Assembly: GCA_028865725.1 (NCBI GenBank)
Contig: JAGWJP010000003.1
Coordinates: 65,697-129,696, forward strand
From: Patescibacteria group bacterium
GTDB lineage: Bacteria > Patescibacteriota > Minisyncoccia > UBA6257 > JACRHW01
Direction: 5' to 3'
DNA length: 64,000 nt
Numbering within the stretch: position 1 is the stretch's first letter; the number at the start of each line of letters is the position of its first letter. Below the pieces are notes generated by a model. That model worked only from the letters and a program-made list of their open reading frames with translations. It did no database searches and was not told where the DNA came from. This document shows, piece after piece, positions 1 through 64,000 of this stretch. The position numbers were made by a program, and so were the translations under genes.

Positions 1-303
1 CTCTGTAATGTATTTAGTTCGCGTTTAAACGATATTACTATCCACATACTTCCTAAGGATAATAGTATTACCATTCGTTCTTCTAACGCGATTCTAGGCT
101 CTGGAGAGATAACAATACAAGGACAAGTAACGGGAATAGAACAATCATTTCGTATGAATGCACGTTATTTTCAAGACGGTCTGAAATCGATTGATGATAC
201 AAATTTAAAAATTTCTATTGTGAATGCGGAAAAACCAATAAAAATAGAACCAATTGTTGATAAGAATGGTTACGCAATCATTATGCCTATTAAAATGAAT
301 TAA
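1..303 (+). CDS. dnaN: DNA polymerase III beta sliding clamp, C-terminal fragment (5' end outside window)
   Basis: Frame ending at TAA 301-303 translates to ...ITIRSSNAILGSGEITIQGQ...FRMNARYFQDGLKSIDDTNLKISIVNAEKPIKIEPI...AIIMPIKMN. This is typical of clamp domain III; the next gene is a small DUF721-like ORF, as often seen after dnaN. Confidence 0.8.
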   Translation, partial: LCNVFSSRLNDITIHILPKDNSITIRSSNAILGSGEITIQGQVTGIEQSFRMNARYFQDGLKSIDDTNLKISIVNAEKPIKIEPIVDKNGYAIIMPIKMN

Positions 304-311
304 AGAGGATT

Positions 312-566
312 ATGTATCGTTCTTTTCAAGAACTTGCTGAAAAGAAATACGCACGCATGCTTTCTCGAAACGCAGTGACACGTGTTTGTAATCAAATTAT
401 TGATGATATGGTAAAAGGAGATGCATATATAGAAAAACAGATAGGGTCTGTTCTTGTTATTAAATGTAAAAATAGTTCTGTCGCTTCATTTTTGAAAGTA
501 CGTGAAAAAGGTATATTAGATGCTCTTAAATTACATCGGATTACTGCATTACGCTATAAATTTTAG
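312..566 (+). CDS. small hypothetical protein; possibly DUF721/DciA-like, based on position after dnaN only
   Basis: 84-aa ORF 8 nt downstream of dnaN; basic and Lys-rich; no motif I can name from sequence alone. Confidence 0.45.
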   Translation: MYRSFQELAEKKYARMLSRNAVTRVCNQIIDDMVKGDAYIEKQIGSVLVIKCKNSSVASFLKVREKGILDALKLHRITALRYKF

Positions 567-631
567 TTTTTTTCACACTGATCGTTTTATGAGGTCTGAG
601 ATGAGTATCTCACCTGTAATGGAGAAGAAGC

Positions 632-3061
632 TTATTTTTTGAACAAGATAATTTCTTTTGAACTTGTTACTCCAAGTTTATTCATTACTTCTATACGAAG
701 TGAGTTTTGTGTTTGAATTTCTGTTGAAGACACTGTGAGATGAATAGAAGAAGAGGGATTGGATATTTCTTGAATGAGTACGTTATTGAAAAAGATTTTT
801 ATTGATTGTGGAATCGCGTTGAAAGTACTTGAAATAGAAAATGGTGATGAAATATAGTCACCGTTTTTTGGATTATTAATAGAAATTTGAATAGGATTAC
901 TTTCTTGAGGATCTGTTTGTAGTATCGTATTGATGTAATTTTGAGGAAGCGTGTTTATTGAAGTAGCACTAAAATGTTTAGCCGCCCACTGTGCGACAGG
1001 CTGTTCCCAATTTTTAAATTGCGGATCAATGTTTGGATTATCAGGATAATTTCCTTGCGGATCATCCTTATTGACATAATATAGGATGGAATGTATTTCA
1101 TCATGTGATTTTCCATCACTACCAGTAATGGGTATAATATACTGTCCATTAAGCATGGGTTTTTTACTTGAAACAGGATTTGCCGGCGTAAATTTTTCAT
1201 TAGGACGAGTTGGTAATATTTGAGTATAAAAATCGTTGAGCATAGGTACTGCAGCAAGGATACTTCCCGCACTTTTTTGCATGGGAGTGTTGTCATTATT
1301 TCCTGCCCATATTCCTGTGACAATATTTGGCGTATAGGCAAATACCCATGCATCGCGGTAATCATTTGTGGTTCCTGTTTTTGCCGCGACGTCATATCCT
1401 TGAAAATAGAGGGGACCATGAGGCGAGAATAAACGCGAACGTGCACTATCGCTTGAAAGAATATCAGTGATTTCACGTGTATATTGCGGATCTACTACCG
1501 GGGTTACGGTATCATTGTAGGTTTCCAACACTTTTCCATCATTGGTAGTCACACTGAGAATAAATTGCTGTTTATGTTCTGTTCCTTCTTGAGAAAGAAT
1601 TGAATACGCGTTTACCATATCAATAAGTTTGACTTCTCCGCCCCCCAATACAAGAGAAAGTCCATAACGATTTGGATCATTTAATGTGGTAATACCGAAT
1701 TTTTGTGCCATATTAATGACATCCTTGATTCCTGCAAGATAGAGTACTTTTACTGATGGCACGTTTAAACTATTGCCTAATGCATCACGCAATGTGGTAG
1801 GTCCTCCAAATTGTCCATCAAAATTTTCTGGCCTATAGCTGTTGTGAGGATCTCCCGATGTATCAAATTCCGTGGGAAGGTCAAAAACAATTGTTTGAGG
1901 AGTATATCCTTTTGTAAACGCCGTAAGATAAACAAACGGTTTGAATGACGATCCTGGTTGGCGTAATCCTTGTGTAGCAACGTCAAAATTTCCATCATGA
2001 GCAACATCAAAATAATCATGAGAACCTACTAGACTGATAATTTGGCCTGTTTTTGGATCTTCACTTACCAACGCGGCGTTAGTTCCTTTGTAAAGTTCGG
2101 TATTACGTTGTGCTCCTCTTGCAACAACGTCTTCCGCAATTTGTTGAGTAGGCCAATCGAGAGTGGTAATGACATTTAATCCCGCGCTTTTTACATAATC
2201 TTCTCCATATTGTTTGTTAAGATAATCAATGACCATCATCACAAAATGTGGAGCACGAATAGAAACTTTTTGAGGTGCGAATGTAATAGATTCTTGAAGA
2301 GCATTATTATATTCCGTATCAGTAATCCAACCCAAATCCTTCATGATTTTTAATCCATAATGGGCCCTGTTTAACAATTCTTGTTTGTGGATTCCATACG
2401 GTGAATAGTAGGAAGGTGCTTGGGGAAGAGAGGCTAAAATGGCAGCTTCAGCAAGCGTAAGATCTTTTGCTGATTTATTGAAATAACTTTGACTTGCGGC
2501 TTCTATTCCATAAGCGTTGCCTCCATAAGGAATATCGTTCAAGTAGAGGTTCAAAATTTCATCCTTTGAATAACGGCGTTCTAATTTGTATGCTAGTATA
2601 ATCTCTTTTATTTTTCGTGTAATTGTTTTTTGAGGATCAAGAAGAGTATTTTTGACCAACTGCTGTGTAATTGTCGATCCTCCTTCAACTGTTTGTCCTT
2701 GTATAATGTCAGTTACCAGGGCACGAAGTGTTCCTTTTATGCTAAATGCCGAGTGATTGTAAAAATCCTTATCTTCTAAGGCGAGTGTCGCTTTTTTTAC
2801 ATAGTCCGGAATTTCATCGAATGCAATAGGAGTTCTTTTTTGGTCCCCATAAAGATCATAAAGAAGAACTTGTCCCGTCCTATCATATATTTTTGTCGTT
2901 TGAGGAGCAGGTTGATCGCTGAAATTATCAACTTGTGGAAGGGTGAGTGTCTCATACGTTATTAGGACAAATATTCCAAAAAAAATGAGAAAAGCAATAC
3001 ATACGCCCCCAATGAGGAGGAATTTCATAAACGACCTTTTTTTATTTTTTTGTGTAGTCAT
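632..3061 (-). CDS. class A penicillin-binding protein (bifunctional transglycosylase/transpeptidase, PBP1A-type)
   Basis: N-terminal TM helix. GT51 motifs (EDKDFYNH, IPYGGNAYGIEAASQSYF, QAPSYYSPY). Transpeptidase motifs SGSSFKPF (SxxK) and KTGTT (KTG). Confidence 0.92.
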   Translation of the reverse strand: MTTQKNKKRSFMKFLLIGGVCIAFLIFFGIFVLITYETLTLPQVDNFSDQPAPQTTKIYDRTGQVLLYDLYGDQKRTPIAFDEIPDYVKKATLALEDKDFYNHSAFSIKGTLRALVTDIIQGQTVEGGSTITQQLVKNTLLDPQKTITRKIKEIILAYKLERRYSKDEILNLYLNDIPYGGNAYGIEAASQSYFNKSAKDLTLAEAAILASLPQAPSYYSPYGIHKQELLNRAHYGLKIMKDLGWITDTEYNNALQESITFAPQKVSIRAPHFVMMVIDYLNKQYGEDYVKSAGLNVITTLDWPTQQIAEDVVARGAQRNTELYKGTNAALVSEDPKTGQIISLVGSHDYFDVAHDGNFDVATQGLRQPGSSFKPFVYLTAFTKGYTPQTIVFDLPTEFDTSGDPHNSYRPENFDGQFGGPTTLRDALGNSLNVPSVKVLYLAGIKDVINMAQKFGITTLNDPNRYGLSLVLGGGEVKLIDMVNAYSILSQEGTEHKQQFILSVTTNDGKVLETYNDTVTPVVDPQYTREITDILSSDSARSRLFSPHGPLYFQGYDVAAKTGTTNDYRDAWVFAYTPNIVTGIWAGNNDNTPMQKSAGSILAAVPMLNDFYTQILPTRPNEKFTPANPVSSKKPMLNGQYIIPITGSDGKSHDEIHSILYYVNKDDPQGNYPDNPNIDPQFKNWEQPVAQWAAKHFSATSINTLPQNYINTILQTDPQESNPIQISINNPKNGDYISSPFSISSTFNAIPQSIKIFFNNVLIQEISNPSSSIHLTVSSTEIQTQNSLRIEVMNKLGVTSSKEIILFKK

Positions 3062-3107
3062 TGATTATGTGATTATTATGTCTCATTTTATTTGTTTTAT
3101 CAATACC

Positions 3108-3131
3108 TAAAAACCCCGTTAGGGGGTCTTA
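3108..3131 (-). terminator. rho-independent terminator (minus strand) downstream of small acidic ORF
   Basis: Minus strand reads GACCCCC-TAAC-GGGGT followed by TTTTTAGG. The hairpin is nearly identical in style to the terminator at 21259-21282. Confidence 0.55.
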
Positions 3132-3158
3132 GGTATTGATCACTATGTATATAAATTG

Positions 3159-3356
3159 CTATATTTCCTCTTCGTCATCATTATCATCATCGTCTTCTTC
3201 CTCCTCCTCTTCGTCATCATTATCATCATCGTCTTCTTCCCCATCGTTTAGGGTTTCATCTTCTTCTGCCGGCTCTTCATCAAACCACTCTTCTTCCTCG
3301 CTACCTTGTCCTTTTTTTATGGTATTAGTAACAAATAATGAATTATACACTGCCAT
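3159..3356 (-). CDS. small, extremely acidic low-complexity protein (poly-Asp/Glu tail)
   Basis: 65-aa ORF ending in DDDDNDDEEEEEEDDDDNDDEEEI; contains a ~42-bp tandem duplication (cttcgtcatcattatcatcatcgtcttcttcc x2). A minus-strand terminator lies immediately downstream. The antisense frame gives a poly-Ser ORF, so the coding strand is uncertain. Confidence 0.35.
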   Translation of the reverse strand: MAVYNSLFVTNTIKKGQGSEEEEWFDEEPAEEDETLNDGEEDDDDNDDEEEEEEDDDDNDDEEEI

Positions 3357-3482
3357 AGTATTTGGGTCTTCTTACCGACCTTTTTGTTATTTTGTTCGTA
3401 TTGTAGTGTTTTTAATGACAGTGTCAAGATGTGAATATGAGGTCTTTAATATGTCATATTATGACAGTATTTTCTAGGGCAT

Positions 3483-3511
3483 TTGACAAATTTTAATAAG
3501 TTTATTAGAAT
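3483..3511 (+). promoter_or_regulatory. sigma70-type promoter upstream of nusA (TTGACA-N17-TAGAAT)
   Basis: TTGACA at 3483-3488, exactly 17-nt spacer, TAGAAT at 3506-3511, about 100 nt upstream of the nusA start. Confidence 0.6.
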
Positions 3512-3541
3512 GTATATTGAAGTATGGTTTGAATCCTGTTA

Positions 3542-3564
3542 ATGTCCGCCCGAGGGGCGGACAT
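3542..3564 (+). promoter_or_regulatory. perfect 10-bp palindrome/hairpin in nusA 5' leader (ATGTCCGCCC-GAG-GGGCGGACAT)
   Basis: Seen directly; GC-rich stem in an AT-rich leader, followed by a U-rich tract (UAUAGUUUUCUC). Possible attenuator or regulatory structure. Confidence 0.45.
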
Positions 3565-3612
3565 TATAGTTTTCTCAAGTATTATTCAACTAATTCCCAT
3601 ATATTTTTTATT

Positions 3613-4842
3613 ATGTTTGATTTAAAGAATTTTTCCTCTGCAATTGAACAAATAGCTGAGGAGCGTAATATTACTAAAGAATCTATCGTTGAGGCAATTG
3701 AAGCGGCTGTTGCGACCGCGTATCGCAAAGAGTACGGAAGCAAAGGAGAACACATTCGTGCAAAACTAGATCTTGAAACGGGAACGTTTCAGTTTTGGCA
3801 AGTGAAGACTGTGCTTGATGAGAGTATGGTAAAAACAGAAGAAGAGATTGCACAAGAGGCAGCAGAAGATTATATCCCCCACGAGCTACAGGAAGGTGAA
3901 GTAAAAAAATATGTGTTTAATCCAGAACACCATATTATGCTTGATGAAGCTCAAATAGATGATCCAAAGATTCAAGTGGGAGATGAAGTAACTTATCCTT
4001 TGGAGCCTCACGCTGATTTTGGACGTATTGCAGCACAAGCAGCAAAACAGGTGGTGTTGCAGAAAATTCGTGAAGCTGAAAAGACTACCGTTTATCAGGA
4101 ATATAAACAAAAGGAGGGAACATTGGTAAGCGGTCTTATCCAACGCATTGAAGGAAGAAACGTCTATGTTGATTTAGGAAAGACAGTGGGTATTATGTAT
4201 GCGAATGAAGGCATTTATGATGAACGATACCGTATTGGCGAGCGGCGACGTTTTTATATTCTTGCGGTACAGGAAGACATGAAAGGTCCTGCGGTTATTC
4301 TTTCCCGCGCTCATCCTCAATTTGTAGCAAAATTATTTGAAATAGAAGTCCCCGAGATAAATGATAATATTGTAGAAATTAAAGCAATTGCGCGTGAACC
4401 AGGAAGTCGCACCAAAATAGCAGTCGTAACTCATGTAGAGGCTATAGATCCTATTGGTTCATGTGTGGGTCAGAAAGGAACACGTGTGATGGCGGTTATG
4501 AACGAATTAGGAGGAGAAAAAATTGATATTATCGCATGGTCTGAAGATCCGGCCACATTTATTACTAATGCGCTTTCTCCCGCAAAAGTACAAGATATCG
4601 AGATCCACCCTTATCGAGAAGCGTTGGTATATGTGGCCCCGGAACAAATCAGCCTTGCTATTGGAAGAAGTGGACAAAATGTACGTCTCGCTGCGCGTCT
4701 TACAAATTGGAAGATTGACGTTCGTTCCTCGGAGAAACCAGAAGAGTCTGTAGAGGGGGGGGTGGCGGCCATTTCTGAAGAGGGAGAACAGGAAACAGTT
4801 GTTACTTCGGGAGATTCGGAACATAAAAACGAAATAGAATAA
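3613..4842 (+). CDS. nusA: transcription termination/antitermination factor NusA
   Basis: NusA N-terminal domain motif AIEQIAEERNI...EAIEAAV..AYRK, S1 region and KH domains (DPIGSCVGQKGTRV; AIGRSGQNVRLAARLT). Start chosen at the internal Met (MFDLKNF), which matches the NusA N-terminus. Confidence 0.93.
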   Translation: MFDLKNFSSAIEQIAEERNITKESIVEAIEAAVATAYRKEYGSKGEHIRAKLDLETGTFQFWQVKTVLDESMVKTEEEIAQEAAEDYIPHELQEGEVKKYVFNPEHHIMLDEAQIDDPKIQVGDEVTYPLEPHADFGRIAAQAAKQVVLQKIREAEKTTVYQEYKQKEGTLVSGLIQRIEGRNVYVDLGKTVGIMYANEGIYDERYRIGERRRFYILAVQEDMKGPAVILSRAHPQFVAKLFEIEVPEINDNIVEIKAIAREPGSRTKIAVVTHVEAIDPIGSCVGQKGTRVMAVMNELGGEKIDIIAWSEDPATFITNALSPAKVQDIEIHPYREALVYVAPEQISLAIGRSGQNVRLAARLTNWKIDVRSSEKPEESVEGGVAAISEEGEQETVVTSGDSEHKNEIE

Positions 4843-4866
4843 CCTTATTTATCCATTTCCCTTCTC

Positions 4867-5814
4867 ATGAATATCATTTTGCCTGATTATAAACAACTTG
4901 CCCACGATTTTTTTGAAAATAACCAAAAAAATCTTGAAGTACCCGAAGCGAAATATGCGGAAGCTATGTTGTGGCTTCAACGTGCACGTGCCCAATATAT
5001 TGCACTTAATCGTCCTGCCGAAGAGGGAGACATTGTCGATATTGATTTTGATACGACAGTGCATAATGTTCCGCTTGAAGGAGGGAGTGGAAAACATCAG
5101 AAATTTGTGCTGGGAAAAGGAAAGTTTGTACCGGGGTTTGAAGAACGTATTCAGGGGATGAGTATAGGGGAAACAAGAACGTTCACCCTTACAGCACCTG
5201 CCGATTATTGGCTTACTGAATTACGCGAAAAACCTCTTACATTTTCAGTTTTTCTCCATAATGTGCAAAAAGAAGTTCTTCCCGAATTAGATGATGCCTT
5301 CGCGCGGTCCATTGGCAGATTTGAAAATCTTGCTGAATTAAAAAAGAATATAGACGAAGGTCTTCATGAAGAACAAAAAGAAACAGAAAAACGTCGTTTG
5401 CGTGCAATGCTTCTCGATGTGTTAGCGCGCGAGACGCGCGCTCCTATTGAGCCGGAGGCTATCGACAGGGAAGCGGAGCGCATTGTGGATGAGTTTAAGG
5501 CATCGTTGGGATCGAATAGTGGTAATTTTTTGAAGTATTTGGCACAAGTGGGAAAAACAGAAGATTCCCTTAAACAAGAATTACACGGTGAGGCAGAAAA
5601 AAATATTACCATTGCTCTTCTTCTTGGCCATATTGCTGTCAGAGAGAATATTACAGTATCAGAAGGTGAGATTACCAAAAAAGTTCAAGAATTGATTGAA
5701 ACAAGCAAAGATTCCGAAAAACCCAAAAAAGAGGATTTGCCGTCACTTTCGATGTATGTTAAGAATATGTTGGTCGCAGAAAAAGTGCTGGTATTTTTAG
5801 AGGACCAGGCATAA
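4867..5814 (+). CDS. tig: trigger factor lacking the N-terminal ribosome-binding domain (FKBP PPIase + C-terminal chaperone domain only)
   Basis: FKBP-type PPIase block GDIVDIDFD...GKGKFVPGFEERIQGMSIGETRTF. C-domain resembles E. coli TF (PELDDAFARSIG ~ PELTAEFIKRFG; ALLLGHIAVRENI ~ GLLLGEVIRTNEL). Followed by clpP, the classic tig-clpP synteny. Only 24 nt separate it from nusA, so no room for an N-domain. Confidence 0.85.
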   Translation: MNIILPDYKQLAHDFFENNQKNLEVPEAKYAEAMLWLQRARAQYIALNRPAEEGDIVDIDFDTTVHNVPLEGGSGKHQKFVLGKGKFVPGFEERIQGMSIGETRTFTLTAPADYWLTELREKPLTFSVFLHNVQKEVLPELDDAFARSIGRFENLAELKKNIDEGLHEEQKETEKRRLRAMLLDVLARETRAPIEPEAIDREAERIVDEFKASLGSNSGNFLKYLAQVGKTEDSLKQELHGEAEKNITIALLLGHIAVRENITVSEGEITKKVQELIETSKDSEKPKKEDLPSLSMYVKNMLVAEKVLVFLEDQA

Positions 5815-5845
5815 CAGTAATTAATAATATAATTTTTACGTAGAT

Positions 5846-6436
5846 ATGAATTTAATTCCTACTGTCATAGAAAAGTCGAGCATGGGGGAGCGTGCATATG
5901 ATATTTATTCACGCTTACTCGAGGAGCGTATTATATTTTTAGGAGGGCCCATTAATGACGCGATTGCGAACACGATTATCGCCCAAATGCTATATCTTGA
6001 GCATGTAGATCCTAAGAAAGACATCCTTTTTTATATCAATTCTCCCGGTGGAATGGTTACCGCGGGGCTTGCTATTTATGATACGATGCAAGCGATTAGG
6101 CCTGATACATCTACTGTGTGTGTGGGTGTTGCTGCATCAATGGCGGCAGTATTGCTCGGTGGCGGTAAAAAAGGAAAGCGTCTTGCACTTCCAAATGCTG
6201 AAATGCTTTTGCATCAGGTTATGATGGATGGAGTGGGGGGGCAGGCAACGGAGATTGAAATTACGGCAAAACAGGTTCTTAAAATGAAAGATCAATTAAA
6301 TCAAATTCTCTCAAAGCATACAGGCCAAACTCTTGCAAGAATAGAAAAAGATACCGATCGTGATTTTTATCTTTCTTCTGAAGAGGCAAAAAAGTATGGA
6401 CTGATTGATGATATTATTAAACCACTGAAAAAGTAA
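5846..6436 (+). CDS. clpP: ATP-dependent Clp protease proteolytic subunit ClpP
   Basis: ClpP signature YINSPGG, catalytic Ser in [11 protein letters not shown], His in EMLLHQ, Asp in DTDRDFYLS. Confidence 0.95.
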
Positions 6437-6440
6437 TTCA

Positions 6441-6560
6441 AAAACCTTCGATATTGGCACATAGCTTTGTCGGAAACTGAGTTTTTTATTCGTCGTATTA
6501 CAATACGCCTCATAAAAAGCCTCGTTTCCTTCGCGCTCTGTATCCAATCTCGAAGGTTTT
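6441..6560. repeat. long imperfect inverted repeat (17/18 bp arms about 85 nt apart) immediately after clpP
   Basis: AAAAACCTTCGATATTGG (6441-6458) pairs with CCAATCTCGAAGGTTTTT (6543-6560); possible large terminator or structured element. Confidence 0.4.
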
Positions 6561-6656
6561 TGCGACAGATTGGATCAGATATTATAGGGCGTAAATGATC
6601 TTGTGAAGTTTGTGTATATTTGGTATTTTGTATATGTCTACTTTAGGCAGACTGAA

Positions 6657-6727
6657 GCGGGATTAGTATAGTGGTAGTACGCGACCTTGCCAAGGTCAAG
6701 GCGCCAGTTCGATTCTGGTATCCCGCT
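6657..6727 (+). tRNA. tRNA-Gly (anticodon GCC)
   Basis: Cloverleaf deduced by eye: acceptor GCGGGAT/ATCCCGC, T-arm GCCAG-TTCGATT-CTGGT, anticodon loop TTGCCAA. 71 nt, no encoded CCA. Confidence 0.88.
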
Positions 6728-6935
6728 CAGATGAAGTTTTTGGCTAAAAAACCCTTGAACAAATCAGAGTTTTTTGGTTTGAGTAGGTTGGAAAATTTGT
6801 TTTATTCTGAGTTTTCACTCATCCGACAGATATTTATTCGCACAACATTTTGAACGTTCCCCGCAGCCGACAAACTGGACAAATATAATACTATATTGTT
6901 TTTAGTTCGTCGAAAGTCGAAAAAGGAGGAAACAG

Positions 6936-7563
6936 ATGAGGATGAGGACAAATTACAATTTCATCCTTGGCGTTGTGATGGCGGCGGTACTTACCGCCAT
7001 GTCACCTTTTCTCGTCGGGTATCATCCGAGTTTTGGAATGTTTCTGATTTTTTTCCTCGTTTCATACCCCTACAAGGTAGGTAAGAACATTTATGGAATT
7101 TTTGGAGGATTCGCCACTGAAGGAAATTCCTATGCGCTTCTCGGTATTATTCAGGCTGCGAAATACGATGCTATCCAAGTTTGCGGCGTATCTCTTTATC
7201 AGAAAGCCGGAGAGGATGCATCCCAAGTTTTTGGTCTTTCTTTGTATCAGTACGCAGGACGTGACGCAGCACAGATGTTTGGAATATCTTTGTGCCAATA
7301 TGCAGGAAATAGTGTCGGGCAGTTCATTGGGATTTCCTTATATCAGGAGGGGGCGGGATTGGATGGCAGAGCAATGCATCGGCATTTCTATCTATCAACG
7401 AGCAAGGTGTGACGCGATACAATGCCTTGGCCTCTCCTTGTGCCAATGTGCGGAAAGAAATGTCAGACACGCATTTGGCATCTCTCTTTATCAATGTGCA
7501 ACAAGAGGAAACATCGAACAATGTTTTGGCATTTCGTTGTTTTCAAGAAAGAAGGAGGATTAG
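6936..7563 (+). pseudogene. membrane-anchored 16-aa tandem-repeat protein, interrupted by a frameshift at a G-tract (pseudogene or phase-variable gene)
   Basis: Hydrophobic N-terminus, then about 8 repeats of 48 bp (GxSLYQxAGxDAxQxF). The repeat continues from the frame of ORF 6936-7412 into ORF 7093-7563 at ~7345-7365 (caGGAGGGGGCGGGAttgg). Confidence 0.5.
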
Positions 7564-7750
7564 GGTTATCGAACTTCTGGCAATGTCCAGAGGTTTTTCA
7601 TTTTAAATAAACTTTAATTTTCTCAACCAATCAATAAATCAAATTCGACATTGTAAAAATTATTCGGACTGAAAATTCCCGCGGTCTCATGGTTTCTGGC
7701 TTGTGCGAATGGTCGGTAGAATTTAAATCATAACATGATATACTTCTTTT

Positions 7751-8104
7751 ATGGAAAAGATACCGCAGAAACAAGAACAGGTTTCTCTTTATGAAGTCAA
7801 GATTGCTATGGAATCAGACGAGAACTCTATTTTCTTGAACCTTGAAAGGAGGGGACTTGCACAATTCATTGTTACAAAAAATTTTGATATTTTCATAACA
7901 CATCTTGGACATGATGCATTACGTTTTGCAAATGGTCTTCAGTGGAACGATATAACATTCCGTGGATATGCGCGTAAAAATAACAATACCATTGAGGTTT
8001 ATTTTTATGACAAACCGGCAGAAAAGGAAAGAGAAGATATTGAAAAAGTTATAAAGAGGTTTTTAGGATCACTACATGTTCAAGGTTCAGAGAAAAAGTT
8101 CTAA
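7751..8104 (+). CDS. hypothetical protein
   Basis: 117-aa ORF, no recognisable motif. Confidence 0.45.
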   Translation: MEKIPQKQEQVSLYEVKIAMESDENSIFLNLERRGLAQFIVTKNFDIFITHLGHDALRFANGLQWNDITFRGYARKNNNTIEVYFYDKPAEKEREDIEKVIKRFLGSLHVQGSEKKF

Positions 8105-8131
8105 CGCATTTTTTGTGTGATCTCTTTTCCG

Positions 8132-8428
8132 TTAAAGTTTGCGATGTCTTTTGTCCCACAACACCAAGAGGAAGGGGGATAGCACACTCGTGATTATCAG
8201 AAAAAGTGCAATGAGTTGTTTTGAGTTATTTGTAAAAAAATCCGCCTGTTGTAAGAGGAGAATGAGGACGCTTATTTCGATACCAAAAATGAGAAGCAGG
8301 GCGGCTAAAATTTTAAGATCACCCCAGAATTTTTTTGGATGATAGTGTGCGTCATATCGCATGCGTTCTATCGCCTGTATGGCTACCATGAACATCAAAA
8401 GTGAAATGGTAATATCGTAAGCATTCAT
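8132..8428 (-). CDS. hypothetical small membrane protein (2-3 TM helices)
   Basis: 98-aa hydrophobic ORF. Confidence 0.4.
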   Translation of the reverse strand: MNAYDITISLLMFMVAIQAIERMRYDAHYHPKKFWGDLKILAALLLIFGIEISVLILLLQQADFFTNNSKQLIALFLIITSVLSPFLLVLWDKRHRKL

Positions 8429-8564
8429 AGGTTAAGTATAACATGGGACGGTACATATTATGCACATCATATCGTTTCGTGTTGTGCTATACTAAAGTTA
8501 ACATGCTGGATACATCTGAGATCGTTGCAGCATAAAGGTCGCCGCATTTATAATATTTTATATT

Positions 8565-8768
8565 ATGTCATTACATAAAATTGCATACGTTCTTCTTTTA
8601 ATCGGAGGTCTCAACTGGCTTCTTGTGGGCGGTTTTCATTGGAGCCTCGGGTTACTTTTCGGAGGAGACATGGCAATGGCTTCTCGCGTGATTTATGTAT
8701 TAGTGGGGCTTTCTGCATTGTACGAGTTATTTTCTCATAAGGGACGATGTAAAGAGTGCGCCATGTAA
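8565..8768 (+). CDS. DUF378-family small membrane protein
   Basis: IGGLNWLLVGGF motif characteristic of DUF378; 67 aa, two TM helices. Confidence 0.7.
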   Translation: MSLHKIAYVLLLIGGLNWLLVGGFHWSLGLLFGGDMAMASRVIYVLVGLSALYELFSHKGRCKECAM

Positions 8769-8784
8769 CTTTTTGGGATAAGAT

Positions 8785-8814
8785 AAAAAACAGCCTTTAA
8801 TCGGGCTGTTTTTT
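8785..8814. terminator. rho-independent terminator (bidirectional; between DUF378 gene and pilin gene)
   Basis: AAAAAACAGCC-TTTAATCG-GGCTGTTTTTT. Confidence 0.65.
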
Positions 8815-8831
8815 ATACAAGGCGGCATGTC

Positions 8832-9278
8832 TTAACGAGATAGTGAAATCGTCTGACTTAATTCGGCATTTGGCGCAGAAACGGTTACTCGCCCCGTGGT
8901 GGCATCCTGATATACTGAATAGGCACTATTGTAGTCGGATGTGCTCGTGTAGTGTGCTCCTGTCGCGCTTGGGTCAAATGGCATGGAGGAAACATAAGTA
9001 GGAACGAGACATCCCGCAATATCATATCCTCCCGTATTTTTCATGGTTGTGCTTGCGGTAGGCAATGACCCTGCAGCACATGTAAAGATACCGTTGTTAT
9101 CTGCCATGTTTTGTCCAATGGCATCTAATATCGTAGTTACATTTGCAGAGCGTTGAGTATTGCGCGCTTGAGCAAATTGTCGCGCAGGATTTAGGGCTAC
9201 AATAACCACTGATGCCAATATGGCAATAATGCCAATCACGACCAAAAGTTCAATAAGAGTAAAACCTTTTTGTTTCAT
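8832..9278 (-). CDS. type IV pilin (major pilin candidate)
   Basis: Class III signal peptide MKQKGFTLIELLVVIGIIAIL (G/FTLIE prepilin cleavage/methylation motif), 148 aa. Confidence 0.88.
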   Translation of the reverse strand: MKQKGFTLIELLVVIGIIAILASVVIVALNPARQFAQARNTQRSANVTTILDAIGQNMADNNGIFTCAAGSLPTASTTMKNTGGYDIAGCLVPTYVSSMPFDPSATGAHYTSTSDYNSAYSVYQDATTGRVTVSAPNAELSQTISLSR

Positions 9279-9365
9279 ATTTTTCGTGAGAGAGAAAGAA
9301 GTAAGCGTACGACCTTTTCAACATATTAAGAATACCACACTAAGAAAAGAAGCTCTATCCACAGA

Positions 9366-9761
9366 TTAAAGAGATGGAATTTCCTCCCAAGCTACTAAAG
9401 AAAGATTCGGGTTAAACTGTACGCTTACCTTCATGTTGGTCACATTGCTTCCTGACACGCCTTTCGTGGTAATAATTTTTTCTCCCGATTGTGATTGAAT
9501 AGGAAAAATTTGACACGTAGAACTTCCCACCGCTACCGTTTGGTTTCCTTGATATGTACTTGAGGCGAGCGCAAGGTTCAGAAGGGCATGCTCCACGCAT
9601 GCATTTGCCAAGGCTGTACTCTCTTCTTTCGAGGTGGTGCGTAGTACGTTCATACGCACGAGATAGCCCCCATAATTTACAGAGAAAACCAGTGCGGAAA
9701 GAATAAGTACCACAAAGATAACTGAAATAAGCATAATGTAGCCTTCTCTATTTTTGTACAT
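9366..9761 (-). CDS. pilus-cluster membrane-anchored hypothetical protein (non-canonical pilin-like N-terminus)
   Basis: N-terminal TM helix MLISVIFVVLILSALVF but no GFTLIE motif. Start trimmed to an internal Met to avoid a 130-nt overlap with the upstream gene. Confidence 0.4.
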   Translation of the reverse strand: MYKNREGYIMLISVIFVVLILSALVFSVNYGGYLVRMNVLRTTSKEESTALANACVEHALLNLALASSTYQGNQTVAVGSSTCQIFPIQSQSGEKIITTKGVSGSNVTNMKVSVQFNPNLSLVAWEEIPSL

Positions 9762-10248
9762 AGAAATTTGAGGAAAAGAGTTTTCCATCGAGCATAAATG
9801 ATGTTTGCAACAATACAATACTGCTGGTCGCATAGGGGAGATACTGTTGGAAGGAGAGTTCTGTCGCTGGAAGGGCATTATTGTTCAGTGGGAGTGGATC
9901 GGCCGAACCAAGTTGTATACGGATATTTCGTTGGTTGTCATCTATTGTAATAGGGTTACTGCCGTAATCTTGTTTAGTAACCACAAGGGCAGGTGTTGTA
10001 GTGCCAATAGCGGGTTCGGTAATGATTGATCCTTCGAGAACCCATTCTATTTTTTTAAGGATAAAATTTGCGTCTTCTTCCACGAGGGATTTTCTCGCTA
10101 TTTCAGTCTGGTTTACCGTAATTGCGTAAAATGTACCAAAGAGCGTTGTAAGGATAAACGAGGTAAGTGCAAGATAGAGTATGGTTTCTAGCAGAGTAAA
10201 CCCAGTGTGGTTATGGAGGACATATCGCTTTTTTCCAAAATATTTCAT
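9748..10248 (-). CDS. prepilin-type N-terminal cleavage/methylation domain protein (minor pilin/pseudopilin)
   Basis: HTGFTLLETILYLAL motif. Confidence 0.8.
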   Translation of the reverse strand: MKYFGKKRYVLHNHTGFTLLETILYLALTSFILTTLFGTFYAITVNQTEIARKSLVEEDANFILKKIEWVLEGSIITEPAIGTTTPALVVTKQDYGSNPITIDDNQRNIRIQLGSADPLPLNNNALPATELSFQQYLPYATSSIVLLQTSFMLDGKLFSSNFYVQK

Positions 10249-10258
10249 GAGGTTTATT

Positions 10259-11668
10259 TTAATTTGAAGGACTTATAATTTGTAATATTTTGGTGCTATC
10301 CATAGAAAGATAAGCGATGTTGTTGAGTACAACAATACCTGTTGGGTTTGCTGATAAGTCAAGAGAACCAAAAAGGTTCGGATTTGATAGATTTGATATA
10401 TCTATGACCTGAAATTCCTTTGAACTATTTTCTGTTGCAAGAAATGCAAGTGTCCCTTCGGCGGCAATACCATTGATCGGGACTCCGCCCACATCATAGC
10501 GCCCTTTGTTTACCGGTGTATTGGGGACAGTGATGTCGACGGGAATGAAATCGTCCCCAATTCCTGTAAACAATGTCGACGGACCACTTGAAAATAAACT
10601 CAGGCCTGATTCTTTGTCAGTAAAATTTATCACCCCTAGTTTTTGGAGCGACGATGGGTTTGTTGCATCAAATATGATAACTTCGTTATTGTGATCCGAG
10701 GTGGCCACGAAAAGGAGGTTGTTGTACTTACTAATGGCATTTACATCCGCATTGATTTCGGTTGTACTTATCCAGACGGGATTTAAAGGATTGGTGACGT
10801 TGAAAACCTGCAGTTCCCCCCCGGGTGATTTGAATGATCCAATGTATGCATATCCATTCTGTACAAAAATACTCTTTCCATTCTGTGTAACGCCGTTCAT
10901 GCGCGCGCTGCTTACGACACGCATGAAAGAAGGATTGCTGATGTCGATGATCTGCAGTTGTGTACTGCCCTGACTTGCCGCAAACGCATAATTTCCGCTT
11001 ACTGATACGTCATTTAATGGATTGCCCGTATTCATGCTCCACAGCACTTGTGGATTATCAGGGTTGGTTACATCAAAACTAATAAAGCTTATGATTCGCG
11101 GGGCCATCCAATATCCTGATGCCACCGTTACGTATGCCACATTGTTTTGTACCGCAATTGAGGTTCCGCTGTAACCTCCTGAAGATCCTGAGCCGATGTC
11201 TACGCTTCCGCGCGCTACGGGATTTCCCCAATCACTCTGAGAACCACCCCCACCCCCTTGTTGTCCTTGGGTGCTTGTACTGTTTGCAATTGACCTCCAG
11301 TCAGTGATAAGAGTGCTCAACTCCACTTGTTCCGTGCGCAAAGGGTCTGTCTTCCATGACACGCGACTGATAATTTGTTTCTCTGAACTTGCTACGTCCG
11401 TGACGTCCAGTTCTTTAAAGAATATATTTTCCGTAGAAGTGCTTGAAATGACGGATGAGAAATTATTATTTGCCATCGCTTTGGCGCTTTCCAGATTTTC
11501 TTGCGCATATGTCAATGCCTCATTATTGTGTTGCGTATAAGTGAGCGCAGACTGATTTTTAAACGCAACACCCACCACGGAAAAAAGGCCGAGTGTTGCG
11601 ATAGAAAGGGCTATAAGTACCTCTAGCAGGGAAAAACCTTTTTGTGAATGCGTTGCGTGTATTACCAT
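10259..11668 (-). CDS. pilin-like protein fused to LVIVD-repeat beta-propeller domain (putative pilus tip/adhesin subunit)
   Basis: N-terminus SQKGFSLLEVLIALSIA (prepilin motif). C-terminal part has about 6 repeats of the ...NNVAYV/GNYAFAA... + LQIIDISNPS / LQVFNVTNPLNP / VIIFDATNPSS / FQVIDISNLSNP type, matching LVIVD repeats (PF08309). Confidence 0.8.
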   Translation of the reverse strand: MVIHATHSQKGFSLLEVLIALSIATLGLFSVVGVAFKNQSALTYTQHNNEALTYAQENLESAKAMANNNFSSVISSTSTENIFFKELDVTDVASSEKQIISRVSWKTDPLRTEQVELSTLITDWRSIANSTSTQGQQGGGGGSQSDWGNPVARGSVDIGSGSSGGYSGTSIAVQNNVAYVTVASGYWMAPRIISFISFDVTNPDNPQVLWSMNTGNPLNDVSVSGNYAFAASQGSTQLQIIDISNPSFMRVVSSARMNGVTQNGKSIFVQNGYAYIGSFKSPGGELQVFNVTNPLNPVWISTTEINADVNAISKYNNLLFVATSDHNNEVIIFDATNPSSLQKLGVINFTDKESGLSLFSSGPSTLFTGIGDDFIPVDITVPNTPVNKGRYDVGGVPINGIAAEGTLAFLATENSSKEFQVIDISNLSNPNLFGSLDLSANPTGIVVLNNIAYLSMDSTKILQIISPSN

Positions 11669-12111
11669 GTTATTTGCCCTGCTGGATTTATTGAAATCAA
11701 GAGAGATTTTTGTGCGGTAGTGAGCGTTATGGTTCCTGATGCAGCCGTTCCCCCTGTTAATTGGTCGAAATCGATCTCAGAGAGCCCTGTTTTGGCTACT
11801 CCCCCCGAAGCGGGAAATATTTCATCGTAGGCGGGATTTCTTGACGCGTATGATGTTCCTTGAAATACGGTGTAGGCATTTTGCTGTATGTAAACGCCGT
11901 GATCAGACTGGTCGAAATTACTCATTGCTTCATTGCGTGCTTTTTGGAGTGTAAACACAATCATATTGCGTTCAGATGTAAGCAGGTAGTCCTGATAAGC
12001 TCCGCTAAAAGAGATGGGGAGCAGTGCTATCAGAATGGTACCGATCCCTATCGTAACAAGGAGTTCCAAAATGGTAAAACCTGTTGTCTTGCTATGCTGA
12101 AAGGAAGCCAT
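11662..12111 (-). CDS. prepilin-type N-terminal cleavage/methylation domain protein (minor pilin)
   Basis: KTTGFTILELLVTIGIGTILIAL motif; start set at the internal Met preceding it. Confidence 0.78.
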   Translation of the reverse strand: MASFQHSKTTGFTILELLVTIGIGTILIALLPISFSGAYQDYLLTSERNMIVFTLQKARNEAMSNFDQSDHGVYIQQNAYTVFQGTSYASRNPAYDEIFPASGGVAKTGLSEIDFDQLTGGTAASGTITLTTAQKSLLISINPAGQITW

Positions 12112-12118
12112 CTTTTCA

Positions 12119-13213
12119 TTAATGAATTGCTTGCGTGACTTGATAGATGGGAGTAATGATAGAAAGTGCGACAAAGGCAACGATACCCCCCATAACGAGA
12201 AGCATAACGGGTTCTAGAATGCTCGTAAGATTGTTCACAAGTTCGTCAAGCTCGCTTTCATAAAAATCGGCTAAGTAGAATAGATTGGGCGACAAGTTTC
12301 CTGTTCGTTCTCCTACTTCAATCATACGACTTAGCGTCGAAGCGAAAATGCGCGGATGTTGTTCGAGAAACGTGTACATAGGCTCTCCTTGTTTTACGCG
12401 TTCTGTGAGCGTGATAAGTGCTTCCTTGTGGGGAATGGTTGGCATAATTTGTGCAGTAATGGAGAGTGCTTCTATAATTTTGATGCCGCTTTGTAATAAA
12501 AATGCAAGCGTTCTCGCAAAGAGTGCCATTTCATAATCCAGCGATATTGGTCCGGCGATGGGGAGCAAAAGCACTCCATATTGATATGCGTTTTTTATCG
12601 CTCGTATCCGAAAGAGAAATGTTACGAGGAGAATAACGAATAAGGAGATGATGATAATGAGGATAAGATGTGTATGAAGGCCGGCGGTAAATGCGATAAG
12701 GAGCCGTGTGGTAAGGGGGAGGGTCACTCCCAGGCTTGTGAGCACGGGAATAATTTTGGGGAGAACAAGAAATACGAGAAGACCGCTAATGCCAAGCGTG
12801 GCGAGAAGAATGATAACTGGATATACGAGCGCAGACTTTATTTTTGAGTGCAATTGTTCGTTCTTTTTTAATTCGAGTGCGAGATGTTCTAAATTTTCTA
12901 CCAATGTTCCGCTGCTCTCTCCTATTCTAATAATGTTGATAAATAAATCTCCGAATGCGGATTTAAATTTTTCTAAAGATGAGGATAGGGGTTGCCCATT
13001 TTCGAGATCCGCTTTTACTGTAAGAAGTATTTTTGCAAAATACGGTCCACGTACCTGCCGTTGTATAATAGATACGCTCTCCACAATCGGCATGCCGGAC
13101 TTGGTCATAATGGCGAGATGTTTGGCAAACAAAATACGGTCTGCAAGAGAGACTGAATGGAACAAGATAATAGGAGACGATTGTTTTTTGGATAACTTGT
13201 TATTCATGTGCAA
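12119..13213 (-). CDS. pilC: type IV pilus assembly platform protein PilC (GspF family)
   Basis: Two T2SS-F repeats and polytopic membrane segments; adjacent to pilin genes and the PilB-like ATPase. Confidence 0.85.
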   Translation of the reverse strand: MHMNNKLSKKQSSPIILFHSVSLADRILFAKHLAIMTKSGMPIVESVSIIQRQVRGPYFAKILLTVKADLENGQPLSSSLEKFKSAFGDLFINIIRIGESSGTLVENLEHLALELKKNEQLHSKIKSALVYPVIILLATLGISGLLVFLVLPKIIPVLTSLGVTLPLTTRLLIAFTAGLHTHLILIIIISLFVILLVTFLFRIRAIKNAYQYGVLLLPIAGPISLDYEMALFARTLAFLLQSGIKIIEALSITAQIMPTIPHKEALITLTERVKQGEPMYTFLEQHPRIFASTLSRMIEVGERTGNLSPNLFYLADFYESELDELVNNLTSILEPVMLLVMGGIVAFVALSIITPIYQVTQAIH

Positions 13214-14429
13214 TGCGTAATACTTCTTCTATCGTGGTAATTCCTTCCGCCACCTTTTTAAACCCATCTTGATACATGGTGGTCATACCCTCCCTGATCG
13301 CAATTTTTTTAATGTCCGCTGCAGACTCATGGTTAATGATCGCGTTACGTATCGCATCGCTTACATCGAGGACTTCATAAATGGGAATACGTCCTCGATA
13401 ACCGCTTTTTCCGCACGCGCTGCACCCCTCTCCTTTATAAATTTTCTGAGGTATTGCGATTCCCTGGGGAAGATTGATGGTGAGAAGTTCCTGTTCCTCT
13501 TTTGTGGGGAAGTGTGGTTTTCGGCAATCAGGGCAAATAACGCGAAGAAGGCGCTGCCCAATCGCCACATTTACCGTTGAAGCAATCAGGAATGGTTCTA
13601 TGCCCATATCAAGGAGGCGGGGAAGCGTGGTGGCAGCATCATTGGTGTGAATGGTTGAGAGGAGCAAATGACCGGTGAGGGCCGCATTTACTGCGATTCC
13701 TGCCGTTTCTTCGTCGCGAATTTCTCCTACCATAATAATATTGGGATCTTGGCGGAGAATTGCGCGAAGGCCATTTGCAAATGTAAGTCCTGTTTGATTG
13801 TTTACTTGAATTTGATCCACATTTTCCAGCGAAAACTCTATAGGATCCTCAATGGTAATAATACTTACAGGAGGTTTATTTAGTTCTTTCAGAAGCGTAT
13901 AAAGAGTTGTCGTTTTACCGCTTCCTGTCGGACCAGTAGCGAGAATCATTCCATATGGTTTTGAAATTGCGTGTTGTACGACACTCAAGTCGCGTTCAGA
14001 AAAGCCCACATTTTTAAGTGAAAATTTATCGCCCTGTTCCACAAGAAGACGAAGAACCGCATTTTCATTATAGTATGTGGGAACAATAGAGACACGGATA
14101 TCAAACGATTTCTTGTCATGTGTTTTAAATTTAATACGGCCGTCTTGCGCGGCTTGGTGCTCATCCGTGCGTAGTTCCGCGAGCACTTTAATGCGGCTGA
14201 TAATTTCTGGTTGTATCCCTTTTGGGAAAGTGAATGCATTATACATGATTCCATCAATACGAAGGCGGATTGCGATACCGTCTTCTCCCGGATCGATGTG
14301 GATATCAGAGGCTCGCGACTCATAGGCGTACTCAATAAGCGAGTTGACGATTAGGATAATCGAAATATCGCGATCCGTTTTTTTAAGTTCGCGCTTAATA
14401 ATATCTTGTGGTGATTCTTCTCCGAACAT
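13200..14429 (-). CDS. GspE/PilB-family secretion ATPase, short form (409 aa, lacks N-terminal domain)
   Basis: Walker A GPTGSGKTT, Asp/His boxes, C-terminal tetra-Cys (CPDC...CSAC). Missing the ~150-aa N-terminal domain that the second copy at 27531 has. Confidence 0.85.
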   Translation of the reverse strand: MFGEESPQDIIKRELKKTDRDISIILIVNSLIEYAYESRASDIHIDPGEDGIAIRLRIDGIMYNAFTFPKGIQPEIISRIKVLAELRTDEHQAAQDGRIKFKTHDKKSFDIRVSIVPTYYNENAVLRLLVEQGDKFSLKNVGFSERDLSVVQHAISKPYGMILATGPTGSGKTTTLYTLLKELNKPPVSIITIEDPIEFSLENVDQIQVNNQTGLTFANGLRAILRQDPNIIMVGEIRDEETAGIAVNAALTGHLLLSTIHTNDAATTLPRLLDMGIEPFLIASTVNVAIGQRLLRVICPDCRKPHFPTKEEQELLTINLPQGIAIPQKIYKGEGCSACGKSGYRGRIPIYEVLDVSDAIRNAIINHESAADIKKIAIREGMTTMYQDGFKKVAEGITTIEEVLRIAHE

Positions 14430-14557
14430 GGGTGATAAACGAGCGTTATATTATTAGTATACCATTCTTTTGTACGACGGGGATATGGTTTCGTGGATGC
14501 GTTTGTTGCACATTATTGTTATGTGATTTATGATAAAATCCATATGGACAATGAATT

Positions 14558-15769
14558 ATGAAGAGAATGTTTCCAGATAAAGATTGGATTTCCCACGCCC
14601 TTACACATAATGTGGAACGTGTGGTGGGGGAAGAGGATCTTGGGCACCGTCTCCTCACCGGACGGCCGCTACGCATTAAATTCGGAGTAGATGTGACACA
14701 TCCGCTTATTCACCTGGGGCACGGAGTGAGTTTATGGAAAATGCGGGAATTTCAGGAGCACGGGCACAAGGTCTTGTTTCTCATAGGGGATTTTACTACC
14801 CGCATCGGTGACCCCACGGGAAAGAGTAAAACACGCCCAGAGCGCACCGAAGCAGAGATAGAACGTGACGCGAGGTTATATATTGAGCAGGTCACCAAGA
14901 TTTTAATTGACGATTCTTCTGTGTTTGAGGTGCGTAGAAATTCGGAATGGTATGGTATGATGCCGCTTAGTGAATTTTTGGGTCTTTGCAGAAAAATTAC
15001 CCATGCACGCCTTATTGAGCGCGATATGTTTCAAAAGCGTATGGGAGAAGGGAGTGAAATTTATATGCATGAGTTGCTCTATCCCATCTTGCAAGGCTAC
15101 GATTCTGTTGTGCTTAAATCCGACCTTACCATCATTGGTTCTGATCAGCTTTTTAATGAGATGATGGGGCGCCACTATCAGACATTATTTGGCCAGTCTC
15201 CCCAAGCCATTATGACGACGGTGATTACCCCAGGGCTTGATGGAAAAGAAAAGCAATCGAAGTCTCTTGGAAACTTTATCGCAATCTCTGATACGCCAAG
15301 CGATATGTATGGCAAAACAATGACACTCCCCGATGAACTTATTGTGACCTATTTCCGCGTGTACACGTTTGCAAGCATGGAGGAGATTGATGCATACGAA
15401 ACTGAACTTAACAACGGTGCAAACCCCCGTGATGTGAAGATGAAACTTGCGCATGCGCTTGTCTCTCTCTATCATGGCACAGAGGCGGCGGACAATGCTC
15501 AGGAGAATTTTGTAAATACGTTTCAGAAGAAACAGGTGGGTGAGGATGTAGGTGAGGTGACCGTGAAACTCCCGCTCAGTATCACGGAGTTTCTTAAAGA
15601 GTCAGGTCATGTGAAATCCAATTCCGAAGCGCGTCGCCTTGTTGATGAGCGCGGTGTTCGTATGGAAGGGGAGACCATTACAGATCCACAACATATGCTT
15701 GAGGAGGGTGACAATGGAAAGATCATCAAGGTAGGAAAACGTTATTTTTACAAGATCGTCACGCAGTAA
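14558..15769 (+). CDS. tyrS: tyrosine--tRNA ligase
   Basis: Class I HIGH (HPLIHLGHG) and KMSKS-like (KQSKSLGN) motifs, C-terminal S4 domain (ARRLVDERGVRMEGE). Confidence 0.9.
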   Translation: MKRMFPDKDWISHALTHNVERVVGEEDLGHRLLTGRPLRIKFGVDVTHPLIHLGHGVSLWKMREFQEHGHKVLFLIGDFTTRIGDPTGKSKTRPERTEAEIERDARLYIEQVTKILIDDSSVFEVRRNSEWYGMMPLSEFLGLCRKITHARLIERDMFQKRMGEGSEIYMHELLYPILQGYDSVVLKSDLTIIGSDQLFNEMMGRHYQTLFGQSPQAIMTTVITPGLDGKEKQSKSLGNFIAISDTPSDMYGKTMTLPDELIVTYFRVYTFASMEEIDAYETELNNGANPRDVKMKLAHALVSLYHGTEAADNAQENFVNTFQKKQVGEDVGEVTVKLPLSITEFLKESGHVKSNSEARRLVDERGVRMEGETITDPQHMLEEGDNGKIIKVGKRYFYKIVTQ

Positions 15770-15779
15770 TCTTGGCGGC

Positions 15780-16740
15780 CTACAAAATGGGGCTCACCCA
15801 TCTTTCTTTATAGTTACACTTTGCCGTAGACTATGAGTTCCAAAAAGGAACCAGGCAAGAAGCAAAGATAGGAAACTTGAATGTATTCCTGGAAGAATTT
15901 TTAAATTTTCGATGGAAGGCACCAGTGCGATGGTTGACGCCTTTTTTCGAAAATTTGAAAACGACGCATGGCGGCGCGTTTAAAAGTTTTTTTCCTGTTT
16001 CGTCCTTTAAGGACTCATCAGTGTCGATTCACATCGACAGACAGGGGGAGAGGAGCGCCTCTCCCACGGACTCGTTTTTCAACAAGTCCTAGTATGATTT
16101 TCTTGGCTTCTGATTTGGCGAGGAATCAGAAGCCGGTTGCGTGTCCGCCCACGGCTTTTTGCAGGAAAGCTCCTGTCGAGACATAGCGCTGCAGGTCTCG
16201 ATTCTGGCTTTGCAACATCACCCATGAACCAGTCGCGACGTGGCTCAAGGGGGTTACACCACTCCATTTGGAAATTGCACCCACCACCCTTGGTAGTCGG
16301 GCGCAACCTCTCTTCTCACACTTGGCGTTTTTAGGGAGTGTGAGAGGAGTGGCTATGGCACTGCGGGAACCCTTCGCCCCGCTTTATAGCTAAACTTACC
16401 CCCGGGTGTGCGGCGGTGAGTTTAGCGCGCGCCGGATATGCCGGCGGGGCGTGTGCCATACACCGTTTTTCAGCCTTTACTGCGAGCGGTCGGTTGCCGC
16501 ACGCGGCACGCGGAGTATCCGCATTTCGTTCTTCACCTCCTTTCTTGTCTAATTACCACGAGAGGGAAGCGAGCTAAGGATTGCGGAGTGTGGTACCTGA
16601 TTCGGATAGTGGGTGTAGTATTAATTCCCAACCGTCAGGGCTTCACAGTTCCACACGTGCTTAGTTCACTTGCGTCTCGTGGCAACTCGCGCTTGACCTT
16701 CTTTCATTGTGCTGCTTGCATTATAGCAAATAGAATTTAA
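15780..16740. ncRNA. ~0.9-kb GC-rich ORF-free island with multiple stable stems; candidate large structured RNA(s), identity unresolved
   Basis: GC about 60-65% versus about 42% in flanks; six-frame ORFs all <100 aa with implausible composition. Perfect hairpins include GGGAGAGG-AGCG-CCTCTCCC (16046-16066) and GCTAAACTTACC...GGTGAGTTTAGC (16388-16426). Strand unknown. Confidence 0.4.
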
Positions 16741-16927
16741 TTTGTCAAGCATAGCTGACATATTGTAGAAAAATACTAGGTTTTTCTTAATATTTACGTA
16801 TAATTTCTATGTCCGAATTTTCTAACACTTTTTGATTTCATATTCATAAGTGAAACTTATGTGTAAACATAGATAAGATAAGGTGTGTATACTAGGTACA
16901 TATTTGACACAAAGGGCCAAGGGAAAC

Positions 16928-16956
16928 TTGACCAAAATATCAGTATGTGCTATAAT
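16928..16956 (+). promoter_or_regulatory. near-consensus sigma70 promoter TTGACC-N17-(TGc)TATAAT
   Basis: TTGACC 16928-16933, 17-nt spacer ending TGC, TATAAT 16951-16956. Confidence 0.6.
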
Positions 16957-16962
16957 TTATTC

Positions 16963-17256
16963 GAGTAACGTTGGAGGACAATCGAAATGAACTGGTAGGA
17001 TGAAAAGACTGGCGGGTTAAGAGGGTTTAGGGGAGGTGTAAAAAACATCGCTTGCACCCGCTCTCTCCGTCCAGTATTTTTCACTCTTTTCATTTTTCGA
17101 GTTTTCCAACAAGAAAGGAGGAGTCGCCCATGCTCTGGTAACATAGGCGACGATTTAAAAGGAATGGCGGGGGGGCGCGGAAAAAAGAAAAAGGTTCTTT
17201 ATTCGTATGCCCCCAAGCACCAGAAAGGCCGTGTGGAGACACGGCCTTTATTTTTT
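16963..17256 (+). ncRNA. candidate small RNA (~290 nt), bounded by strong promoter and intrinsic terminator, no ORF
   Basis: Starts ~7 nt after the TATAAT box; ends at the terminator listed at 17226-17256 (stem GGCCGTGT/ACACGGCC + TTTATTTTTT). Only 3-codon ORFs inside, although one has a perfect SD (AAAGGAGG-N7-ATG CTC TGG TAA). Confidence 0.45.
17226..17256 (+). terminator. rho-independent terminator (plus strand)
   Basis: GGCCGTGT-GGAG-ACACGGCC-TTTATTTTTT. Confidence 0.7.
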
Positions 17257-17278
17257 ATGTGGTAATCTTCCTCCAGGC

Positions 17279-18058
17279 TTATTGATTGTATTGTTCGGCG
17301 GCATCCCACGCGAGATTAAAAATTACTCGAAACGAGGAGGCAATATCATTGCTTTGGATCGTAACACCAAGCAACTGCTCGCCATAAGAGATTAAGACGA
17401 GGTAGTCCTGACCATATACAGTGACACTACTTGTAAAAGGGAACTTATCTTTTGGAATATAGCGCGCTTCGCGTAACACGTTTTCGCTTGTGGCACCTGT
17501 GAGAGGGCCTTCAGCGCGGGTGTAAATGACTTTGTTGCGAAGTTTTTTATTTGAACGCTCTTTGCTGTAGGTTGATTCATAGTTCGGGAAGACGCGGAGG
17601 AGTTCATCAAGAGGGGTGAACCCCACAATCTCTTCCGTGACCGTCTCCGCAAGACGCAAAAATTCTTCTTGCATCGCGATAATACCTTCTTTTCCTTCGT
17701 AAAATTTTACTTTTGGTCTATTTTCCGTGAGATTGAAGAGCGCTTTGAGTTCAGGAATAATTTCTTGGAGGTAGGTGTGTTTGAGCGCAATGTCCGCTTT
17801 CTCTTTTTCAAGGAGACGATCAAGCTGTTCAGGGGATTCCGCGGAAAACAATGTTTTTTTTCCTGATTCTGCAGTGGTAACAAGTCCGTTTTTCATGAGG
17901 GAGTCGAGAATCACGTACGTGGTAGGGCGTTGTACCTCTGCTTTTTTCGCGATATGTTGTACCGTGGCCTGTCCTAATTCAAGAGTTGCAAGATAGACTT
18001 TTGCTTCTTTTTCCGAGAGGCCGAGTTTTTCAAGATTGCGTTCAAGGGGCGTATTCAT
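17279..18058 (-). CDS. TrmB-family transcriptional regulator (sugar-responsive type)
   Basis: N-terminal wHTH LGLSEKEAKVYLATLELGQATVQHIAKKAEVQRPTTYVILDSLMKNGLV typical of TrmB; C-terminal effector domain. Confidence 0.75.
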   Translation of the reverse strand: MNTPLERNLEKLGLSEKEAKVYLATLELGQATVQHIAKKAEVQRPTTYVILDSLMKNGLVTTAESGKKTLFSAESPEQLDRLLEKEKADIALKHTYLQEIIPELKALFNLTENRPKVKFYEGKEGIIAMQEEFLRLAETVTEEIVGFTPLDELLRVFPNYESTYSKERSNKKLRNKVIYTRAEGPLTGATSENVLREARYIPKDKFPFTSSVTVYGQDYLVLISYGEQLLGVTIQSNDIASSFRVIFNLAWDAAEQYNQ

Positions 18059-18068
18059 GGAAACGCTA

Positions 18069-18656
18069 TTAGTGTGCGGCATCAAATCGTTGCTCAACAA
18101 TCTCCCAGTTTACGGCATTCATAAATGCGTTAATATAGTCTGCCCGTTTGAGGCCGTAATCTGAAATATATGCATGCTCAAAGACATCGAGGACAAGGAG
18201 AGGTGTCGCGCCTGCAAGATGGCCCATATCATGTTCAGTAACCCATGTGTTGAAGAGATTTCCTGTTTTGCTGTCTTTATAAAGAATAGTCCATCCAATG
18301 CCGCGCAGTGCTCCCGTAGCGCGAAAGTTTTTTTCCCAGTGCTGAAGACTGCCGTATTGTTCTGTGAGTGCGCGCGCAAGTGGAGCATTTTCATTGCGAT
18401 TCGCTCTCTCCTTTACTATGTTTTCAAAGTAATATTCGTGCAGGCGCATTCCGTTGTATTCCCAACCAAATCTTCGTGTTAATTCCGCGTATTCCGGAGT
18501 TCCTGTTTTTTCTTCGTTGCGAAGCACAGAAAACATATCGATGAGTTTATTCGTATTTGTTACATATCCTTTGTAAAGTGCGAAGTGATTTGTAAGAAGG
18601 GCATCACTGAATCCCTCCGTGCCTAACAATGCATCAAATGATTTTGGTTCGTACAT
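18069..18656 (-). CDS. Fe/Mn superoxide dismutase family protein
   Basis: DVFEHAYI (Asp/His metal ligands), GIGWTIL, QHW motifs; the N-terminal HHxKHH motif is divergent (TNHFALYKGYV). Confidence 0.75.
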   Translation of the reverse strand: MYEPKSFDALLGTEGFSDALLTNHFALYKGYVTNTNKLIDMFSVLRNEEKTGTPEYAELTRRFGWEYNGMRLHEYYFENIVKERANRNENAPLARALTEQYGSLQHWEKNFRATGALRGIGWTILYKDSKTGNLFNTWVTEHDMGHLAGATPLLVLDVFEHAYISDYGLKRADYINAFMNAVNWEIVEQRFDAAH

Positions 18657-18706
18657 AGATGATGGTAATAATTTTCTTTTAGTATAATCTTTTTTTCAGT
18701 TTTTTC

Positions 18707-21232
18707 CTATTGAAGTGCTTCGTAGAGAAATTGTCCGTACATGATCTGGGATGGTGCGGTTTTCCCATGGGCTATGCTTTCAGAAAGTTCGATGAGATTG
18801 TGCGTGAGGGCACGATCAATCTTTTTTGTCGAATCTTCTTGTGTGCGCGCCCAGGCGAGTAGGGTATCGAATTCATGCTTACCGCGTTCCCTATCAAGGA
18901 TTTGTTCACGTTCCCATTTTTTTTCAAGGAGTTCTAAGGAGGCAGAAAGGAAAGGGAAAAGATCCGATGCGCCAATAAGATCGATTGGTATTCCGTGCAG
19001 TTCCGCGTTATGGGCGCTGCTTATGGACCGCGCGGCTCTTATATCGGCGTTTAAACTTTCATCATATTCATCTTTCCGTTTTTGAAGCGTTGCCACCGAC
19101 GCGCGTATGCGTTCCTGTTCTTTGCGGTTACGCTCTATGTCTGCGCGTAATGCGGGTATACCAAGTTTTTCTTCTTTTAGGAGCCGTTTTCCCCCCTTAA
19201 ACACTTTAAGTGATTCAGTAAGGATATTGATTTTTTGTTGCAGAGCTCTCAAGGCAGACTCTATGGCATTGATTCTTGTATGCGCGTCTTGTAATGTGTT
19301 TTGCTCTTCGGGAGTGAGCGGCTTGGATGCATGATGAGCGTTTCTCAGGAGCAATTTCCACTGTTGTACGCGAGGATCTGCTTGTATTTCATTCCACATT
19401 TTTTCAAGTATGTGAACAATGTCGCCGTTCGCGGGAGGTAGGTTTTTGGATATCAATTCAATCTTGAGCTGAAGGTCGAAGATATTCGCAGCCTGTGTTC
19501 CAGACGTACGCTGAAAATTTGGATCTTGTTCTAAGGATGCTATTAAGAACGGGCTTACATGACTATCAAAGTCTTCTTTTGATTGCCAGGTGCGGTCTAC
19601 GCGTATGGCCTCCCATTCTTGTTGTGCCTCTGCGGCGGCAGTGGTGTGCGTGCGGGCAAATTTTACGAGACGACGCATTACATCAGTCAAGGCGTAGGAA
19701 AAGATCGCCGATTGGTCATCTCCAAATTCGTGGCAGAGTTCATGAAGATAGGTTGCGATCACATCATCGATTTCTCCTGTGCTCAGGGAATCCTTACTAA
19801 TCCAGACAAAATCTTCATCATAACGCCCTGCAAGGTAGGGGTGTTTTCCCGTAAAAACATGAATTTCTTTTGCGCGCAGATCGGAAATACGGGCAAGCGC
19901 CCCCCTCGCTTCGTGCTCAAGCCCCAATAGCCGCATAGTATGGTATATCGTTTGTGTGTCGGTTTCTTGAAGTATTTGTTGCGCATAACGCTTGAGGCAG
20001 GCGATTCGTTCTTTAATTTCCGGAGAGGGGGCATGTTCATAAAGTTCAGTGATTTCTTCATGCATCGTTGATGCGCACATCATTCCTGCGCGGCTCATAA
20101 ACTCATGACAGGGGATAAACCCGAGTCCTTTGAGCGTTTCCAAAAAATCCTTTTCATCGAGTGCGATATAATTTCGGTCAAAGGAAACCACAAGGCCGAG
20201 CGAATTGCATCGGTCGACCACTGTGCGCAAAAATTCTTTTCCAAACCATTTTTTCCTATCAAAGGACATATTATTTTCGGGAACGGCATAGAATGGTTCT
20301 AGGATTTTAAGTGTGTTCATAAGATCTTCTGGTTCCATGGAATCCACAAGAAAAGGAAGGAAAATCTGGGTAACTTCATTTTCAGTGATAATATCTCTGT
20401 CTCGCGAAAGATTTATTGTTCCCCATTCCGTTTCCGGGGTCTCATGCGACCAACAGGTAAAATGAGGAAGTGTATTCCATGTGTCGCGCACGTCGTAATG
20501 GATGCGTTGGCCGTTTAAGTAAAAATTTCCAGGCGTACCCATGTGCAATGAAAACCCTCCTTGTTCATTGTCGAAGGCGGGGTTTTGAAAGTCAGGGTTG
20601 GTGTCATGATAAAAAAGATCACGCGCGTCAATAAATGTTTGTACCGTTCCCTGCTCGCTGCTTACGAGTTCTAATGTGTTTCCTTCTAGAGCCTCGTCTC
20701 GGGCGGTAAGTTTTACGTAGAGTCCTCGCAGGGATGTTTTTTCCGTAGAACCCACAGGGGGCGTATCGAGGTAAAAATCGAGTATCCAATCTTGTGAAGA
20801 AAAGCGTACTTTTGAAAACCCAAAATCGCGCAACATGTGAAGCGCCATGATTTTTGTGCCTTCATGGTGTCCCCCTCCCGATTTTTTCGGGTTTTCTTTA
20901 TATCCGCCTCCCAAATGAAGAAGACGGGTGTAGGGATATTCTGCGATTCCCCGAATGACCACTACGGATCTGTCTGGTTTTTCATCTGTTTCAAATTCTA
21001 GGCCGTCAAGCGTGAAGTTGTTCGCATCGAAAAAATTTTGCCACGCATCGCGCGCTACGCGTTCTCGTGTCCACGGTGTTTTAGACATATAATTTTCGAG
21101 AATGCCAAGGTAGTAGCCGTGTTCCAATTTGTGTTCGAATTCCTGATTTTCTCGACCGCGGAAATGCCGTGTTAATGACTCATTCATGAATTGCAATGGT
21201 ATTGATAAGTATGTCTTTAGTGTACACGGCAA
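18707..21232 (-). CDS. large hypothetical multidomain protein (841 aa): GHKL-ATPase-like N-terminal motifs, central HExxH, C-terminal coiled coil
   Basis: ARDAWQNFFDA (QNxxDA N-box-like), GGGHHEGTKIMAL (Gly-rich G2/G3-like), LHELCHEFGDD (HExxH). Residues ~620-800 are heptad-rich and charged. No confident family assignment. Confidence 0.6.
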   Translation of the reverse strand: MPCTLKTYLSIPLQFMNESLTRHFRGRENQEFEHKLEHGYYLGILENYMSKTPWTRERVARDAWQNFFDANNFTLDGLEFETDEKPDRSVVVIRGIAEYPYTRLLHLGGGYKENPKKSGGGHHEGTKIMALHMLRDFGFSKVRFSSQDWILDFYLDTPPVGSTEKTSLRGLYVKLTARDEALEGNTLELVSSEQGTVQTFIDARDLFYHDTNPDFQNPAFDNEQGGFSLHMGTPGNFYLNGQRIHYDVRDTWNTLPHFTCWSHETPETEWGTINLSRDRDIITENEVTQIFLPFLVDSMEPEDLMNTLKILEPFYAVPENNMSFDRKKWFGKEFLRTVVDRCNSLGLVVSFDRNYIALDEKDFLETLKGLGFIPCHEFMSRAGMMCASTMHEEITELYEHAPSPEIKERIACLKRYAQQILQETDTQTIYHTMRLLGLEHEARGALARISDLRAKEIHVFTGKHPYLAGRYDEDFVWISKDSLSTGEIDDVIATYLHELCHEFGDDQSAIFSYALTDVMRRLVKFARTHTTAAAEAQQEWEAIRVDRTWQSKEDFDSHVSPFLIASLEQDPNFQRTSGTQAANIFDLQLKIELISKNLPPANGDIVHILEKMWNEIQADPRVQQWKLLLRNAHHASKPLTPEEQNTLQDAHTRINAIESALRALQQKINILTESLKVFKGGKRLLKEEKLGIPALRADIERNRKEQERIRASVATLQKRKDEYDESLNADIRAARSISSAHNAELHGIPIDLIGASDLFPFLSASLELLEKKWEREQILDRERGKHEFDTLLAWARTQEDSTKKIDRALTHNLIELSESIAHGKTAPSQIMYGQFLYEALQ

Positions 21233-21258
21233 AGAGAAAAAAACAATGAGATGATATA

Positions 21259-21282
21259 GAAAAACCCCGTTTCGGGGTCTGT
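21259..21282 (-). terminator. rho-independent terminator (minus strand)
   Basis: Minus strand GACCCCG-AAA-CGGGGT-TTTTTCT downstream of the 111-aa ORF. Confidence 0.65.
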
Positions 21283-21288
21283 ATTACC

Positions 21289-21624
21289 TCACTTCTTTTT
21301 GATTTTTTGCGCCACGATGAGCATATCGAGCTCATGGGCTATCATCGCCCGGGTATTTTTTTTGGAACAGTCCCTGCCATAAATAATACTTTCTCCATGG
21401 CGGGGACACTGGAAGGCAAGGATGTTTTCCTTTCCCTCACGCGAAAGCGTGAGCGTCACCCAGCACCCAAGCCCCGGAATTCTAAAAGGGACCGTCACGA
21501 ATTTTTTTTCTTTCCGATCGGGGGACGATACAGAGAAACCAATTTTTTCACTCGCAATGGCATCTAGTATTCGGGAAATCTTTCCTTCCTCACTTCCTCT
21601 CATACATCTTGCAATCCTTCCCAT
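21289..21624 (-). CDS. hypothetical protein (111 aa)
   Basis: ORF with its own terminator; Cys/His content (C7, C54, C73, H76, C86) may hint at metal binding. Confidence 0.45.
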   Translation of the reverse strand: MGRIARCMRGSEEGKISRILDAIASEKIGFSVSSPDRKEKKFVTVPFRIPGLGCWVTLTLSREGKENILAFQCPRHGESIIYGRDCSKKNTRAMIAHELDMLIVAQKIKKK

Positions 21625-21778
21625 CTTGCCTCCTTCGTTACTCCCTTAGATATCTTGCGTCACCATTTTCTGGGGACGAGTTCCAAGATATCTGAGAGAG
21701 TAGTATCAAGCTTGATTAGCATAACCTATAGTATAGTTTATGTCAATCCCTTTGTTTTGGTAACTATCCCTTGACAAC

Positions 21779-22096
21779 ATGTACACAAAAAATATAATAA
21801 ATAGGACATCCAGTTTAATAAAATCGTTTTTGTGTAGAAAAAAACGAATTATGGAAAATCCTCTTAAAATTCAAGCACAACTCAATGAGTTGAATAGGCA
21901 ATCTACCCCCGATGGACAACCCGTTGTAAATGAATGGATTGCATTTCAGGGTTATTCAGCACTTACTTACGCCCAGCTAGAAGCGTCTTCTCCTCTTCCG
22001 CGTTTCAACCCCACAATGGGAATAGTAGTAAAAACTTTTTTGAATACCCGTACGGGAGAAATAAAGACTTTTAATGCTTACATGTTTGAAAACTAA
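21779..22096 (+). CDS. hypothetical protein (passenger ORF inside IS; alternative start at 21851, MENPLK)
   Basis: ORF within IS boundaries, opposite strand to the transposase. Confidence 0.4.
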   Translation: MYTKNIINRTSSLIKSFLCRKKRIMENPLKIQAQLNELNRQSTPDGQPVVNEWIAFQGYSALTYAQLEASSPLPRFNPTMGIVVKTFLNTRTGEIKTFNAYMFEN

Positions 22097-22097
22097 C

Positions 22098-22379
22098 ATG
22101 GTAAACAAAGAATCCAAAGCTCAAGAGAAGGCGCAACTGGATGTTACCCCAGAATGGGGACAGGCGGAGGGGCAGAAACTTCCGTTATCGGATTTCAGCA
22201 CATTTCAGAACTTTGTTTATGCGACTCTCTTTGTTATCGGAATTGCCTTGATTACACTTATTATTCAGTATTTCACAGCAACGCAGGCAACATTTGAAGA
22301 TTTAAAAGATAAGGTTGTTCAACAAAGTGCTAAAATAGACGCACTGACCGATGAAATCCATCGACAAAAAGGTTTTTAA
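22098..22379 (+). CDS. hypothetical single-pass membrane protein (passenger ORF inside IS)
   Basis: TM helix FVYATLFVIGIALITLIIQYF; C-terminal coiled-coil-like segment. Confidence 0.4.
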   Translation: MVNKESKAQEKAQLDVTPEWGQAEGQKLPLSDFSTFQNFVYATLFVIGIALITLIIQYFTATQATFEDLKDKVVQQSAKIDALTDEIHRQKGF

Positions 22380-22828
22380 ACAATTTGTCCTGTGAATAAC
22401 TTTTCTGGTAAAATGAAGATAACAAAAAACCACTCTACTTCGTATACCATCGCAGACAGTTTAGTATTCCTGACTGTTTGCAGGTCTAGCTCCATCAAGG
22501 AGCAAACACATTCTCTGGACTCACTTCTAAGGGGGAGACCAAGAAAGTCGATGATATACGAAAGAGAGTGGTTTTATTTTATAAAACAAAACTCCAAAGG
22601 CGGACGCTTTGTAGGTTTCAACGACTTACGCCATTGAAAGCCCTACAAAAAGTTTGGAAGCTTCGTAGGGTTTCCCCTAACAAAGCACCCACCTTTGGAG
22701 TAATACCTAGGGTTGAGATGTCCGCCGTCTCTGCTTCCAAAGAGACAATAAGTTTTCAATATTTCCTTTATTATACACCCGCTTTATTATAAAAGCAAAT
22801 ATGGACTTCCACACCCTCCTCAATAAAG

Positions 22829-23632
22829 CTATATCCTCCCCATCAACCCCTCGAAAATCTCGAAAGAAGGCTTTGCGTAGCGGAAAGAAAACTCGTTCAC
22901 GTAAGATTGCAAATACTTCCGAGAAACCGAGTGATATGTCCCCGAAAGAGAACGCTTGAGCTGGCTCCAAAACCCTTCAATGGTATTGGTATGCGTAGCT
23001 CCTCGTGCATACTCTTTTTTCCAGTGATTGACGGATGAGTGCGTAAACCCTAGTTTTGTTGTTTTCTTGTACACCCCGAACTTATCAGACACGATAGCAG
23101 ACCCAGTAGCAATGTTCTTTTTAATCTCTTTCAAGATAAGGTGCGTTTCACGGGCAGATAAGGTTTTTGTCTTTACCGCACCGCCACGAGATACCATACC
23201 GAATACAGGCGTTTTGTCCTTACCACCCTTTCCTCCTTTCCGATAGCCACCGATGTATGTTTCATCCACTTCCACGATACCAGAGAGCTTGTCGCCATCT
23301 TGTGCCATCAACGCACGCACTTGATGGGCAATCCTCCACGCTGTCTTGTAGGTAACTCCAAGCTGACGCTGTAGTTCTTTGGCAGATACTCCATTCTTAG
23401 AGGATGCAAAGAGAAAGATAGCATAAAACCATAGCGTAAGAGGCGTAGAGGACTTTTCAAAGATTGTTCCTACCAAAGGATGAAGCTGTTGCCCTTGAGG
23501 ATTGGCATAGCACTTACGCCCTTTTACGAAATAGTACTGTTTAGCGTTCGGGTACTTCTTAGCAAAGATATAGTCTAAACACGCCTTTTCATCAGGAAAC
23601 TCTTTTTTGAAATTATTGATTGTGTAGTTCAT
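22829..23632 (-). CDS. IS1595-family DDE transposase (ISXO2-like)
   Basis: VEVDETYIGG, IVSDKFGVY, HTNTIEGFWSQLKRSLSGTYHSVSRKYLQSYVNEFSFRY (DDE_Tnp_IS1595 signature). Confidence 0.9.
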   Translation of the reverse strand: MNYTINNFKKEFPDEKACLDYIFAKKYPNAKQYYFVKGRKCYANPQGQQLHPLVGTIFEKSSTPLTLWFYAIFLFASSKNGVSAKELQRQLGVTYKTAWRIAHQVRALMAQDGDKLSGIVEVDETYIGGYRKGGKGGKDKTPVFGMVSRGGAVKTKTLSARETHLILKEIKKNIATGSAIVSDKFGVYKKTTKLGFTHSSVNHWKKEYARGATHTNTIEGFWSQLKRSLSGTYHSVSRKYLQSYVNEFSFRYAKPSFEIFEGLMGRI

Positions 23633-23664
23633 ATGCTTAAGTCTAGCAAATGCACTACTTGGTG

Positions 23665-24147
23665 TCAAGGGATAGTTACCTTTGTTTTTTTGTGCATGGG
23701 GTAGGCGAGTGCGCCACAAAGTGCGATTGCGAGCGCATCACTTTCGTCATCGTATTTCGGTTTTTTTGCGAGCGCGAGTACTTTGAGCGTCATGGTTTCG
23801 AGCTGTTTTTTGTCAGCACGCCCATACCCTGTGATGTATTGTTTTACTTCAAGGGGAGTGAATTCGAGAATGGGAATATTTTGTTTTTGAATGAGAAACT
23901 TTATGACGCCACGCATTTCCGTGACTTCAAGCGCAGTTTTCTGGTTTTTTGCAAAGAATATCTTTTCGATGGCAGCAGCCTCTGGTTTATGGGTGGCAAT
24001 AAGCGAGGTAAATTCTTTTTCAAAACGGTGAGAATCCTGTGGGTATTCAAAAAGTCCTGACGCTGACGCACGAAATGCGGACCCTTCTTTATGGACAATT
24101 CCAAATCCTATGCGCGTGGTGCCAGGATCGATACCGAGAATAGTCAT
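23665..24147 (-). CDS. ruvC: crossover junction endodeoxyribonuclease RuvC
   Basis: MTILGIDPGTTRIGFGIV N-terminus, catalytic acidic residues. The last ~9 codons and the stop are supplied by the TSD/IR of the IS. Confidence 0.9.
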   Translation of the reverse strand: MTILGIDPGTTRIGFGIVHKEGSAFRASASGLFEYPQDSHRFEKEFTSLIATHKPEAAAIEKIFFAKNQKTALEVTEMRGVIKFLIQKQNIPILEFTPLEVKQYITGYGRADKKQLETMTLKVLALAKKPKYDDESDALAIALCGALAYPMHKKTKVTIP

Positions 24148-24241
24148 ATAAATTATATATTTAACATATCGTATTGTGTGGTATCTCTCCTACCACCTAT
24201 CTCATAAGATGGTTGGAGGATACGTGTGGAATATTCATGTA

Positions 24242-24958
24242 TCAAAATTCAGCATTAGTATAGACTTCATCTACCTCATTTTGTTCATCGAGCGCATCAA
24301 GAAGCGTGAGGATTTCTTCCTTCTGCGATTCATTAAGTGCAATAGGTTCTTTTGGAATGAGCACGATCTCTGCGCGTGTGCAAGGTAGGTGCAATGCTTC
24401 AAGTTTTTCCGTTAATACATTAAAAGAAGAAGGGGAGGAGGAGATGAGAATTTCGGAATTGTGATATTGAATATCCTCTGCGCCCAGTTCAATAAATTCA
24501 AGCTCTTGTTGTTCTGAAAGCGAGGGAAGGGCCAACTCTAGTTCTGCTTTTTCTTCAAACATCCAGGTGACTGCACCCATTTGTGCCATTTTTCCATTAT
24601 GTTGAGAGAGAATATGCTTTATTTCTGCAAGCGTTCTGTTTTTATTGTCGCTGATAGCATCGATAACAAAGGCGACGCTATGGGGGCCGTAGGCCTCATA
24701 GCGAAGTCGTTCGAGTGCTGCGCCTGCTCCGAGCCCCTTTCCTCGTTCGATCGCGCGTTTAATGTTGTCTTGCGGCATATTGATGGCGCGTGCTTTTTCG
24801 ATCGCCAGTTTCAATTTTGGGTTGAGTTCTGGATCTTCTCCCTTTTCGCGTACCGCAACCGTGATGAGTGAAGACGCTTTGGTAAATACCTTACTTTTTT
24901 TTGCATCAGTAATCGCTTTTTTGTGTTTGATTTGAGCCCATTTTGAGTGTCCAGACAT
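24242..24958 (-). CDS. yebC: YebC/PmpR-family DNA-binding transcriptional regulator
   Basis: MSGHSKWAQIKHKKA...NMPQDNIKRAIERGKG signature; classic neighbour of ruvC. Confidence 0.92.
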   Translation of the reverse strand: MSGHSKWAQIKHKKAITDAKKSKVFTKASSLITVAVREKGEDPELNPKLKLAIEKARAINMPQDNIKRAIERGKGLGAGAALERLRYEAYGPHSVAFVIDAISDNKNRTLAEIKHILSQHNGKMAQMGAVTWMFEEKAELELALPSLSEQQELEFIELGAEDIQYHNSEILISSSPSSFNVLTEKLEALHLPCTRAEIVLIPKEPIALNESQKEEILTLLDALDEQNEVDEVYTNAEF

Positions 24959-24971
24959 GGATCGAATAGGT

Positions 24972-26219
24972 CTAAATAAACTTTTTTATGAAGAGGACTG
25001 ACATGATTGCAAAAAATAACCCAAAGAACAGAGAAGGGACGAGTGGTGAGGTTGTGTGGTTGGAGGATTTATTCTGTGTTAAGGGAAGAGAATTTTGGGA
25101 TGCGGGAACTTCCATCGCGCTTATGTCGGCAAGTGTCGTACTATTCGTTTGTGTGGAATGTATCTGTTTCGGTACCGGTATCGTAAATATGTTAGGAAAT
25201 CCAGGCGTAGGAGTAGTGGTCCACATCCAATCATTATCGCCCCGCCGTGCAAAGCTTTGACCTTTCGGCGCATTGCCTTCAAATGATATCTTTGAAACGA
25301 GAGATCCTGTTTCGTTGAAAAGAGATAGTGCGTCACCTGTATTATTGATGTGGATTTTTGATTCGTGATATGGCGTGATCATATATGCTTCAGGAGCCAT
25401 GACGGTAGTGCTAAATGTGTGTGTATGGTGTGCGCTGTCTTCAAGGTACCATCCCGCAAGTGTGGTCGAGACGGTATTAGTATTGTGGAGTTCAATCCAT
25501 TCGTCGCCTTGCGCGTCAGGGTTTGGAAGAAATTCTGTAATCAACACTCCAAATTGCGGTGATGATGAAGCAGGTCTTTCCTCTTCTGTACTCGAAGAGT
25601 GTGGAACTGGTGTCGCGATGCGTGCAGAGGCTATGTCTCCAGTATCAAGAGTGGGAGAGGAAGATGGTTCTGTCTGTGGAGAAATAGGGAATAGCGCTTC
25701 GTTTTCCTGTCCAGGCGATCCACCGTCTTTTTCTGATTCTTTGAATTGTTCCGACGATGCATTTACTCGTTCTAACGATTTTCCACCCCCATTCCCTCCC
25801 CATGAGGAATGGTAGTTGACCGTGTTGCTCATTGTGTTGTCAGTGTTGTGAATACTGATCGTATCCTCACTGTTTTTAAGATTCATGATCGTATCGAGAA
25901 TGTGGCCGGTAAATCCTTGGTGTTCGCTCAGAAATGTGGCGATGTCACTCGCGATCACGACAAGCCCCTGAGGATCTACTGTAAAGTATTCAGGATGTTC
26001 GTCATTTACAAGTTTGTGATTTGGGCTTGAACTATCTCCAAAGCGCCAATCGTGCAGATCAATGCGATAGGAAGAGATATTTTTAATTTCAATCCATTCC
26101 CGTTTTGCGTCGGCGCCGCTCACGTTGTACATTATCTCATTGATAATAACGGGGCCACTTGCGTAGGTATGAATGGGAATAAGCCAGGCAATAATAAACA
26201 AAAATATTTGAAGCAACAT
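24972..26219 (-). CDS. secreted/membrane-anchored protein with two lamin-tail (LTD) domains
   Basis: VIINEIMYNVSGADAKREWIEIKN and VLITEFLPNPDAQGDEWIELHN (LTD signatures); N-terminal signal/TM; C-terminal hydrophobic anchor. Confidence 0.75.
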   Translation of the reverse strand: MLLQIFLFIIAWLIPIHTYASGPVIINEIMYNVSGADAKREWIEIKNISSYRIDLHDWRFGDSSSPNHKLVNDEHPEYFTVDPQGLVVIASDIATFLSEHQGFTGHILDTIMNLKNSEDTISIHNTDNTMSNTVNYHSSWGGNGGGKSLERVNASSEQFKESEKDGGSPGQENEALFPISPQTEPSSSPTLDTGDIASARIATPVPHSSSTEEERPASSSPQFGVLITEFLPNPDAQGDEWIELHNTNTVSTTLAGWYLEDSAHHTHTFSTTVMAPEAYMITPYHESKIHINNTGDALSLFNETGSLVSKISFEGNAPKGQSFARRGDNDWMWTTTPTPGFPNIFTIPVPKQIHSTQTNSTTLADISAMEVPASQNSLPLTQNKSSNHTTSPLVPSLFFGLFFAIMSVLFIKKFI

Positions 26220-26289
26220 GAAAAATAGCGTAAATATATACACATCATGTGTGTATACGGTATACCAGATATCGCATGAACAACACAAG

Positions 26290-27306
26290 CTAACCTAAGA
26301 AAGGATGCAAGTCATGGAACTCATTTTTGAGATATTGATAGGCGTGAAGTGTTGCGATTCTCCCTTTTCCTGTGCGTTCAAGAAGACCGAGGCGGATAAG
26401 ATAAGGTTCATAGACTTCTTCGATCGTGTCTATTTCCTCGTTGGTAGAAGCCGCAAGGGCTTTCAATCCCACAGGACCTCCTTTAAATTTGGTAACGAGT
26501 GTTTCTAATATTTTTCTTTCTTGAGGTTCAATGCCATATTGATCTACTTCCAACATCGCGAGCGTACTGTTCGCTACCTCCTTCGTGATTACCGGTTTTT
26601 CTTGTACTTCGGCGAGATCGCGTGTTCGTTTCAATAATCTGTTTGCCACGCGAGGCGTGGCGCGCGATGCGTGTGCAAGTAGGGCAAGTGCTTCTGCATC
26701 TACCCTTACGCGTAGAAGATCCGCAGAACGAGAAAGAATCTTTTTAATATGATCTTCAGTATAGAAATCAAGTTTGAAGATAGCTCCAAATCTGCTACGA
26801 AGAGGATTTGAGAGAAGTGCCACGCGAGTAGTTGCCGCTACTAGCGTGAAGGGCGGGAGATCTAGTTCAAAGTTTCTTGCCGCAGGTCCCTTGCCAATGA
26901 TAAGATGAAGCTTGCGCGATTCCATGGCAGGATAGAGCACTTCTTCGATTGATCGGTTGATGCGATGCGCCTCATCAATAAAAAGTACATCACCGTGTTC
27001 AAGGTTGGAGAGGATAGAAGCAAGATCCCCCGCTTTTTCTATAGCGGGTCCAGATGTGATACGAAGATTCGCTCTCATCTCTTTTGCGATGAGAGACGCA
27101 AGTGTTGTTTTTCCCAGACCCGCAGGGCCGTAAAGAAGGACGTGGTCGACGGTTTCTTTGCGTTTTTTAGCCGCCTCAATCAATATATGCAGCCCTTGTT
27201 TGGTTTTATCCTGGCCAATGTACTCTTGCCAATTCGATGGTCTTAGTGTTAAATCAATACTTACCTCTTCGCGGTTATCCGAAGATGTTGTTGACATAAT
27301 ATTCAA
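26290..27306 (-). CDS. ruvB: Holliday junction branch migration ATPase RuvB
   Basis: AAA+ Walker A LLYGPAGLGKTTLA, sensor motifs, C-terminal wHTH. Confidence 0.94.
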   Translation of the reverse strand: MNIMSTTSSDNREEVSIDLTLRPSNWQEYIGQDKTKQGLHILIEAAKKRKETVDHVLLYGPAGLGKTTLASLIAKEMRANLRITSGPAIEKAGDLASILSNLEHGDVLFIDEAHRINRSIEEVLYPAMESRKLHLIIGKGPAARNFELDLPPFTLVAATTRVALLSNPLRSRFGAIFKLDFYTEDHIKKILSRSADLLRVRVDAEALALLAHASRATPRVANRLLKRTRDLAEVQEKPVITKEVANSTLAMLEVDQYGIEPQERKILETLVTKFKGGPVGLKALAASTNEEIDTIEEVYEPYLIRLGLLERTGKGRIATLHAYQYLKNEFHDLHPFLG

Positions 27307-27338
27307 AATGTGCTAAGATAGACATAAATCACGATAAA

Positions 27339-27517
27339 GGTGTAGGCAGTTGGGCCTTTTTAATACATTACGGCTTTACGGGACGAGTACCCGAAGGCTC
27401 GCTTGGTTTTGGCTGGGTGTGACCTCGAGCTTGTCTTTTATCTCAACCCCTAGTGTTGAGAATAACTGCCTACGCCTTTGTGGTGATTCTTTTCGCCCCC
27501 TTTTTGGGGTGTTTTTT
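27339..27517. ncRNA. structured intergenic element (13-bp closing stem enclosing ~110 nt) followed by plus-strand intrinsic terminator; sRNA or ruvB leader
   Basis: GGTGTAGGCAGTT (27339-27351) pairs with AACTGCCTACGCC (27464-27476); inner hairpin CTCAAC-CCCTAGT-GTTGAG. Terminator CGCCCCC-TTTTT-GGGGTG-TTTTTT (27494-27517). Confidence 0.4.
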
Positions 27518-27530
27518 GTAAAGGTGCCGT

Positions 27531-29207
27531 CTAGTCGAGCGTTGCCTCAATCTTGCCTACCACACTCTCTACTTCCTCAAATGTCGTGATTCCTTTCAGG
27601 ATTTTCAGGAGTCCATCTTGTCCCATCGTGGTCATTCCATTTTTCAAAGCCACCCTTTTCACATCAGTAGTGGTGGGAGATTTCTGCATGTATTCTTCTA
27701 ATTCTTTCGTGATGAGCAAAAATTCATACACACCTATACGCCCGCGAAATCCGTTGTTGCATTTGTCACATCCTTTCGGTGCGTAGAGCGCGAGAGAGGT
27801 GGGATCGGGTCTTGCAACGCGCGAGGGCAGGGTGGCGATGAGTTTTTCAATACGCTTTCTTTGTTCCTCAGTTGGCGTTATTTTTTCTTTACAGACATTA
27901 CAGAGAGTACGAACGAGACGTTGGGCGATAATGAGGTTAAGCGCCGGACCGATGGTAGCAGGTTTCACGCCCATATCAAGGAGACGAGGAATCGCACCGC
28001 TTGCTTCGTTGGTATGAAGCGTGGAAAACACAAGATGTCCGGTGAGTGATGCCTGCATTGCTGTTTCCGCGGTCTCGAAATCGCGGATTTCTCCTATAAG
28101 GATAACATCGGGATCTTGACGAAGTGCAGCTTTAAGCCCTGAGACGAATGTGTATCCGCGCTCAGGTTCTACCTGTGTTTGGGAGATCCCTTCTATGTGA
28201 TATTCGATAGGGTCTTCGATAGTGATAATTTTAATTTTTGGGTTATAGACGCGTTTCAGGAATGCATAGAGCGTGGTTGTTTTTCCGCTCCCCGTAGGGC
28301 CGGTGTTTAAGATTGCGCCGTTTGGTTTTTCAAGTTCTTCCTGAACGATCGCAAGATCATCATCACGTATACCGAGATCTTCAAGCTTAATGCTAAGGAG
28401 TTTTGGGTTCAGTATACGCATCACGACCGTTTCGCCGTAAGCTGAAGGAACAACCGATGTTCTAATTTCAATTTCTTGTACTCCCGCGTGAATAGTAAAG
28501 CGTCCATCTTGGGCAATATTTTTGATATTGATTTTCAGGCCGGAAATGAGCTTGATACGGGATAGGATAGAGCGATACATCGCATGGGAGAAATCAGCGA
28601 CATCGTGGAGATCGCCGTCGATACGAAGTCTAAAGCGCACTACGTCCTCTTCGGGCTCAAGATGCATGTCAGACGCGTCAGATGCCAGGGCTCCTGCGAG
28701 GATAATTTCTAAAATCTTTGAAGTGAGCGGATCTTGAAACGAGGTGACGGCCTGCTTAATACTCGCCACGTTGTTTAAGCTTTTCATGTATTCCTGGAGC
28801 TTTTCCGATTCTATTCCAACCGATCCGGTAATTTCTTCAACGGGAGGAGGAATAAGCTTATAAAACCCCCAGGCTTTTTCAAGACTTGCATTACTCACCA
28901 CCACGGTGCTTACTTCATAGGTTGTTTTGAGTGAGGCAAGGATCTCTTGTTCTTTTTGGTTGTCGGGATCATTGATGACGACGAGAAGTTTTTTTCCTTT
29001 GATTCCTACACACGCAAGCTTTGCTTCGCGTGCCACATTCTCGGGGACACATCGTAATGCATCGACTTCGATGGGACGCAAACGGAGATCGAGGTAGGGG
29101 AGCTTAACGCGCGCCGCCGTGCGTTCTGCCTCACGTTCTTCTGCTTCGCGCGCCGAAGCCTCGAGCGTTTCCTCAAGCGATTTTTTTTGGTAGGGGTCGT
29201 ATGACAT
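27531..29207 (-). CDS. pilB: type IV pilus assembly ATPase PilB (full length, GspE family)
   Basis: N-terminal GspE_N-like domain, Walker A GPTGSGKTT, C-terminal tetra-Cys (CNVC...CDKC). Confidence 0.9.
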   Translation of the reverse strand: MSYDPYQKKSLEETLEASAREAEEREAERTAARVKLPYLDLRLRPIEVDALRCVPENVAREAKLACVGIKGKKLLVVINDPDNQKEQEILASLKTTYEVSTVVVSNASLEKAWGFYKLIPPPVEEITGSVGIESEKLQEYMKSLNNVASIKQAVTSFQDPLTSKILEIILAGALASDASDMHLEPEEDVVRFRLRIDGDLHDVADFSHAMYRSILSRIKLISGLKINIKNIAQDGRFTIHAGVQEIEIRTSVVPSAYGETVVMRILNPKLLSIKLEDLGIRDDDLAIVQEELEKPNGAILNTGPTGSGKTTTLYAFLKRVYNPKIKIITIEDPIEYHIEGISQTQVEPERGYTFVSGLKAALRQDPDVILIGEIRDFETAETAMQASLTGHLVFSTLHTNEASGAIPRLLDMGVKPATIGPALNLIIAQRLVRTLCNVCKEKITPTEEQRKRIEKLIATLPSRVARPDPTSLALYAPKGCDKCNNGFRGRIGVYEFLLITKELEEYMQKSPTTTDVKRVALKNGMTTMGQDGLLKILKGITTFEEVESVVGKIEATLD

Positions 29208-29428
29208 GGAGGTAGACCGCTGGATTTTTAGAAATCGAAGAATAAAATATGAAAAATTTTGTTTTCTATTTCTATTCCTTGCGCAAGTTGGAAAAAACTA
29301 CAAGTGGAAAACTTTTATTCGCACGTATGGCGAGTCACTTGAGGCGGAAAAGGAAGTGCCTGCTTACCAGCGGGCGACCCTATTTATGGTCGGCTCAAGA
29401 CCGAATTAATTTATCGTGGAATTAATCG

Positions 29429-29785
29429 TCAATAAAAAACCGCCCGTTGAGGCGATTGCAACAATGATATTTGATCGTGGTTACGGTTCTGGAGTGCGGC
29501 ATGTTTCATTGCTGTTATTTGCGAGAAGCTTTTTATATTCGTTGGAAGATTGATAGTGTAGACACACTCCGAGCGCGAAAAACGTGACTGAACTGATGTC
29601 CAGAAATATAAGACAGGATTAAACAAAAGCGATCGTGCGTAGATCACGGCCACGAATGCCATTGTGCATATCGACAGAAAGAAAGCGAAGATTGAAAGCC
29701 GCTCTTGTTCGGAAGGATTCAATGTGGTGGTTGCTGATTCCTTAGTGTTTTCTAGACCAGTCCCACTACAGTGTTGACATTCCAT
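29429..29785 (-). CDS. hypothetical membrane protein with N-terminal CxxC
   Basis: Strong SD (AAGGGGGGGTG-N6-ATG); MECQHCSGTG then two TM helices. Confidence 0.4.
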   Translation of the reverse strand: MECQHCSGTGLENTKESATTTLNPSEQERLSIFAFFLSICTMAFVAVIYARSLLFNPVLYFWTSVQSRFSRSECVYTINLPTNIKSFSQITAMKHAALQNRNHDQISLLQSPQRAVFY

Positions 29786-29995
29786 TTTTTCACCCCCCCT
29801 TTTTTTTATGGTTTCCAGTCAGGATTGTGAAATACTTCCGGATAATGCGATTCTATGATGTCTGCAAGTTCATTTTGAAAATATGCTCCCACGATAAAAG
29901 TAGCAGAACCAAGGAGAGACCTAACGAGTCGTATCCAGTACTCGAGGCATATACCATTGTTACCGTTGTCATGAGTGCCATGAAGAATGCAATAG

Positions 29996-30154
29996 TCTTA
30001 GTGTAAAAAGAGATACTTTTGTTTTTTGGAGAATCGAGCGTGTCTTTGGGCGAGATTCTTTATATCAATGGAATACTGCGTATTACAGTAAGAACACTGT
30101 CTATCTTCATTGGTGATCGTGTTCCACCTTTCGCATTTTTCGCACCTTGCGTGC
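29996..30154 (-). CDS. small zinc-ribbon protein (52 aa; below ORF-track cutoff)
   Basis: Hand translation: MHARCEKCERWNTITNEDRQCSYCNTQYSIDIKNLAQRHARFSKKQKYLFLH; CxxC-N13-CxxC. Confidence 0.3.
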
Positions 30155-30248
30155 ATATCAAAGATCCCCCACGCTAGATTAAGGTACCATTTGTTTTTTG
30201 GTCTGTCAATTTAAATCTTTTTGTATTTCCTGCTATCCTTAAGCTAAC

Positions 30249-30698
30249 ATGGAACGTAGTACCACGATTATTACCCAAAACGAGCGCGAGACGCGGAGGA
30301 TAGCAAACGCGTTTGCGGAGGAGCTTGCTGCCGAGAAACCTGTGTGTCACGTGGTGAGTCTTGAGGGCGAGCTTGGGGCGGGGAAAACAACCTTCATGAA
30401 GGGATTTGCAGAGGGACTTCACATGAAAGAAACGATGACGAGCCCGACGTTTATCATTTTTCGCGTTTTCGATCTTGCCCGCAGCGTGTTTAAGCGCCTT
30501 TATCATGTGGACTGTTATCGGCTGGAATCATATGAAGACTTGCGCGCGCTTGGATTTGAAGACATCCTCAATGATCCTAAGAATCTTGTCGTGATCGAAT
30601 GGGGAAACATGATACGGGAACATTTGCCACAAAACACCGTCCATATTGCTTTTGATGTTCTTGCGCATCATGCGCGGCGTATTACTATTACATCATAA
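30249..30698 (+). CDS. tsaE: tRNA threonylcarbamoyladenosine biosynthesis protein TsaE
   Basis: Walker A-like GELGAGKTTF, HVDCYRL, VIEWG motifs of YjeE/TsaE. Confidence 0.88.
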   Translation: MERSTTIITQNERETRRIANAFAEELAAEKPVCHVVSLEGELGAGKTTFMKGFAEGLHMKETMTSPTFIIFRVFDLARSVFKRLYHVDCYRLESYEDLRALGFEDILNDPKNLVVIEWGNMIREHLPQNTVHIAFDVLAHHARRITITS

Positions 30699-30702
30699 TG
30701 AT

Positions 30703-33255
30703 ATGAAGACTTTGCTGCTTATTGATGCAAATGCGCTTATTCATAGAGCGTTTTATGCATTACCCCCCATGACAGATAGCAAAGGAAATCCCGTGAACGC
30801 ATTATACGGTCTTTCGAGTATTCTTCTTCGCGTGGTGCGCGAGATGAAACCAGATTATGTCGCGGCTGCATTTGATTTGCCAGAGCCCACATTTCGCCAT
30901 AAAGAATACAAAGAGTATAAGGCGCAACGCAAAAAGGCATCTCCAGAACTCATTGCGCAACTTAAGGTTGCTCCTCGTGTGTTTGAAGCATTTGGCATGA
31001 AGGTCATGAGCGCGGAAGGATTTGAGGCGGATGATGTGATTGCCACGCTTGCGGAGAAGTTTCGCAAAGAGCCCCGCCTCCATATTATGATCATTACAGG
31101 AGATATGGACACGCTGCAGCTCGTCGAAGGAAAAAAGGTGGAGGTGTGTACGATGAAAAAGGGGATTGGCGAGACCACGATATATGATGAAACCGGCGTG
31201 GAGGAACGATTTGGCATTACTCCCGCACAGCTTCCTGATTTTAAGGGATTAAAAGGCGATCCTTCAGATAATATTCCCGGCGTGCCTGGTATTGGAGAAA
31301 AGACGGCCGTGACATTACTTCAAGAATTTAAGACGCTTGAAAATCTTTATGATCGCATTCGGTGCGACAAGGAACTGATTCCTGCAAAAACCTACGCGAA
31401 ACTTATAGAACACAAAGATCAGGCGTTTTTTAGCAAGTATCTCGCGATCACGCGCCGCGATTTGCCCCTTAACGTCACGCTCGATGATCTTGCGTTTTTA
31501 TTGTCTGTTGATTCGTTGAAAAGCTTGTTTGAGTCCTATCATTTTCGAAGTCTTCTTCTGCGTTTACAGGAATCTTCTTCGCGCGGTGTTTCGAACCCCA
31601 AAAAAGAGGAGGAGACAGCAAGCACAGCGCTTATCTGTTCAGCGTTTTCTGCGATACCGCATACGGAGCTTGCATTGTCTTGTGAGGATGGGCGGTTGTG
31701 TCTTACGAATCGCAAGGGCGCATTTTGTTACATCGAGGAAGACCATGACGTTACTCTTCTTTCTGCTGTGTATGCCGATACCGAGCGTTTCATTGCATAC
31801 GATGCGAAAGGTGTGATTCGTTGGCATATGGACCACGGTGTTGCATTGCCACGCATATCGTTTGATTGCATGATCGCCGCATGGCTTCTTGATCCCGAAT
31901 ATCGCGATTATGGTCTGCGCGCTCTTACGAAACGAATGTTTAAAAAGGAAGGAGGGAATGAGTATATTTTTTCGCTCTATGATGCGCAACTAAAAAAGCT
32001 TGTGAAGTATGAACTGATGCATGTGTTTTCTGATATCGAAATGCCCCTCATTCCCATTCTTGCGACCATGGAGAGGCGAGGAATTGCGCTTAACGTATCT
32101 CAACTGAACGCAGTGCGTGTACGGACAGAGACCGAGCTGAACGACCTTGAGCGTGATATTTTTTCTACGAGTGATTCCTCGTTTAATATTAATTCTCCGA
32201 AACAGCTCAGTGAAGTTTTGTTTACACTTTTGAAACTTCCTACAAAAGGACTGCGCAAGACGCCCCAAGGCGCAATTTCTACCGATGCCGGCGAGCTCGC
32301 TAAATTACGAGGCGCACATCCGATTATTGATCTCATATTGCGATATCGCGAACTGAACAAACTCAAGACCACGTATCTTGATGCGCTTCCTAAAAGCCTC
32401 GATGCACACACGGGACGCCTTCATACCACGTTTAATCAAACAGGCACCGCAACGGGGAGACTTTCCTCATCTGACCCTAATCTTCAAAATATTCCTGCTC
32501 AGGGCAGCGAAGCAGTAGAGATCCGCAACGCATTTGTGGCAGAGAAGGGATTCCAGTTTGCTGCATTCGATTATTCACAGCTTGAATTACGTATCGTGGC
32601 AGCCTTGTCTCAGGACGCTACCATGATGAACGCATTCCTAGAGAAAAAAGATATCCATGCGATCACTGCCGCCGAAGTAAACGGCATTTCGCTTTCTGAG
32701 GTAACTCCTGAGTTGCGGCGACAAGCGAAAACGCTAAATTTCGGTATCATCTATGGCATGGGTGCGCGTGCATTTGCAGAGAGTTCAGGGCTTAGTCTTC
32801 ATGAGGCAAAACGATTCATTCAAAAATATTTTGAGAATTTTAAGGGAATAAAGGCGTATCAAGATTCGTTGATTGGTTTTGCAAAAACATATGGTTATGT
32901 CAAAACGGAATCGGGCCGCCGCCGTTATCTTCCCGATATTACTTCGGGGAATCCAAAATTTCAGGCGCAAGCAGAACGTGCCGCTATCAACATGCCTGTG
33001 CAAGGACTCGAGGCGGATATTGTTAAACAGGCTATGATTAACGCAGACACATGGATTAAAGAGCAAAATCTTGAGGAAACTGTGCGCTTACTCTTAAACA
33101 TTCATGATGAACTGTTGTTTGAAATTGAGAAAGAAAAGGTCCGTAATGTGATTGCTCCTCTCCGAGGCATTATGGAACAGGCTTTTCCATTAGCAGTTCC
33201 TCTTGTGGTCGATATAAAAATGGGTGATAGTTGGGGTTCAATGCAACATCTATGA
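30703..33255 (+). CDS. polA: DNA polymerase I
   Basis: 5'-3' exonuclease N-terminus (LLLIDANALIHRAFYAL), pol motifs (RRQAKTLNFGIIYGMG; LLNIHDELLFE). Confidence 0.93.
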   Translation: MKTLLLIDANALIHRAFYALPPMTDSKGNPVNALYGLSSILLRVVREMKPDYVAAAFDLPEPTFRHKEYKEYKAQRKKASPELIAQLKVAPRVFEAFGMKVMSAEGFEADDVIATLAEKFRKEPRLHIMIITGDMDTLQLVEGKKVEVCTMKKGIGETTIYDETGVEERFGITPAQLPDFKGLKGDPSDNIPGVPGIGEKTAVTLLQEFKTLENLYDRIRCDKELIPAKTYAKLIEHKDQAFFSKYLAITRRDLPLNVTLDDLAFLLSVDSLKSLFESYHFRSLLLRLQESSSRGVSNPKKEEETASTALICSAFSAIPHTELALSCEDGRLCLTNRKGAFCYIEEDHDVTLLSAVYADTERFIAYDAKGVIRWHMDHGVALPRISFDCMIAAWLLDPEYRDYGLRALTKRMFKKEGGNEYIFSLYDAQLKKLVKYELMHVFSDIEMPLIPILATMERRGIALNVSQLNAVRVRTETELNDLERDIFSTSDSSFNINSPKQLSEVLFTLLKLPTKGLRKTPQGAISTDAGELAKLRGAHPIIDLILRYRELNKLKTTYLDALPKSLDAHTGRLHTTFNQTGTATGRLSSSDPNLQNIPAQGSEAVEIRNAFVAEKGFQFAAFDYSQLELRIVAALSQDATMMNAFLEKKDIHAITAAEVNGISLSEVTPELRRQAKTLNFGIIYGMGARAFAESSGLSLHEAKRFIQKYFENFKGIKAYQDSLIGFAKTYGYVKTESGRRRYLPDITSGNPKFQAQAERAAINMPVQGLEADIVKQAMINADTWIKEQNLEETVRLLLNIHDELLFEIEKEKVRNVIAPLRGIMEQAFPLAVPLVVDIKMGDSWGSMQHL

Positions 33256-34175
33256 TTCTTCTCTTATACGGCGCAGATCGGCACAGTCTTCTTCAAAAGA
33301 AGAAGGAAATTTGTGATATCTATGCGGCACGGAACCCCGCGCTTGATATGAAGCGATTCGACCTCCAGATCAAAGACCAGATGGCCGATCTCGACGCTTT
33401 TTTTAAAACACCCTCTCTTTTTGTTACTAAAAAACTTGCGGTAGTGGATAGTCCTTTCGCGCGCGCGAAAGAGCTTCTTCTTTTTTTGCAATCCAACGAG
33501 GCGGCACACGACGAGGATCGTACCATTCTTATCATATATGACAAGGAACTTCCCAAAGGCGATCTCGCATCCTATCTTATCTCCGACAAACAGATTCGCA
33601 CACAACGATTTCCGCTTACGACTTCGGTGGGGGCAGGAAAGTTGATACGCGAAACGTGCCGTGCTGCAGGTATTGCCATTGAACGAGATGGGGTGGCTAC
33701 GCTTGTGTCATATTACGGAGTGGATACCGGTGCCTTACGCCATGCAGTTGAGCGGCTGATATTGTGGAAACAAGCGAACCAATCCACCACGGTATCAGAC
33801 ATTGATCTTCTCTATTTTTCTCCTCAAGGCGAGGAAAGTATTTTTGTCTATGTTGAGGCGTTGCTTAAGAACGATGTGCCAGGTGCGATGGTGCTCCTGC
33901 ATCGTTCTTCTGAGCCTTTTCCCGCGCGCGATGTGATTCGTATTTTTGAGCTTCAATTAAAACAGCTTATGGTAGCGATGAGCAATGACAAGAAGGCGCA
34001 AAGCGCTATTCCCGGGTGGCTTGTCCGGAAACTTCACGCTATTGCACGCGCCACGAATGAGAACACTCTACTGCATTGGTATACTACAATAGCCTCACTA
34101 GATGTAAGGCTAAAACAGGGAGCTATCGGAGAGGAGGAGGCGCAGGAAGAACTTCTTTACGCCTCTTTCGTGTAA
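33252..34175 (+). CDS. holA: DNA polymerase III delta subunit
   Basis: MILLLYGADRHSLLQKKKEI N-terminus typical of HolA; ATGA overlap with the polA stop. Confidence 0.75.
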   Translation: MILLLYGADRHSLLQKKKEICDIYAARNPALDMKRFDLQIKDQMADLDAFFKTPSLFVTKKLAVVDSPFARAKELLLFLQSNEAAHDEDRTILIIYDKELPKGDLASYLISDKQIRTQRFPLTTSVGAGKLIRETCRAAGIAIERDGVATLVSYYGVDTGALRHAVERLILWKQANQSTTVSDIDLLYFSPQGEESIFVYVEALLKNDVPGAMVLLHRSSEPFPARDVIRIFELQLKQLMVAMSNDKKAQSAIPGWLVRKLHAIARATNENTLLHWYTTIASLDVRLKQGAIGEEEAQEELLYASFV

Positions 34176-34213
34176 AAGATTTGCCGAAGCACGGGCTCAC
34201 CGGCGGGCCGATA

Positions 34214-34471
34214 TTACTTTGAAGATGCGTTGAGTTTTTTTGCAAGGCGTGACTTTAATCGTGCTGCCTTGTTTTTGTGCATGGTATGCTTTTTTGCCGC
34301 TTTATCAAGCGACGCATATACATGGGAAAGCTCTTCTTTTTTTGAGGAGAAGTCTTGCGCCGCATTCAACTTTTTCATCGCTGCTTTTACTGCAGTTTTT
34401 TGTGCGATATTGCGAACGCGCTTCCGTGCATTTTTGCGCAATTCTTTTTGTGCAGATGATGTGCGTGGCAT
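34214..34471 (-). CDS. rpsT: 30S ribosomal protein S20
   Basis: MPRTSSAQKELRKNARKRVRNIAQKTAVKAAMKK. Confidence 0.9.
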   Translation of the reverse strand: MPRTSSAQKELRKNARKRVRNIAQKTAVKAAMKKLNAAQDFSSKKEELSHVYASLDKAAKKHTMHKNKAARLKSRLAKKLNASSK

Positions 34472-34627
34472 ATGGTTAGCTATAAATATATTTGGTATTG
34501 TAAAACAGGATATCAAAATTAGCAAGTTGTGCCGTAGTAGAAAATCGATTTACCATTTATACCGGCTTTTGTTGTTTACAATGCGTTTCGGAGAGGATTA
34601 GAGTATAATGGATAAGAAGATTATGGA

Positions 34628-35200
34628 ATGATTTACAGTATTCGTGGAAAATTGGAGTCGATACAAGCGAACGCGGTCGTAATTGAGACGGCGGGCGGTG
34701 TGGGATATTTTGTGTTTACAACTCCTGCGACAATGCAGGTGCTTGCAGGTAAGGACGAAGTGCATCTCTACACATTACTTCAAGTGCGTGATGATGCGCT
34801 CGAGCTTTATGGGTTTGCAAGCGAAGAGGAGCTTCGTTTTTTTCAGCTTTTGAAAACCGTCTCTGGCATTGGTCCTAAAGCAGCGCTTGCGATTCTCGGG
34901 GTTGCGGACATCGCCACGCTTCAATCGGCTATCGCGTCCGGGAGATCGGAACTATTAAGTAAGGCGGGAGGAGTGGGAAAGAAGACTAGTGAGCGCATCA
35001 TTGTAGAGCTCAAAGAAAAGGTGGGCAAGGGGAACGAAGAGGTTAATATATTGGAGCGTGATTTTGACATTATCGAAGCACTCAAATCGCTTGGATACTC
35101 TGTTCATGAAGCGCGAAATATCTTGAAAGATATTTCGCCCGAGGTGGCCGATTTTTCTGAACGGCTCAAGACTGCATTAAAAATGTTAGGAAAGAAATAG
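34628..35200 (+). CDS. ruvA: Holliday junction DNA helicase RuvA
   Basis: MIYSIRGKL...VIETAGGVGY...HhH motifs LKTVSGIGPKAALAIL. Confidence 0.92.
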   Translation: MIYSIRGKLESIQANAVVIETAGGVGYFVFTTPATMQVLAGKDEVHLYTLLQVRDDALELYGFASEEELRFFQLLKTVSGIGPKAALAILGVADIATLQSAIASGRSELLSKAGGVGKKTSERIIVELKEKVGKGNEEVNILERDFDIIEALKSLGYSVHEARNILKDISPEVADFSERLKTALKMLGKK

Positions 35201-35216
35201 AAAGAAGATTTTTAAA

Positions 35217-36569
35217 TTGGAATTTATGAAACCGCCGTCGTTTATGATAAAGAAGTTTTGGCGATTGTATCATTTTTTGTGGGCGTATGGTGCCGCGGTG
35301 TGGTATCGATTTCCCTCACGCAAGCTTGTGGTGATTGGAGTTACCGGCACGAAAGGAAAGACTACGACTGTAGAGCTTATGGCGCATGTATTTGCCTCTG
35401 CTGGACACCGCGTAGTGTCGTCTTCAGGGCTTTGGTTTCGTGTGGCAGGTAGGGCAGAGAGGAACGATTTTAAAATGACGATGCCAGGGCATGGGTTTTT
35501 GCAGAAGCTTATGGCGCGTGGAGTGCACGCAAAGTGTGATATCGCTATTCTTGAGGTTACTTCGGAGGGGCTTGTACAGTCGCGCCATCGCTATATTGAT
35601 TTTGATGCGGCGGTATTTTTAGGGATTCACGAAGAGCACATTGAGCGTCATGGTGGGTTTGAGCAGTATCGCAAAGCAAAAGAGCTGTTGTTTAAAGCAC
35701 TTCATGAATCTTCGAAATCGCGGAAGGTTGCGATTATCAATACTGACGACGCGCATGCTGATGCGTTTATGCGTTATTGTGCCGATGAAACGTGGCGATT
35801 TGGATTTCATGGAAACCCGATTAAGAAGAATATGAAGTCGTTGAAAGCAGATGGGGTACAAGTGGGTGTTACGGGTCTACAGTTCTTCGTAAATGGTAAC
35901 AAGATTATCTCTCCACTTCTCGGTGAGTTTAATGTGTATAACATTCTTGCTTCCATTGCTGCCGCAAAAGCATTGGGCGTGGCCGATGAAGTAATTCAGA
36001 ATGCGCTTCAAACCTTTCCTGGAATTCCTGGGCGTATGGAGGTGATTGAGCAGAATGGTGTGCGAGCGGTGGTTGATTATGCACACACGCCCGATTCATT
36101 GGAGTGGGTATATAAAGAAACGCGTCGTATTTTTAATCCACGTCGCATGATTTGTATTCTTGGCGCTGCGGGCGGAGGGAGAGATACGTGGAAACGTCCT
36201 GCGTTTGGCGCGCTTGCCGCAATGTACTGCGATGTGATTTTTCTTACCGACGAAGATCCTTATGACGAAGACCCGGCAGCTATTGTGCGCGATATCAAGC
36301 GTGGAATTGATGAATTCAATGGACGAAAGGTTAAGCTTTCCGCGTCGGCATTTAATGTATTTCAAAAAGAGACACGCCTTGCGTCTCCCCCTGAGGTGCG
36401 TGTAGTACTCGAGAGGAGTCAGGCAATTGCACAGGCAATTTCTCTTGCGCGAGAAGGGGATGTAGTGGTATGTACAGGAAAGGGGGGCGAGCGATGGATG
36501 GTAGTCGCCGATGGTAAAAAAATTCCATGGGATGAGTCGGCGCTCGTACGTAAATTGTTAGGAATCTAG
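35217..36569 (+). CDS. murE: Mur ligase family, MurE-type (UDP-MurNAc-L-Ala-D-Glu:diamino acid ligase)
   Basis: VIGVTGTKGKTTT P-loop; DYAHTPDSLE motif typical of MurE; short N-terminal domain. Confidence 0.8.
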   Translation: MEFMKPPSFMIKKFWRLYHFLWAYGAAVWYRFPSRKLVVIGVTGTKGKTTTVELMAHVFASAGHRVVSSSGLWFRVAGRAERNDFKMTMPGHGFLQKLMARGVHAKCDIAILEVTSEGLVQSRHRYIDFDAAVFLGIHEEHIERHGGFEQYRKAKELLFKALHESSKSRKVAIINTDDAHADAFMRYCADETWRFGFHGNPIKKNMKSLKADGVQVGVTGLQFFVNGNKIISPLLGEFNVYNILASIAAAKALGVADEVIQNALQTFPGIPGRMEVIEQNGVRAVVDYAHTPDSLEWVYKETRRIFNPRRMICILGAAGGGRDTWKRPAFGALAAMYCDVIFLTDEDPYDEDPAAIVRDIKRGIDEFNGRKVKLSASAFNVFQKETRLASPPEVRVVLERSQAIAQAISLAREGDVVVCTGKGGERWMVVADGKKIPWDESALVRKLLGI

Positions 36570-36581
36570 CCACTATTTTTT

Positions 36582-37064
36582 ATGAGAAAAACAACAAAAG
36601 AGCCAGCATTTATACCGCAACCTGGACAGGTAGATTTTTCTCATGCGCGATGGGCGCCGGTGATCAATTGCGTCGTGACACATAAGGGCAGGATTTTGCT
36701 GGTACAGCGAAGCAAGGAGTTGCGGCTGTATCCAGGGTATTGGAATGGGATCTCTGGATTTCTCGATGATCAGCGAAGCTTGATACAAAAAGTGAAAGAT
36801 GAGATCTGCGAAGAGACCGGCATTGCACGAGCAAAGATAAAAAACATCAAATTCGGAAGGATTTTTGATGCAGAAGCGCCAAAATATAAAAAAACATGGA
36901 TTGTACATCCTGTTCTTGTGGAGGTGGCGTCGGATGCAATTACGCTTGATTGGGAGGCGGAGAAGTACCGCTGGGTTACCCTACAGGAAGCAAAAACATT
37001 AAAATTACTTCCTAGCTTCAAGGATGTGTTGGAAGCAGTGAAACCACTGCTTCATGGCAAATAA
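36582..37064 (+). CDS. NUDIX hydrolase
   Basis: Nudix box GFLDDQRSLIQKVKDEICEETGI. Confidence 0.8.
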   Translation: MRKTTKEPAFIPQPGQVDFSHARWAPVINCVVTHKGRILLVQRSKELRLYPGYWNGISGFLDDQRSLIQKVKDEICEETGIARAKIKNIKFGRIFDAEAPKYKKTWIVHPVLVEVASDAITLDWEAEKYRWVTLQEAKTLKLLPSFKDVLEAVKPLLHGK

Positions 37065-37102
37065 AAACCGCGGGATATACCACGCGGATAACTGAGCTCT
37101 TT

Positions 37103-37342
37103 TTATTGAAACAGATGAGGTAATTTTTTTGCTTGTTCGATTTCGTGAGAACCACCGAGACCTTCATGATGAAGCGGGCATCCCATTGCTATGATATTGG
37201 GAAATGCCGGACACGCGCACTCGAACAAAAGTTTGAGACAACCGATCGAAAGGATTACTCTTGCTGCGGAGCGGGTGTCTGGAGTAGCTGTTTCCACACG
37301 ACGGAAGCCTAGCGGAAGAAGTTCTCGTTCTGCGTAGGTCAT
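37103..37342 (-). CDS. hypothetical protein (weak)
   Basis: 79-aa ORF, Cys/His-rich; no motif. Confidence 0.25.
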   Translation of the reverse strand: MTYAERELLPLGFRRVETATPDTRSAARVILSIGCLKLLFECACPAFPNIIAMGCPLHHEGLGGSHEIEQAKKLPHLFQ

Positions 37343-37512
37343 ATCAAACCTCTTTTGGAGGCATTGACCTTACCACAGAGTAAGAAGTAAAAAAGGATTA
37401 GTCAAATTGCTGCGGAATTAAAAATATATTAAAAAGTGAAAAGTAAGAAGCGCCGTATTCGCTTCCGATATTCGTAACCATTCATATCATTCGTACTGAT
37501 TCGTATATTCGT

Positions 37513-37971
37513 ATGTTAAACTCCGGATTTCTAAAAAAAGAACGTTATAAAAAAGTGTATGAAGTAGCACCGATTTTTTGCGTGGATTTGGTTGTCGTAT
37601 GCGGTAACGAATTTTTGTTAGGGAAGCGTACGCATGATCCTGAGAAGGGGAAGTGGTTTCTGCCGGGCGGAAGGATTTATAAAATGGAATCATTTGATCA
37701 GGCTGTGAAGCGGAAAGTCAAGGAAGAGCTCAATATCCGCGTTCCAAAAAAAGATTTCGAATTTTTAATGCTCGGGTCTGTGATTTCAGAGCAAGCGCCA
37801 TTTGGCAACGGACCTTTTCATGCCGTGATCGGGGTCTACAAGGTTCATGTTCGTAATAAAAATAGAGTACAGGCAGACGCACAGCATTCGGAATTTGCAT
37901 GGTTTTCTTCCATTGATCAAAAATGGCACCCTTACGTAAAAGGGGCGCTTTATAAGGCGGGATTCAAATAG
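37513..37971 (+). CDS. NUDIX hydrolase, GDP-mannose mannosyl hydrolase-like (Gmm/NudD)
   Basis: Nudix box GGRIYKMESFDQAVKRKVKEELNI; sits immediately upstream of gmd-fcl. Confidence 0.7.
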   Translation: MLNSGFLKKERYKKVYEVAPIFCVDLVVVCGNEFLLGKRTHDPEKGKWFLPGGRIYKMESFDQAVKRKVKEELNIRVPKKDFEFLMLGSVISEQAPFGNGPFHAVIGVYKVHVRNKNRVQADAQHSEFAWFSSIDQKWHPYVKGALYKAGFK

Positions 37972-38040
37972 ATTTTTATTGTATACCATTGAGTCGGATG
38001 CCCTTGCATAATAAGATTTTGAAGGGTATAACACTAAGTA

Positions 38041-39991
<1,951 letters not shown>

Positions 39992-39995
39992 TAAT

Positions 39996-40031
39996 GAAAA
40001 ATCCCGGTGAAAACCGGGATTTTGTTTTTTT
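39996..40031. terminator. rho-independent terminator (bidirectional, fcl / mgtC)
   Basis: ATCCCGGT-GAAA-ACCGGGAT-TTTGTTTTTTT. Confidence 0.7.
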
Positions 40032-40038
40032 AGGATGC

Positions 40039-40509
40039 CTAGTCTTTTTGAGTCGCGTGAGGAGTAATTCCTATACCCCGCGTGATGTAGAGGAGGACGG
40101 TGATAGTGATTGCTGCGATGACACTAAATTCAATGAGGCCGACGCCCACGAGGGTACCGATGGCTGCGGTAATCCATATCACCGCTGCAGTGGTGAGTCC
40201 GTGTACATGTTGCTCTGTTTTAATGATGATCCCCGCTCCCAAAAAACCAACCCCTACTACAATATTTGCGATAATGGTTAAGAATCCGCTATTTCTCGCA
40301 AGTATTTCTGAAATGTTTTGAGGTGATGTACCGAGAAGATAGGGGAGCGAAAGACCAACAATGGTAAAAATTGAAGCTCCTCCTGCGACGAGCATGGAGG
40401 TGCGAATACCCGCCTCTTTTCCTACAAGTTCGCGCTCAATGCCGATAATTGCTCCGAGCAAAAGAGCAGCCATAAATCGTATAACCATTTCGTGGAGAGA
40501 AAGCGACAT
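40039..40509 (-). CDS. mgtC: MgtC/SapB-family membrane protein
   Basis: LLGAIIGIERELVGKEAGIRTSMLVAGGASIFT signature. Confidence 0.8.
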   Translation of the reverse strand: MSLSLHEMVIRFMAALLLGAIIGIERELVGKEAGIRTSMLVAGGASIFTIVGLSLPYLLGTSPQNISEILARNSGFLTIIANIVVGVGFLGAGIIIKTEQHVHGLTTAAVIWITAAIGTLVGVGLIEFSVIAAITITVLLYITRGIGITPHATQKD

Positions 40510-40645
40510 ATTGATTGAGATTATGTTCTTTTAACTATACTTCTTTTTCTGTGATTTTGTAAGAGTAGAATGACGCGAATGAAAATATTTGACATTTTAT
40601 AGAATTCATTATATTATTCCCTTCTAAGAAGGGAGGTTTTGTATT

Positions 40646-41695
40646 TTGAAAAAAAGGAGTCTTGTTGTGGTTTCGAAGGATAATGGTGATACGAAGACAC
40701 TTTTGCCCATTGTACAGGCGGCACGATGCTTTGGTTATCATGTCATGGTGTTTGCCGAAGGGGTGGGTGTTGCGCATTATGCAAAAGAAGGAGTAGCTAC
40801 TTTTTTCTCTGACGCGCCAAATCCAGATCCGCATTCTTCGTTTGATTTTGTGAGTCTTTTCTCCTGCGTGCGTCCTCATGCCGTTTTGGTTGGATTTCCT
40901 TTTCCTAATAATCTTTCTCATCAGGCAAGCGCCGCAGCGAACCTTAAAGGAATTACTCTCATAGGCGTTGAGGATAACTGGGGAGGCGTAAAAAGAAACT
41001 CTGAGTATCAGTATGCATGCGTACTCACGATTGATGAGTATGCCAAAGACCTTGCATCTCCCTTTGTTAATCCGGACAACATTGTCATTATCGGGAACCA
41101 CGCCATTCCGGGCGCAGAGTATCATCCGCATTCTTCTGTCTCAGAACAAATGAAGGCGTTGAGGATGAAATTCGACTCTATCTTTGTCTATGGCGGAGGT
41201 GGTGAGTATACTACCGATGAGTTGCGGCTTCTCGTTTCTTCTTTGGAAAGGACACCCGGCAACTGGTGCCTTATTCCGCGGTACCATCCGAACTACAAGA
41301 AAAAGACGGCAGAAGAAATAGGGGATTCGCGATCATTTGAAAAAGTGTGGGATGAACTGCTTCTTCCTATCCAAGATCGCGTGGTGCGCGTTGATGAGGG
41401 AAATAGCGATGACATGGCAATGCTGTGTGATGCGTATTTTTCGGGGTGGGGTTCTTCCATGAGCACCGCCATTTCTTGCGGAAAACCAACGATTGCGGTT
41501 TCAACCGAGGCAACGCAAAAGGCGCTTTATGAACACTGTCTCGATGTTGTTCCCGCGGTTTATATCGGAGGGGCACATCTCTTGCAAAAGACACAAGACA
41601 TTTCTCCGCTTCTTGTCGCGCCCCCAATATCGGTGCAAAAAAATCTTTTCCCACTGAACCCCGGTCGTGCAGTTGACGTGATCAATAGGTTGTAG
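40646..41695 (+). CDS. hypothetical protein, possibly GT-B-fold glycosyltransferase-like
   Basis: Two Rossmann-like halves; C-terminal ...SGWGSSMSTAISCGKPTIAV resembles the GT-B donor-binding half; low confidence. Confidence 0.5.
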   Translation: MKKRSLVVVSKDNGDTKTLLPIVQAARCFGYHVMVFAEGVGVAHYAKEGVATFFSDAPNPDPHSSFDFVSLFSCVRPHAVLVGFPFPNNLSHQASAAANLKGITLIGVEDNWGGVKRNSEYQYACVLTIDEYAKDLASPFVNPDNIVIIGNHAIPGAEYHPHSSVSEQMKALRMKFDSIFVYGGGGEYTTDELRLLVSSLERTPGNWCLIPRYHPNYKKKTAEEIGDSRSFEKVWDELLLPIQDRVVRVDEGNSDDMAMLCDAYFSGWGSSMSTAISCGKPTIAVSTEATQKALYEHCLDVVPAVYIGGAHLLQKTQDISPLLVAPPISVQKNLFPLNPGRAVDVINRL

Positions 41696-41804
41696 ATTGG
41701 TACCTCTCTGAAATCAGAGAGGTTTTTTAAAAAGATTTGCCAATTCATAAAATTTGTGTTGTATTGCTTTGACACGTTGTGACACCTTTTGATACGATTG
41801 AATC

Positions 41805-42050
41805 ATGACATCGATTCATCCAGAAAACGTTTATACGACGCAAGAAGCGCAAGATTATCTAAAGATAAGCATGAGTACCATGAAACGCCTCTTAAAGAAG
41901 GGGATTCTTCGTGCCAATAAGATCGGTGGACAGTACCGTATTTTAGGACGGGAATTATTGCGCCTCGTGTCTCCTGAGATAGAAGAGCATGCGGTGCGGG
42001 TTTACCAAAAAGTAAAGCGAAAAACTAAAGCAACTATCGAACACTGGTAG
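41805..42050 (+). CDS. helix-turn-helix DNA-binding protein (excisionase/MerR-like HTH_17 family)
   Basis: YTTQEAQDYLKISMSTMKRLLKKGIL...IGGQYRI. Confidence 0.65.
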   Translation: MTSIHPENVYTTQEAQDYLKISMSTMKRLLKKGILRANKIGGQYRILGRELLRLVSPEIEEHAVRVYQKVKRKTKATIEHW

Positions 42051-42139
42051 TTATTGTGTGGCAGATGGCTCACTGACCACTGGCTATGGGCTATAACATT
42101 CGGTCGCCTGTAGTCCATAAGCCGTAAGCAGTTTCATTT

Positions 42140-42952
42140 ATGGAAACGATCATCAAACCGGTAAAACCACTTCGTATTGATCTTCAAGAGCTCTGGCGCT
42201 ATCGCGAGCTTTTTTATTATCTCGCATGGCGCGATGTGAAGGTGCGCTATAAGCAAACCGCGATTGGTGTCGTGTGGGCGGTTATTCAGCCGTTTCTCAT
42301 GATGGTGGTGTTAAGCATTTTTTTTGGAAGGGTTCTTGCGGTACAGACCAACGGGATCCCTTATCCCATTTTTGCATTTACCGGTCTTCTTTTTTGGAAT
42401 TATTTTTCAAACGCGCTTACAGGTGCCAGCAACAGTCTTGTCGCAAATCAGGCCATTATCCAGAAAATTTATTTTCCCCGCGTTTTGCTTCCGATTGCAT
42501 CCACAATGGTGTACCTGCTTGATTTTGTCATTGCATCGTTCGTACTTGCGGGGCTCATGGTTTATTATCATTACGCCCCGTCCCTTACAGGGTTAATACT
42601 TATCGCGCCATGCCTCTTGATTACCTGTCTTACCTTTTCAGGACTTGGACTTTGGCTTGCGGCATTGAATGTAAAATATCGTGATGTGCGCTACGCACTG
42701 CCATTTTTTATTCAAGTGCTTCTTTTTGTGACACCCGTGATTTATCCGATTACGCTTCTCAATAAGCATCGCTGGATATGGTTGTTTAATCCTATGAGTG
42801 GCGTAGTAGACACTATGCGCGCAGGATTATTATCGGTTGGCACGATCAATTGGCAGCTTCTTGGTGTGTCGTTTGGAATTAGCATAGCGGTATTTCTTTT
42901 CGGACTTTTTTATTTCAACAAAACGGAGCATTATTTTGCGGACATTGTATAA
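42140..42952 (+). CDS. wzm: ABC-2 type polysaccharide exporter permease (Wzm/TagG/KpsM-like)
   Basis: LWRYRELFYYLAWRDVKVRYKQTAIGVVWAVIQP N-terminal signature, 6 TM segments. Confidence 0.88.
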   Translation: METIIKPVKPLRIDLQELWRYRELFYYLAWRDVKVRYKQTAIGVVWAVIQPFLMMVVLSIFFGRVLAVQTNGIPYPIFAFTGLLFWNYFSNALTGASNSLVANQAIIQKIYFPRVLLPIASTMVYLLDFVIASFVLAGLMVYYHYAPSLTGLILIAPCLLITCLTFSGLGLWLAALNVKYRDVRYALPFFIQVLLFVTPVIYPITLLNKHRWIWLFNPMSGVVDTMRAGLLSVGTINWQLLGVSFGISIAVFLFGLFYFNKTEHYFADIV

Positions 42953-42954
42953 CT

Positions 42955-44217
42955 ATGGATAATGTCATTGAAGTAAAAGGCATCAGTAAACAATATACGA
43001 TCAATCACGAGCGGCTGCCATATCATTCGCTTCGCGATGATCTTATCGGATTGCTGAAAAAACCAATTCGCTGGTTGCATGGGCATCAAGAAGTGCAAGA
43101 ACCATTTTGGGCGTTGAAAGGTATTACTTTTGAAGTAAAAAAAGGAGAGGTGCTTGGCATTATCGGTGCAAACGGCGCCGGGAAATCGACGCTTCTTAAA
43201 ATCCTTTCGCGCATTACGTATCCCACGACCGGAGAAATCGTGATGCAAGGAAGAGTGGGAAGTTTGCTTGAAGTGGGGACGGGATTCCATCCCGAACTCA
43301 CGGGGCGAGAGAACATTTATCTAAACGGCGTCATTCTTGGAATGACCAAAAAAGAGATTGATGCGAAGTTTGACGAGATTGTCACCTTTGCCGGCATTGA
43401 ACGGTTTCTTGATACTCCGGTGAAGCATTATTCAAGCGGCATGTATGTGCGTCTCGCGTTTTCCGTTGCCGCGCATCTGGAGCCAGACATTTTGATTGTC
43501 GATGAAGTGCTTGCCGTCGGCGACGCTGAATTTCAGAAAAAATCTCTCGGCAAGATGGAGGAAATTACAAAAAAAGGCGGAAGGACTATTTTGTTTGTAA
43601 GCCACAATATGGATGCGGTGCAGGCAATTTGCAAGAAATCAATCCTTTTAGAGCACGGGTCAATCAAGATGATGGGGGACACCAAAGACGTCATTCATAC
43701 CTATCTTTATGATAAGACAAGGCGTGAACCGATAAAAACATTTGAAGGGGCTGGTGACAAGAAGCAGGCATGTCTCAATCGTATTACCATTTTGAATGAT
43801 GAGAAAAATCCAAGCACCGATTTAAGCATCGCGAAGCCATTTTATATAGAAGTTGAATACACGCTCAAAAGCGCTTTTTCGGCATTTGTTGTTTTGAAAC
43901 TTTTTTCAACGTCGCTTCCGAACCAATATCTTTTCGTTTCTTGGAGCAATGACAATGGGTATGCGAATCCTTCGGAGCCCGGAACGTACCGCGCTCGCAT
44001 CAAGGTTGATCCAATTTTAAATACAGGAATGTATTCCTATCTTGTCGGCATCGCGACACATACAGAAGATTATATCGACTATACGGTTCAGAACGACATT
44101 ATTTCTATTCAGAACGTCGAAGGATTTCCTTTTCCAGTAGTTATGCACGGAAGGCAAGATTCCTTTTTTCTCTATTCCGGACATTGGAACATTACTCCTG
44201 TGACGCCAGATCTATGA
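42955..44217 (+). CDS. wzt: ABC polysaccharide exporter ATP-binding protein (Wzt/TagH-like) with C-terminal extension domain
   Basis: Walker A GANGAGKST, signature YSSGM, Walker B ILIVDE; about 170-aa C-terminal domain after the NBD. Confidence 0.88.
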   Translation: MDNVIEVKGISKQYTINHERLPYHSLRDDLIGLLKKPIRWLHGHQEVQEPFWALKGITFEVKKGEVLGIIGANGAGKSTLLKILSRITYPTTGEIVMQGRVGSLLEVGTGFHPELTGRENIYLNGVILGMTKKEIDAKFDEIVTFAGIERFLDTPVKHYSSGMYVRLAFSVAAHLEPDILIVDEVLAVGDAEFQKKSLGKMEEITKKGGRTILFVSHNMDAVQAICKKSILLEHGSIKMMGDTKDVIHTYLYDKTRREPIKTFEGAGDKKQACLNRITILNDEKNPSTDLSIAKPFYIEVEYTLKSAFSAFVVLKLFSTSLPNQYLFVSWSNDNGYANPSEPGTYRARIKVDPILNTGMYSYLVGIATHTEDYIDYTVQNDIISIQNVEGFPFPVVMHGRQDSFFLYSGHWNITPVTPDL

Positions 44218-44954
44218 GTACGTCGAACCCTATCGATATCATTATTCAGGCGCGGATGGGGTCCACGCGGTTGCCAGGAAAGGTTTTAAAACCATTTCAT
44301 GGCACTACCGTGTTGGAATATCTGGTGGAGCGGGCGCGCACATCGCGCCACGCGCGGCACGTGGTCGTTGCAACAACTGTTGATAAAAAGGATGATGTGA
44401 TTGAATCGTTGTGCAAGAAAAGCGCGTATAGATGCGTTCGAGGAAGTGAGAATGATGTCCTCCGCCGCTATTATGATGCGGCGCGTGCATTAGGAAGCGA
44501 TGTGATAGTGCGGCTTACTGCGGATGATCCGTTTACTGATATGCAAGAATGCGACGTGCTCATACAAACGCTTCTAACGCATTCATTTGCTTATGTGGGG
44601 AGCCATCGCGGCGGGATTCCTCTTGGCACAGGTGCCGAAGCGTTTACCTTTGAAGCGCTCAAGAAGGCGCATGAAGAAGCCGCGCATCCGTACGAAAGAG
44701 AACATGTCACTCCCTACTTCTACGAACATCCTGAACTGTTTGCGCAAACGGAAATTGAATATCCCAACTACGCGCCTCTCACGCATATGCGGCTTACGCT
44801 TGATACCCCCGAAGATTATGAGGTGCTTTCTCGGATTGCGGATGAGATTGGAAAAGAAGATCCCACGCTTCCCGAGATTGTTGCATTTCTAAAAGAAAGA
44901 CCCGACATTACTGCGCGGAATAGCCATGTTCAACAAAAACCTCTTCACGCTTGA
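44214..44954 (+). CDS. SpsF/NeuA-type cytidylyltransferase (CTP_transf_3 family; nonulosonic-acid or related sugar activation)
   Basis: IIQARMGSTRLPGKVL motif; ATGA overlap with the wzt stop. Confidence 0.75.
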   Translation: MSTSNPIDIIIQARMGSTRLPGKVLKPFHGTTVLEYLVERARTSRHARHVVVATTVDKKDDVIESLCKKSAYRCVRGSENDVLRRYYDAARALGSDVIVRLTADDPFTDMQECDVLIQTLLTHSFAYVGSHRGGIPLGTGAEAFTFEALKKAHEEAAHPYEREHVTPYFYEHPELFAQTEIEYPNYAPLTHMRLTLDTPEDYEVLSRIADEIGKEDPTLPEIVAFLKERPDITARNSHVQQKPLHA

Positions 44955-44959
44955 CGCTT

Positions 44960-46105
44960 ATGAAACCGACACGAGAACAATTTTTGCCTTTTGGACTTCC
45001 TCTTTTAGGAGAGGAGGAAATTAATGAAGTTGTTGCGACCCTCGCATCGGGATGGCTTTCTACGGGACCTAAAACACTGCAGTTCGAAAAAGAGTTTGCT
45101 GCTTACGTAGGCGTAAAAGAGGCGGTGGGGCTGACCTCGTGCACCGCCGCGCTCCATCTTGCGCTCTTGGCGCACGGGATCGGAGCAGGGGATGAAGTTC
45201 TCCTTCCCTCTTTTACGTTCGCCGCAACAGCAAATATGGTGGTGAATGTCGGCGCAAAACCTATTTTTGTCGATATTGCCGAAGAAGATTTTTGCATAGA
45301 TCCTGACCTCCTTGAGCGTTCCATCACCGCGAACACAAAAGCGATTATCGTGGTTCATTACGCGGGGCTTCCGGCACGCATGGAAGCGATAAACGCTCTT
45401 GCAAAAAAACATCATCTTGTTGTTATCGAGGATGCGGCGCACGCGGCGGGGAGCGAATACAAAGGAAAAAAGATAGGGGGATTGGGAAATACCGCGAGCT
45501 TTAGTTTCTATGCGACAAAAAATATGTCGACCGGAGAAGGCGGCATGCTTACGACCGATGATCCGGATGTAGCCGATTTTGTGAGAAAAAACAGGCTGCA
45601 TGGTATTTCCAAAGACGCGTGGAAGCGGTATGAAAAAGAAGGGTCGTGGCGGTATGACGTGGAATACGCCGGATGGAAATACAACATGTTTGATCTTCAA
45701 GCGGCGATTGGCGTTCACCAGCTTCGGAAGCTTGATGCATTTCTCGAAAAAAGAAACGACTACGCGATCCAATATGACAACGCGTTTGAAGGCGTGAAAG
45801 GCTTGATCCTCCCGCCGAAGAAGATGGATGCATTTCACTCCTATCACCTCTATCCCATTCGTGTTCAATCAATGCCGCGCGATCATTTTATAGAAAAAAT
45901 GGCGGAGCGCAACATCGGTACAAGCGTTCATTTTATTCCGCTTCATCTCCAGTCGTTTTATCAAAAAACATTCGGGTATCGCGAAGGCGATCTTCCCGCA
46001 ACGGAACGGATTTTTAACGAAATTGTTTCCATTCCGCTCTATCCAAAAATGACGGAAGAAGACGTAGCCTATATCATTGAATCAGTACATCAAATTTTAA
46101 AATAA
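44960..46105 (+). CDS. DegT/DnrJ/EryC1/StrS-family PLP-dependent sugar aminotransferase
   Basis: GEEEINEVVATLASGWLSTGPKTLQFEKEFAAYVG...; ATG start chosen over the TTG called by the ORF track. Confidence 0.88.
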   Translation: MKPTREQFLPFGLPLLGEEEINEVVATLASGWLSTGPKTLQFEKEFAAYVGVKEAVGLTSCTAALHLALLAHGIGAGDEVLLPSFTFAATANMVVNVGAKPIFVDIAEEDFCIDPDLLERSITANTKAIIVVHYAGLPARMEAINALAKKHHLVVIEDAAHAAGSEYKGKKIGGLGNTASFSFYATKNMSTGEGGMLTTDDPDVADFVRKNRLHGISKDAWKRYEKEGSWRYDVEYAGWKYNMFDLQAAIGVHQLRKLDAFLEKRNDYAIQYDNAFEGVKGLILPPKKMDAFHSYHLYPIRVQSMPRDHFIEKMAERNIGTSVHFIPLHLQSFYQKTFGYREGDLPATERIFNEIVSIPLYPKMTEEDVAYIIESVHQILK

Positions 46106-46106
46106 T

Positions 46107-47219
46107 ATGCAGCAGCCAACTCTAAAAATAGGAAAGACGCTCGTGGGGAGAGATCATCCGTGCTTTATCGTCGCGGAAATCGGCATTAACTATGACGGAG
46201 ATTATAACCAAGCGTTGCGACTCATTGATGTCGCTACTGATGCGGGATGCAACGCGGTTAAGTTTCAGTTATTTACCGCAGAGCGTATGTACGCAAAAAA
46301 GGCCGGATTGTACCAGATTGCTACAGGAGAAAAGCGGGATATTATTGATATTATCAAACATTCAGAGTTACCACACGAATGGATTACAAACTTGAAGAAA
46401 TATGCAAATAAGAAAGGTGTTGAGTTTTTTGTTACTGCATGCGATGAAGAGAGCGCTGATGTCCTTGCACGAGCAGGAGTCGCCGCGTATAAAATTGCTT
46501 CCTATGAAATTACGCACCTACCTCTTTTTCGGCATATCGCGAAAAAGAAGAAACCTGTTATTTTTTCGTGCGGAGGGGCTATGCTTTCTGAGGTCGCTGA
46601 CGCGATGCAGGTATTCGAAGAAGAGCGCAATCGTGCTATTGCATTAATGCATTGTATTGGTGAATATCCTGCTTCGCCTTCGCAGCTTAATCTTCGAGTG
46701 TTAACAACATTACAATATGCTTTTCCTCATGCCGTAATAGGATATTCAGATCATAGTTCCAATCCAGTAGAGGCTCCTCGCGCAGCGATTGCGTTAGGGG
46801 CAAAGATTATTGAAAAACATATTACATTGGATAGAAATCTTCCTGGCCCTGATCATTCTTTTGCCGTAAATCCTTCTGAACTGAAACAGCTTGTAAAAGT
46901 GGTACGGAGCACGGAAAAACAGATGCGCAGAGGAGCTCGTATTATTGTGGACCCCTTGTTACTCGGTTCTTCTGAGCGTATAACCTACAAGGGAGAAAAG
47001 AAGGTACGTGAATTTACCTATAGGACTGTTTTTGCAAAGAAAGCGATAAAACGCGGAGAAGTATTTTCTTCTGAAAATATTGCCGTGTTAAGACCGGGCG
47101 AACATCCACGTGGACTCGAACCAAAATATTATGAACTTCTTATTAAAGGATATAAAGCGTCTCGTCCTATTCAAGAAAATAAAAGTATAGTGTGGAATGA
47201 TGTCTTATTTTCTTCATGA
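46107..47219 (+). CDS. NeuB-family nonulosonic acid synthase (N-acetylneuraminate/pseudaminate/legionaminate synthase-like)
   Basis: CFIVAEIGINYDGDYNQALRLIDVATDAGCNAVKFQLF; C-terminal SAF domain. Confidence 0.88.
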   Translation: MQQPTLKIGKTLVGRDHPCFIVAEIGINYDGDYNQALRLIDVATDAGCNAVKFQLFTAERMYAKKAGLYQIATGEKRDIIDIIKHSELPHEWITNLKKYANKKGVEFFVTACDEESADVLARAGVAAYKIASYEITHLPLFRHIAKKKKPVIFSCGGAMLSEVADAMQVFEEERNRAIALMHCIGEYPASPSQLNLRVLTTLQYAFPHAVIGYSDHSSNPVEAPRAAIALGAKIIEKHITLDRNLPGPDHSFAVNPSELKQLVKVVRSTEKQMRRGARIIVDPLLLGSSERITYKGEKKVREFTYRTVFAKKAIKRGEVFSSENIAVLRPGEHPRGLEPKYYELLIKGYKASRPIQENKSIVWNDVLFSS

Positions 47220-47902
47220 AACAGATTCTTATCTCCATTCTTATCAGGACCTATAATGCAGCTCAATTTGTAGACGCTGCCTTGGGAAGCGCACTTTTTC
47301 AGACGTTTAATAAGGGCCGCTATGAGATTCTTGTGGCAGATGATGGTTCGACTGATGATACTCTTGTACGTCTTGAAAGATATGGAAATCGCATTCGCGT
47401 TCTTCGCAATAAACATATTGGACCCATCCCTTTAATTAATATGGGTTTGCGGCATGCTCGAGGGGATCATGTCCTTTTACTTGATTCAGATGACGTATTA
47501 AAGTCTAGGGCTCTTGAGACCCTGTATGCCGCATATCTTCAGAGTCCTCACGCTGCATTTGTTTATTCCGATTACACAGAGCGCGATATGAAAGGAAGGA
47601 CGATTGATATTTCAGTAGGGGACAATATATTCAATACGCTTGCGTGCGGAATACTCTTTAAAAAAGATGTCCTCTTCTCTATTGGTTATTACGATGAAAC
47701 GCTTATATTTCCAGAATATGATGTTCTCATTAAAATGGATCGCATAGGTTATCGAGGTGCATACGTTTCCACTTCGCTTTATGAATACAGAAGGAGAGGC
47801 GCAAGTATTACAGGAAACCGTGAAACAGTAGAACGAGGACGTGAACAGCTTCGGAAACGGTATGGGACTGAATTTCCTATCCGTTCCTATTTACTTTCAT
47901 GA
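47216..47902 (+). CDS. glycosyltransferase family 2
   Basis: ISILIRTYNAAQFVDAAL...EILVADDGSTDDT; DxD (LDSDD). Confidence 0.8.
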   Translation: MKQILISILIRTYNAAQFVDAALGSALFQTFNKGRYEILVADDGSTDDTLVRLERYGNRIRVLRNKHIGPIPLINMGLRHARGDHVLLLDSDDVLKSRALETLYAAYLQSPHAAFVYSDYTERDMKGRTIDISVGDNIFNTLACGILFKKDVLFSIGYYDETLIFPEYDVLIKMDRIGYRGAYVSTSLYEYRRRGASITGNRETVERGREQLRKRYGTEFPIRSYLLS

Positions 47903-48537
47903 AGATTACTATTTTAGTAGATAATCCAACAAGTTGGTTTATTCCCTACGCAAAAATACTCGTTTCATTACTGCGGACGCAAGGTCATCGTGTGTCATTT
48001 GTACAGGCTCAAAAGAATATAAGGAAGGGGGATTGCTTATTTTTATTGAGTTGTGGGTCAATTGTTTCGCATGATATCCTTGAACGCAATACTCATAATA
48101 TTGTGATTCATGCGAGCAAATTACCACAAGGAAGAGGGTTTGCGCCACTTGCATGGCAGATTTTAGAAGGAAAAAATAAAATTTGGATTTCGCTATTCGA
48201 GGCCGTAGAAAAATTAGATAGCGGAGACGTTTACTTTCAAGATTTTATTTCTTTCGAGGGGCATGAATTGTATGATGAAATGCGAAAGCTAGAGGGAGAA
48301 AAGGTTGTTGCTATGGCTCTTAGATTTGTGAACGAATATCCCTCGAAGGGAAGACCGCAACATGGAAAAAGTACGTGGTATTCAAAAAGAAGGCCTTGTG
48401 ACAGCGAGTTAAACATAAAAAAAACATTACGATCCCAATTTAATATTTTGCGGATAGTAGATAATGAACGTTATCCCGCCTTCTTTACGTATAAGGGTCA
48501 TACGTATATTCTGAAAATTTCTAAAAAAAATAATTAA
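47899..48537 (+). CDS. formyltransferase-family protein (Fmt/PurN-like N-terminal domain)
   Basis: IVIHASKLPQGRGFAPLAWQILEG (HxSLLPxxRG motif). Confidence 0.75.
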   Translation: MKITILVDNPTSWFIPYAKILVSLLRTQGHRVSFVQAQKNIRKGDCLFLLSCGSIVSHDILERNTHNIVIHASKLPQGRGFAPLAWQILEGKNKIWISLFEAVEKLDSGDVYFQDFISFEGHELYDEMRKLEGEKVVAMALRFVNEYPSKGRPQHGKSTWYSKRRPCDSELNIKKTLRSQFNILRIVDNERYPAFFTYKGHTYILKISKKNN

Positions 48538-48542
48538 AATTC

Positions 48543-49970
48543 ATGCCGCATAAGAAACAGCATATTAATATACGGAATTTACTTATAACGGGTGGTACTT
48601 CTATCAAAGCTGCCATGCGGACTATTGACCGTTTTGGAGGTTATGGCATTGTGTTTGTAGTGAGTACGCAAAAAAAACTCATTGGTGTTGTTTCCGATGG
48701 TGATATACGCAGAGCCCTTTCTAAGGGTTTCGAGTTAAAAACTTCCGTTCAAGAGATCATGACAAGGGATTTTACTTATGTCATAGATACGTGGTCAAAG
48801 GAAAAGATAGGCACGGTGCTCAAAAGTAAAACCGCACTTGCCAAAGGACCTTTTGTGAAGGTACCGGTTATTGATGCGAACCATAGGCCTGTTGATATGC
48901 TATTTGTGTTGAATGGCTCTATTCTCTCTTTTAACGCTGCTCTTAATTCTCATACTGTGGCCATGCGGCAGATTAAAAAGATTCTTGTCGTAGGTGGAGC
49001 GGGATATATCGGTTCTGTCCTTACTCGGTTGCTTCTTAGTGCGGGTTATTCTGTTGTTGTCCTCGATTCTTTTTTGTACGGGCATGATTCGTTGCGTGAT
49101 GTTATGAAACACAAAAAATTAAAAGTGATTCGGGGAGATACCAGGCACACGGAAGATATTGTGGCTGCGCTCCAGGGTGTCCATGCTGTCGCGCACCTTG
49201 CAGAATTAGTGGGTGATCCTGCATGTGCGGTTGATCCAAAAACAACTCAACAAATTAATTATTTCGCCACCCGACAACTTGCATCGATTTGTAAATTTTT
49301 CCAAATCAATAGATTTATTTACTTCTCTTCATGTAGTGTATATGGCGCGTCATCTAAGCATTCATCATGTAATGAGGAGTCAACGCTGAACCCTGTTTCT
49401 TTGTATGCAAAGGTAAAGGTGGCATCGGAACATGCATTACTTGAAATGGAGGATTCAAATTTTTCGCCTACCATTTTTCGCCTTGCAACAGTGTTTGGAG
49501 CTTCGTTTAGACCGCGTTTTGATCTTGTGGTAAATATATTGAGCGCGAAAGCGGTAGTTGAACACACCATTCCTATTTTGGGCGGTTCGCAGTGGAGACC
49601 CCATGTACATGTTGAGGATGTGGGGCGTGCGGTTCTCCTTGCATTAGAAGCGCCACTTTCAAAAGTGGGTGGGCAGATTTTTAATGTGGGAAGCAACGCA
49701 CTTAATTACACCATCAAAGATATTGGTGCAATAGTGCGCGCTACTATTCCTGAGGCTGTTATAGATATGAAAAAAGGGGATGGTGATATGCGGAATTATC
49801 GTGCCGATTTTTCCAAAATTGCTTCTGTGCTTACGTTTCGTCCAGAGAAAACTATTCAGGACGGTGTTCGTGAGATTCAATCTCTTATAACCTCAGGAAA
49901 GGTGAAGGACTATACGCAGTCTCAATATTCAAATATTAAATTTCTTGAGAAAAAACTTAAAACATTATGA
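48543..49970 (+). CDS. CBS-domain pair fused to NAD-dependent sugar epimerase/dehydratase (SDR)
   Basis: N-terminal CBS pair; KILVVGGAGYIGSVLTRLL, YxxxK (YAKVKVASE). Confidence 0.8.
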   Translation: MPHKKQHINIRNLLITGGTSIKAAMRTIDRFGGYGIVFVVSTQKKLIGVVSDGDIRRALSKGFELKTSVQEIMTRDFTYVIDTWSKEKIGTVLKSKTALAKGPFVKVPVIDANHRPVDMLFVLNGSILSFNAALNSHTVAMRQIKKILVVGGAGYIGSVLTRLLLSAGYSVVVLDSFLYGHDSLRDVMKHKKLKVIRGDTRHTEDIVAALQGVHAVAHLAELVGDPACAVDPKTTQQINYFATRQLASICKFFQINRFIYFSSCSVYGASSKHSSCNEESTLNPVSLYAKVKVASEHALLEMEDSNFSPTIFRLATVFGASFRPRFDLVVNILSAKAVVEHTIPILGGSQWRPHVHVEDVGRAVLLALEAPLSKVGGQIFNVGSNALNYTIKDIGAIVRATIPEAVIDMKKGDGDMRNYRADFSKIASVLTFRPEKTIQDGVREIQSLITSGKVKDYTQSQYSNIKFLEKKLKTL

Positions 49971-51277
49971 ATATAAAAAATGTTATACAAGAGAGCTATT
50001 TTCTGAGGAGGACTTATGTTTCTGATGGCATCGACAAGGCACTCGACAACCTGAGCAGTCACACGTCTGTACCCTATCGAGATTTTAAGTTTTCTTCGGG
50101 GACTGAGCATAACGGATGGGTTATTCCTAAAAAATGGGAAGTATATGAGGCAAAAATTTTGAAGGATGGAAAGGTGTTCTATGATGGAATGGCGCATCCT
50201 GCAGGTGTGATTACTCAATCATCTTCGTTTGAAGGTATTATTTCTAAGGATGAGCTTGTTGAACATTTGTATTATACTCCCTCACGTCCTCACGCAATCC
50301 CTCTACATTTCAGAATGCAATATCGCCCATGGGAATCGGGGTGGGGATTTTGTCTTCCTAAGGTGCTTTTTGATACCCTCCCTGAGGGGAACTACGAAGT
50401 GCGCTTGAAAACAGCATTGAGTCAAGGAGAAATGGTTGTGCGTGAATTTACTCTGCAAGGGGATTCAGATGAAACTATTATTTTTGTTGCTCATGATGAT
50501 CATCCTGGTCTTAGCAACAATGATATTGCAGGCTGTGCCGTAGGCATTGCATTCATAGAGGGAATTAAAAATCTTTTTCCAACGAGAAGATATACGTACA
50601 AACTTCTTCTTGGCCCCGAGATTACAAGTTCGGTATTTTACCTTTCTGCACTTAGTGAACATGAAAGAAAGAATATTAAATTTGCATTATTTCTGGAAGC
50701 GCTCGGCAATGATAATACGCTCAATCTTCAGAAATCGTTTTTAGGCGATACGTATATTGATCGGATCGCCGCGCTTGCGCTTCAAAACTATGAAGGATCC
50801 CGCCTGTGCGGTTTTCGTGAATCAATGGGAAATGATGAGATAGTTTTTGAAGCACCAGGGATAGAGATTCCAATGCCTTCTTTGTCACGGTGGCCCTATC
50901 CGGAATACAACTCAAGTGATGAGACCCTTGATATTATCTCCGAAGAAAAATTACAGGAGGCGTGCGCTTATCTTTTTGATCTAATTGGCATTGCCGAGCG
51001 GGATAGGGTGGTGCAGAGAAACTTTGATGGGCTCATCAGTCTTGCGAACCCGCGCTATGATCTTTATATTGATCCCGGACAGATTATTACAGGGGATTTG
51101 CATAAAAATATAGTTCAGGAACTTTTTCAATATAAATTGCCTCGTCTTCTCGATGGAACCAACACGATATCTGATATTGCTCGACAGTGTGGCGTAGATT
51201 TCAAATGGCTTTATGGGTACCTGAAAAACATGGAAGAAAAAAATCTAATTGTTTTTAACAATAAAAAAATAATATGA
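49967..51277 (+). CDS. hypothetical protein, DUF2172/DUF4910 aminopeptidase-like family (recalled association with glycan loci)
   Basis: 436 aa; HDDHPGLSNNDIAGCAVGIAF block resembles M28-like fold proteins; family assignment from memory, unverified. Confidence 0.55.
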   Translation: MNIKNVIQESYFLRRTYVSDGIDKALDNLSSHTSVPYRDFKFSSGTEHNGWVIPKKWEVYEAKILKDGKVFYDGMAHPAGVITQSSSFEGIISKDELVEHLYYTPSRPHAIPLHFRMQYRPWESGWGFCLPKVLFDTLPEGNYEVRLKTALSQGEMVVREFTLQGDSDETIIFVAHDDHPGLSNNDIAGCAVGIAFIEGIKNLFPTRRYTYKLLLGPEITSSVFYLSALSEHERKNIKFALFLEALGNDNTLNLQKSFLGDTYIDRIAALALQNYEGSRLCGFRESMGNDEIVFEAPGIEIPMPSLSRWPYPEYNSSDETLDIISEEKLQEACAYLFDLIGIAERDRVVQRNFDGLISLANPRYDLYIDPGQIITGDLHKNIVQELFQYKLPRLLDGTNTISDIARQCGVDFKWLYGYLKNMEEKNLIVFNNKKII

Positions 51278-52284
51278 AAACAAAATACGGTAAACCCATA
51301 GAGCCTAAACGATTTCAGGCCAACATTATTGCAGATACAAAGGGGTGGGCGCAGCGCATGAAGGAACGCGCAGAAGAATATGGGATACGTGCTGAGGAGT
51401 ATGTTTCCGCGTGTCCGGTATGCAAGTCTAAACAGTATATTTCTCTTGTGACGGTCTATGGGTTTGATTATGTTCAGTGTAAAAAATGTGCGCATGTGTT
51501 TTCGACAAAACGGTTATCTCAGGAACAGCTGAACACATTTTACAGAGACAGTGCGGAATACGCCAAACAGTATACTTCTGAGGATCAGCTTGCCTATCGC
51601 ATGCGACATATTTCTGGCCCCAAAATAAAGTATGCAATGTCATTTGTTCCCAAGGTAAAAAAGGGCACGTGGCTTGATGTGGGCTCCGCAGTGGGAGATG
51701 TTCTTCGATGCGTAGAATCATACCGCGGGTGGAAGGCGATAGGGCTTGAGGCAAGTGCATTGTCCGTAAAAACGGGACGAGAAGTTCTTAAGGTTGATGT
51801 GCGTCAGGAGCTTTTCCAAGATTTTGTACGCAAGAATAAAAATGAAAAATTTGATGTTATTTCGTTTTTTGGCTACTTGGAACTTATTACCGATCCGCTC
51901 AAAGAGCTTCGTCTTGCTCAGGGATTATTAAAAAAGAATGGGGTGCTTGTAATCGGTGAAGCGAATGGAAATTCGTTTTCTACGCTGCTTCAAAAAAGTT
52001 TTCCCGAATATTCTATGCGACACCTCCTCCCCCCACCAGTTATCCAGCAGTTTACTAAGCAATCGGCATGTGTTGCGCTTCAAAAAGCAGGATTTACACC
52101 AAGCGCATTTTGGAATTTTGGAATGGATTTTTATGAGTTTACTAAATATCTTGTTCTCTTAATTCCTCGATTTCAGGAAACATCGGTATATTCTTTTTTG
52201 ATGGATCACACTAATGAATTTCAGTCAGTCATTGATCAAGAGGAATATGGGGACTGTTTTATGATGATAGCAAAACGATCATAA
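51274..52284 (+). CDS. class I SAM-dependent methyltransferase with N-terminal zinc ribbon
   Basis: CPVCKS...CKKCAH; LDVGSAVGDV motif I. Confidence 0.75.
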   Translation: MKTKYGKPIEPKRFQANIIADTKGWAQRMKERAEEYGIRAEEYVSACPVCKSKQYISLVTVYGFDYVQCKKCAHVFSTKRLSQEQLNTFYRDSAEYAKQYTSEDQLAYRMRHISGPKIKYAMSFVPKVKKGTWLDVGSAVGDVLRCVESYRGWKAIGLEASALSVKTGREVLKVDVRQELFQDFVRKNKNEKFDVISFFGYLELITDPLKELRLAQGLLKKNGVLVIGEANGNSFSTLLQKSFPEYSMRHLLPPPVIQQFTKQSACVALQKAGFTPSAFWNFGMDFYEFTKYLVLLIPRFQETSVYSFLMDHTNEFQSVIDQEEYGDCFMMIAKRS

Positions 52285-52291
52285 CGCATTC

Positions 52292-53716
52292 ATGAAAAAT
52301 TGGTTGAGAAAAATTTTAGATAGGCCGACGCGGTTTACCAAACTACTTCAGCGCATATGTAAGCAGGATGTTTTGATTTTTGTAAATAATGGAAACCGTG
52401 ATGCGCTTGGTCTTGTGTCGGTGTACGCGTACCTTAAATATATACACCATCTGCGTGTGAAGATAAAATCGGTAATGTTTTTGGAGCGATTTTGGACGAT
52501 TCTTTTTCGTCCGCAGGTCACGGTGCACATCTCCGCAGATTCACCCGATTCGCTTATGATGTATCAAGAACTGCACGCGATGGGTTCTGCGTGCGTGATG
52601 TCTCTTACGGAAAATTTTGTGTGGACAAGCCCGATTCATTTTGTCAGCAAGTATGATTATAAGCCCTATCTTACCAAGATATTGCTTGCTGGTGCCGGCA
52701 TGGAAGATGTACTTGTTTCTCACCACAAAATTGATCCATCACAGGTTTCTCTCGTAGGGTTTCCGACGTTTGATTGGGGCATTTCTCCTCATAAAGACTG
52801 GTTTCTTAAGAAAAATGAATTTTGCGCGCGCCATCACTTTTCTCCGAATACGAAGATTATCGTGCTTGCTTCTTCTTTTAGTATGGCAGATATTGATATG
52901 CGCGAGTATGAAACAAAGTATTTCCACTGGAACCTCTCTAAAGAGGAAATGGCAGAACAGGTTTATGTTTCCGATCAGATGCGGGAAAAGACAATTCGTT
53001 ATTTTTCAGAATTGCTTTTACGACATCCTGATTGGATTCTTCTTGTACGCAAGCATCCCGTGGAACGCAGAAGGCGTTATGATGAGGCGTGGAGTAGAAA
53101 TCCGCAAGTGATTCCTGTCCACTATGATGAATTGTATGATATATTGAATATCTGTGATGTGCTGGTGCATTGGAATTCTACTACTTCAGTGCAGGCATGG
53201 AGTTTTGGAAAGCCCACGGTGCTTCTATGGTTTGAGGAATCCCGCCGTTTTGATGAACTTTATGGAGAACATATGGATAAGCAGTTTGCTGACCCAAAGA
53301 ATGGAAATTACATATGCCATACCGATAAGGATTTAGAACGCGCGTTAGAACATGCGGGAGGAGAGGTTCCGGAAATACAACGCAAGGCGCGAGAACAATT
53401 TATTGCGCAATGGTTTTATCGTCTTGATGGGCAATCAAGCGCTCGTGCGGCCTCAGTTCTCGCTCATGTGGGGATGGAACACAAGAATGATGATGTGACC
53501 TACGATATGACAACTCTCGATCTTCTACAAGGAATGCGTACGTATGTTCCCTATATGTTTAAACGATGCATTCTTTTCTGTTTTTCGCTTTCTTTGCCGC
53601 TTGCGCAATGGCTTGCGAGAACGATGGGAAGCTCTTATGATTCCTTTTATGTAGAGCGCCATCTCTGGCGTTTTGAAAAAAAATTGCGACATTCTTTACA
53701 TTCCACTACATTATGA
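52292..53716 (+). CDS. hypothetical protein (474 aa), possibly capsule/teichoic-acid-type polymer synthase-like (GT-B-like C-terminal half)
   Basis: No firm motif; ...WNSTTSVQAWSFGKPTV... resembles GT-B/CDP-glycerol glycerophosphotransferase-like C-domains. Confidence 0.5.
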   Translation: MKNWLRKILDRPTRFTKLLQRICKQDVLIFVNNGNRDALGLVSVYAYLKYIHHLRVKIKSVMFLERFWTILFRPQVTVHISADSPDSLMMYQELHAMGSACVMSLTENFVWTSPIHFVSKYDYKPYLTKILLAGAGMEDVLVSHHKIDPSQVSLVGFPTFDWGISPHKDWFLKKNEFCARHHFSPNTKIIVLASSFSMADIDMREYETKYFHWNLSKEEMAEQVYVSDQMREKTIRYFSELLLRHPDWILLVRKHPVERRRRYDEAWSRNPQVIPVHYDELYDILNICDVLVHWNSTTSVQAWSFGKPTVLLWFEESRRFDELYGEHMDKQFADPKNGNYICHTDKDLERALEHAGGEVPEIQRKAREQFIAQWFYRLDGQSSARAASVLAHVGMEHKNDDVTYDMTTLDLLQGMRTYVPYMFKRCILFCFSLSLPLAQWLARTMGSSYDSFYVERHLWRFEKKLRHSLHSTTL

Positions 53717-54450
53717 CCTTTATCTTATCTTTTTTTTCTTCTCTGTGGCATACCCATCTCAAACCGTTCTTGCAGCGATTGAATTTTCTTTACGCGCGCA
53801 TCTATCTTTTGAAAGGAACTTCATTTGAGCCAAAAGAAATATACCAATCGCGATTTGTGCATTTTAATCTGAAGCCTGGAGAAAAAGTTCTTGACGTAGG
53901 GAGCGGAGGTGAACCGTTTGCACAGGCGACACATCTTTGCGATTTATATCCGCAGAAAACCCAGCATCGCTATAACGAGTTGAAGACGAACGGTCTTCCG
54001 TTTACGCAGGCAAGCGTGGAAGATTTGCCGTTCAAGGATAAGGAATTTGATTTCGCGTATTGCGCGCACGTACTTGAGCATGTCGAAGATCCTGCAAAGG
54101 CATGTCGGGAGTTGATGCGTGTTGCGGGGAGAGGCTATATTGAAACCCCCACGCGCATCTCCGATATTATGTGCAATTTTACGCGTATTCCGAACTTTCA
54201 CCGATGGCACGTGACGCAGGTTGGTAATACGCTTATTTTTAATGAATATCAGTCGTATGAACAACGCGATATGGGAACTGATGAGTTCTACCACATGATT
54301 CATGCGAAGTATCCTAATCGAATTCAAACCATGTATCGGCGCAATAAAGATCTATTTTCGAATATGTTTTTGTGGGAGGGCGGGTTTAATTATTATGTGT
54401 TTAATCTACATGGAGAACTTGTATCTTCATTTCATTACCAAAAAAAATAA
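53713..54450 (+). CDS. class I SAM-dependent methyltransferase (Methyltransf_11-like)
   Basis: VLDVGSGGEPF motif I; FDFAYCAHVLEHVEDP. Confidence 0.8.
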   Translation: MTFILSFFSSLWHTHLKPFLQRLNFLYARIYLLKGTSFEPKEIYQSRFVHFNLKPGEKVLDVGSGGEPFAQATHLCDLYPQKTQHRYNELKTNGLPFTQASVEDLPFKDKEFDFAYCAHVLEHVEDPAKACRELMRVAGRGYIETPTRISDIMCNFTRIPNFHRWHVTQVGNTLIFNEYQSYEQRDMGTDEFYHMIHAKYPNRIQTMYRRNKDLFSNMFLWEGGFNYYVFNLHGELVSSFHYQKK

Positions 54451-55613
54451 TGTTTCCCAAGCTTTATCGCAAAATTGCGCTTCAGAGAAAGAAATATTTG
54501 TATGACAAGGCTTTTGGTGTTCTTCCTGAAGAATCGGGTCCTGATGAAACGCACCTGCACGGAGCGATCGAGTGGCTTTCTCGTGCACAGGATGTAACAG
54601 GTTCCGGTGGAATCGCTGCGGGTTATTTTATGCTGGAAAAAAGATGGGGATTGCCTTATCGTGAAACTACTGGATATAGCATTCCCACTTTTTTATCTTA
54701 CGCACGCTATATGCATAATGCGTTATACCGCAATCGCGCGATTGCGATGGGCGATTGGGAACTCGGTGTACAGTGTGATGACGGAGCATTCGGTGAGGTG
54801 TTTTCTGGTGGGGGTGTCGTTAAAAAAGTATTTAATACCGGACAGGTAATGCTTGGACTTTGTGCTCTTTTTGATGACACACGCTCCAAGTGTTATTTTG
54901 AGAGTGTGGTGCGTGCTGCAGATTGGCTCGTCGCCCTACAAGAACAAGATGGAAGATGGACCCGTTTTACAACTGCGGGCGCAAAGACATACCATGCTCG
55001 TGTTGCATGGGCATTGCTTGAAACATGGAAACGTTCAGGGGTGGTGCGTTATAAAGAAGCTGCCTTGAAACAATTGCGTTGGGTTCTTAGCGAACAGAAT
55101 GAACACGGGTGGTTTCGTACCACGAGTCTTACTGATCCCGAGAAGCCATGGACACACCTTCTCGGATATACAATAAGTGGATTATTTGAATCATCTCTTC
55201 TTCTTGAAGCTGAAGGGGAGGAATATTATGCGAGCGTTTCTTTGGCGTTAGAACGGCTCGCTGAGTGCTATGCAACGCAGTCTTTTTTGCTGCCCACTAC
55301 ATTTGATTCTCTTTGGAAGTCACAGGACAAAGACTCCTGTCTTACCGGAGATGCGCAAATAGGATTTTATTGGATGAAAAGCGATTTGTTTTCGCCTCAC
55401 GCGACATTGAACACTGCAGGGAAGAGAATGATCGAAGAATTAAAAAAAGTCCACCTCCTTTTTCAGGGACAACCGGAAATAGCAGGCGGAGTTTCAGGTT
55501 CATATCCTGTTGGCGGGCAGTATTGTCCGTATACCATGATTAATTGGGGAGCAAAGTTTTTTGCGGATTTTTTGTTATTACATATTACACACGACAATAA
55601 AATTATCTCATGA
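54450..55613 (+). CDS. hypothetical protein with alpha/alpha-toroid-like QxxDGxW repeats
   Basis: LQEQDGRWTRF, EQNEHGWFRTT motifs reminiscent of prenyltransferase/terpene-cyclase or glucuronyl C5-epimerase-like toroid repeats. Confidence 0.5.
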   Translation: MFPKLYRKIALQRKKYLYDKAFGVLPEESGPDETHLHGAIEWLSRAQDVTGSGGIAAGYFMLEKRWGLPYRETTGYSIPTFLSYARYMHNALYRNRAIAMGDWELGVQCDDGAFGEVFSGGGVVKKVFNTGQVMLGLCALFDDTRSKCYFESVVRAADWLVALQEQDGRWTRFTTAGAKTYHARVAWALLETWKRSGVVRYKEAALKQLRWVLSEQNEHGWFRTTSLTDPEKPWTHLLGYTISGLFESSLLLEAEGEEYYASVSLALERLAECYATQSFLLPTTFDSLWKSQDKDSCLTGDAQIGFYWMKSDLFSPHATLNTAGKRMIEELKKVHLLFQGQPEIAGGVSGSYPVGGQYCPYTMINWGAKFFADFLLLHITHDNKIIS

Positions 55614-56320
55614 CTATTACTATGGTTCCCTATTTGCAGTCTGTGAAAAAAAAATTAAGCCGCATGCGTGCTCAAGTAAGAAGGCGGTTTCAAGAATGGC
55701 ATGCCCACATGATGGGTATCAAGTTTACGGACCCAAATTATATGTATAAAAACACCCTTAATGAAAAGAGTGTTGTCATTGATGTGGGGTGTGGATATGA
55801 TGCTGATTTTTCTGTCCATGTCATTGAAACATATGGGGCAACCTGCTATGCCATAGATCCTACGCAAAAACATCGGGAACATCTTAAAAAGTTAGAAGAA
55901 AAGTATAAAGGAAAGTTTTTTCATATTCCGGTAGCGGTTGCGGCATGCAATGAAAATCTTACTTTTTATGAAAGCGAGGAAAATGTGAGCGGTTCCATTC
56001 GAAATGACCATGTTAATGTAAAAAATGATACTGTACGCGCATATATGGTAGAAGCGCTTACTCCTATGGCGCTTCTTGAAAGAATAGGCATCCATGGAGC
56101 TGATTATTTGAAGCTTGATCTTGAGGGGGCGGAATATGATTTAATTCGGAATATAGCTCTTCGCCAATTTGATCCTTTTTCACAGATATTAGTCGAATTT
56201 CATAGCCATTGTGTTGATGCTTATACTGATAACGATACTATGGATACCGCACAACGTATTATGGATTACGGATTTAAGTCGTTTAGCTTTGATAATCATA
56301 ATTTTTTATTTTTTAGATAA
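55610..56320 (+). CDS. FkbM-family methyltransferase
   Basis: VIDVGCGYDADFS..., LKLDLEGAEYDLI (FkbM signature). Confidence 0.8.
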   Translation: MTITMVPYLQSVKKKLSRMRAQVRRRFQEWHAHMMGIKFTDPNYMYKNTLNEKSVVIDVGCGYDADFSVHVIETYGATCYAIDPTQKHREHLKKLEEKYKGKFFHIPVAVAACNENLTFYESEENVSGSIRNDHVNVKNDTVRAYMVEALTPMALLERIGIHGADYLKLDLEGAEYDLIRNIALRQFDPFSQILVEFHSHCVDAYTDNDTMDTAQRIMDYGFKSFSFDNHNFLFFR

Positions 56321-56329
56321 TATTATTGT

Positions 56330-57508
56330 ATGAATAGGGAACGAACGATCAATGTCGTGGTAGATCAGAGCGTTATTCCGCACTATCGAATACCTTTTTT
56401 CCAAAAACTTTCTGAAAAGGTGAATCTTATTGTCCTTGCTAATGAAGATATAAGTGGTCATGGCATTAAAGATATACAGGAAAATCTTCCTTTCCGGACG
56501 CTGCGTCTTAAGGAGGAAGTTCCTGGCTCCGGTGTGCATATCGGTCTTTTTGATATATTTCAGAAAGAATGTACTGACGTGTATGTGACGAATGGAGCCC
56601 TTTTGAGTACGCTTCTTTTTAAATCAGTTTCTTATAAAAAAATGAGAGATGCGGGGGTGGGAATTGTGTGGATGGGATGCGACGGATATCGTGTAAGAAA
56701 TTTTGGATATGAAAAAATGAGGCGTCTTTTTCCTTGGAATATCAAGGATACTTATCGCTGGTTTCGTGAGTGGATTACCGCGATGAGAACCGACACATTT
56801 GTGACGTATTCCTCGCATACCGCGTTATATCTCGAACGTGTTTTAGGGATATCTCCTCGCCGTATCACTGTTGGATACAACGCGATTGATACCGAGGGCC
56901 TTTCTCGTGCGTATCTCGAATTACAAGCACAAGGTAGGGTGCGGAAAAAGAATCGCATTGCATATGTCGGAAGATTAATTCCAGAAAAGCGCGTTGACCT
57001 TCTTTTTAGTGCATTTGCGCGCATCCTCCATGATTATCCCGATGCTGAATTGATAGTAATTGGCGAGGGCCCCGAAAAGAGGGTATTGGAGGAATTCGCG
57101 CAGAACCTTTCTCTTCAAAACAACATTTTGTTTTGTGGCGGTATTTATTCTGATCAAGAAATGGCTCATTATCTCTATGAGGCTTCCTTGTTAGTTTTGC
57201 CCGGACTTGGCGGGCTTGCTCTCAATACTGGCATGGCAATGGGGCTTCCTATCATATGCGCACATGGAGATGGTACTGAAGAAGATTTTGTTCTTTCAGG
57301 TCAGAACGGATGGCGTTTTGATGGGACCGAGGAAGGGCTTGTACGGTCTTTGCGCGAGGCATTTTCTGATTCGGAACGTAGGGAGAAAATGGGAAAAAAG
57401 TCATTTCATATGATTCGCGATTACTATAACCTTGAACGAATGGTTGAGGGATACCTACGAGGAATTCAAATTGCGTTTTATGCAAAAGAAAAAAGAAAAT
57501 CTCTATGA
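56330..57508 (+). CDS. glycosyltransferase family 4 (GT-B, Glycos_transf_1)
   Basis: RIAYVGRLIPEKR...E(x7)E region LPGLGGLALNTGMAMGLPIICAHGDGTEED. Confidence 0.85.
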   Translation: MNRERTINVVVDQSVIPHYRIPFFQKLSEKVNLIVLANEDISGHGIKDIQENLPFRTLRLKEEVPGSGVHIGLFDIFQKECTDVYVTNGALLSTLLFKSVSYKKMRDAGVGIVWMGCDGYRVRNFGYEKMRRLFPWNIKDTYRWFREWITAMRTDTFVTYSSHTALYLERVLGISPRRITVGYNAIDTEGLSRAYLELQAQGRVRKKNRIAYVGRLIPEKRVDLLFSAFARILHDYPDAELIVIGEGPEKRVLEEFAQNLSLQNNILFCGGIYSDQEMAHYLYEASLLVLPGLGGLALNTGMAMGLPIICAHGDGTEEDFVLSGQNGWRFDGTEEGLVRSLREAFSDSERREKMGKKSFHMIRDYYNLERMVEGYLRGIQIAFYAKEKRKSL

Positions 57509-58749
57509 AAAAAGAACTACTGAGAAAAAAAATAGTCGTGGTGGGAATGGGATACATTGGTTTTCCTACTGCAGTGCTTTTTGCAAAGGCGGGGTTTGTC
57601 GTGTGCGGTGTTGATATCGATTCAAAAAAAATTGATATGTTATCTCGCGGAATTTCTCCTTTTGAAGAGCCTGGACTGAATGAAGCATTTCGTCTTGCAA
57701 AAAATAGGATGACGTTTTCAACAGAAATCGAGAGTGGGGATGTCTATATTATTGCAGTTCCCACCCCTCTCGATACAAAAAGACACAAGGCGGATCTTTC
57801 GTTTGTGAAAGCGGCTTCTCATTCTGTTGCCTCAGTGCTTACTGAGGGCGCTCTTGTGGTACTTGAATCAACTGTGCCTCCAGGAACTGCAGAAAAGCTT
57901 TGTCATCCCATCTTTCAAAAAAAGACAAACCGATATTATTTGGCACATGCTCCTGAGCGGGCATTTCCCCAAAAAACACTTTTTGAAATGGTACAGAATG
58001 ACAGAATCATCGGAGGTTCTACCAAAGACGCAGGGGAGTATGCAAAAAAGATATATGGTTCTTTTGTCAAAGGATCCATCATTCTTACCGATGCTACTAC
58101 CGCTGAATTTGTGAAAGTTTTAGAAAACAGTTTTCGAGATGTAAATATCGCTTTTGCAAATGAAGTGGCAAAGGTGTGTGAGGGGATTGGTGTCAATGTG
58201 TGGGAAGCTATTAGTCTTGCAAACCGCCATCCTCGCGTGAATATTTTAAATCCTGGTCCTGGTGTAGGAGGACATTGCATCGCTGTTGATCCATGGTTTT
58301 TACTTGAAGGAGGTGTTCCCTCGCGTTTTATCAAACTTGCGCGTGAAATTAATGATGCTGCTCCTGATCGCGTAGTGCGTATGATCCAACAAAGCGTGAA
58401 AGGGATCAATAACCCCGTGATTGGCATTTTGGGGGTGGCCTATAAAAAAAATATTGATGATAGCAGAGAAACGCCCGCCAAACATATTATTGAAACACTG
58501 AAAAAAAGGGGATACGCCGTATATATCCACGATCCCTTTGTTAAAAAATTTGATGTTCCATTAGATTCGTTACAGTCGACGCTCTCCAAGAGCAACTGTC
58601 TTGTTCTCGTTACTGATCATGATAACTATCGAAAACTGGATTTTAAAAATTACAAGAATATAACACATATTGTGGATACAAGAAATTTTTTTCATAATGT
58701 ACCGCCCCATATCAGGCTCATTACATTAGGCACGCCATTTCATTTATGA
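57505..58749 (+). CDS. UDP-sugar dehydrogenase (UDP-ManNAc/UDP-Glc/GDP-Man dehydrogenase family)
   Basis: KKIVVVGMGYIGFPTAVLFA Rossmann; catalytic GPGVGGHCI. Confidence 0.88.
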   Translation: MKKELLRKKIVVVGMGYIGFPTAVLFAKAGFVVCGVDIDSKKIDMLSRGISPFEEPGLNEAFRLAKNRMTFSTEIESGDVYIIAVPTPLDTKRHKADLSFVKAASHSVASVLTEGALVVLESTVPPGTAEKLCHPIFQKKTNRYYLAHAPERAFPQKTLFEMVQNDRIIGGSTKDAGEYAKKIYGSFVKGSIILTDATTAEFVKVLENSFRDVNIAFANEVAKVCEGIGVNVWEAISLANRHPRVNILNPGPGVGGHCIAVDPWFLLEGGVPSRFIKLAREINDAAPDRVVRMIQQSVKGINNPVIGILGVAYKKNIDDSRETPAKHIIETLKKRGYAVYIHDPFVKKFDVPLDSLQSTLSKSNCLVLVTDHDNYRKLDFKNYKNITHIVDTRNFFHNVPPHIRLITLGTPFHL

Positions 58750-59939
58750 ATATTCTTCAGATAGGAACAATTGATAATGCGGGCGGTGCGGCTCGCGTAT
58801 CTTGGAACTTGAAGACTTCTCTCGAAAAGAAGGGGCATACCACCTCGATGTTTGTGGCCTGGAAGTACTCAAAGGATGAGAATGTATTTTCGATTCCGCG
58901 CTATCCTCAGCAGGAACGTATCAGCAAGATTTTTGCAAATGATATCGATTTGTACGCTACTGATTATATTTTAGAAACTGATGCGTTTTTGAACGCGGAT
59001 ATTGTACATTGCCATAATCTTCACGGGTACTATTTTAATTTAGGAACTCTCGTGAAAATGGCAAAGAAGAAACCCGTCGTATGGACCCTGCATGATATGT
59101 GGGCGATTACGCCCCACTGTGCGCACGCATTTGATGGCGCGCTGCGCGATGGATTTTTTACGTGTCCGAGCATTGATATCTATCCCCAGATTTATTGGAA
59201 TAATGCAGGGTATCTTAAAAAAAGAAAAGCATCGCTGTATCGTACACTGGGGGTTCACCTCGCGGTTCCTTCGCGGTGGCTTAAGGAAAAAGTTTCCAAA
59301 AGTATTTTGCATGATAAGCCCGCCTCGCTTATTTACAATGGCATTGATACGGATATTTTCGTGCGTAAGGAAAAAAGTGATGCGCGGAAAGAACTTGAAT
59401 TGCCTGCACGCAAAAAAATAATCTTATTTCTTGCTTCAGGGGGAAAGAATGACCCTAAAAAAGGATGGCGTTATGCAGAAGAAGCGATGCGTTATTACGA
59501 ACATGATCCTGATATTTTATTTTTGTGCATAGGAGGTTCTGAAGAAGATCGTGCAGGCTCAAATGAGCATATTCGATTTATTCCTCGCGTTGATCATGAT
59601 GAGATGCTTGCATCATATTATTCCGCATCCGATGTGTTTTTATTTACGTCAGTTGCTGAAAATTTTCCCCTCGTTGTTTTAGAAGCAATGAGTTGCGGTT
59701 TGCCGATTGTGAGTTTTGATGTAGGCGGCGTGAAGGAGGCTGTTCTCCATAAAGAGAACGGGTTCATTGCACCATATCAAAAGATCGAGGATCTTATGGA
59801 AGGAATTCATTACGTGTTAGGATTGAGTACTCATGAGCGCGAGACGATGGCCGCAGCATCGTTCAAGCGCGTGCGGAACTATTTCACCCTAGATCGCATG
59901 GTCGATGAGTACTTAGCACTCTATTCCTCATTGTTATGA
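58746..59939 (+). CDS. glycosyltransferase family 4
   Basis: C-terminal Glycos_transf_1 region FTSVAENFPLVVLEAMSCGLPIVSFDVGG. Confidence 0.85.
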   Translation: MNILQIGTIDNAGGAARVSWNLKTSLEKKGHTTSMFVAWKYSKDENVFSIPRYPQQERISKIFANDIDLYATDYILETDAFLNADIVHCHNLHGYYFNLGTLVKMAKKKPVVWTLHDMWAITPHCAHAFDGALRDGFFTCPSIDIYPQIYWNNAGYLKKRKASLYRTLGVHLAVPSRWLKEKVSKSILHDKPASLIYNGIDTDIFVRKEKSDARKELELPARKKIILFLASGGKNDPKKGWRYAEEAMRYYEHDPDILFLCIGGSEEDRAGSNEHIRFIPRVDHDEMLASYYSASDVFLFTSVAENFPLVVLEAMSCGLPIVSFDVGGVKEAVLHKENGFIAPYQKIEDLMEGIHYVLGLSTHERETMAAASFKRVRNYFTLDRMVDEYLALYSSLL

Positions 59940-60763
59940 ACACTCCAAAGATTTCCATTGTGACGGCTTCATTTAATTCGATAGATTATATTGAAAATGC
60001 GATTCAAAGCGTACTCGGCCAAGATTATCCCTATATTGAATATATTGTAAGGGATGGCGGATCAACCGATGGGACGCTTGAGATTTTGAAAAAATATGAA
60101 GGGAAGTTGCGATGGGTTTCGGAGCCGGACAAAGGAATTTACGATGCGCTCAATAAAGGATTTGCCCAAGCATCTGGTGATGTATTTACGTGGCTTGATT
60201 CAGATAATTGTTATGAAACACACGAGGTCATTTCGCGCGTTGCAGATGCATTTCGGGGAGGAAAAAAAGCAGACATTGTTCTTACCAATGGGATGCTGCA
60301 CTATCCTGATCATGGCGAATCTGTACTTGTAGATTCACCTGTGCTCTCATTTAATGAGTTACTCGTACATGGAAACGCCTTTATGCCGGAGAGCGTATTT
60401 TATACGCGGGAACTTTTTCAAAGAGCTGGTGCGTTAAACCTTTCTTACCGTCTTATTGCTGATTATGAATTGTGGCTTAAAATGTGGAAGTTGAACCCAA
60501 CCATAGTGAAACTGCCGTTTGTAAGCGCAGTATACACGGTAAGAAATGAGGCGTTGTTGCGCAAGAATCCATTTCTTGCGTGGCAGGAAACTTTTCGAAT
60601 AGGAGCATATTATCGCCGTCCTCTTACGGCCCGCATGCGCATACGTGCCCAATATGTCTGGGAACGTGTTAAGTTCCCATTCTATAAATTTCTTATGTCA
60701 CAACCTGTGCTCTACGCGTTCTATAAAAATTCAGTACGCCGTTTTCTTAAGAATATATATTAA
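59936..60763 (+). CDS. glycosyltransferase family 2
   Basis: ISIVTASFNSIDYIENAI...YIVRDGGSTDGT; WLDSDN (DxD). Confidence 0.85.
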   Translation: MNTPKISIVTASFNSIDYIENAIQSVLGQDYPYIEYIVRDGGSTDGTLEILKKYEGKLRWVSEPDKGIYDALNKGFAQASGDVFTWLDSDNCYETHEVISRVADAFRGGKKADIVLTNGMLHYPDHGESVLVDSPVLSFNELLVHGNAFMPESVFYTRELFQRAGALNLSYRLIADYELWLKMWKLNPTIVKLPFVSAVYTVRNEALLRKNPFLAWQETFRIGAYYRRPLTARMRIRAQYVWERVKFPFYKFLMSQPVLYAFYKNSVRRFLKNIY

Positions 60764-60774
60764 AAACTCTCTCA

Positions 60775-61725
60775 ATGCTTACGCTGCTTACCCATCCTCC
60801 CGCCTCATCAGTGCGCAATTCCGTTTTGTTCTTCAAACGGCGTGTGCGCGGCATTTTATTTTTTGTGTTTCGGAGACGGCCGGTAATGCCATACTATGGC
60901 CCATCTCTTGTGGCACAAAGTTTATGTAAAGGATTGAGTGAACTTGGTGAATCTTTTTTGCTGGATCCCGCTGAGAAACATATTTCCCGTGTCGTAGGTG
61001 TATTGAGCGGTAGCGACACGTTGCAGTGGGCGCTTGAGGCCAAACGAAGGGGAGCGATTACACATATTCTGGCAGGTCCGAACATTGTTGTGCTTCCCAT
61101 TGATGAAGGTAAAATTCTTCTTTCGCAGGAGATTGATCATGTGATTGTGAACTCCGAATGGGTTAAGAATCTTTATCTTCGCATTGCACCGACATTACAA
61201 GAAAAGATGAGCGTGTGGGCTGCAGGATCTGATGAAATGCCTTCTGGACAAGGAGGAAATACGTTGCTTATCTATAAAAAGAATGTTCCTGAAGAATTGT
61301 TTCATTATGTGGTTGGCTGTTTGAGGCAAGAGGGCGTGCCATTTCGTGTTCTTGCATATGGTTCATATATGCCTGAAGAATTTGATGCGCTTCTTCGGCA
61401 ATCACGTGGAATGGTGTATCTTACTGATTTTGAGAGCCAGGGGATGGCGCTTCAACAGGCATGGATGCGCAATGTTGCAACCCTTGTGTGGAATCCTGGC
61501 GTGTACATGATGCACGGAGAACATGTGCCTGCATCGAGTGCGCCGTATCTTACTTCGGAATGTGGGTTATTTTTTCGCGGAAAAGATGATTTTAAAGAGA
61601 TGTTGCATATGTTTTTATCGCATCTTTCTTTTTTTATCCCTCAAATCTATGCGCGGAAGTTGCTTTCTCATCGTGTTTCCGCCCGTCATTATTTGGATAT
61701 CGTACAAAAAAATGGTTATCTATAA
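60775..61725 (+). CDS. hypothetical protein (alternative start at 60886)
   Basis: 316-aa ORF in operon register; no motif recognised. Confidence 0.5.
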   Translation: MLTLLTHPPASSVRNSVLFFKRRVRGILFFVFRRRPVMPYYGPSLVAQSLCKGLSELGESFLLDPAEKHISRVVGVLSGSDTLQWALEAKRRGAITHILAGPNIVVLPIDEGKILLSQEIDHVIVNSEWVKNLYLRIAPTLQEKMSVWAAGSDEMPSGQGGNTLLIYKKNVPEELFHYVVGCLRQEGVPFRVLAYGSYMPEEFDALLRQSRGMVYLTDFESQGMALQQAWMRNVATLVWNPGVYMMHGEHVPASSAPYLTSECGLFFRGKDDFKEMLHMFLSHLSFFIPQIYARKLLSHRVSARHYLDIVQKNGYL

Positions 61726-61730
61726 GTAAT

Positions 61731-62405
61731 ATGGAACATATTCGACTTCATTTGGGGTGTGGTATGCATTATCTTGAAGGATATACTAATGTTGATCTAC
61801 CCTCCGCAGAACAGACGGTAATGCATTCAAGGGCGGATATCTATAAGGATATTCGTGAACTTGCCTATGCGGATAACTCAGTGGATGAAATTCGGAACCA
61901 TCATCTCCTCGAGCATTTTTCTCGGCAAGAAGCGCTTAAACTTTTGTTTCAATGGCGAAGATGGTTGCGGCCCGGTGGGTTGCTCTTTGTAGAGACGCCT
62001 GATTTTGAGCGTGGAGTGCAAGATTTCGTTCAGGCGAATTTGTTGGAAAAATTTGTGATTGCGCGGCATCTTTTTGGGTCGCAGGAATCGCATTGGGCGT
62101 TTCATAAGGATTTTTGGGGCGAGGAGAAGTTTCGCTTTGTACTTGGACAGCTTGGGTTTGAAAATATTGTATGTGAGCCAAAAACATTGTATACGAGCAA
62201 ATATATTCCTGACCGGCTTTCCCATGTGGCACGGAAGATCATGCCGGAACAGGTAGATCCCTTGCACAACATTATCGTGAAAGCCAATAAATCTTCTCGT
62301 GATATTGATGAAATGGCGGTAGCGCGGAACATTCTCTCATTGTCGCTTCTTGGTAAAGAGGAAGAGATCTTAGAAGTATGGATGCAGGAATTCAAAAAGG
62401 ATTAG
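61731..62405 (+). CDS. SAM-dependent methyltransferase-like protein
   Basis: HLGCGMHYLEGYTNVD..., LLFVETPDF; Methyltransf_23-like. Confidence 0.65.
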   Translation: MEHIRLHLGCGMHYLEGYTNVDLPSAEQTVMHSRADIYKDIRELAYADNSVDEIRNHHLLEHFSRQEALKLLFQWRRWLRPGGLLFVETPDFERGVQDFVQANLLEKFVIARHLFGSQESHWAFHKDFWGEEKFRFVLGQLGFENIVCEPKTLYTSKYIPDRLSHVARKIMPEQVDPLHNIIVKANKSSRDIDEMAVARNILSLSLLGKEEEILEVWMQEFKKD

Positions 62406-63169
62406 TGTCGGTTATCATACCGACATACAATAACGCAGAATACATCGCAGATGCAATTGATTCCGTATGTAAGCAGACCTATAAAAATTATGAAATCATA
62501 GTCATCGATGATGGTTCTTCCGATTTTTCTGAAGCGGTGATCCGTCATTATCATTCTTCTTCTCTTTACTATGAACGTATCGCGCATGAAGGTGTTTCTG
62601 TTGCCAGAAATGTCGGAGTTCAAAACGCGCATGGAGAGTTTGTTGCATTTCTTGATGCCGATGACATATGGTTTCCTGAAAAACTTGAAATACAGTTGCC
62701 TGTTTTTCAAAATCCATGCGTAGGGCTTGTGTATTCAGACATGGAATTTTTTGGAAACGCGTTTCCGTTTCATACATATTCTGAGATGACGAAACATGCG
62801 AATCGAGCCGATAGCATCAAAAGTCTTCTCTGGAGAAATTATATTGGTACCTCTTCTGTGTTGATGAGGAGAGAAGTCTTTGATAAAGCAGGAGGTTTTC
62901 CGGTAGGAGTTTCTATCGGAGAAGATTATCTCTTGTGGCTTTCGGCATTTCTTATTTCGCAAGGAAAAGGGGTTGTGAAACCTCTGGTACGTTACAGAAT
63001 CCACGATAAACAATCTTCTCGCGGGAGAACAAAAAATTATAAGGCGCTTTTCATGTGCTATCGTTCGCTTTTGAACGATCGTCGTTTTCGTGCCTATTGG
63101 TATATTGTTCTCGTCAGATATTTAGTGTATGGTTTAAAATATAGTCTAGCAGCAGCACTACATCTATGA
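62378..63169 (+). CDS. glycosyltransferase family 2
   Basis: [21 protein letters not shown]...[10 protein letters not shown]; FLDADD. Confidence 0.85.
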
Positions 63170-64000
63170 AAAAGGCACTTATTACTGGGGCCGGAGGATT
63201 AATAGGGTCTGAAGCCGTTTCTTTTTTTTGCGAGCAGGGTTTTGATGTGACAGGGGTGGATAATGATATGCGGAGTTATTTTTTTGGGCCCCAAGGGAGT
63301 ACTGCCTCTAGAATTACTGGACTTCTTGCCACCTATACTAATTTTAGGCACCATGCGATCGATATTCGTGATCGTGGGAAGCTCGAAGAACTTTTTAAGA
63401 CCAACTCTTTTGATTTGATAATTCATACCGCCGCACAGCCTTCGCATGACTGGGCGGTTAAAGAACCATTTACCGACTTTACCATAAACGCGAATGGCAC
63501 CCTGCACATGTTGGAATTTACTCGCTTATATTCGCCACACGCTGCGTTTATTTTTACCTCGACAAATAAAGTGTATGGAGACCGTCCAAACACCTTGCCG
63601 CTTGTAGAATTGGAAAAACGGTATGAAATTGCAGAAGCACACCCCTATTACAAAGGAATTGATGAAACAATGTCTATTGATGACAGTTTGCACAGCATAT
63701 TTGGAGCTTCAAAAGTTGCCGCAGATGTGTTAGTTCAGGAGTACGGAAAATATTTTGGCATGAAGACAGCGGTGTTCCGCGGAGGATGTTTAACGGGCCC
63801 CTCGCATCAAGGAGTTGAACTTCATGGGTTTTTAAATTATCTTGTGCGCTGTATTTTGGGCGGAAAAAAGTACACTATTTTTGGATATAAAGGAAAGCAA
63901 GTTCGCGATAATATTCATTCCAAGGATTTAATCCGCGCCTTCGCCGCTTTTTATGAACATCCGCGTTCGGGCGAAGTATATAACGCCGGCGGCGGGCGAC
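63166..64000 (+). CDS. NAD-dependent epimerase/dehydratase (CDP-paratose/tyvelose 2-epimerase-like), 3' end outside window
   Basis: [18 protein letters not shown]...VTGVDNDMR; YxxxK (FGASKVAAD). Confidence 0.8.

Follow-up and report, generated by a model that had tools for sequence, protein, structure and literature searches.

We asked what is encoded by a GC-rich island next to tyrS in a 64-kb stretch of Patescibacteria DNA (referred to here as the window), which an initial annotation had described as free of open reading frames (ORFs) and packed with hairpins, and whether it could be one structured RNA, several RNAs, or the remains of something else.

A GC-rich island without a coding frame

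The overall GC content of the window is 43.1%, and that of the interval 15780-16740 is 50.6%. The rise in GC is real but lower and shorter than the 60 to 65% over ∼950 nt that had been annotated: GC is 56.3% over 16041-16555, peaks at 62.5% in a 200-nt window at 16324, and is at background level (41.4%) over 15770-15991. The most GC-rich 700-nt window of the 64 kb starts at 16001 (55.1%, compared with a mean of 43.2% and a standard deviation of 3.3%). Screens for structured RNAs that use GC content and length are built to flag long GC-rich intergenic regions of this kind.

As annotated, the island holds no credible ORF. The longest stop-free run in code 11 is 104 codons, and no frame of the GC-rich part (the body) is longer than expected by chance at 56% GC. 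An alternative genetic code, which had been named as a way to overturn the noncoding reading, does not change this: no frame opens when TGA, TAG, or TAA is reassigned singly (longest run, 160 of ∼330 codons), and the genes adjoining the island read normally in code 11. The concatenated six-frame translation of the island gave zero matches among 5.8 billion proteins at E ≤ 10, and phmmer, run with the body's longest stop-free frame on 1.84 billion representatives, returned a single match (E = 3e-4), which is a tandem-repeat artifact. Given that there is no open frame across the region and that these searches found no protein homologs, we rejected a protein-coding gene, alternative codes included.

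All three hairpins named earlier are present at about the places given, namely, GGGAGAGG/CCTCTCCC at 16046-16065, GCTAAACTTACC/GGTGAGTTTAGC at 16389-16426 (with one U·G pair on the plus strand that is a C·A mismatch on the minus strand), and CCTCTCTTCTCACACT/AGTGTGAGAGGAGTGG at 16307-16352; an additional perfect stem of 11 bp lies at 16105-16134. Folding of the body alone gave a minimum free energy (MFE) of −230 kcal/mol on the minus strand (z = −9.1) and −218.8 kcal/mol on the plus strand (z = −5.9), and the whole RNA of the minus strand (16715-15985) reached z = −10.6. In the predicted fold (MFE and centroid), a large multibranched domain closed by a long-range helix is accompanied by terminal perfect hairpins.

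Promoter and conserved 5′ domain

The island belongs to a unit on the minus strand with the following features, listed from upstream to downstream:

16720 to 16778, minus strand: promoter region, 12 of 12 sigma-70 matches in a scan, with an extended -10
16778 to 16757, minus strand: conserved block upstream of the -35, invariant in relatives
16748 to 16743, minus strand: -35 hexamer TTGACA, followed by a 17-nt spacer with TG before the -10
16725 to 16720, minus strand: -10 hexamer TATAAT, part of the same 12-of-12 promoter
16551 to 16713, minus strand: D1, conserved 5′ domain of ∼160 nt (blastn similarity and covariation)
16548 to 16537, minus strand: Shine-Dalgarno (SD)-like AGAAAGGAGGUG, read from the sequence
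16477 to 16548, minus strand: this SD-like site with a mini-ORF, AUG at 16524, 15 codons (MRILRVPRAATDRSQ, then a stop), ending at 16477; translation putative
16067 to 16550, minus strand: GC-rich multihairpin body of ∼485 nt (fold z = −9.1, 56.3% GC)
16134 to 16105 and 16090 to 16069, minus strand: examples of the terminal perfect hairpins of the body, from the predicted fold
16046 to 16065, minus strand: clamp hairpin GGGAGAGG-CGCU-CCUCUCCC, adjoining hammerhead stem III
15992 to 16047, minus strand: type III hammerhead ribozyme, full-length match to the Rfam model RF00008
15770 to 15991, minus strand: tail from the hammerhead to the tyrS stop codon, background GC, no credible ORF
About 15981 to 15959 and 15961 to 15898, minus strand: two tail hairpins, from folding

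From its position, the promoter would place the start of transcription near 16713. To compare the unit with its relatives, we anchored the homolog search on tyrS; among GTDB species genomes no relative exceeded 39% identity, and closer metagenome-assembled genomes (MAGs) were obtained via the protein database and contig look-ups. The closer MAGs keep the synteny, in the order tyrS, TrmB, SodFe, and a protein of ∼830 amino acids (aa), with the unit between tyrS and TrmB, so that both of its ends are anchored in place. Where the window has the island, they hold a ∼300-aa protein, an 82-aa ORF, and other RNA. What the window and these relatives have in common is the promoter and D1 only, plus the hammerhead in the closest relative (L270). 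The promoter hexamers and the upstream block are unchanged in the alignment with loci L005, L011, and L012, despite a tyrS identity of only 70 to 72%.

D1 consists of a short leader and a ∼135-nt irregular stem-loop (16687-16551) with an invariant 13-nt apical loop, GGG-AAUUAAUACUAC-N-CCC (plus-strand positions 16611-16629). By blastn it is 74 to 81% identical to L005, L011, L012, and L019, with the similarity confined to the D1 part. Its consensus fold has 45 pairs, with 95% of cells paired, and 9 of the 45 pairs have changed on both sides, compared with 3.0 ± 1.4 in shuffles (0 of 500 reach 9) and 0 to 1 in slid controls. Several of the pairs are G·U in some sequences, so the other strand would not pair there. 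Independent folding of D1 from the window and from L005 converged on a single architecture (z = −5.8 and −5.0, respectively). The covariation that the initial annotation had proposed to look for in relatives is therefore found in D1, while the body (16550-16067) yielded no homolog to align for compensatory changes in searches of relatives, phages, plasmids, IMG/VR, metagenomes, and proteins.

A metagenome scan with the invariant loop motif returned 15 loci, four of which are real (L014, L015, L019, and L025); the others are phage coding sequence and were discarded as chance matches, and in IMG/VR the D1 motifs were matched only by chance. No complementarity target for the loop was found beyond chance within the window. 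The loop AAUUAAUACUAC contains the palindrome AUUAAU and could mediate loop-loop contacts. In L011, a 122-nt hairpin is inserted in an internal loop of D1; we found no other copy among the sequences searched, leaving a reading of this insert as a MITE unsupported.

Conservation that is limited to the promoter and D1 raises the question of whether only D1 matters, as a 5′ stabilizer, a translation-control leader, or a small RNA, with the body as a tolerated 3′ passenger trimmed by the hammerhead. Between L005 and L019, D1 is 99.3% identical and M3, a conserved RNA module preceding the 82-aa ORF in relatives, 98%, while the 82-aa ORF is only 78% identical and the middles are unrelated. In the window as well as in L011 and L019, an SD-like sequence also follows within 10 to 100 nt of D1, and L011 tolerates its inserted hairpin. 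We nevertheless consider this reading quite unlikely, given that D1 runs into the body with no terminator or processing site in between and that the GC content and folding of the passenger, which exceed those of any other 500 nt in the window, would go unexplained.

Clamp hairpin and hammerhead ribozyme

We searched the DNA with all 4227 models of Rfam 15, applying the gathering score to the full 64 kb and a cutoff of E ≤ 10 to 15500-17400. The hammerhead, which the initial annotation had missed, was the only family found in the island region. The candidates it had listed for such a scan are absent: there were zero matches at E ≤ 10 over 15500-17400 to GOLLD, ROOL, OLE, HEARO, raiA, or group I/II introns, nor to tmRNA, RNase P, SRP, 6S, rRNA, or T-box. 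ARAGORN found no tmRNA, its sole result being a tRNA-Gly at 6657. That several divergent housekeeping RNAs (tmRNA, RNase P, a 16S fragment, etc.) stand here in tandem, as had been suggested from short resemblances seen by eye, thus has next to no probability. Since the minus strand encodes the RNA, those plus-strand motifs had been read on the wrong strand: the tmRNA 5′ resemblance at 16197-16210 finds no counterpart in Rfam or ARAGORN, and the presumed 16S 3′ tail, CACCUCCUUUCU, is the complement of the SD-like AGAAAGGAGGUG. In addition, syntenic relatives do without the body altogether, and the loss of an essential RNA would be intolerable.

The hammerhead scores 48.7 bits against a gathering score of 48.5 (a margin of 0.2), with an E value of 1.2e-7 for the 64-kb window; the next-best ribozyme match over 15500-17400, drz-agam-2-2, reaches 16 bits (E = 0.25). 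There is no substitution in the core (CUGAUGA, GAAA, and the GUC triplet), and the residues by which RF00008 cores are recognized (C3-U4-G5-A6-U7-G8-A9, G12-A13-A14, and a cleavage triplet NUH) are all in place. Stem I (UGUCGA-UGUGAA-UCGACA, 6 bp) is followed by CUGAUGA, and stem II (GUCC-UUAAA-GGAC, 4 bp, G10.1-C11.1) by GAAAC; both are closed by loops, while stem III (CCUG(U)/(A)CAGG, just 5 bp, A15.1-U16.1) is open, with GUC as the cleavage triplet. The pairs adjoining the core in hammerheads (10.1-11.1, 1.1-2.1, and 15.1-16.1 [PMC3088659]) are intact. The unconstrained MFE structure of 16075-15985 is exactly the three-stem hammerhead fold, and from these features self-cleavage in cis is predicted between 16040 (C17) and 16039.

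The clamp hairpin has a predicted energy of −15.7 kcal/mol. Among 32 distinct phage type III hammerheads of the same subclass, 26 have a clamp-like hairpin (mean, −13.5 kcal/mol versus −5.2 kcal/mol after shuffling). The similarity to phage and prophage type III hammerheads (RF00008; Perreault et al. 2011, PMC3088659) covers the core CUGAUGA...GAAA with the GUC triplet, stem II (GUCC/GGAC), the stem I loop GAUGUGNAUC, the short open stem III, and the strong adjoining hairpin. In bacteria, hammerheads came to light in 2010-2011, nearly all of them in prophage operons; those of prophages have been proposed to process long transcripts, but what bacterial hammerheads do is still called unclear (PMC3088659). 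The hammerhead of the window differs from these in its host, a Patescibacteria chromosome with pilus and housekeeping genes as neighbors and no phage genes within 10 kb, and in its predicted upstream product, a ∼675-nt noncoding RNA. Our literature search on hammerheads in CPR bacteria or on large noncoding RNAs (ncRNAs) found nothing relevant.

The sole similarity between the window and L270 is the clamp and hammerhead (76% identity over 68 nt, E = 4e-7). L270 shows two compensatory changes in stem I (G:C to A:U and U:A to C:G) and has a homologous clamp hairpin, GGAGAG-CAUCGU-CUCUCC, in the same position. Its stem II is weakened (GGC/GCC, with A·A next to the core at 10.1-11.1) and Rfam does not pick up the copy at E ≤ 0.1, so the module may be decaying in the lineage. 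Rfam likewise found no hammerhead and no other family in L005 and L011 (E ≤ 1) or in L269, L019, and L015 (E ≤ 0.1). We also weighed a decayed hammerhead in the leader of the L005 type and gave it up because the alignment is unconvincing.

A type III hammerhead on a compact, highly base-paired RNA of <1 kb is also found in Avsunviroidae, retrozymes, and Obelisks. We therefore asked whether the locus might be a circular RNA with a hammerhead that was copied into DNA, or else a small mobile element that inserted beside tyrS, as its ∼0.7-kb, ORF-less, highly structured RNA and a GC content foreign to the host might suggest; an IS1595-family transposase lies 6 kb from the island. Such an element is very improbable here. 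Unlike these RNAs, the locus has a single ribozyme (on either strand, Rfam E ≤ 10), a single polarity, a single DNA copy, and its own sigma-70 promoter, and its predicted fold is branched rather than rod-like. It has no Oblin-like ORF and no tandem or terminal repeats, target duplications, or direct repeats of >25 nt. Moreover, its 5′ domain is conserved in the host lineage, the hammerhead is syntenic in L270, and phage, plasmid, and IMG/VR data match nothing past the ribozyme core.

A probable cassette locus with variable cargo

What follows D1 differs in every relative, being either small SD-led ORFs or other hairpin RNA. The body of the window was found in one MAG only, with no similarity to relatives, phages, plasmids, proteins, or Rfam families, including blastn searches of phage and plasmid collections, and its structure is a thermodynamic prediction; a Logan contig (L004) stops within it, at ∼16151. 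With respect to conservation of the island in relatives, as raised earlier, the promoter and D1 (and the hammerhead in L270) are kept, but the GC-rich body is absent. Conversely, tblastn found no trace of the relatives' 82-aa and ∼300-aa proteins in the window, and searches with the ORFs of sister cassettes were also negative. Pfam and PHROGs returned no match above threshold for the 82-aa, ∼300-aa, or 93-aa proteins, and an AlphaFold model of the 82-aa protein (pLDDT 70.7) had no fold match in the PDB. Profiles of M2 and M3, two conserved RNA modules of the relatives, searched against the window with nhmmer returned nothing beyond a trace just past the hammerhead, where the relatives' M3 alignment has its best match in the tail (15980-15917, minus strand) at only E = 0.1; the tail may thus be a relic of M3.

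Could the body itself be a relic, i.e., what is left, after pseudogenization, of at least one small-ORF cassette that had been acquired horizontally, still transcribed but functionless, with hairpins that are incidental or left over from an mRNA? Its SD-like site and AUG are placed as in the first ORF of L270 and L011, with a stop after 15 codons, and a similar GAAAGGAGG precedes real-looking ORFs of 95 aa in L270 and 93 aa in L011/L275. The lost cassettes would have resembled these ORFs or the 75-aa ORF of L270. Sister cassettes are coding, GC rich, and strongly folded: that of L011 has 57 to 61% GC, and its region coding for the 93-aa ORF folds with z = −6.8, showing that a strong fold alone is no proof of noncoding function. 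The loss of the downstream 82-aa and ∼300-aa genes and the restriction of the body to one genome also fit. However, no protein similarity was seen in any frame at E ≤ 10 (the phmmer match being a repeat artifact) or against the sister ORFs by tblastn; no frame exceeds chance length, the body folds more strongly (z = −9.1) than the coding sister, and an intact promoter, D1, clamp, and fully canonical hammerhead are unexpected at a dead locus. On balance we regard a decayed cassette as unlikely. The weak stem II of L270, the 0.2-bit Rfam margin, the 5-pair stem III, the C·A mismatch of the hairpin at 16389-16426, the restriction of the body to one MAG, the coding nature of the sister cassettes, and the leftover SD, AUG, and 15 codons do count against the reading that we prefer.

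That reading, to which we give a probability of about 0.6, is that the island forms the body of one noncoding unit on the minus strand, a stable, hammerhead-processed ncRNA of ∼675 nt at a hypervariable cassette locus. It agrees with the earlier assignment of the island to structured rather than coding sequence, which is borne out by the extreme z scores, the lack of an ORF, the promoter, the ribozyme, and the conserved, covarying 5′ third. The RNA started by the promoter at 16748-16720 would consist of D1, the lineage-specific ∼485-nt GC-rich body, and the clamp hairpin, with the hammerhead directly after it. The cut in cis at 16040/16039 would release the ∼675-nt RNA with the clamp hairpin as its 3′ end and the 2′,3′-cyclic phosphate tucked behind it, where it is probably protected, and would leave the ribozyme on the short downstream piece, so that the hammerhead would fill the role of a terminator or processing site. 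The unit would be the local version of a cassette locus between tyrS and a TrmB-like gene in one Parcubacteria lineage, with the promoter and D1 as its constant part. In the ancestral state, either the clamp-hammerhead (as in L270) or M3 would have stood between the cassettes and the 82-aa ORF; the genome of the window would since have lost the ORFs, and its cargo would be RNA only. The role that we infer for the body is that of a stable RNA working in trans or as a scaffold, not that of a passenger.

In L270, an 83-aa ORF begins ∼30 nt past the clamp and hammerhead; in phage contigs L272 and L273, the module has a stop codon on one side and the following SD-ATG on the other. Across these loci it is ∼30 to 40 nt upstream of an SD-ATG, while in the window nothing coding follows the ribozyme. 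In synthetic insulators of the RiboJ type, a hammerhead and a hairpin stand ahead of a ribosome-binding site, and cleavage uncouples the downstream mRNA and leaves it with a structured 5′-OH end. The order hammerhead, short A-rich spacer, and SD-ATG in L270 and the phages follows the same logic, in natural rather than synthetic form, but the window has lost the downstream gene.

The "one large ornate ncRNA" of the initial annotation may still prove apt. Like ROOL, GOLLD, OLE, raiA, and HEARO, the RNA of the window is 500 to 700 nt long, multibranched, higher in GC than the genome, ORF free, and headed by a strong promoter. In contrast to them, it matches no Rfam model of these classes even at E ≤ 10, its comparative support covers the first ∼160 nt only, and its distribution is a handful of MAGs. 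None of these five classes is known to end in a hammerhead. As a speculative extension, which we think rather doubtful, the promoter and D1 might be a fixed "expression adaptor" at a site of cassette exchange peculiar to a Parcubacteria lineage, and the cargo a new class of large ornate RNA with a hammerhead-made 3′ end that acts in trans, e.g., in an RNA-only assembly or as a protein scaffold.

Given that the clamp-hammerhead stands before a small ORF in L270 and at the end of a ∼675-nt ORF-less RNA in the window, the locus looks like ribozyme-based 3′-end formation of an ncRNA, and it offers a testable case of this on the chromosome of a reduced-genome symbiont. One covarying 5′ RNA domain that heads wholly different cargos in close relatives is explained by none of the RNA families matched. 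Should the body prove functional, the Patescibacteria, in which noncoding RNA has been little explored, would gain a large structured RNA; otherwise, the locus still shows that phage-type ribozyme modules persist in cellular genomes.

A predicted minus-strand RNA with a hammerhead at its 3' end

The GC-rich, gene-free island beside tyrS is a real feature. We placed its RNA on the minus strand because of three independent features, namely a promoter, a hammerhead ribozyme, and conserved helices in the 5' domain (D1) with G.U pairs, which would become C.A on the opposite strand.

Features of the island and its flanks (window coordinates)
16748-16720, minus: sigma-70 promoter with extended -10, 12/12 matches
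16713-16551, minus: D1
16550-16067, minus: GC-rich, multi-hairpin body
16065-16046, minus: clamp hairpin
16047-15992, minus: type III hammerhead ribozyme, Rfam 48.7 bits (gathering score 48.5)
14558-15769: tyrS
16928-16956, plus: promoter of a second unit, 11/12 matches
16987-16998: 3-codon mini-ORF ATG AAC TGG TAG behind a strong SD
17130-17141: 3-codon mini-ORF ATG CTC TGG TAA behind a strong SD
17224-17249, plus: intrinsic terminator of the second unit

The hammerhead (E = 1.2e-7 in Rfam for the whole window) has a complete core of CUGAUGA, GAAA, and the GUC cleavage triplet, and folding 16075-15985 without constraints gave precisely the clamp hairpin and, behind it, the three-stem ribozyme. 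Cleavage is predicted between 16040 and 16039, which, given a start near 16713, would release an RNA of about 675 nt. This new member of a known ribozyme family in an unusual placement is the recognizable component of the island: 15500-17400 gave no other match to 4227 Rfam families at E ≤ 10, including the housekeeping and large noncoding RNAs named in the initial annotation. The tmRNA resemblance suggested there was found neither by ARAGORN nor by Rfam at E ≤ 10, and the supposed 16S tail, CACCUCCUUUCU, reads as AGAAAGGAGGUG on the transcribed minus strand, an SD-like site followed by an AUG at 16524 and a 15-codon ORF.

The initial annotation had put the GC content at 60 to 65% over about 950 nt, but the interval 15780-16740 measures 50.6%, against 43.1% for the whole window. 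The enrichment is real, although narrower and lower than claimed: it occupies approximately 16000-16700 (55.1%), reaches 56.3% over 16041-16555 and 62.5% in the richest 200-nt window (at 16324), and falls to background level in 15770-15991. The island's 700 nt have the highest GC content of any 700 nt in the 64 kb, ∼3.6 standard deviations above the mean. The three hairpins originally named were recovered at essentially the same coordinates, along with several more, and the reported lack of a credible ORF held, with a longest stop-free run of 104 codons across frames and no frame opened by reassigning TGA, TAG, or TAA. Structured RNA was the right call in kind but wrong in detail. Minus-strand 16715-15985 folds far beyond chance (z = -10.6), and the body alone scores -9.1 on the minus versus -5.9 on the plus strand.

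A conserved 5' domain and a variable position behind it

The tyrS product and an annotated Patescibacteria MAG protein have the same sequence, and tyrS of the nearest relatives (Parcubacteria MAGs) shows 70 to 72% identity. Their contigs keep the synteny of tyrS with a TrmB-like gene, Fe-SOD, and an ∼830-aa protein. Beside tyrS they encode a 296- to 310-aa protein and an 82-aa ORF, both gone from the window without trace. The longer protein is convergent with tyrS, conserved in all relatives, and outside any Pfam or PHROG family; its motifs include NFNHHE.VDR, NDCDQD, and CHGGCDMTGGTSR. Within the relatives' syntenic block, 6 kb from the island, the window has an IS1595-family (ISXO2-like DDE) transposase (22829-23719, minus). 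Directly upstream of tyrS lies a type IV pilus/T2SS-like cluster (8832-14429, minus), including pilin-like proteins with N-methylation motifs, an LVIVD-repeat protein, T2SSF, and a T2SSE ATPase. Divergent from the island is a second ncRNA-like unit (16928-17250, plus; fold z = -5.9), with no Rfam match and no conservation in relatives by blastn.

Features at the loci of related Parcubacteria
L005 9258-10190, L008 9266-10156, L009 9258-10184, L011 6064-6993, L270 1943-2869, all minus: 296- to 310-aa protein
L005 10655-10960 (minus), L019 428-734, L275 2879-3224 (minus), L269 1-187, L009 10395-10631 (minus): RNA module M3
L270 4121-4408 and 3640-3867, L011 8066-8347, all minus: SD-led ORFs of 95, 75, and 93 aa
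L011 8528-8649, L012 8626-8747, L015 1375-1496: 122-nt hairpin insert

Apart from the hammerhead of L270, the closest relative by tyrS, nucleotide similarity between window and relatives is confined to 16797-16559, a stretch that spans the promoter and ∼155 nt at the start of the RNA. The window, L005, L019, and L011 agree without exception in both promoter hexamers, in a block upstream of them, and in an apical loop of 13 nt, GGG-AAUUAAUACUAC-N-CCC. D1 has a consensus fold of 45 pairs in which 95% of cells are paired; both partners have changed in nine of these pairs, compared with 3.0 ± 1.4 in shuffled controls (0 of 500 reached nine) and 0 to 1 when partners were slid. Separate folds of the window and L005 gave the same long stem-loop. 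Scanning metagenomes for the loop motif returned only four true homologues, from one narrow clade, and motif scans of IMG/VR none. Taken together, these observations establish D1 as a real conserved structured RNA element, small, new, and very narrowly distributed. Other matches to the 21-nt loop motif (L016-L018, L020, L021, L023, L024, L026, L028, and L072) are chance occurrences in coding sequence of an estuarine/marine phage family, unrelated to the RNA. In relatives from Hainich groundwater, a near-perfect 122-nt hairpin (-41 kcal/mol) is inserted in an internal loop of D1, with no further copy among the sequences compared.

The sequence 3' of D1 differs from relative to relative.

Sequence following D1
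Window: 485 nt of noncoding GC-rich hairpins
L270: SD-led 95-aa and 75-aa ORFs, then ∼300 nt of structured RNA
L011/L275: GC-rich 93-aa ORF and further RNA
L005: 184 nt
L019: 286 nt, unrelated to L005

The three SD-led ORFs are mutually unrelated; L270 and L011 share the hairpin AACCAGUCAGGAGrrAUCCGAAGGCUG just 5' of the first SD. Between L005 and L019, identity is 99.3% in D1 and 98% in M3 but only 78% in the 82-aa ORF, and the intervening sequences are unrelated, so that the locus resembles a cassette site with conserved RNA on either side. M3 (∼300 nt, upstream of the 82-aa ORF) is highly conserved, strongly folded, and without an Rfam match. Given that in L009 it directly precedes the terminator, the ORF being deleted, M3 may be a noncoding RNA in its own right.

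The GC-rich body

The body is an orphan. No homologue was found among the relatives, in phages and plasmids, with profiles of the relatives' RNA modules, or by six-frame protein search; at hammerhead-bearing viral loci the ribozyme alone matches, and the single phmmer match among 1.84 billion representatives is a repeat artefact. Its fold, a large multi-branch domain with a long-range closing helix and terminal perfect hairpins, is a thermodynamic prediction from one sequence. An assembly chimera is unlikely, since D1 on one side and the hammerhead on the other keep their syntenic places in relatives; another assembly concurs to ∼16151, yet ends within the body. The main rival is a decayed, horizontally acquired cassette, which we consider improbable, at about one chance in five. 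In its favor, the body retains an SD followed by AUG at the position from which real ORFs begin in sister loci, and the coding cassette of L011 is likewise GC-rich and strongly folded (z = -6.8).

The hairpin-hammerhead module and its proposed role

The clamp and hammerhead have a counterpart in L270, whose minus strand reads GGAGAG-CAUCGU-CUCUCC CCUGUC UACCGAUGUGCAUCGGUA CUGAUGA AGGCAAAAGCCA GAAACAG, ending 28 nt before the AUG of an 83-aa ORF. Only in clamp and hammerhead is L270 more similar to the window than expected by chance (76% over 68 nt, E = 4e-7), with two compensatory changes in stem I. Stem II of L270 is weak (3 bp, with an A.A adjoining the core), and Rfam makes no call. L005-type relatives have no hammerhead. 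The ribozyme goes back to the ancestor of part of the clade.

IMG/VR abounds in hammerheads that have the stem II of the window (at least 120 matches). Of 32 distinct type III ribozymes among the matches listed, 26 are preceded by a strong hairpin that runs up to stem III (mean -13.5 kcal/mol versus -5.2 shuffled; -15.7 in the window). The combination of a hairpin with a type III hammerhead recurs in phages (IMG/VR loci L149-L268, L272, and L273), and several contigs carry two to five hammerheads. In L272 and L273, two phage contigs analyzed in full, stem I is nearly that of the window; here the hairpin and then the hammerhead follow a stop codon and lie ∼35 nt ahead of the next SD and ATG. 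Prophage hammerheads have been proposed to cut long transcripts into gene-length mRNAs (Perreault et al., PMC3088659).

In the ancestral layout, cleavage would part an upstream cassette RNA, its 3' end a protective hairpin with cyclic phosphate, from a downstream small-ORF mRNA with a 5'-OH and the folded ribozyme at its start. In the window, where the 220-nt tail holds at most a faint M3 relic (15980-15917; nhmmer E = 0.1), the module would now do no more than form the 3' terminus of a noncoding RNA that faces the convergent tyrS. Because promoter, D1, clamp, and a fully canonical ribozyme are intact, we infer that the transcription unit is maintained. The island RNA is a candidate large noncoding RNA in Patescibacteria, very narrowly distributed and with no functional handle, and its locus is a concrete system in which the role of bacterial hammerheads could be tested at little experimental cost.

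Follow-up and report, generated by a model that had tools for sequence, protein, structure and literature searches.

The CPR/Patescibacteria account for a large share of bacterial diversity, and a full-text literature search found no paper describing regulatory RNAs from this group. Start-stop elements and other very short regulatory ORFs recruit a ribosome through a good SD sequence, bring it to a near-immediate stop codon and act through ribosome occupancy, not through a peptide. Minigenes sequester tRNA in E. coli, the more so the shorter they are (PMC2490762), and regulation by a minigene is documented for the toxin-antitoxin system axe-txe (PMC8708949). According to PMC12204400 (citing de Valdivia & Isaksson 2004/2005 and Macvanin 2007), NGG codons, UGG included, at codons 2-5 lower expression via peptidyl-tRNA drop-off, and one study cited there deals specifically with 'early UGG and GGG codons'. 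After its release at the terminator, rnTrpL, an RNA from a Trp attenuator, acts in trans (PMC7968998). Finally, tmRNAs that carry no tag exist, although they are rare (PMC11915505).

The locus described here lies in the window, the 64,000-nt stretch of a Patescibacteria contig that was analysed, and runs from promoter to terminator over ~290 nt. It is well supported as an independently transcribed small RNA (sRNA) gene confined to a Berkelbacteria-related Patescibacteria clade, and the sRNA is presumably expressed. The unit is delimited and flanked by the following features:

16928-16956, plus strand: sRNA promoter of the sigma-70 type (TTGACC, 17-nt spacer, TG just 5' of the -10 element, TATAAT)
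17224-17256, plus strand: intrinsic terminator (AAAGGCCGUGU-GGAG-ACACGGCCUUU, then A and UUUUUU)
17279-18058, minus strand: gene for a TrmB-family transcriptional regulator (PF01978, E = 3e-17; 259 aa from the ATG of the public annotation)
16720-16748, minus strand: promoter of the divergent partner (TTGACA, 17-nt spacer, TATAAT; 12/12, with TG), ~180 nt from the sRNA promoter

The sRNA promoter agrees with the consensus at 11/12 positions and ranks second in the 4.2 kb scanned, after the 12/12 site on the opposite strand (16748..16720); as the six promoter-like sites found compare with 6.4 expected, it is the quality of these two sites, not the number of sites, that stands out. Transcription is predicted to start near 16963. 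The terminator stem (17224-17249; 11 pairs, 6 of them G-C, with a loop of 4) is followed by a T-run at 17251-17256; the terminator ranks first among those of the region. About 20 nt separate it from the stop codon of TrmB, the convergent gene, and the two genes probably share it. The TrmB protein of the window is identical (100% over 259 aa) to public entry P0001. No gene is present on the plus strand downstream of the unit, and none of the seven ORFs near the unit that were scanned against Pfam is Trp-related. An earlier note on this DNA had proposed a near-consensus promoter, a strong terminator on the same strand and a unit that is not the leader of a downstream gene, and all three proposals are borne out. 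Its statement that only 3-codon ORFs exist inside the unit stands for the mini-ORF it singled out, which is real, but passes over a 33-codon ATG ORF (17164-17265, plus strand), which has no well-spaced SD and is not conserved.

Searched against the 4227 models of Rfam 15, the window unit gave no relevant match at the gathering score or at E ≤ 10. The comparison with 6S RNA, SRP RNA, tmRNA and others, suggested beforehand as a check, was thus run and returned no family: 6S RNA, SRP RNA and other named bacterial sRNAs did not match the unit, Trp_leader and T-box gave no match at E ≤ 10 (and there is no downstream gene on the strand for a T-box), tmRNA and tmRNA_permuted gave none in 15700-17400 at E ≤ 10, and ARAGORN reported nothing in 15000-18000. 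A weak Leu_leader match (21.6 bits; gathering score 50) is on the opposite strand and covers only the terminator. Searches at E ≤ 1 over the units of six related lineages (L006, L013, L054, L014, L016 and L062) likewise gave no family match.

Inside the unit lie two tiny reading frames, each with its own SD:

16973-16977, plus strand: SD1, GGAGG, 9 nt before the ORF1 start by direct count
16987-16998, plus strand: mini-ORF1, AUG AAC UGG UAG (Met-Asn-Trp-stop)
17114-17121, plus strand: SD2, AAAGGAGG, 8 nt before the ORF2 start by direct count
17130-17141, plus strand: mini-ORF2, AUG CUC UGG UAA (Met-Leu-Trp-stop)

The full anti-SD duplex of SD1 (TGGAGGA) ends 8 nt before the ORF1 start and has an energy of -9.3 kcal/mol with the 16S tail, and that of SD2 (AAAGGAGGA) ends 7 nt before the ORF2 start (-11.6 kcal/mol). 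Mini-ORF2 sits inside a small hairpin formed by GUCGCC (17123-17128) and GGCGAC (17146-17151). The earlier note had recognized this second frame, ATG CTC TGG TAA behind its SD, and likened it to a start-stop element; the frame is real and the comparison goes in the right direction, but the better-conserved mini-ORF1 was overlooked. The description of the unit as having no ORF also falls short, given two conserved SD-led tiny ORFs that end in Trp-stop and whose conservation tracks the reading frame. UAG is the rarest stop among the window genes (12/52), yet it accounts for 9/10 mini-ORF stops; UAG and UGA both act as ordinary stops in the window genes.

A homologous promoter-to-terminator unit, convergent with a TrmB-like gene, is present in about nine related Patescibacteria lineages, with TrmB identity down to 50% (units downstream of TrmB in L005/6/7, L008/9/10, L013, L022, L054, L014/15, L016 and L062). 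The units are about 280-590 nt long in the relatives. Loss of the promoter and terminator in related genomes had been set beforehand as grounds for abandoning the candidate; both are present in every complete copy (L005/6, L008, L013, L054, L014, L016 and L062). The TrmB-family gene is the one neighbour constant in all lineages and is always tail-to-tail with the sRNA, and the upstream flank has been rearranged repeatedly with the unit retaining its promoter. BLASTN of the unit against the related loci gave no match, and homology was seen by reading syntenic gaps; a sequence-driven covariance model missed distant family members, which the reading-frame signature recovered. A scan of species-representative genomes with TyrRS found relatives only at ≤39% identity. 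Of the 44 loci that a pattern scan of metagenomes yielded, L022, L054 and L023 alone are real. The others match by chance within coding genes, and all variants with AAT or TAA proved to be false positives. The contigs of L009/L010 stem from Hainich H51 groundwater and those of L022/L054 from JGI lake and sediment samples. In 738 kb of background strand, the strict mini-ORF signature turns up 6 times, in each case in a locus chosen for containing ATGAAYTGGTAR, and it is present 2-3 times per family unit.

Each lineage has two tiny ORFs (three in one), in which an SD is followed at 6-8 nt (10/10 ORFs) by AUG, or GUG in two lineages, then by a free second codon, UGG and almost always UAG, the peptides being MNW, MLW, MPW, MQW, MDW and MHW, each before a stop. 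The second codon varies freely (AAC, CCC, CAG, CUC, GAC, CAC, UGG, UUG, GGA and GGC), including a synonymous difference between L054 (GGA) and L022 (GGC), whereas UGG is invariant and, across nine lineages, takes either the last or the third codon position of each mini-ORF. The counterparts of ORF1 in distant relatives are AUG CCC UGG UAG (L014) and AUG CAG UGG UAG (L016), and those of ORF2 are GUG GAC UGG UAG (L013 and L014) and AUG CAC UGG UAG (L016). Since the conservation follows the reading frame, it is as expected for translated ORFs. The layout has exceptions. In L062, ORF1 has 7 and ORF2 16 codons, both ending in-frame in GGC GGC UGG UAG, which weakens the idea that UGG must be codon 3, within the NGG drop-off window. 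ORF2 runs four codons beyond Trp in three or four related lineages, with 7 codons in L006 (MWWNHLN), L008 (MLWNIAL) and L054 (MGWNRSL), so that 'Trp then stop' is not absolute. In the clade of the window, by contrast, the 12 nt of mini-ORF1 are identical in six copies (window, L006, L008, L013, L022 and L054), third positions and the minority Asn codon AAC included; coding alone would not demand this much, and a role at the RNA level or in protein binding could lie behind it. The complement of this 12-mer is absent from the 64-kb window (2 matches at ≤2 mismatches, 3.9 expected), and an antisense seed formed by it is not supported within the window.

The unit has a minimum free energy of -111 kcal/mol, compared with -82.3 ± 4.85 kcal/mol for 200 dinucleotide shuffles (z = -5.92; no shuffle as good). 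Its main structural elements, apart from the terminator, are:

16970-17110, plus strand: P1, a long imperfect hairpin that base-pairs SD1 with a pyrimidine-rich stretch and carries mini-ORF1 on its 5' strand
17008-17075, plus strand: P1 core hairpin (ACUGGCGGG...CCGUCCAGU) with a conserved bulged U
17166-17220, plus strand: G-run/C-run hairpin (GGCGGGGGGGCG...UGCCCCC), then a short single-stranded C/A-rich stretch, CCAAGCACCAGAAA

The layout of P1 is the same in all lineages. In its core, 92.9% of the cells of 21 pairs are paired, as against 44-60% for slid partners, with 0/500 shuffles as high and 9/21 pairs altered on both sides, figures that come from about nine lineages of one clade and from alignments fitted to a model. 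In the free RNA, SD1 pairs with 17101-17110 (GUUGGAGGAC:GUUUUCCAAC, -17.4 kcal/mol, 0/300 shuffles as good). Its modelled probability of being paired is 0.77 in the window and 0.62-1.00 in 8/8 lineages, with differing partner sequences; taken singly, the pairing only modestly beats composition-matched shuffles in several lineages (32-39/300). The sRNA does contain pyrimidine-rich strands, but these are paired in the folding models. The G-runs had earlier been thought able to form long-range stems, which is not what the fold gives: they belong to the local hairpin at ~17166-17220, a position at which all complete copies have a hairpin, whose sequence differs from copy to copy. A pairing of SD2 with the C/U-rich tail of the terminator, suggested by RNAalifold, was dropped, 47-116/300 shuffles being as good. 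With a ribosome modelled on either Trp codon (thermodynamic model, footprint forced single-stranded), the pairing probability of the terminator was unchanged in 8/8 lineages and SD2 showed no consistent direction of change across the 8 lineages; a stalled-ribosome antiterminator and an SD2 switch were rejected on this basis, and the modelling yielded no concrete structural switch.

The 12/12 promoter facing away from the sRNA drives a conserved leader and an ORF-free stretch that contains a hammerhead ribozyme (Rfam; 15992-16047, minus strand). The same divergent arrangement, at ~150-180 nt, is found in L005, L013, L014, L016 and L063, and the partner transcript begins with the conserved leader in six lineages. 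A tmRNA tRNA-like domain scores above the Rfam gathering score in the partner locus of L062 (68 bits) and L014 (53.5 bits) and is weak in L016; the partner transcript of some relatives carries a tag-less mini-tmRNA. The domain is undetectable in the window, L005, L008 and L013, which have a hammerhead in the partner instead. L008 and L054 have other genes in place of the partner or between it and the unit. Two further ideas on this locus were rejected: TBLASTN found no similarity that would make the ORF-free 900 nt of the window a decayed copy of the 82-aa and 309-aa genes of relatives, and the sRNA is not the missing coding piece of a tag-less tmRNA, as the tRNA-like domain closes on itself, the frames of the sRNA rely on SD and AUG, and the domain is missing from the clade of the window.

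Two frames of three codons, each led by a ribosome-binding site and ending in Trp-UAG, suggest that the sRNA probably works via ribosome engagement and not as an ordinary non-coding RNA. Our preferred reading, to which we give slightly less than even odds (a probability of about 0.45), is that of a free-standing RNA that is briefly translated and reports translation status, namely, the supply of Trp-tRNA or RF1; translation of the mini-ORFs is proposed from sequence patterns, and the quantity sensed and the output are likewise proposals. Ribosomes would load on the tiny ORFs mainly during RNA synthesis, because SD1 is locked in a helix in the finished RNA. Within three codons, such a ribosome would meet a single Trp codon and then an RF1-specific stop, and its dwell time, set by the supply of charged tRNA-Trp and/or RF1, would decide how the surrounding hairpins fold and thereby what the released RNA can do, be it through its stability, its partners or the exposure of its pyrimidine-rich strands. 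By analogy with sRNAs derived from attenuators, such as rnTrpL, the sRNA would be a 'leader peptide' sensor that stands alone and has the RNA itself as its output. It would not control read-through of its own terminator: a ribosome at either Trp codon never opens the terminator in the model, which argues against a classical attenuator. An extension of this reading, which we regard as rather unlikely, is a new class of 'ribosome-gated' RNA, in which tandem X-Trp-UAG mini-ORFs probe both Trp-tRNA elongation and RF1 termination and are paired in evolution, via the shared divergent promoter region, with an unusual locus for a ribosome-rescue-type RNA (the conserved leader together with either a tag-less mini-tmRNA or an RNA processed by the hammerhead), making up an RNA-only translation-surveillance module in minimal genomes.

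The mini-ORFs also lend themselves to the view, unlikely in our judgement, that the sRNA is a natural 'minigene' RNA, in which abortive translation and drop-off of fMet-X-Trp-tRNA(Trp) tie up tRNA-Trp and/or ribosomes, a growth brake or translation throttle kept in check by SD sequestration and peptidyl-tRNA hydrolase. The build of the ORFs, with a strong SD and a start codon followed by one or two sense codons and a stop, is the one that defines minigenes, shorter minigenes sequester more tRNA in E. coli (PMC2490762), early UGG belongs to the drop-off-prone NGG codons in PMC12204400, axe-txe provides a regulatory precedent (PMC8708949), and a near-consensus promoter combined with sequestered SDs fits a potent element that is normally silent. 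However, with the lengths seen in L062 and the extended ORF2 of L006, L008 and L054, Trp is not always at codons 2-5 or last; moreover, the drop-off rules derive from E. coli and may not hold in CPR bacteria, and the conserved large hairpins and the UAG preference are left unexplained. A purely structural non-coding RNA, binding a protein or acting as an antisense sRNA, with the SD-like, AUG, UGG and UAG strings as parts of helices or binding sites that are never translated, has a similarly low probability. The invariance of ORF1 at all 12 nt in six copies speaks for it, as do the mostly base-paired state of SD1, the pairing of UGGUAG, in several lineages, with sequences of the CUAUCA/CCAG type on the opposite side of the long hairpin (in L014, with CUACCA just upstream) and the inevitability of SD-like strings in helices of purine- and pyrimidine-rich strands. 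Against it count a fixed SD-to-start spacing (6-8 nt, 10/10), an AUG to GUG substitution at the start, free variation limited to codon 2 and a frame kept over 7 and 16 codons in L062, and the window holds no complement of the 12-mer (2 matches at ≤2 mismatches, 3.9 expected).

Quite improbable is a coupling to the adjoining ribosome-rescue-type locus, whereby the Trp-UAG ORFs generate or report slow-terminating ribosomes for, or together with, the divergent partner RNA. It draws on the near-consensus promoter facing away at ~150-180 nt in the window and five relatives, on the partner leader conserved in six lineages, on the tRNA-like domains of L062, L014 and, weakly, L016, and on the precedent, though rare, of tag-less tmRNAs (PMC11915505). 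Against these stand the hammerhead in place of any detectable tmRNA-like domain in the window, L005, L008 and L013, the separated or replaced partner in L008 and L054, and the use of SD plus AUG by the mini-ORFs instead of a tmRNA-style resume codon. In addition, tmRNA genes are hotspots for island insertion, so that the adjacency may be historical. A Trp-responsive transcription attenuator that reads through antisense into the convergent TrmB-SOD operon is less probable still: a short ORF with a Trp codon near its 3' end is found in nine lineages, and Trp codons ending short ORFs, followed by an intrinsic terminator, are the classical layout (PMC7968998), with the unit tail-to-tail with TrmB in every lineage, but in none of them does the unit lie upstream of controlled genes on its own strand, the next gene being convergent throughout. 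Furthermore, masking either UGG with a ribosome leaves the terminator as it was in 8/8 lineages, a stable hairpin and 80-130 nt or more separate ORF2 from the terminator, in L014 the unit and TrmB are separated by a second terminator, and Trp_leader and the other leader models of Rfam do not match. As for the idea that the unit codes for protein through a UAG that is recoded or read through, or is a small protein gene that was called wrongly, the ORF1 frame is open for 88 codons beyond UAG in the window and a 132-aa ORF is called across the unit in L016; this reading is effectively refuted by the lack of conservation of the post-UAG frame, which closes within 6-7 codons in L006, L008, L054 and L013 and has unrelated lengths in others, by the ordinary use of UAG and UGA as stops in the window genes and by the absence of the L016 ORF from its closest relative, L014.

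With this family, a lineage with a minimal genome retains a dedicated, strongly promoted RNA gene, the conserved information of which is a pair of three-codon frames ending in Trp-UAG. This layout is known from leader peptides and minigenes; in the sRNA family it occurs without a downstream gene to which it could be coupled. Should the frames be translated, nature would provide in the sRNA a clear case of an RNA that functions by being occupied briefly by ribosomes, and its UGG, UAG and SD offer a simple, testable handle on how organisms relying on a host for amino acids monitor the supply of tRNA-Trp or release factor. A practical lesson is that a reading-frame signature found distant members missed by both BLASTN and a covariance model. 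The partner locus, with its hammerhead and, in relatives, tag-less mini-tmRNA, deserves a separate study.

Among the described systems, rnTrpL/peTrpL of Sinorhizobium meliloti and other bacteria (PMC7968998) resembles the sRNA in being a short terminated RNA with a small ORF and decisive Trp codons near its 3' end. It differs in lying upstream of trpE(G) with mutually exclusive terminator and antiterminator helices, whereas the sRNA has nothing downstream on its strand and no antiterminator was found; peTrpL has 14 aa with consecutive Trp codons, whereas the two tandem ORFs of the family mostly comprise 3 codons, in which one Trp stands immediately ahead of UAG, and the two RNAs have no sequence or Rfam similarity. 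Dual-function sRNAs (PMC12310071) are likewise promoter-to-terminator sRNAs containing an ORF, translated in their case and putatively so in the window, but their peptides, usually under 50 aa, have activity of their own; a tripeptide whose middle residue varies freely is probably not the functional product here. The tmRNA (RF00023) shares with the sRNA a stable structure and a short reading frame, and in some relatives the gene divergent to the sRNA is tmRNA-like, but the sRNA has no tRNA-like domain, uses SD and AUG in place of a resume codon and encodes no peptide resembling a degradation tag. Compared with start-stop elements, the mini-ORFs place an X-Trp codon pair before the stop, this stop is UAG, and they are not upstream of a regulated gene. 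Minigenes, such as those of phage lambda bar and axe-txe (PMC8708949) and the experimental AGA minigenes (PMC2490762), share with the sRNA an SD, a start, one or two sense codons and a stop on a transcript that does not code for protein (the longer ORFs being the 7- and 16-codon frames of L062 and the 7-codon ORF2 of L006, L008 and L054), and in both a scarce tRNA decodes the last sense codon. Whereas the known natural minigenes are incidental or embedded in operons, the sRNA, with drop-off as a putative activity, is a dedicated, conserved and structured gene that combines two minigene copies with SD sequestration and a fixed Trp-UAG end.

The earlier note had read 16928-17256 as a candidate free-standing small RNA gene running from promoter to terminator, and this reading proved broadly correct: the unit is real and conserved. 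Its main features and those of its surroundings are:

16928-16956, forward strand, promoter (TTGACC-17-TATAAT)
16987-16998, forward strand, mini-ORF1
17130-17141, forward strand, mini-ORF2
17224-17249, forward strand, terminator hairpin, followed by a T-run
17279-18058, reverse strand, TrmB regulator gene
16748..16720, reverse strand, promoter of a divergent partner transcript

The promoter matches the consensus at 11 of 12 positions, carries a TG just 5' of the -10 box and ranks second among promoter-like sites within 4.2 kb in a consensus scan, and the terminator hairpin with its T-run is the top terminator-like site in the region scanned. Promoter-like sites across the region are no more frequent than expected by chance (6 observed versus 6.4 expected), so that what counts is how good the sites are, not how many. 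The next gene is indeed convergent and encodes a TrmB-family regulator (PF01978, E = 3e-17). The predicted RNA (~16963 to the T-run) has a minimum free energy of -111 kcal/mol compared to -82.3 +/- 4.85 for shuffled sequences (z = -5.92; 0 of 200 as good). Rfam yielded no match for the unit at gathering scores, nor at E <= 10, and no second copy was found in the window.

In a 'Patescibacteria group bacterium' MAG, an annotated protein matches TrmB at 100% identity, and the TrmB homologues form a graded identity series that includes Candidatus Berkelbacteria; species-representative genomes contain distant relatives only. We compared contigs encoding TrmB homologues at 76, 76, 73, 64, 58, 58, 50 and 45% identity (handles L005 to L063 denote relatives' contigs or loci), in which SOD and TrmB precede a variable gap, beyond which the closest relatives have TyrRS. 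In a BLASTN search of 15700-17400 against the related loci, the unit remained unmatched, the match being confined to 16559-16752 around the opposite-strand promoter; despite this, inspection of the gaps that follow TrmB revealed homologous units. Convergent with TrmB, L005/L006/L007 and L008/L009/L010 have a near-consensus promoter that precedes common blocks (GAUGAACUGGUAG, CUGRCGGGKUAAGGGG and AAAGGAG...AUG.UGG) and a terminator. The unit of L013, a Berkelbacteria MAG, was recovered with a 5'-domain covariance model (24.6 bits, E = 0.004); it has its own promoter (TTGACA-17-TATGAT) and a 15-bp terminator. Scanning of metagenomes with a pattern satisfied by all four copies returned 44 loci, the genuine ones being L022, L054 and a duplicate of L010 only; in L054, too, the unit follows SOD and TrmB and has a promoter and a terminator of its own. 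Beside TrmB, the units of L014/L015 and L016 each run from a 12/12 promoter to a terminator with a long stem. The unit has been lost from L011/L012 (TrmB 73%), where a different gene abuts TrmB. L063 (CPR3, TrmB 45%) carries a promoter-to-terminator unit at the equivalent place, in which no Trp-stop ORF was found, and is not counted as a member. The constant tail-to-tail placement of the unit and TrmB may reflect regulation by TrmB, a shared bidirectional terminator or simple inheritance.

The most conserved feature of the unit is its tiny reading frames. The 12-mer AUG AAC UGG UAG (ORF1), preceded by a Shine-Dalgarno sequence (SD1), is invariant in all six copies of the window's clade, and a second frame (ORF2), led by its own SD2, stands after a long hairpin. 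A search for the signature SD, start, NNN, UGG, stop, which is independent of sequence similarity, recovered units in loci missed by the covariance model (L014/L015 and L016). The encoded peptides, up to the stop codon, are:

ORF2, window, MLW
ORF2, L013, MDW, GUG start
ORF2, L006, MWWNHLN
ORF2, L008, MLWNIAL
ORF2, L054, MGWNRSL
ORF2, L022, MGWD..., running off the contig end
L014/L015, MPW and MDW
L016, MQW, MHW and a third ORF, MHWLV
L062 (TrmB 50%), longer, MGGGGGW and MNGPTKRRSLEGVGGW

Both L062 frames have good SDs and finish in-frame with GGC GGC UGG UAG. The distance from the SD duplex to the start codon is 6-8 nt in 10 of 10 cases. Thus, across about nine lineages, SD spacing, AUG or GUG start, UGG and stop are kept, whereas the intervening codon(s) vary freely, which matches the expectation for translated frames. 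Each 0.3-0.6 kb unit of the family contains the strict signature two or three times; 738 kb of background strand gave 6 occurrences, all within loci selected for containing the 12-mer. Of the 52 long ORFs in the window, fewest end in UAG (12, versus 23 in UAA and 17 in UGA), whereas nine of ten mini-ORFs do; because the lineages are not independent, this preference is only a hint.

All complete copies share a common plan, namely, the long hairpin, a small hairpin enclosing ORF2, a further hairpin and the terminator. In six related sequences, a small set whose alignment was fitted to the model itself, 92.9% of cells in the long-hairpin core are paired, compared to 82.4 +/- 1.9 for shuffled (0 of 500 as high) and 44-60% for slid partners, and 9 of 21 pairs show double-sided changes. 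The hairpin base pairs SD1 with a 3' pyrimidine stretch that differs by lineage (GUUGGAGGAC:GUUUUCCAAC, CUUGGAAGG:CUUUUCAAG, GCUUGG.AGGA:UUCUCCAAGC and GGAG.GUGA:UCAC.GCUCC), with duplex energies of -11.6 to -19.3 kcal/mol (0 to 39 of 300 composition-matched shuffles as good). In the finished RNA, SD1 is mostly paired in all eight modelled lineages (probability 0.62-1.00). In L014 (~5250-5195) and L016 (~3935-3880, both reverse strand), the long hairpin contains an apical block, CCAAGGAAUCUUG...AACCGGAAUNCGUUAUAACCGG, that is missing from the window's clade; it may have been added to the hairpin as a lineage-specific module for binding a protein or ligand.

The partner promoter matches the consensus at 12/12 positions and faces away from the unit, ~180 nt apart; such divergent pairs recur in L005, L013, L014, L016 and L063. 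Conservation across six lineages covers the initial ~130 nt of the partner transcript:

window, ~16560-16712, reverse strand
L005, 8465-8612
L008, ~10060-10170
L013, 3184-3310
L014, 5636-5760
L016, 4301-4430

The consensus of this leader reads ...GCAAGCGAAC UAAG ... CCUGRCGGUKGGG ... ACCCA ... CCGAAUCAGG ... CUUAGCUCGC..., and its outer stem covaries in part, with double changes in 8 of 20 pairs in a poor alignment (RNAalifold); it may be another structured leader or RNA motif not yet described. The stretch lying between tyrS and the sRNA, 15780-16712 (reverse strand), which would be transcribed from the partner promoter, is ORF-free over ~900-930 nt, with a GC content of 53-60% versus ~43% around it and a minimum free energy of -370.8 versus -283.4 +/- 7.8 kcal/mol (z ~-11, 20 shuffles). 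In this stretch, Rfam detected nothing besides a hammerhead, of which a counterpart occupies the same relative position in L013:

window, 15992-16047, reverse strand, type III hammerhead (48.7 bits versus gathering 48.5; CUGAUGA/GAAAC core intact)
L013, 3906-3966, forward strand, counterpart (32.5 bits, E = 0.0013)

Stem III shows compensatory changes between the two (CUGU:ACAG in the window, UCUGU:ACAGA in L013). The predicted ribozyme would cut the partner transcript, leaving a 2',3'-cyclic phosphate end. After the conserved leader, L013 (3640-3813, 57 aa) and L016 (4494-4703, 69 aa) each have an SD and a small ORF, with ...PPTPGSR(K/R)Y.W in common near the C-terminus; at this place, the window has a 15-codon frame, MRILRVPRAATDRSQ (16478-16525, reverse strand), which, by eye, looks like a truncated remnant.

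In the partner transcripts of L062 and L014, a compact tmRNA tRNA-like domain, free of any tag-coding region, stands in place of the hammerhead; L016 has such a domain as well:

L062, 5229-5310, forward strand, RF00023, 68 bits, above gathering
L014, 5780-5855, forward strand, RF00023, 53.5 bits, above gathering
L016, 4768-4933, forward strand, with a ~110-nt insertion in the T-loop

The L062 and L014 domains have the G3-U70 pair, a GGUUCGAUUCC T-loop and an encoded CCA, with 8-19 nt replacing the tag-coding and pseudoknot region (usually ~300). The L016 insertion is too short for known tmRNA group I introns, given that the shortest intron-form gene reported measures 545 bp. ARAGORN made no call for the three domains, and none was detected in the window, L005, L008 or L013. 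Tag-less tmRNAs are known but rare, occurring in plastids, mycobacteriophage DS6A, Nasuia and the group 9FT-COMBO-53-11 (PMC11915505). The sRNA might be linked functionally to ribosome rescue, but this is a possibility rather than a finding. On the 3' side of the domains, L014 (5893-6114) and L016 (5134-5355) share a 223-nt block, 87% identical, mostly outside called genes and conserved far above its surroundings.

The gene content of the TrmB-TyrRS interval is different in every lineage:

window, 15770-17279
L005, 7780-11232
L008, 7780-12784
L011, 7780-9951

The relatives' genes (82-aa and 309-aa proteins without Pfam match, a methyltransferase and a 219-253-aa gene) were not found in the window by TBLASTN. 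In this, the interval resembles a hotspot of insertion, as might be expected near a tmRNA-type gene. RtcB, the RNA ligase for 2',3'-cyclic phosphate ends, is encoded just upstream of TrmB in L016 (1370-2530), and a Ro60/TROVE protein just beyond the divergent promoter in L063 (5190-6866); given the hammerhead and tRNA-like RNAs, RNA-repair-type genes beside this locus in distant relatives are suggestive. An 841-aa protein without Pfam match (18707-21232, reverse strand) has counterparts of 828-830 aa adjoining SOD in L008, L011 and L054.

Three readings connected with the mini-ORFs could be set aside. For a classical attenuator, we modelled a ribosome on either ORF (~30 nt covered, UGG in the A site, forced single-stranded): in none of the eight lineages does the pairing probability of the terminator change, and SD2 accessibility shifts in no consistent direction; the defining attenuator features tested are absent. 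Pairing of SD2 with the terminator tail, suggested by RNAalifold, is no better than composition predicts. As for a recoded protein gene, five lineages have a stop 6-7 codons beyond the ORF1 UAG, and the window is alone in keeping that frame open for 88 codons. Separately, the 64-kb window contains no complement of the invariant 12-mer that could serve as an antisense target.

It is very probable that the unit is a true, conserved RNA gene whose tiny ORFs are under constraints of the translation type. We propose, tentatively and as a rather doubtful part of the explanation, that ribosomes would initiate on the mini-ORFs, chiefly co-transcriptionally, ahead of synthesis of the sequestering strand, and would need only a few codons to arrive first at UGG and next at UAG; the dwell time, which would vary with charged tRNA-Trp and with RF1, the UAG-specific release factor, would in turn determine how the released RNA folds and what becomes of it. 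A concrete rival is that the RNA is a natural minigene: in E. coli, the shorter the minigene, the more tRNA is sequestered as peptidyl-tRNA (PMC2490762), and NGG codons, including UGG, at positions 2-5 provoke drop-off, according to the part of PMC12204400 that summarises de Valdivia & Isaksson 2004/2005 and Macvanin 2007. However, the longer ORFs of L062 weaken its strict version. The combined explanation, conserved RNA gene and sensing together, has a probability of roughly 0.45.

The nearest precedent is rnTrpL, the Trp attenuator RNA of Sinorhizobium, in which efficient translation of a Trp-codon ORF leads to release at the terminator and then to action in trans (PMC7968998). Unlike rnTrpL, the RNA described here has neither a downstream gene nor an antiterminator, and its frames are three codons long and two in number. 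The unit defines a small RNA family that is new and restricted to its lineage, with two conserved Trp-UAG mini-ORFs as its unusual feature; it is akin to leader-peptide or minigene-bearing sRNAs, yet belongs to no known family.

Follow-up and report, generated by a model that had tools for sequence, protein, structure and literature searches.

What kind of protein is encoded by the long open reading frame (ORF) at 18707-21232 on the minus strand of the window, the 64,000-nucleotide stretch of Patescibacteria DNA analysed here, and is it part of a defence system? A preliminary description had reported an 841-aa protein with GHKL-ATPase-like motifs, an HExxH motif and a coiled coil, and had suggested a possible role in defence. 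The results point tentatively to a stand-alone, cytoplasmic, dimerising and nucleotide-gated metalloprotease, for which we infer the mechanism given below. The family to which it belongs is previously undescribed and carries no annotation.

The gene and the domains of its product

The gene is genuine and comes from a Patescibacteria (CPR) genome. The listed ORF gives 841 aa when read from TTG 21232, as in the preliminary description. The ORF itself was correct, but this reading is probably over-extended and the true start is probably ATG 21187, which gives 826 aa. The shorter version is preferred because it is a 100% full-length match to a hypothetical protein of a Patescibacteria MAG (P0001), because orthologs at 50-63% identity begin to align at the Met of ATG 21187, and because TTG 21232 falls within the spacer of a promoter-like element that is kept upstream of the orthologs. 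Neither a signal peptide nor a transmembrane (TM) segment was found in the 826-aa protein. The gene and the parts of its product, for which the AlphaFold (AF2) model has a pLDDT of 89.6, are as follows:

18707..21187 (stop 18707-18709), minus strand: gene for the 826-aa protein (ORF list, P0001 identity, ortholog alignment)
20618..21115, minus strand: GHKL/Bergerat-fold-like domain, aa 25-190 (AF2 pLDDT about 90; Foldseek against PDB and BFVD)
21023..21064, minus strand: N-box-like motif ERVARDAWQNFFDA, aa 42-55 (conservation in 192 domain copies)
20930..20968, minus strand: G1-box-equivalent strand SVVVIRGIAEYPY, aa 74-86 (192 copies; aligned to the canonical G1 box by eye)
20849..20923, minus strand: lid or G2-box-like segment LLHLGGGYKENPKKSGGGHHEGTKI, aa 89-113 (conservation in 192 copies)
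20384..20617, minus strand: beta-rich domain, aa 191-268, ending in R262-D263-R264 at nt 20396-20404 (model and conservation)
19883..20383, minus strand: helical middle domain, aa 269-435 (secondary structure of the model)
19583..19882, minus strand: minimal-zincin-like sub-domain, aa 436-535 (motif conservation, weak WLM/Wss1 similarity)
19715-19744, minus strand: HELCHEFGDD, aa 482-491 (HExxHxxGxD motif)
18710..19582, minus strand: helical or coiled-coil extension, aa 536-826 (model, heptads, low conservation)

No Pfam or NCBIfam model matches the 826-aa protein and no characterised housekeeping family was assigned in these searches, in agreement with the earlier statement that the family is not recognisable. 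It comprises about 2,000 clusters from CPR, DPANN, Melainabacteria, Myxococcota and other lineages. The architectures include a bare form of about 530 aa as well as coiled-coil-extended, membrane-anchored and tandemly duplicated forms. Each of the 23 proteins above 1,000 aa carries two tandem modules, other members have coiled coils added N- or C-terminally, and in about 19% of those sampled one TM segment precedes the module. The module also sits within giant proteins of 1,300-6,000 aa. Conservation was assessed in 192 domain copies out of about 180 proteins and in a separate set of 43 close homologs.

The GHKL-like domain and putative nucleotide binding

The N-terminal domain of the model has the alpha/beta sandwich of the Bergerat/GHKL fold, as indicated by the predicted structure and Foldseek. 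The matches in the PDB were TRAP1 (6e-5), Topo VI-B (1e-3), MORC4 and MORC2 (3e-3) and ParE (7e-3), with further matches to Hsp90-N, GRP94 and PhoQ-CA. Among the viral models (BFVD), phage proteins labelled 'HSP90 family', 'histidine kinase-like ATPase' and RIIA were found.

In GHKL enzymes an Asn serves for Mg2+, an acid at -4 (usually Glu, the general base) for catalysis, and a Gly-rich lid with a Lys for phosphate, and the DxGxG of the G1 box carries the Asp that binds the adenine N6. In the N-box-like motif, R46, D47, Q50, N51 and D54 are conserved at 96-98% in the 192 copies (N51 98%, D47 97%, D54 96%). N51 is the putative Mg2+-binding Asn and D47 stands at the putative general-base position. 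This position is Asp in the cellular clade and Glu in the phage relatives, as in the GHKL ATPases, and the swap of Asp and Glu would preserve the chemistry. The Gly-rich segment, which contains GGGHHEGTKI in the 826-aa protein, follows a family pattern, G93-x3-K97 ... A-G105-G-F-G108-E109-G110-x-K112, conserved at 90-99% (G93 97%, K97 93%, G105 99%, E109 96%, G110 98%). The 826-aa protein departs from two family-conserved positions, with H108 for a Gly found in 90% of copies and P85 for Asp. D47, Q50, N51, D54, G105 and G110 are, together with H482, E483 and H486 of the zincin-like sub-domain, invariant across the 43 homologs. The N-box-like motif and the lid named in the preliminary description are present and hold the residues that the family conserves most strongly; these motifs and the HExxH motif are far more than chance would give.

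The order and register of the motifs, R-D/E-x-x-Q-N-x-x-D, then G-x-x-x-K...G-x-x-G-E-G-x-K, then G-N, all conserved at 93-99%, match those of the GHKL ATPases (Hsp90/TRAP1, Topo VI-B, MORC2/4, GyrB/ParE, MutL), which have the same predicted fold and a corresponding spacing of the N-box Asn, the acid at -4, the Gly-rich lid and a G-[NST] strand motif. The MORC/GHL subgroup combines the GHKL domain with an S5-fold transducer that bears a phosphate-sensing Lys or Arg. The beta-rich domain ends in an RDR triad (R262 92%, D263 95%, R264 100% in the 192 copies), and its loop may be a phosphate sensor. Foldseek alignments to MORC2/4 and TRAP1 span 320-540 columns, with TM scores of only 0.2-0.35.

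Unlike the GHKL ATPases, the family has no adenine-binding Asp at the G1 box, which is missing across the 192 copies in the alignment made by eye. The equivalent strand reads V-R-I-S-G-K-G-E-Y, with Gly at position 80 in 86% of copies and S, E, R or K at position 79; the phage relatives have S-x-G here and likewise no Asp. Because the residue is missing from the whole clade, ATP binding is not assured. A second difference is that the family matches neither HATPase_c, HATPase_c_3 nor another such Pfam profile at threshold (93 members). The family profiles matched no GHKL protein among the PDB sequences, and hhalign against GyrB, Hsp82 and MutL gave scores equal to those of shuffled controls. 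A sub-threshold HATPase_c match (E 1.2e-3) was obtained for the phage homolog only. The GHKL-like N-terminus of the preliminary description is retained as an assignment from predicted structure and motifs, with the G1 Asp missing and no sequence-profile link.

These results also fit a possible, if rather unlikely, alternative in which the GHKL-like domain no longer binds nucleotide and instead provides a platform for oligomerisation or for binding a ligand or protein, with the zincin as the sole catalytic centre, either constitutive or under non-nucleotide control. The missing G1 Asp in both clades and the lack of profile matches at threshold agree with it. The TM-anchored forms might place the module outside the cell and, if so, ATP cannot serve as the ligand there. 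Whether ATP binds to the Hsp90-like domains of sacsin is debated, according to one source (PMC9880540). A mere scaffold is, however, hard to reconcile with the conservation pattern, since the residues for Mg2+, catalysis and phosphate contact show the strongest conservation across about 190 copies and persist in both copies of the tandem proteins, and the Asp/Glu swap keeps the chemistry of the base position.

The zincin-like sub-domain, the helical extension and phage relatives

The HExxH motif reported in the preliminary description lies at aa 482-491, where H482, E483, H486, G489 and D491 are invariant in the close homologs. In the model it ends a helix, with a small beta-sheet before it and a second helix after it. 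The HExxH residues are conserved at 76-80% over the 192 copies, with the losses mostly in copy 2 of the tandem proteins, which have GHKL-type motifs in both copies and HExxH in copy 1 only. By this pattern the HExxH appears to behave like a metal site. D491, five residues past the second His and replaced by His in some members, is a putative third metal ligand.

Pfam WLM was the only recurrent weak match, in 11 of 75 members of one set and 1 of 18 of another (12 of 93 in total), with a best E of 6.6e-4 and all matches under the gathering score. Foldseek with the isolated domain gave Wss1 first (probability 0.57, E 0.76), with selecase also near the top (probability 0.28), and the top matches of the profile of this region against the PDB were Wss1p (E 0.35) and 3e11 (zincin-like, E 2). 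Each of the zincin similarities is non-significant on its own (E 0.35-0.8; Pfam below the gathering score). The local pattern LHExxHxxGx[DH]..F is shared with the WLM/Wss1/SprT minimal zincins (5xbn Wss1, 4qhi selecase), and 3e11, a 'predicted zincin-like metalloprotease', has HEIAHHFGIDD against HELCHEFGDD in the 826-aa protein. The putative third ligand is five residues past the second His here but six in the Wss1 alignment and, unlike the minimal zincins, the sub-domain forms part of a larger helical domain. The fusion to a zincin also sets the family apart from the GHKL ATPases named above, and no GHKL-zincin combination was found in the literature searched.

For the C-terminal region, described earlier as a charged, heptad-rich coiled coil, the model has long helices at aa 537-825. 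Heptad-type hydrophobic periodicity is found in 59 of 263 C-terminal windows versus 4 of 507 elsewhere in the protein, but the charged fraction is barely higher (0.29 vs 0.27), so that the helices and heptads stand and the charge is only slightly raised. The C-terminal approximately 290 aa are poorly conserved and missing from the short forms, and the extension had no PDB or Pfam match except coiled-coil noise.

Profile comparison shows that a large homologous family exists in phages and prophages. The phage family phrog_6077, with examples in Pseudomonas phage vB_PaeS_PAO1_Ab18 (ORF34, YP_009125137.1) and Erwinia phage pEp_SNUABM_01 (QEQ95023.1), is homologous to the cellular family (hhalign probability 96.7%, E 4e-10, 289 columns), and its PHROG model is matched by 73 of 75 cellular members (best E 6.6e-15). 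Structural models of phrog_6077 proteins were the best Foldseek matches (E 9.5e-14 to 3e-9). The shared part comprises R-[DE]-x-x-Q-N-x-x-D, the lid motif LLLG..TK.DD...G.FGEG.K, the RDR triad and the beginning of the helical domain, as far as about aa 374 (family aa 27-374 against Ab18 ORF34 in hhalign). The phage proteins run to about 360 aa and have neither the HExxH zincin sub-domain nor the coiled-coil tail. The phage family has no assigned function and is itself uncharacterised. The 826-aa protein and its closest ortholog had no PHROG model match at E <= 0.01, tblastn with the 826-aa protein against phages gave no matches, and it was not found in a pattern scan of IMG/VR. Because it carries the additional zincin and tail, the protein counts as related to phrog_6077 but not as belonging to it.

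T4 RIIA and RIIA-like proteins likewise have an N-terminal GHKL-type domain and a variable C-terminal part, and RIIA is a poorly understood phage counter-defence protein (PMC7824862). RIIA-like models gave Foldseek E values of about 1e-4, and the RIIA lid motif SSKAESNDFIGGFGLGSK is in register with that of the family, but the profile comparison is non-significant (probability 1.7%). RIIA has a weak HATPase_c_3 match (E 1.6e-4, below the cut-off), which the studied family does not, and has no zincin.

In the nucleotide-gated metalloprotease proposed here, a divergent GHKL domain would be followed by the beta domain with RDR, the helical domain, the minimal zincin and, in this lineage, the coiled coil. 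Two N-terminal domains would associate in a nucleotide-dependent way, by analogy with other GHKL machines. GHKL ATPases require dimerisation, a property that the tandem duplication and the coiled coils recall here; a dimer is suggested because all 23 proteins above 1,000 aa have tandem modules and other members have added coiled coils. The coiled coil would hold the dimer here, and tandem duplication or a membrane-anchored coiled coil would do so elsewhere. A conformational change would then gate the zinc-protease site, leading to cleavage of a protein substrate.

Genomic context and possible roles

Three features lie upstream of the gene:

21188..21288, minus strand: intergenic region (terminator-like hairpin 21280-21262, then TTGTTT-N16-TACACT)
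21289..21624, minus strand: 111-aa small ORF with a CPxHG motif (positional orthologs in L001, L002, L011 and L012)
21759..23680, no strand assigned: intact IS1595-family element (DDE_Tnp_IS1595, inverted repeats, target-site duplication)

The 111-aa ORF has a terminator-like structure of its own, in line with the preliminary description: a GC-rich hairpin with a T-run follows it at 21280-21262, and an equivalent hairpin is found in three syntenic relatives. The promoter-like element that follows is weak here, and the relatives have a conserved TTGGTA-N16-TATAAT. The four orthologs of the small ORF share 13 invariant columns. It was not found beside any more distant homolog examined, so that it is conserved in the immediate clade only and is not a family-wide partner. 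The IS1595-family element has a transposase matching DDE_Tnp_IS1595 (Pfam E 3.1e-40), 25-nt inverted repeats (92% complementary) and an 8-bp target-site duplication, TTTGTTTT, at 21751-21758 and 23681-23688. The duplication marks it as a simple recent insertion, and it is missing from the syntenic loci of relatives. The gene had been said to abut this element; the element is real but is separated from the small ORF by 135 bp and from the large gene by about 570 bp, and is therefore near, not abutting. Its adjacency is incidental and it is outside the feature.

The block RuvB-LTD-YebC-RuvC-small ORF-gene-SOD-TrmB is conserved in four relatives without the IS. The distant homologs have unrelated, heterogeneous housekeeping surroundings. 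In a survey of 33 loci with 113 flanking proteins, no family occurred in more than four, and there was no recurrent partner and no enrichment of defence genes; the PADLOC matches among them are generic helicase or nuclease domains, in one or two loci each. PADLOC-DB v2 gave no model match for the 826-aa protein or the small ORFs, apart from a coiled-coil-type LmuB match (E 0.011, aa 644-812). The gene appears to stand alone, because it has no conserved neighbours and because it has its own hairpin and promoter-like element. The earlier suggestion of a defence system found no backing in these data.

A single-protein immunity or attack factor, acting between episymbiont and host, predator and prey or phage and host, is an unlikely explanation. 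The family is patchily spread across distant lineages that include episymbionts or predators (CPR, DPANN, Vampirovibrionales/Melainabacteria, Myxococcota), the module also occurs inside giant proteins, one of which adjoins SMODS, type I R-M and Fic genes, and the homologous phage and prophage family and the Foldseek likeness to RIIA agree with such a role. The 826-aa protein is, however, without a signal peptide or TM segment, has stable housekeeping synteny and a gene of ordinary GC content, and is without matches in PADLOC and the IMG/VR scan or defence enrichment among its neighbours.

It is also improbable that the protein joins a clamp like that of MORC or Topo VI-B to a Wss1/SprT-like protease that clears DNA-trapped or cross-linked proteins during repair. 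The closest structural matches include DNA-clamping GHKL proteins (Topo VI-B, MORC2 with DNA, ParE), WLM/Wss1 are the best zincin leads, RuvC and RuvB are neighbours here and in the four relatives, UvrA, UvrB and UvrC surround the protein P0017, RecJ and helicases occur in the neighbour survey, and a phage homolog is flanked by DNA ligase and exonuclease genes. The neighbours are, however, inconsistent and also include BacA, HSP20/cyclophilin, tRNA synthetases and polysaccharide genes, and repair genes are commonplace in CPR genomes, which are small and dense. The protein showed no DNA-binding domain, and the TM-anchored and giant forms fit such a role poorly. A two- or multi-gene anti-phage system with the 111-aa Cys/His ORF, mobilised by the IS, is very unlikely and largely refuted by the comparative data: the small ORF is kept beside the gene in four relatives and an IS is in the vicinity, but none of the more distant homologs examined has the ORF beside it, the two genes have a conserved hairpin and a promoter-like element between them, the IS inserted separately, as its target-site duplication shows, and is missing in relatives, and there is no PADLOC match.

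For the metalloprotease favoured here, stress or proteostasis and inter-organism conflict may both be considered as roles. It is doubtful, though conceivable, that the family represents the first nucleotide-driven clamp of GHKL type joined directly to a zinc protease, serving inter-organism conflict or anti-phage immunity in episymbiotic and predatory microbes. If true, it would have arisen when a GHKL module of a kind that phages also carry gained a minimal zincin, and it would be used by CPR, DPANN, Vampirovibrionales and Myxococcota, sometimes inside giant proteins. Proteases gated in this way by energy or nucleotide would then form a new class, separate from that of the AAA+ proteases FtsH, Lon and Clp.

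Start and family of the large gene

The preliminary description was right that the large gene is a real open reading frame, but probably not in its length of 841 aa.

18707-21232, minus strand: open reading frame, 841 aa if read from TTG

The true start is probably ATG 21187, giving 826 aa, and is placed there on three grounds. At 826 aa the protein matches P0001, a hypothetical Patescibacteria MAG protein, with 100% identity from end to end; the alignment with the nearest orthologs (828-829 aa, 50-63% identical) begins at the Met of this ATG; and TTG 21232 lies inside the spacer of a promoter-like site. This site is conserved in the relatives as TTGGTA-N16-TATAAT, 13-21 nt upstream of the ATG, and its window counterpart is TTGTTT-N16-TACACT. 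All the motifs quoted earlier from the protein are present (aa 42-55, 104-118 and 481-491). The GC content of the gene, 0.43-0.47, is the same as that of its surroundings, and a compositionally foreign island was therefore rejected.

Pfam, NCBIfam and PADLOC gave only coiled-coil noise for the window protein and its small neighbours. The family, said to be unidentifiable by eye, is thus not assigned by these curated libraries either, and none of them matches the protein to a characterised housekeeping family. Word-indexed searching gave 48 homologs, almost all of them CPR proteins and one from a Nanoarchaeota MAG; they come in a long (~800-840 aa) and a short (~500-560 aa) form. Aa 1-530 make up the conserved core, followed by a variable tail that the short forms lack. 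When all 1.84 billion representatives were searched exhaustively with a profile, 2,061 proteins passed E <= 1e-3, of which 395 reached E <= 1e-30. In a scan of GTDB species genomes the module, comprising a GHKL-like domain, an RDR beta domain, a helical domain and an HExxH sub-domain, was found in CPR phyla, DPANN archaea, Melainabacteria (including Gastranaerophilales and Vampirovibrionales), Polyangiaceae and other Myxococcota, Planctomycetota and others. Across phyla its occurrence is rare and patchy (49 loci in 185,579 species genomes, pattern-limited scan), which marks the large gene as an accessory rather than a core gene.

Architectures among 180 sampled family proteins
Bare module: 69
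Module with long C-terminal extension, the type of the window protein: 32
Module with N-terminal extension: 56, of which 34 with one TM-like segment
Two tandem modules, proteins of 1,100-6,000 aa: 23

The added parts recurrently bring putative dimerising elements, and no Pfam domain was found in the extensions or the giant proteins. The 34 TM-anchored proteins (for example P0110, aa 69-87, and P0154, aa 82-104) share a basic N-terminal tail of 35-85 aa, one TM-like segment and a coiled-coil-like linker of ~150 aa ahead of the module. When 37 TM-anchored members were compared with the positive-inside rule, basic residues were equally frequent on either side of the segment, so that the rule favoured neither a cytoplasmic nor an outward-facing module. 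The tandem giants include P0062, P0067, P0077, P0078 and 19 others (loci L060, L062 and L048).

The GHKL-like domain and its phage relatives

The AlphaFold model of the window protein has a pLDDT of 89.6. The top Foldseek matches to the PDB are all GHKL proteins: TRAP1 (6e-5), Topo VI-B (~1e-3), MORC4/MORC2 (3-6e-3) and ParE (7e-3), with Hsp90-N, GRP94 and PhoQ-CA lower down. In the viral library the first matches are phage proteins (E 1e-13 to 1e-9), followed by 'histidine kinase-like ATPase', RIIA-like and 'HSP90 family' proteins. The GHKL-like N-terminus proposed from the sequence is borne out by this predicted fold and by the conservation of the N-box and lid across 192 domain copies.

Conservation of motif residues in 192 domain copies
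W39, R46, D47, Q50, N51, F52, D54: 95-98%
G93: 97%; K97: 93%
G105, E109, G110: 96-99%
G169: 98%
R262, D263, R264: 92-100%

N51 would correspond to the Mg2+-binding Asn of GHKL proteins and D47 to the acid at the base position, with the Gly-rich lid and its Lys and the G-[T/N] strand motif as further counterparts. The canonical adenine-binding Asp of the G1 box is missing, its equivalent position being Gly in 86% of the 192 copies (alignment by eye). No sequence profile matched a known GHKL family. PDB-sequence searches by phmmer and by profile (whole protein, core, N-terminal region, combined cellular and phage N-terminal region, C-terminal tail) gave no GHKL protein and no meaningful match; designed TIM barrels that contain one 20-residue segment four times over also matched, and were rejected as an artefact of this repetition. 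Local hhalign comparisons of the N-terminal profile with approximate sequences of the N-domains of E. coli GyrB, yeast Hsp82 and E. coli MutL fell in the expected motif register, with scores equal to those of shuffled controls. A search for Pfam-annotated bridges with the N-terminal profile in a collection of 5.8 billion proteins gave only short unannotated fragments. Because no profile reaches a known GHKL family, the domain is called GHKL-like by fold and motif, and ATP binding is putative and unproven.

Three routes alone revealed the phage link: PHROGs, a family member that matches better, and the fold search. Phrog_6077, a phage family of unknown function, is matched by 73 of 75 family members (best E 6.6e-15) and not by the window protein itself, for which an IMG/VR pattern scan and tblastn also found nothing in phages. 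With P0110 as query, tblastn gave weak matches in 72 phage genomes. Two phage proteins were compared with the cellular family.

L063 (phage locus), 2929-4020: Pseudomonas phage Ab18 ORF34, 363 aa
L064 (phage locus), 3049-4197: Erwinia phage pEp_SNUABM_01 QEQ95023, 382 aa

Both share R-E-x-x-Q-N-A-x-D, LLLG..TK.DD...G.FGEG.K and RDR, the marks of a divergent GHKL-like domain, with the cellular family but, unlike it, have no HExxH. The hhalign comparison of the family core with Ab18 ORF34 gave a probability of 96.7% (E 4e-10, family aa 27-374), and ORF34 has a sub-threshold HATPase_c match (E 1.2e-3). A phage homolog search of the 5.8-billion-protein collection gave 836+ unannotated clusters of ~360 aa, including Pseudomonas prophages. 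Since the phage homologs share the N-terminal module and lack HExxH, the cellular family is, as read from these alignments, a phage-type module with a zincin-like sub-domain and lineage-specific extensions.

The phage-type genes sit among early or DNA-metabolism genes (DNA ligase, exonuclease, NrdC). A minority of the homologs (P0301, P0305, P0352 and others) carry a precomputed match to PF25856, possibly an existing Pfam entry that covers some of the phage family. The automatic annotation of one member reads 'RIIA lysis inhibitor'; T4 RIIA consists of a GHKL domain plus a variable C-terminal domain (PMC7824862), and was rejected as a relative for want of a significant match.

Genomic neighbourhood

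The minus-strand order is RuvB, LTD-domain protein, YebC, RuvC, the IS, the 111-aa ORF (21289-21624), the large gene, Fe/Mn-SOD and the TrmB-type regulator. Four syntenic relatives (L001, L002, L011 and L012) have the same order free of the IS.

21759-23680: intact IS1595-family element, transposase on the minus strand (DDE_Tnp_IS1595, 3e-40)
18069-18656, minus strand: Fe/Mn superoxide dismutase gene, downstream of the large gene
17279-18100, minus strand: TrmB-type regulator gene, after the SOD gene

The IS1595 element is single-copy within the window and has 25-nt inverted repeats and an 8-bp target duplication, TTTGTTTT. The duplication and the IS-free synteny mark it as a recent, incidental insertion; on the same evidence mobilisation of the large gene by the IS was rejected, and the meaning formerly attached to its adjacency falls away. 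The element also has two small plus-strand ORFs at 21779-22096 and 22074-22379, of which the second encodes a hydrophobic segment, and a perfect TTGACA-N16-TATAAT promoter-like site at 21771-21798 begins within its left inverted repeat. The insertion point is just within the 3' end of ruvC (23665-23688, minus strand), and the IS right end supplies the final four codons and stop of RuvC (V-T-I-P-stop). Read-through of the empty site predicts an ancestral end ...TKGLT-stop at nearly equal length (159 aa, like L001 RuvC), so RuvC is probably still functional.

Positional orthologs of the 111-aa ORF occur in the same four relatives; 13 columns of the alignment are invariant, a CPxHG motif among them. 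The separate terminator that had been described corresponds to a terminator-like GC-rich hairpin 3' of the ORF, whose position is conserved in the relatives; as a system partner the ORF was rejected. Homologs of the large gene at 30-40% identity are found in unrelated settings: beside BacA; UvrA/UvrB/UvrC; HSP20 and cyclophilin; YbeY, DnaX and HIT; and HisRS. The gaps from the large gene to the SOD gene and on to the TrmB gene are <=50 bp. The trio is kept in L001, L002 and L012, and L011 keeps the SOD gene up to the contig end. No terminator-like site was found on the minus strand between the large gene and the SOD gene or elsewhere in the run, so the large gene and the SOD gene, and also the TrmB gene, may be co-transcribed.

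Beyond the TrmB-like gene, up to a tRNA-synt_1b gene, lies an ORF-poor interval (15770-17278, ~1.5 kb, no ORF >100 aa). It holds a type III hammerhead ribozyme on the minus strand at 15992-16047 (RF00008, 48.7 bits, gathering score 48.5, E 3e-9) with a complete catalytic core, CUGAUGA...GAAAC...GUC; no further Rfam family or tRNA was found there. The same interval in L001 holds ORFs of 219 aa and 308 aa instead.

The HExxH sub-domain and possible mechanisms

The HExxH motif noted earlier as zinc-hydrolase-like is conserved: H482, E483 and H486 are invariant in close homologs, as are G489 and D491. In some members position 491 is His, as in HEAAHKAGPHGN, a swap that would be expected of a metal ligand. 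In 18 of the 23 tandem proteins copy 1 keeps HExxH..G.D, and copy 2 is degenerate there or is without the sub-domain; in the other five the HExxH region falls outside the match in one or both copies. Both copies retain every GHKL-type motif.

The model of the isolated HExxH domain (pLDDT 91) has no significant PDB match, with Wss1 (probability 0.57) and selecase (probability 0.28) within the top five. The profile of the sub-region places Wss1p first in the PDB (E 0.35), and picks up the zincin-like 3e11 (HEIAHHFGIDD) as well. Among Pfam models WLM alone recurs, as a weak match in 11 of 75 members (best E 6.6e-4). Each result is weak alone; taken as a set they suggest a minimal zincin of the WLM/SprT-like kind.

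The reading we favour, at a little short of an even chance, is a stand-alone dimeric enzyme. The protein would bind nucleotide and dimerise, the GHKL-type domain would close in a nucleotide-dependent manner, the RDR loop would sense the closure, and closure, through coupling of the two domains, would gate proteolysis at the zinc site.

A pseudo-ATPase scaffold is rather unlikely. The missing G1-box Asp speaks for it, the N-box residues at 95-98% in the 192 copies against it.

A conflict or host-interaction effector is improbable. P0077 (3,392 aa) has a polysaccharide-synthesis cluster on one side and, on the other, a region carrying SMODS, type I R-M, integrase and Fic genes. This is a single case, and a conflict-related role for the single protein is possible but unsupported.

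A DNA-linked Wss1-like repair protease is likewise held to be improbable.

The multi-gene defence system suggested at first is very improbable: no PADLOC model applies, the small ORF and the IS are rejected as parts, and among the 113 proteins encoded by up to two flanking ORFs per side at 33 loci there is no recurrent partner (no Pfam family in >4), the PADLOC matches being generic helicase or nuclease domains at one or two loci each.

A GHKL-zincin fusion is not described in the literature searched. Both folds are known; the combination and the clade are without annotation in anything searched. The family comprises ~2,000 sequence clusters, yet is covered by no curated model. The finding would be of modest interest if the protein were an ordinary protease on a pseudo-ATPase scaffold. 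If the GHKL-like domain of the favoured dimeric enzyme truly gates the protease, it would represent a new mechanistic class of regulated proteolysis, and the unannotated phrog_6077, common in Pseudomonas phages and prophages, would acquire a testable functional hypothesis. Natural variants can guide the biochemistry: tandem proteins with two ATPase-like sites and one protease site, the D/H swap of the third ligand and a D/E swap at the base position. The family has its main concentration in CPR and DPANN, groups in which most genes still lack characterisation.
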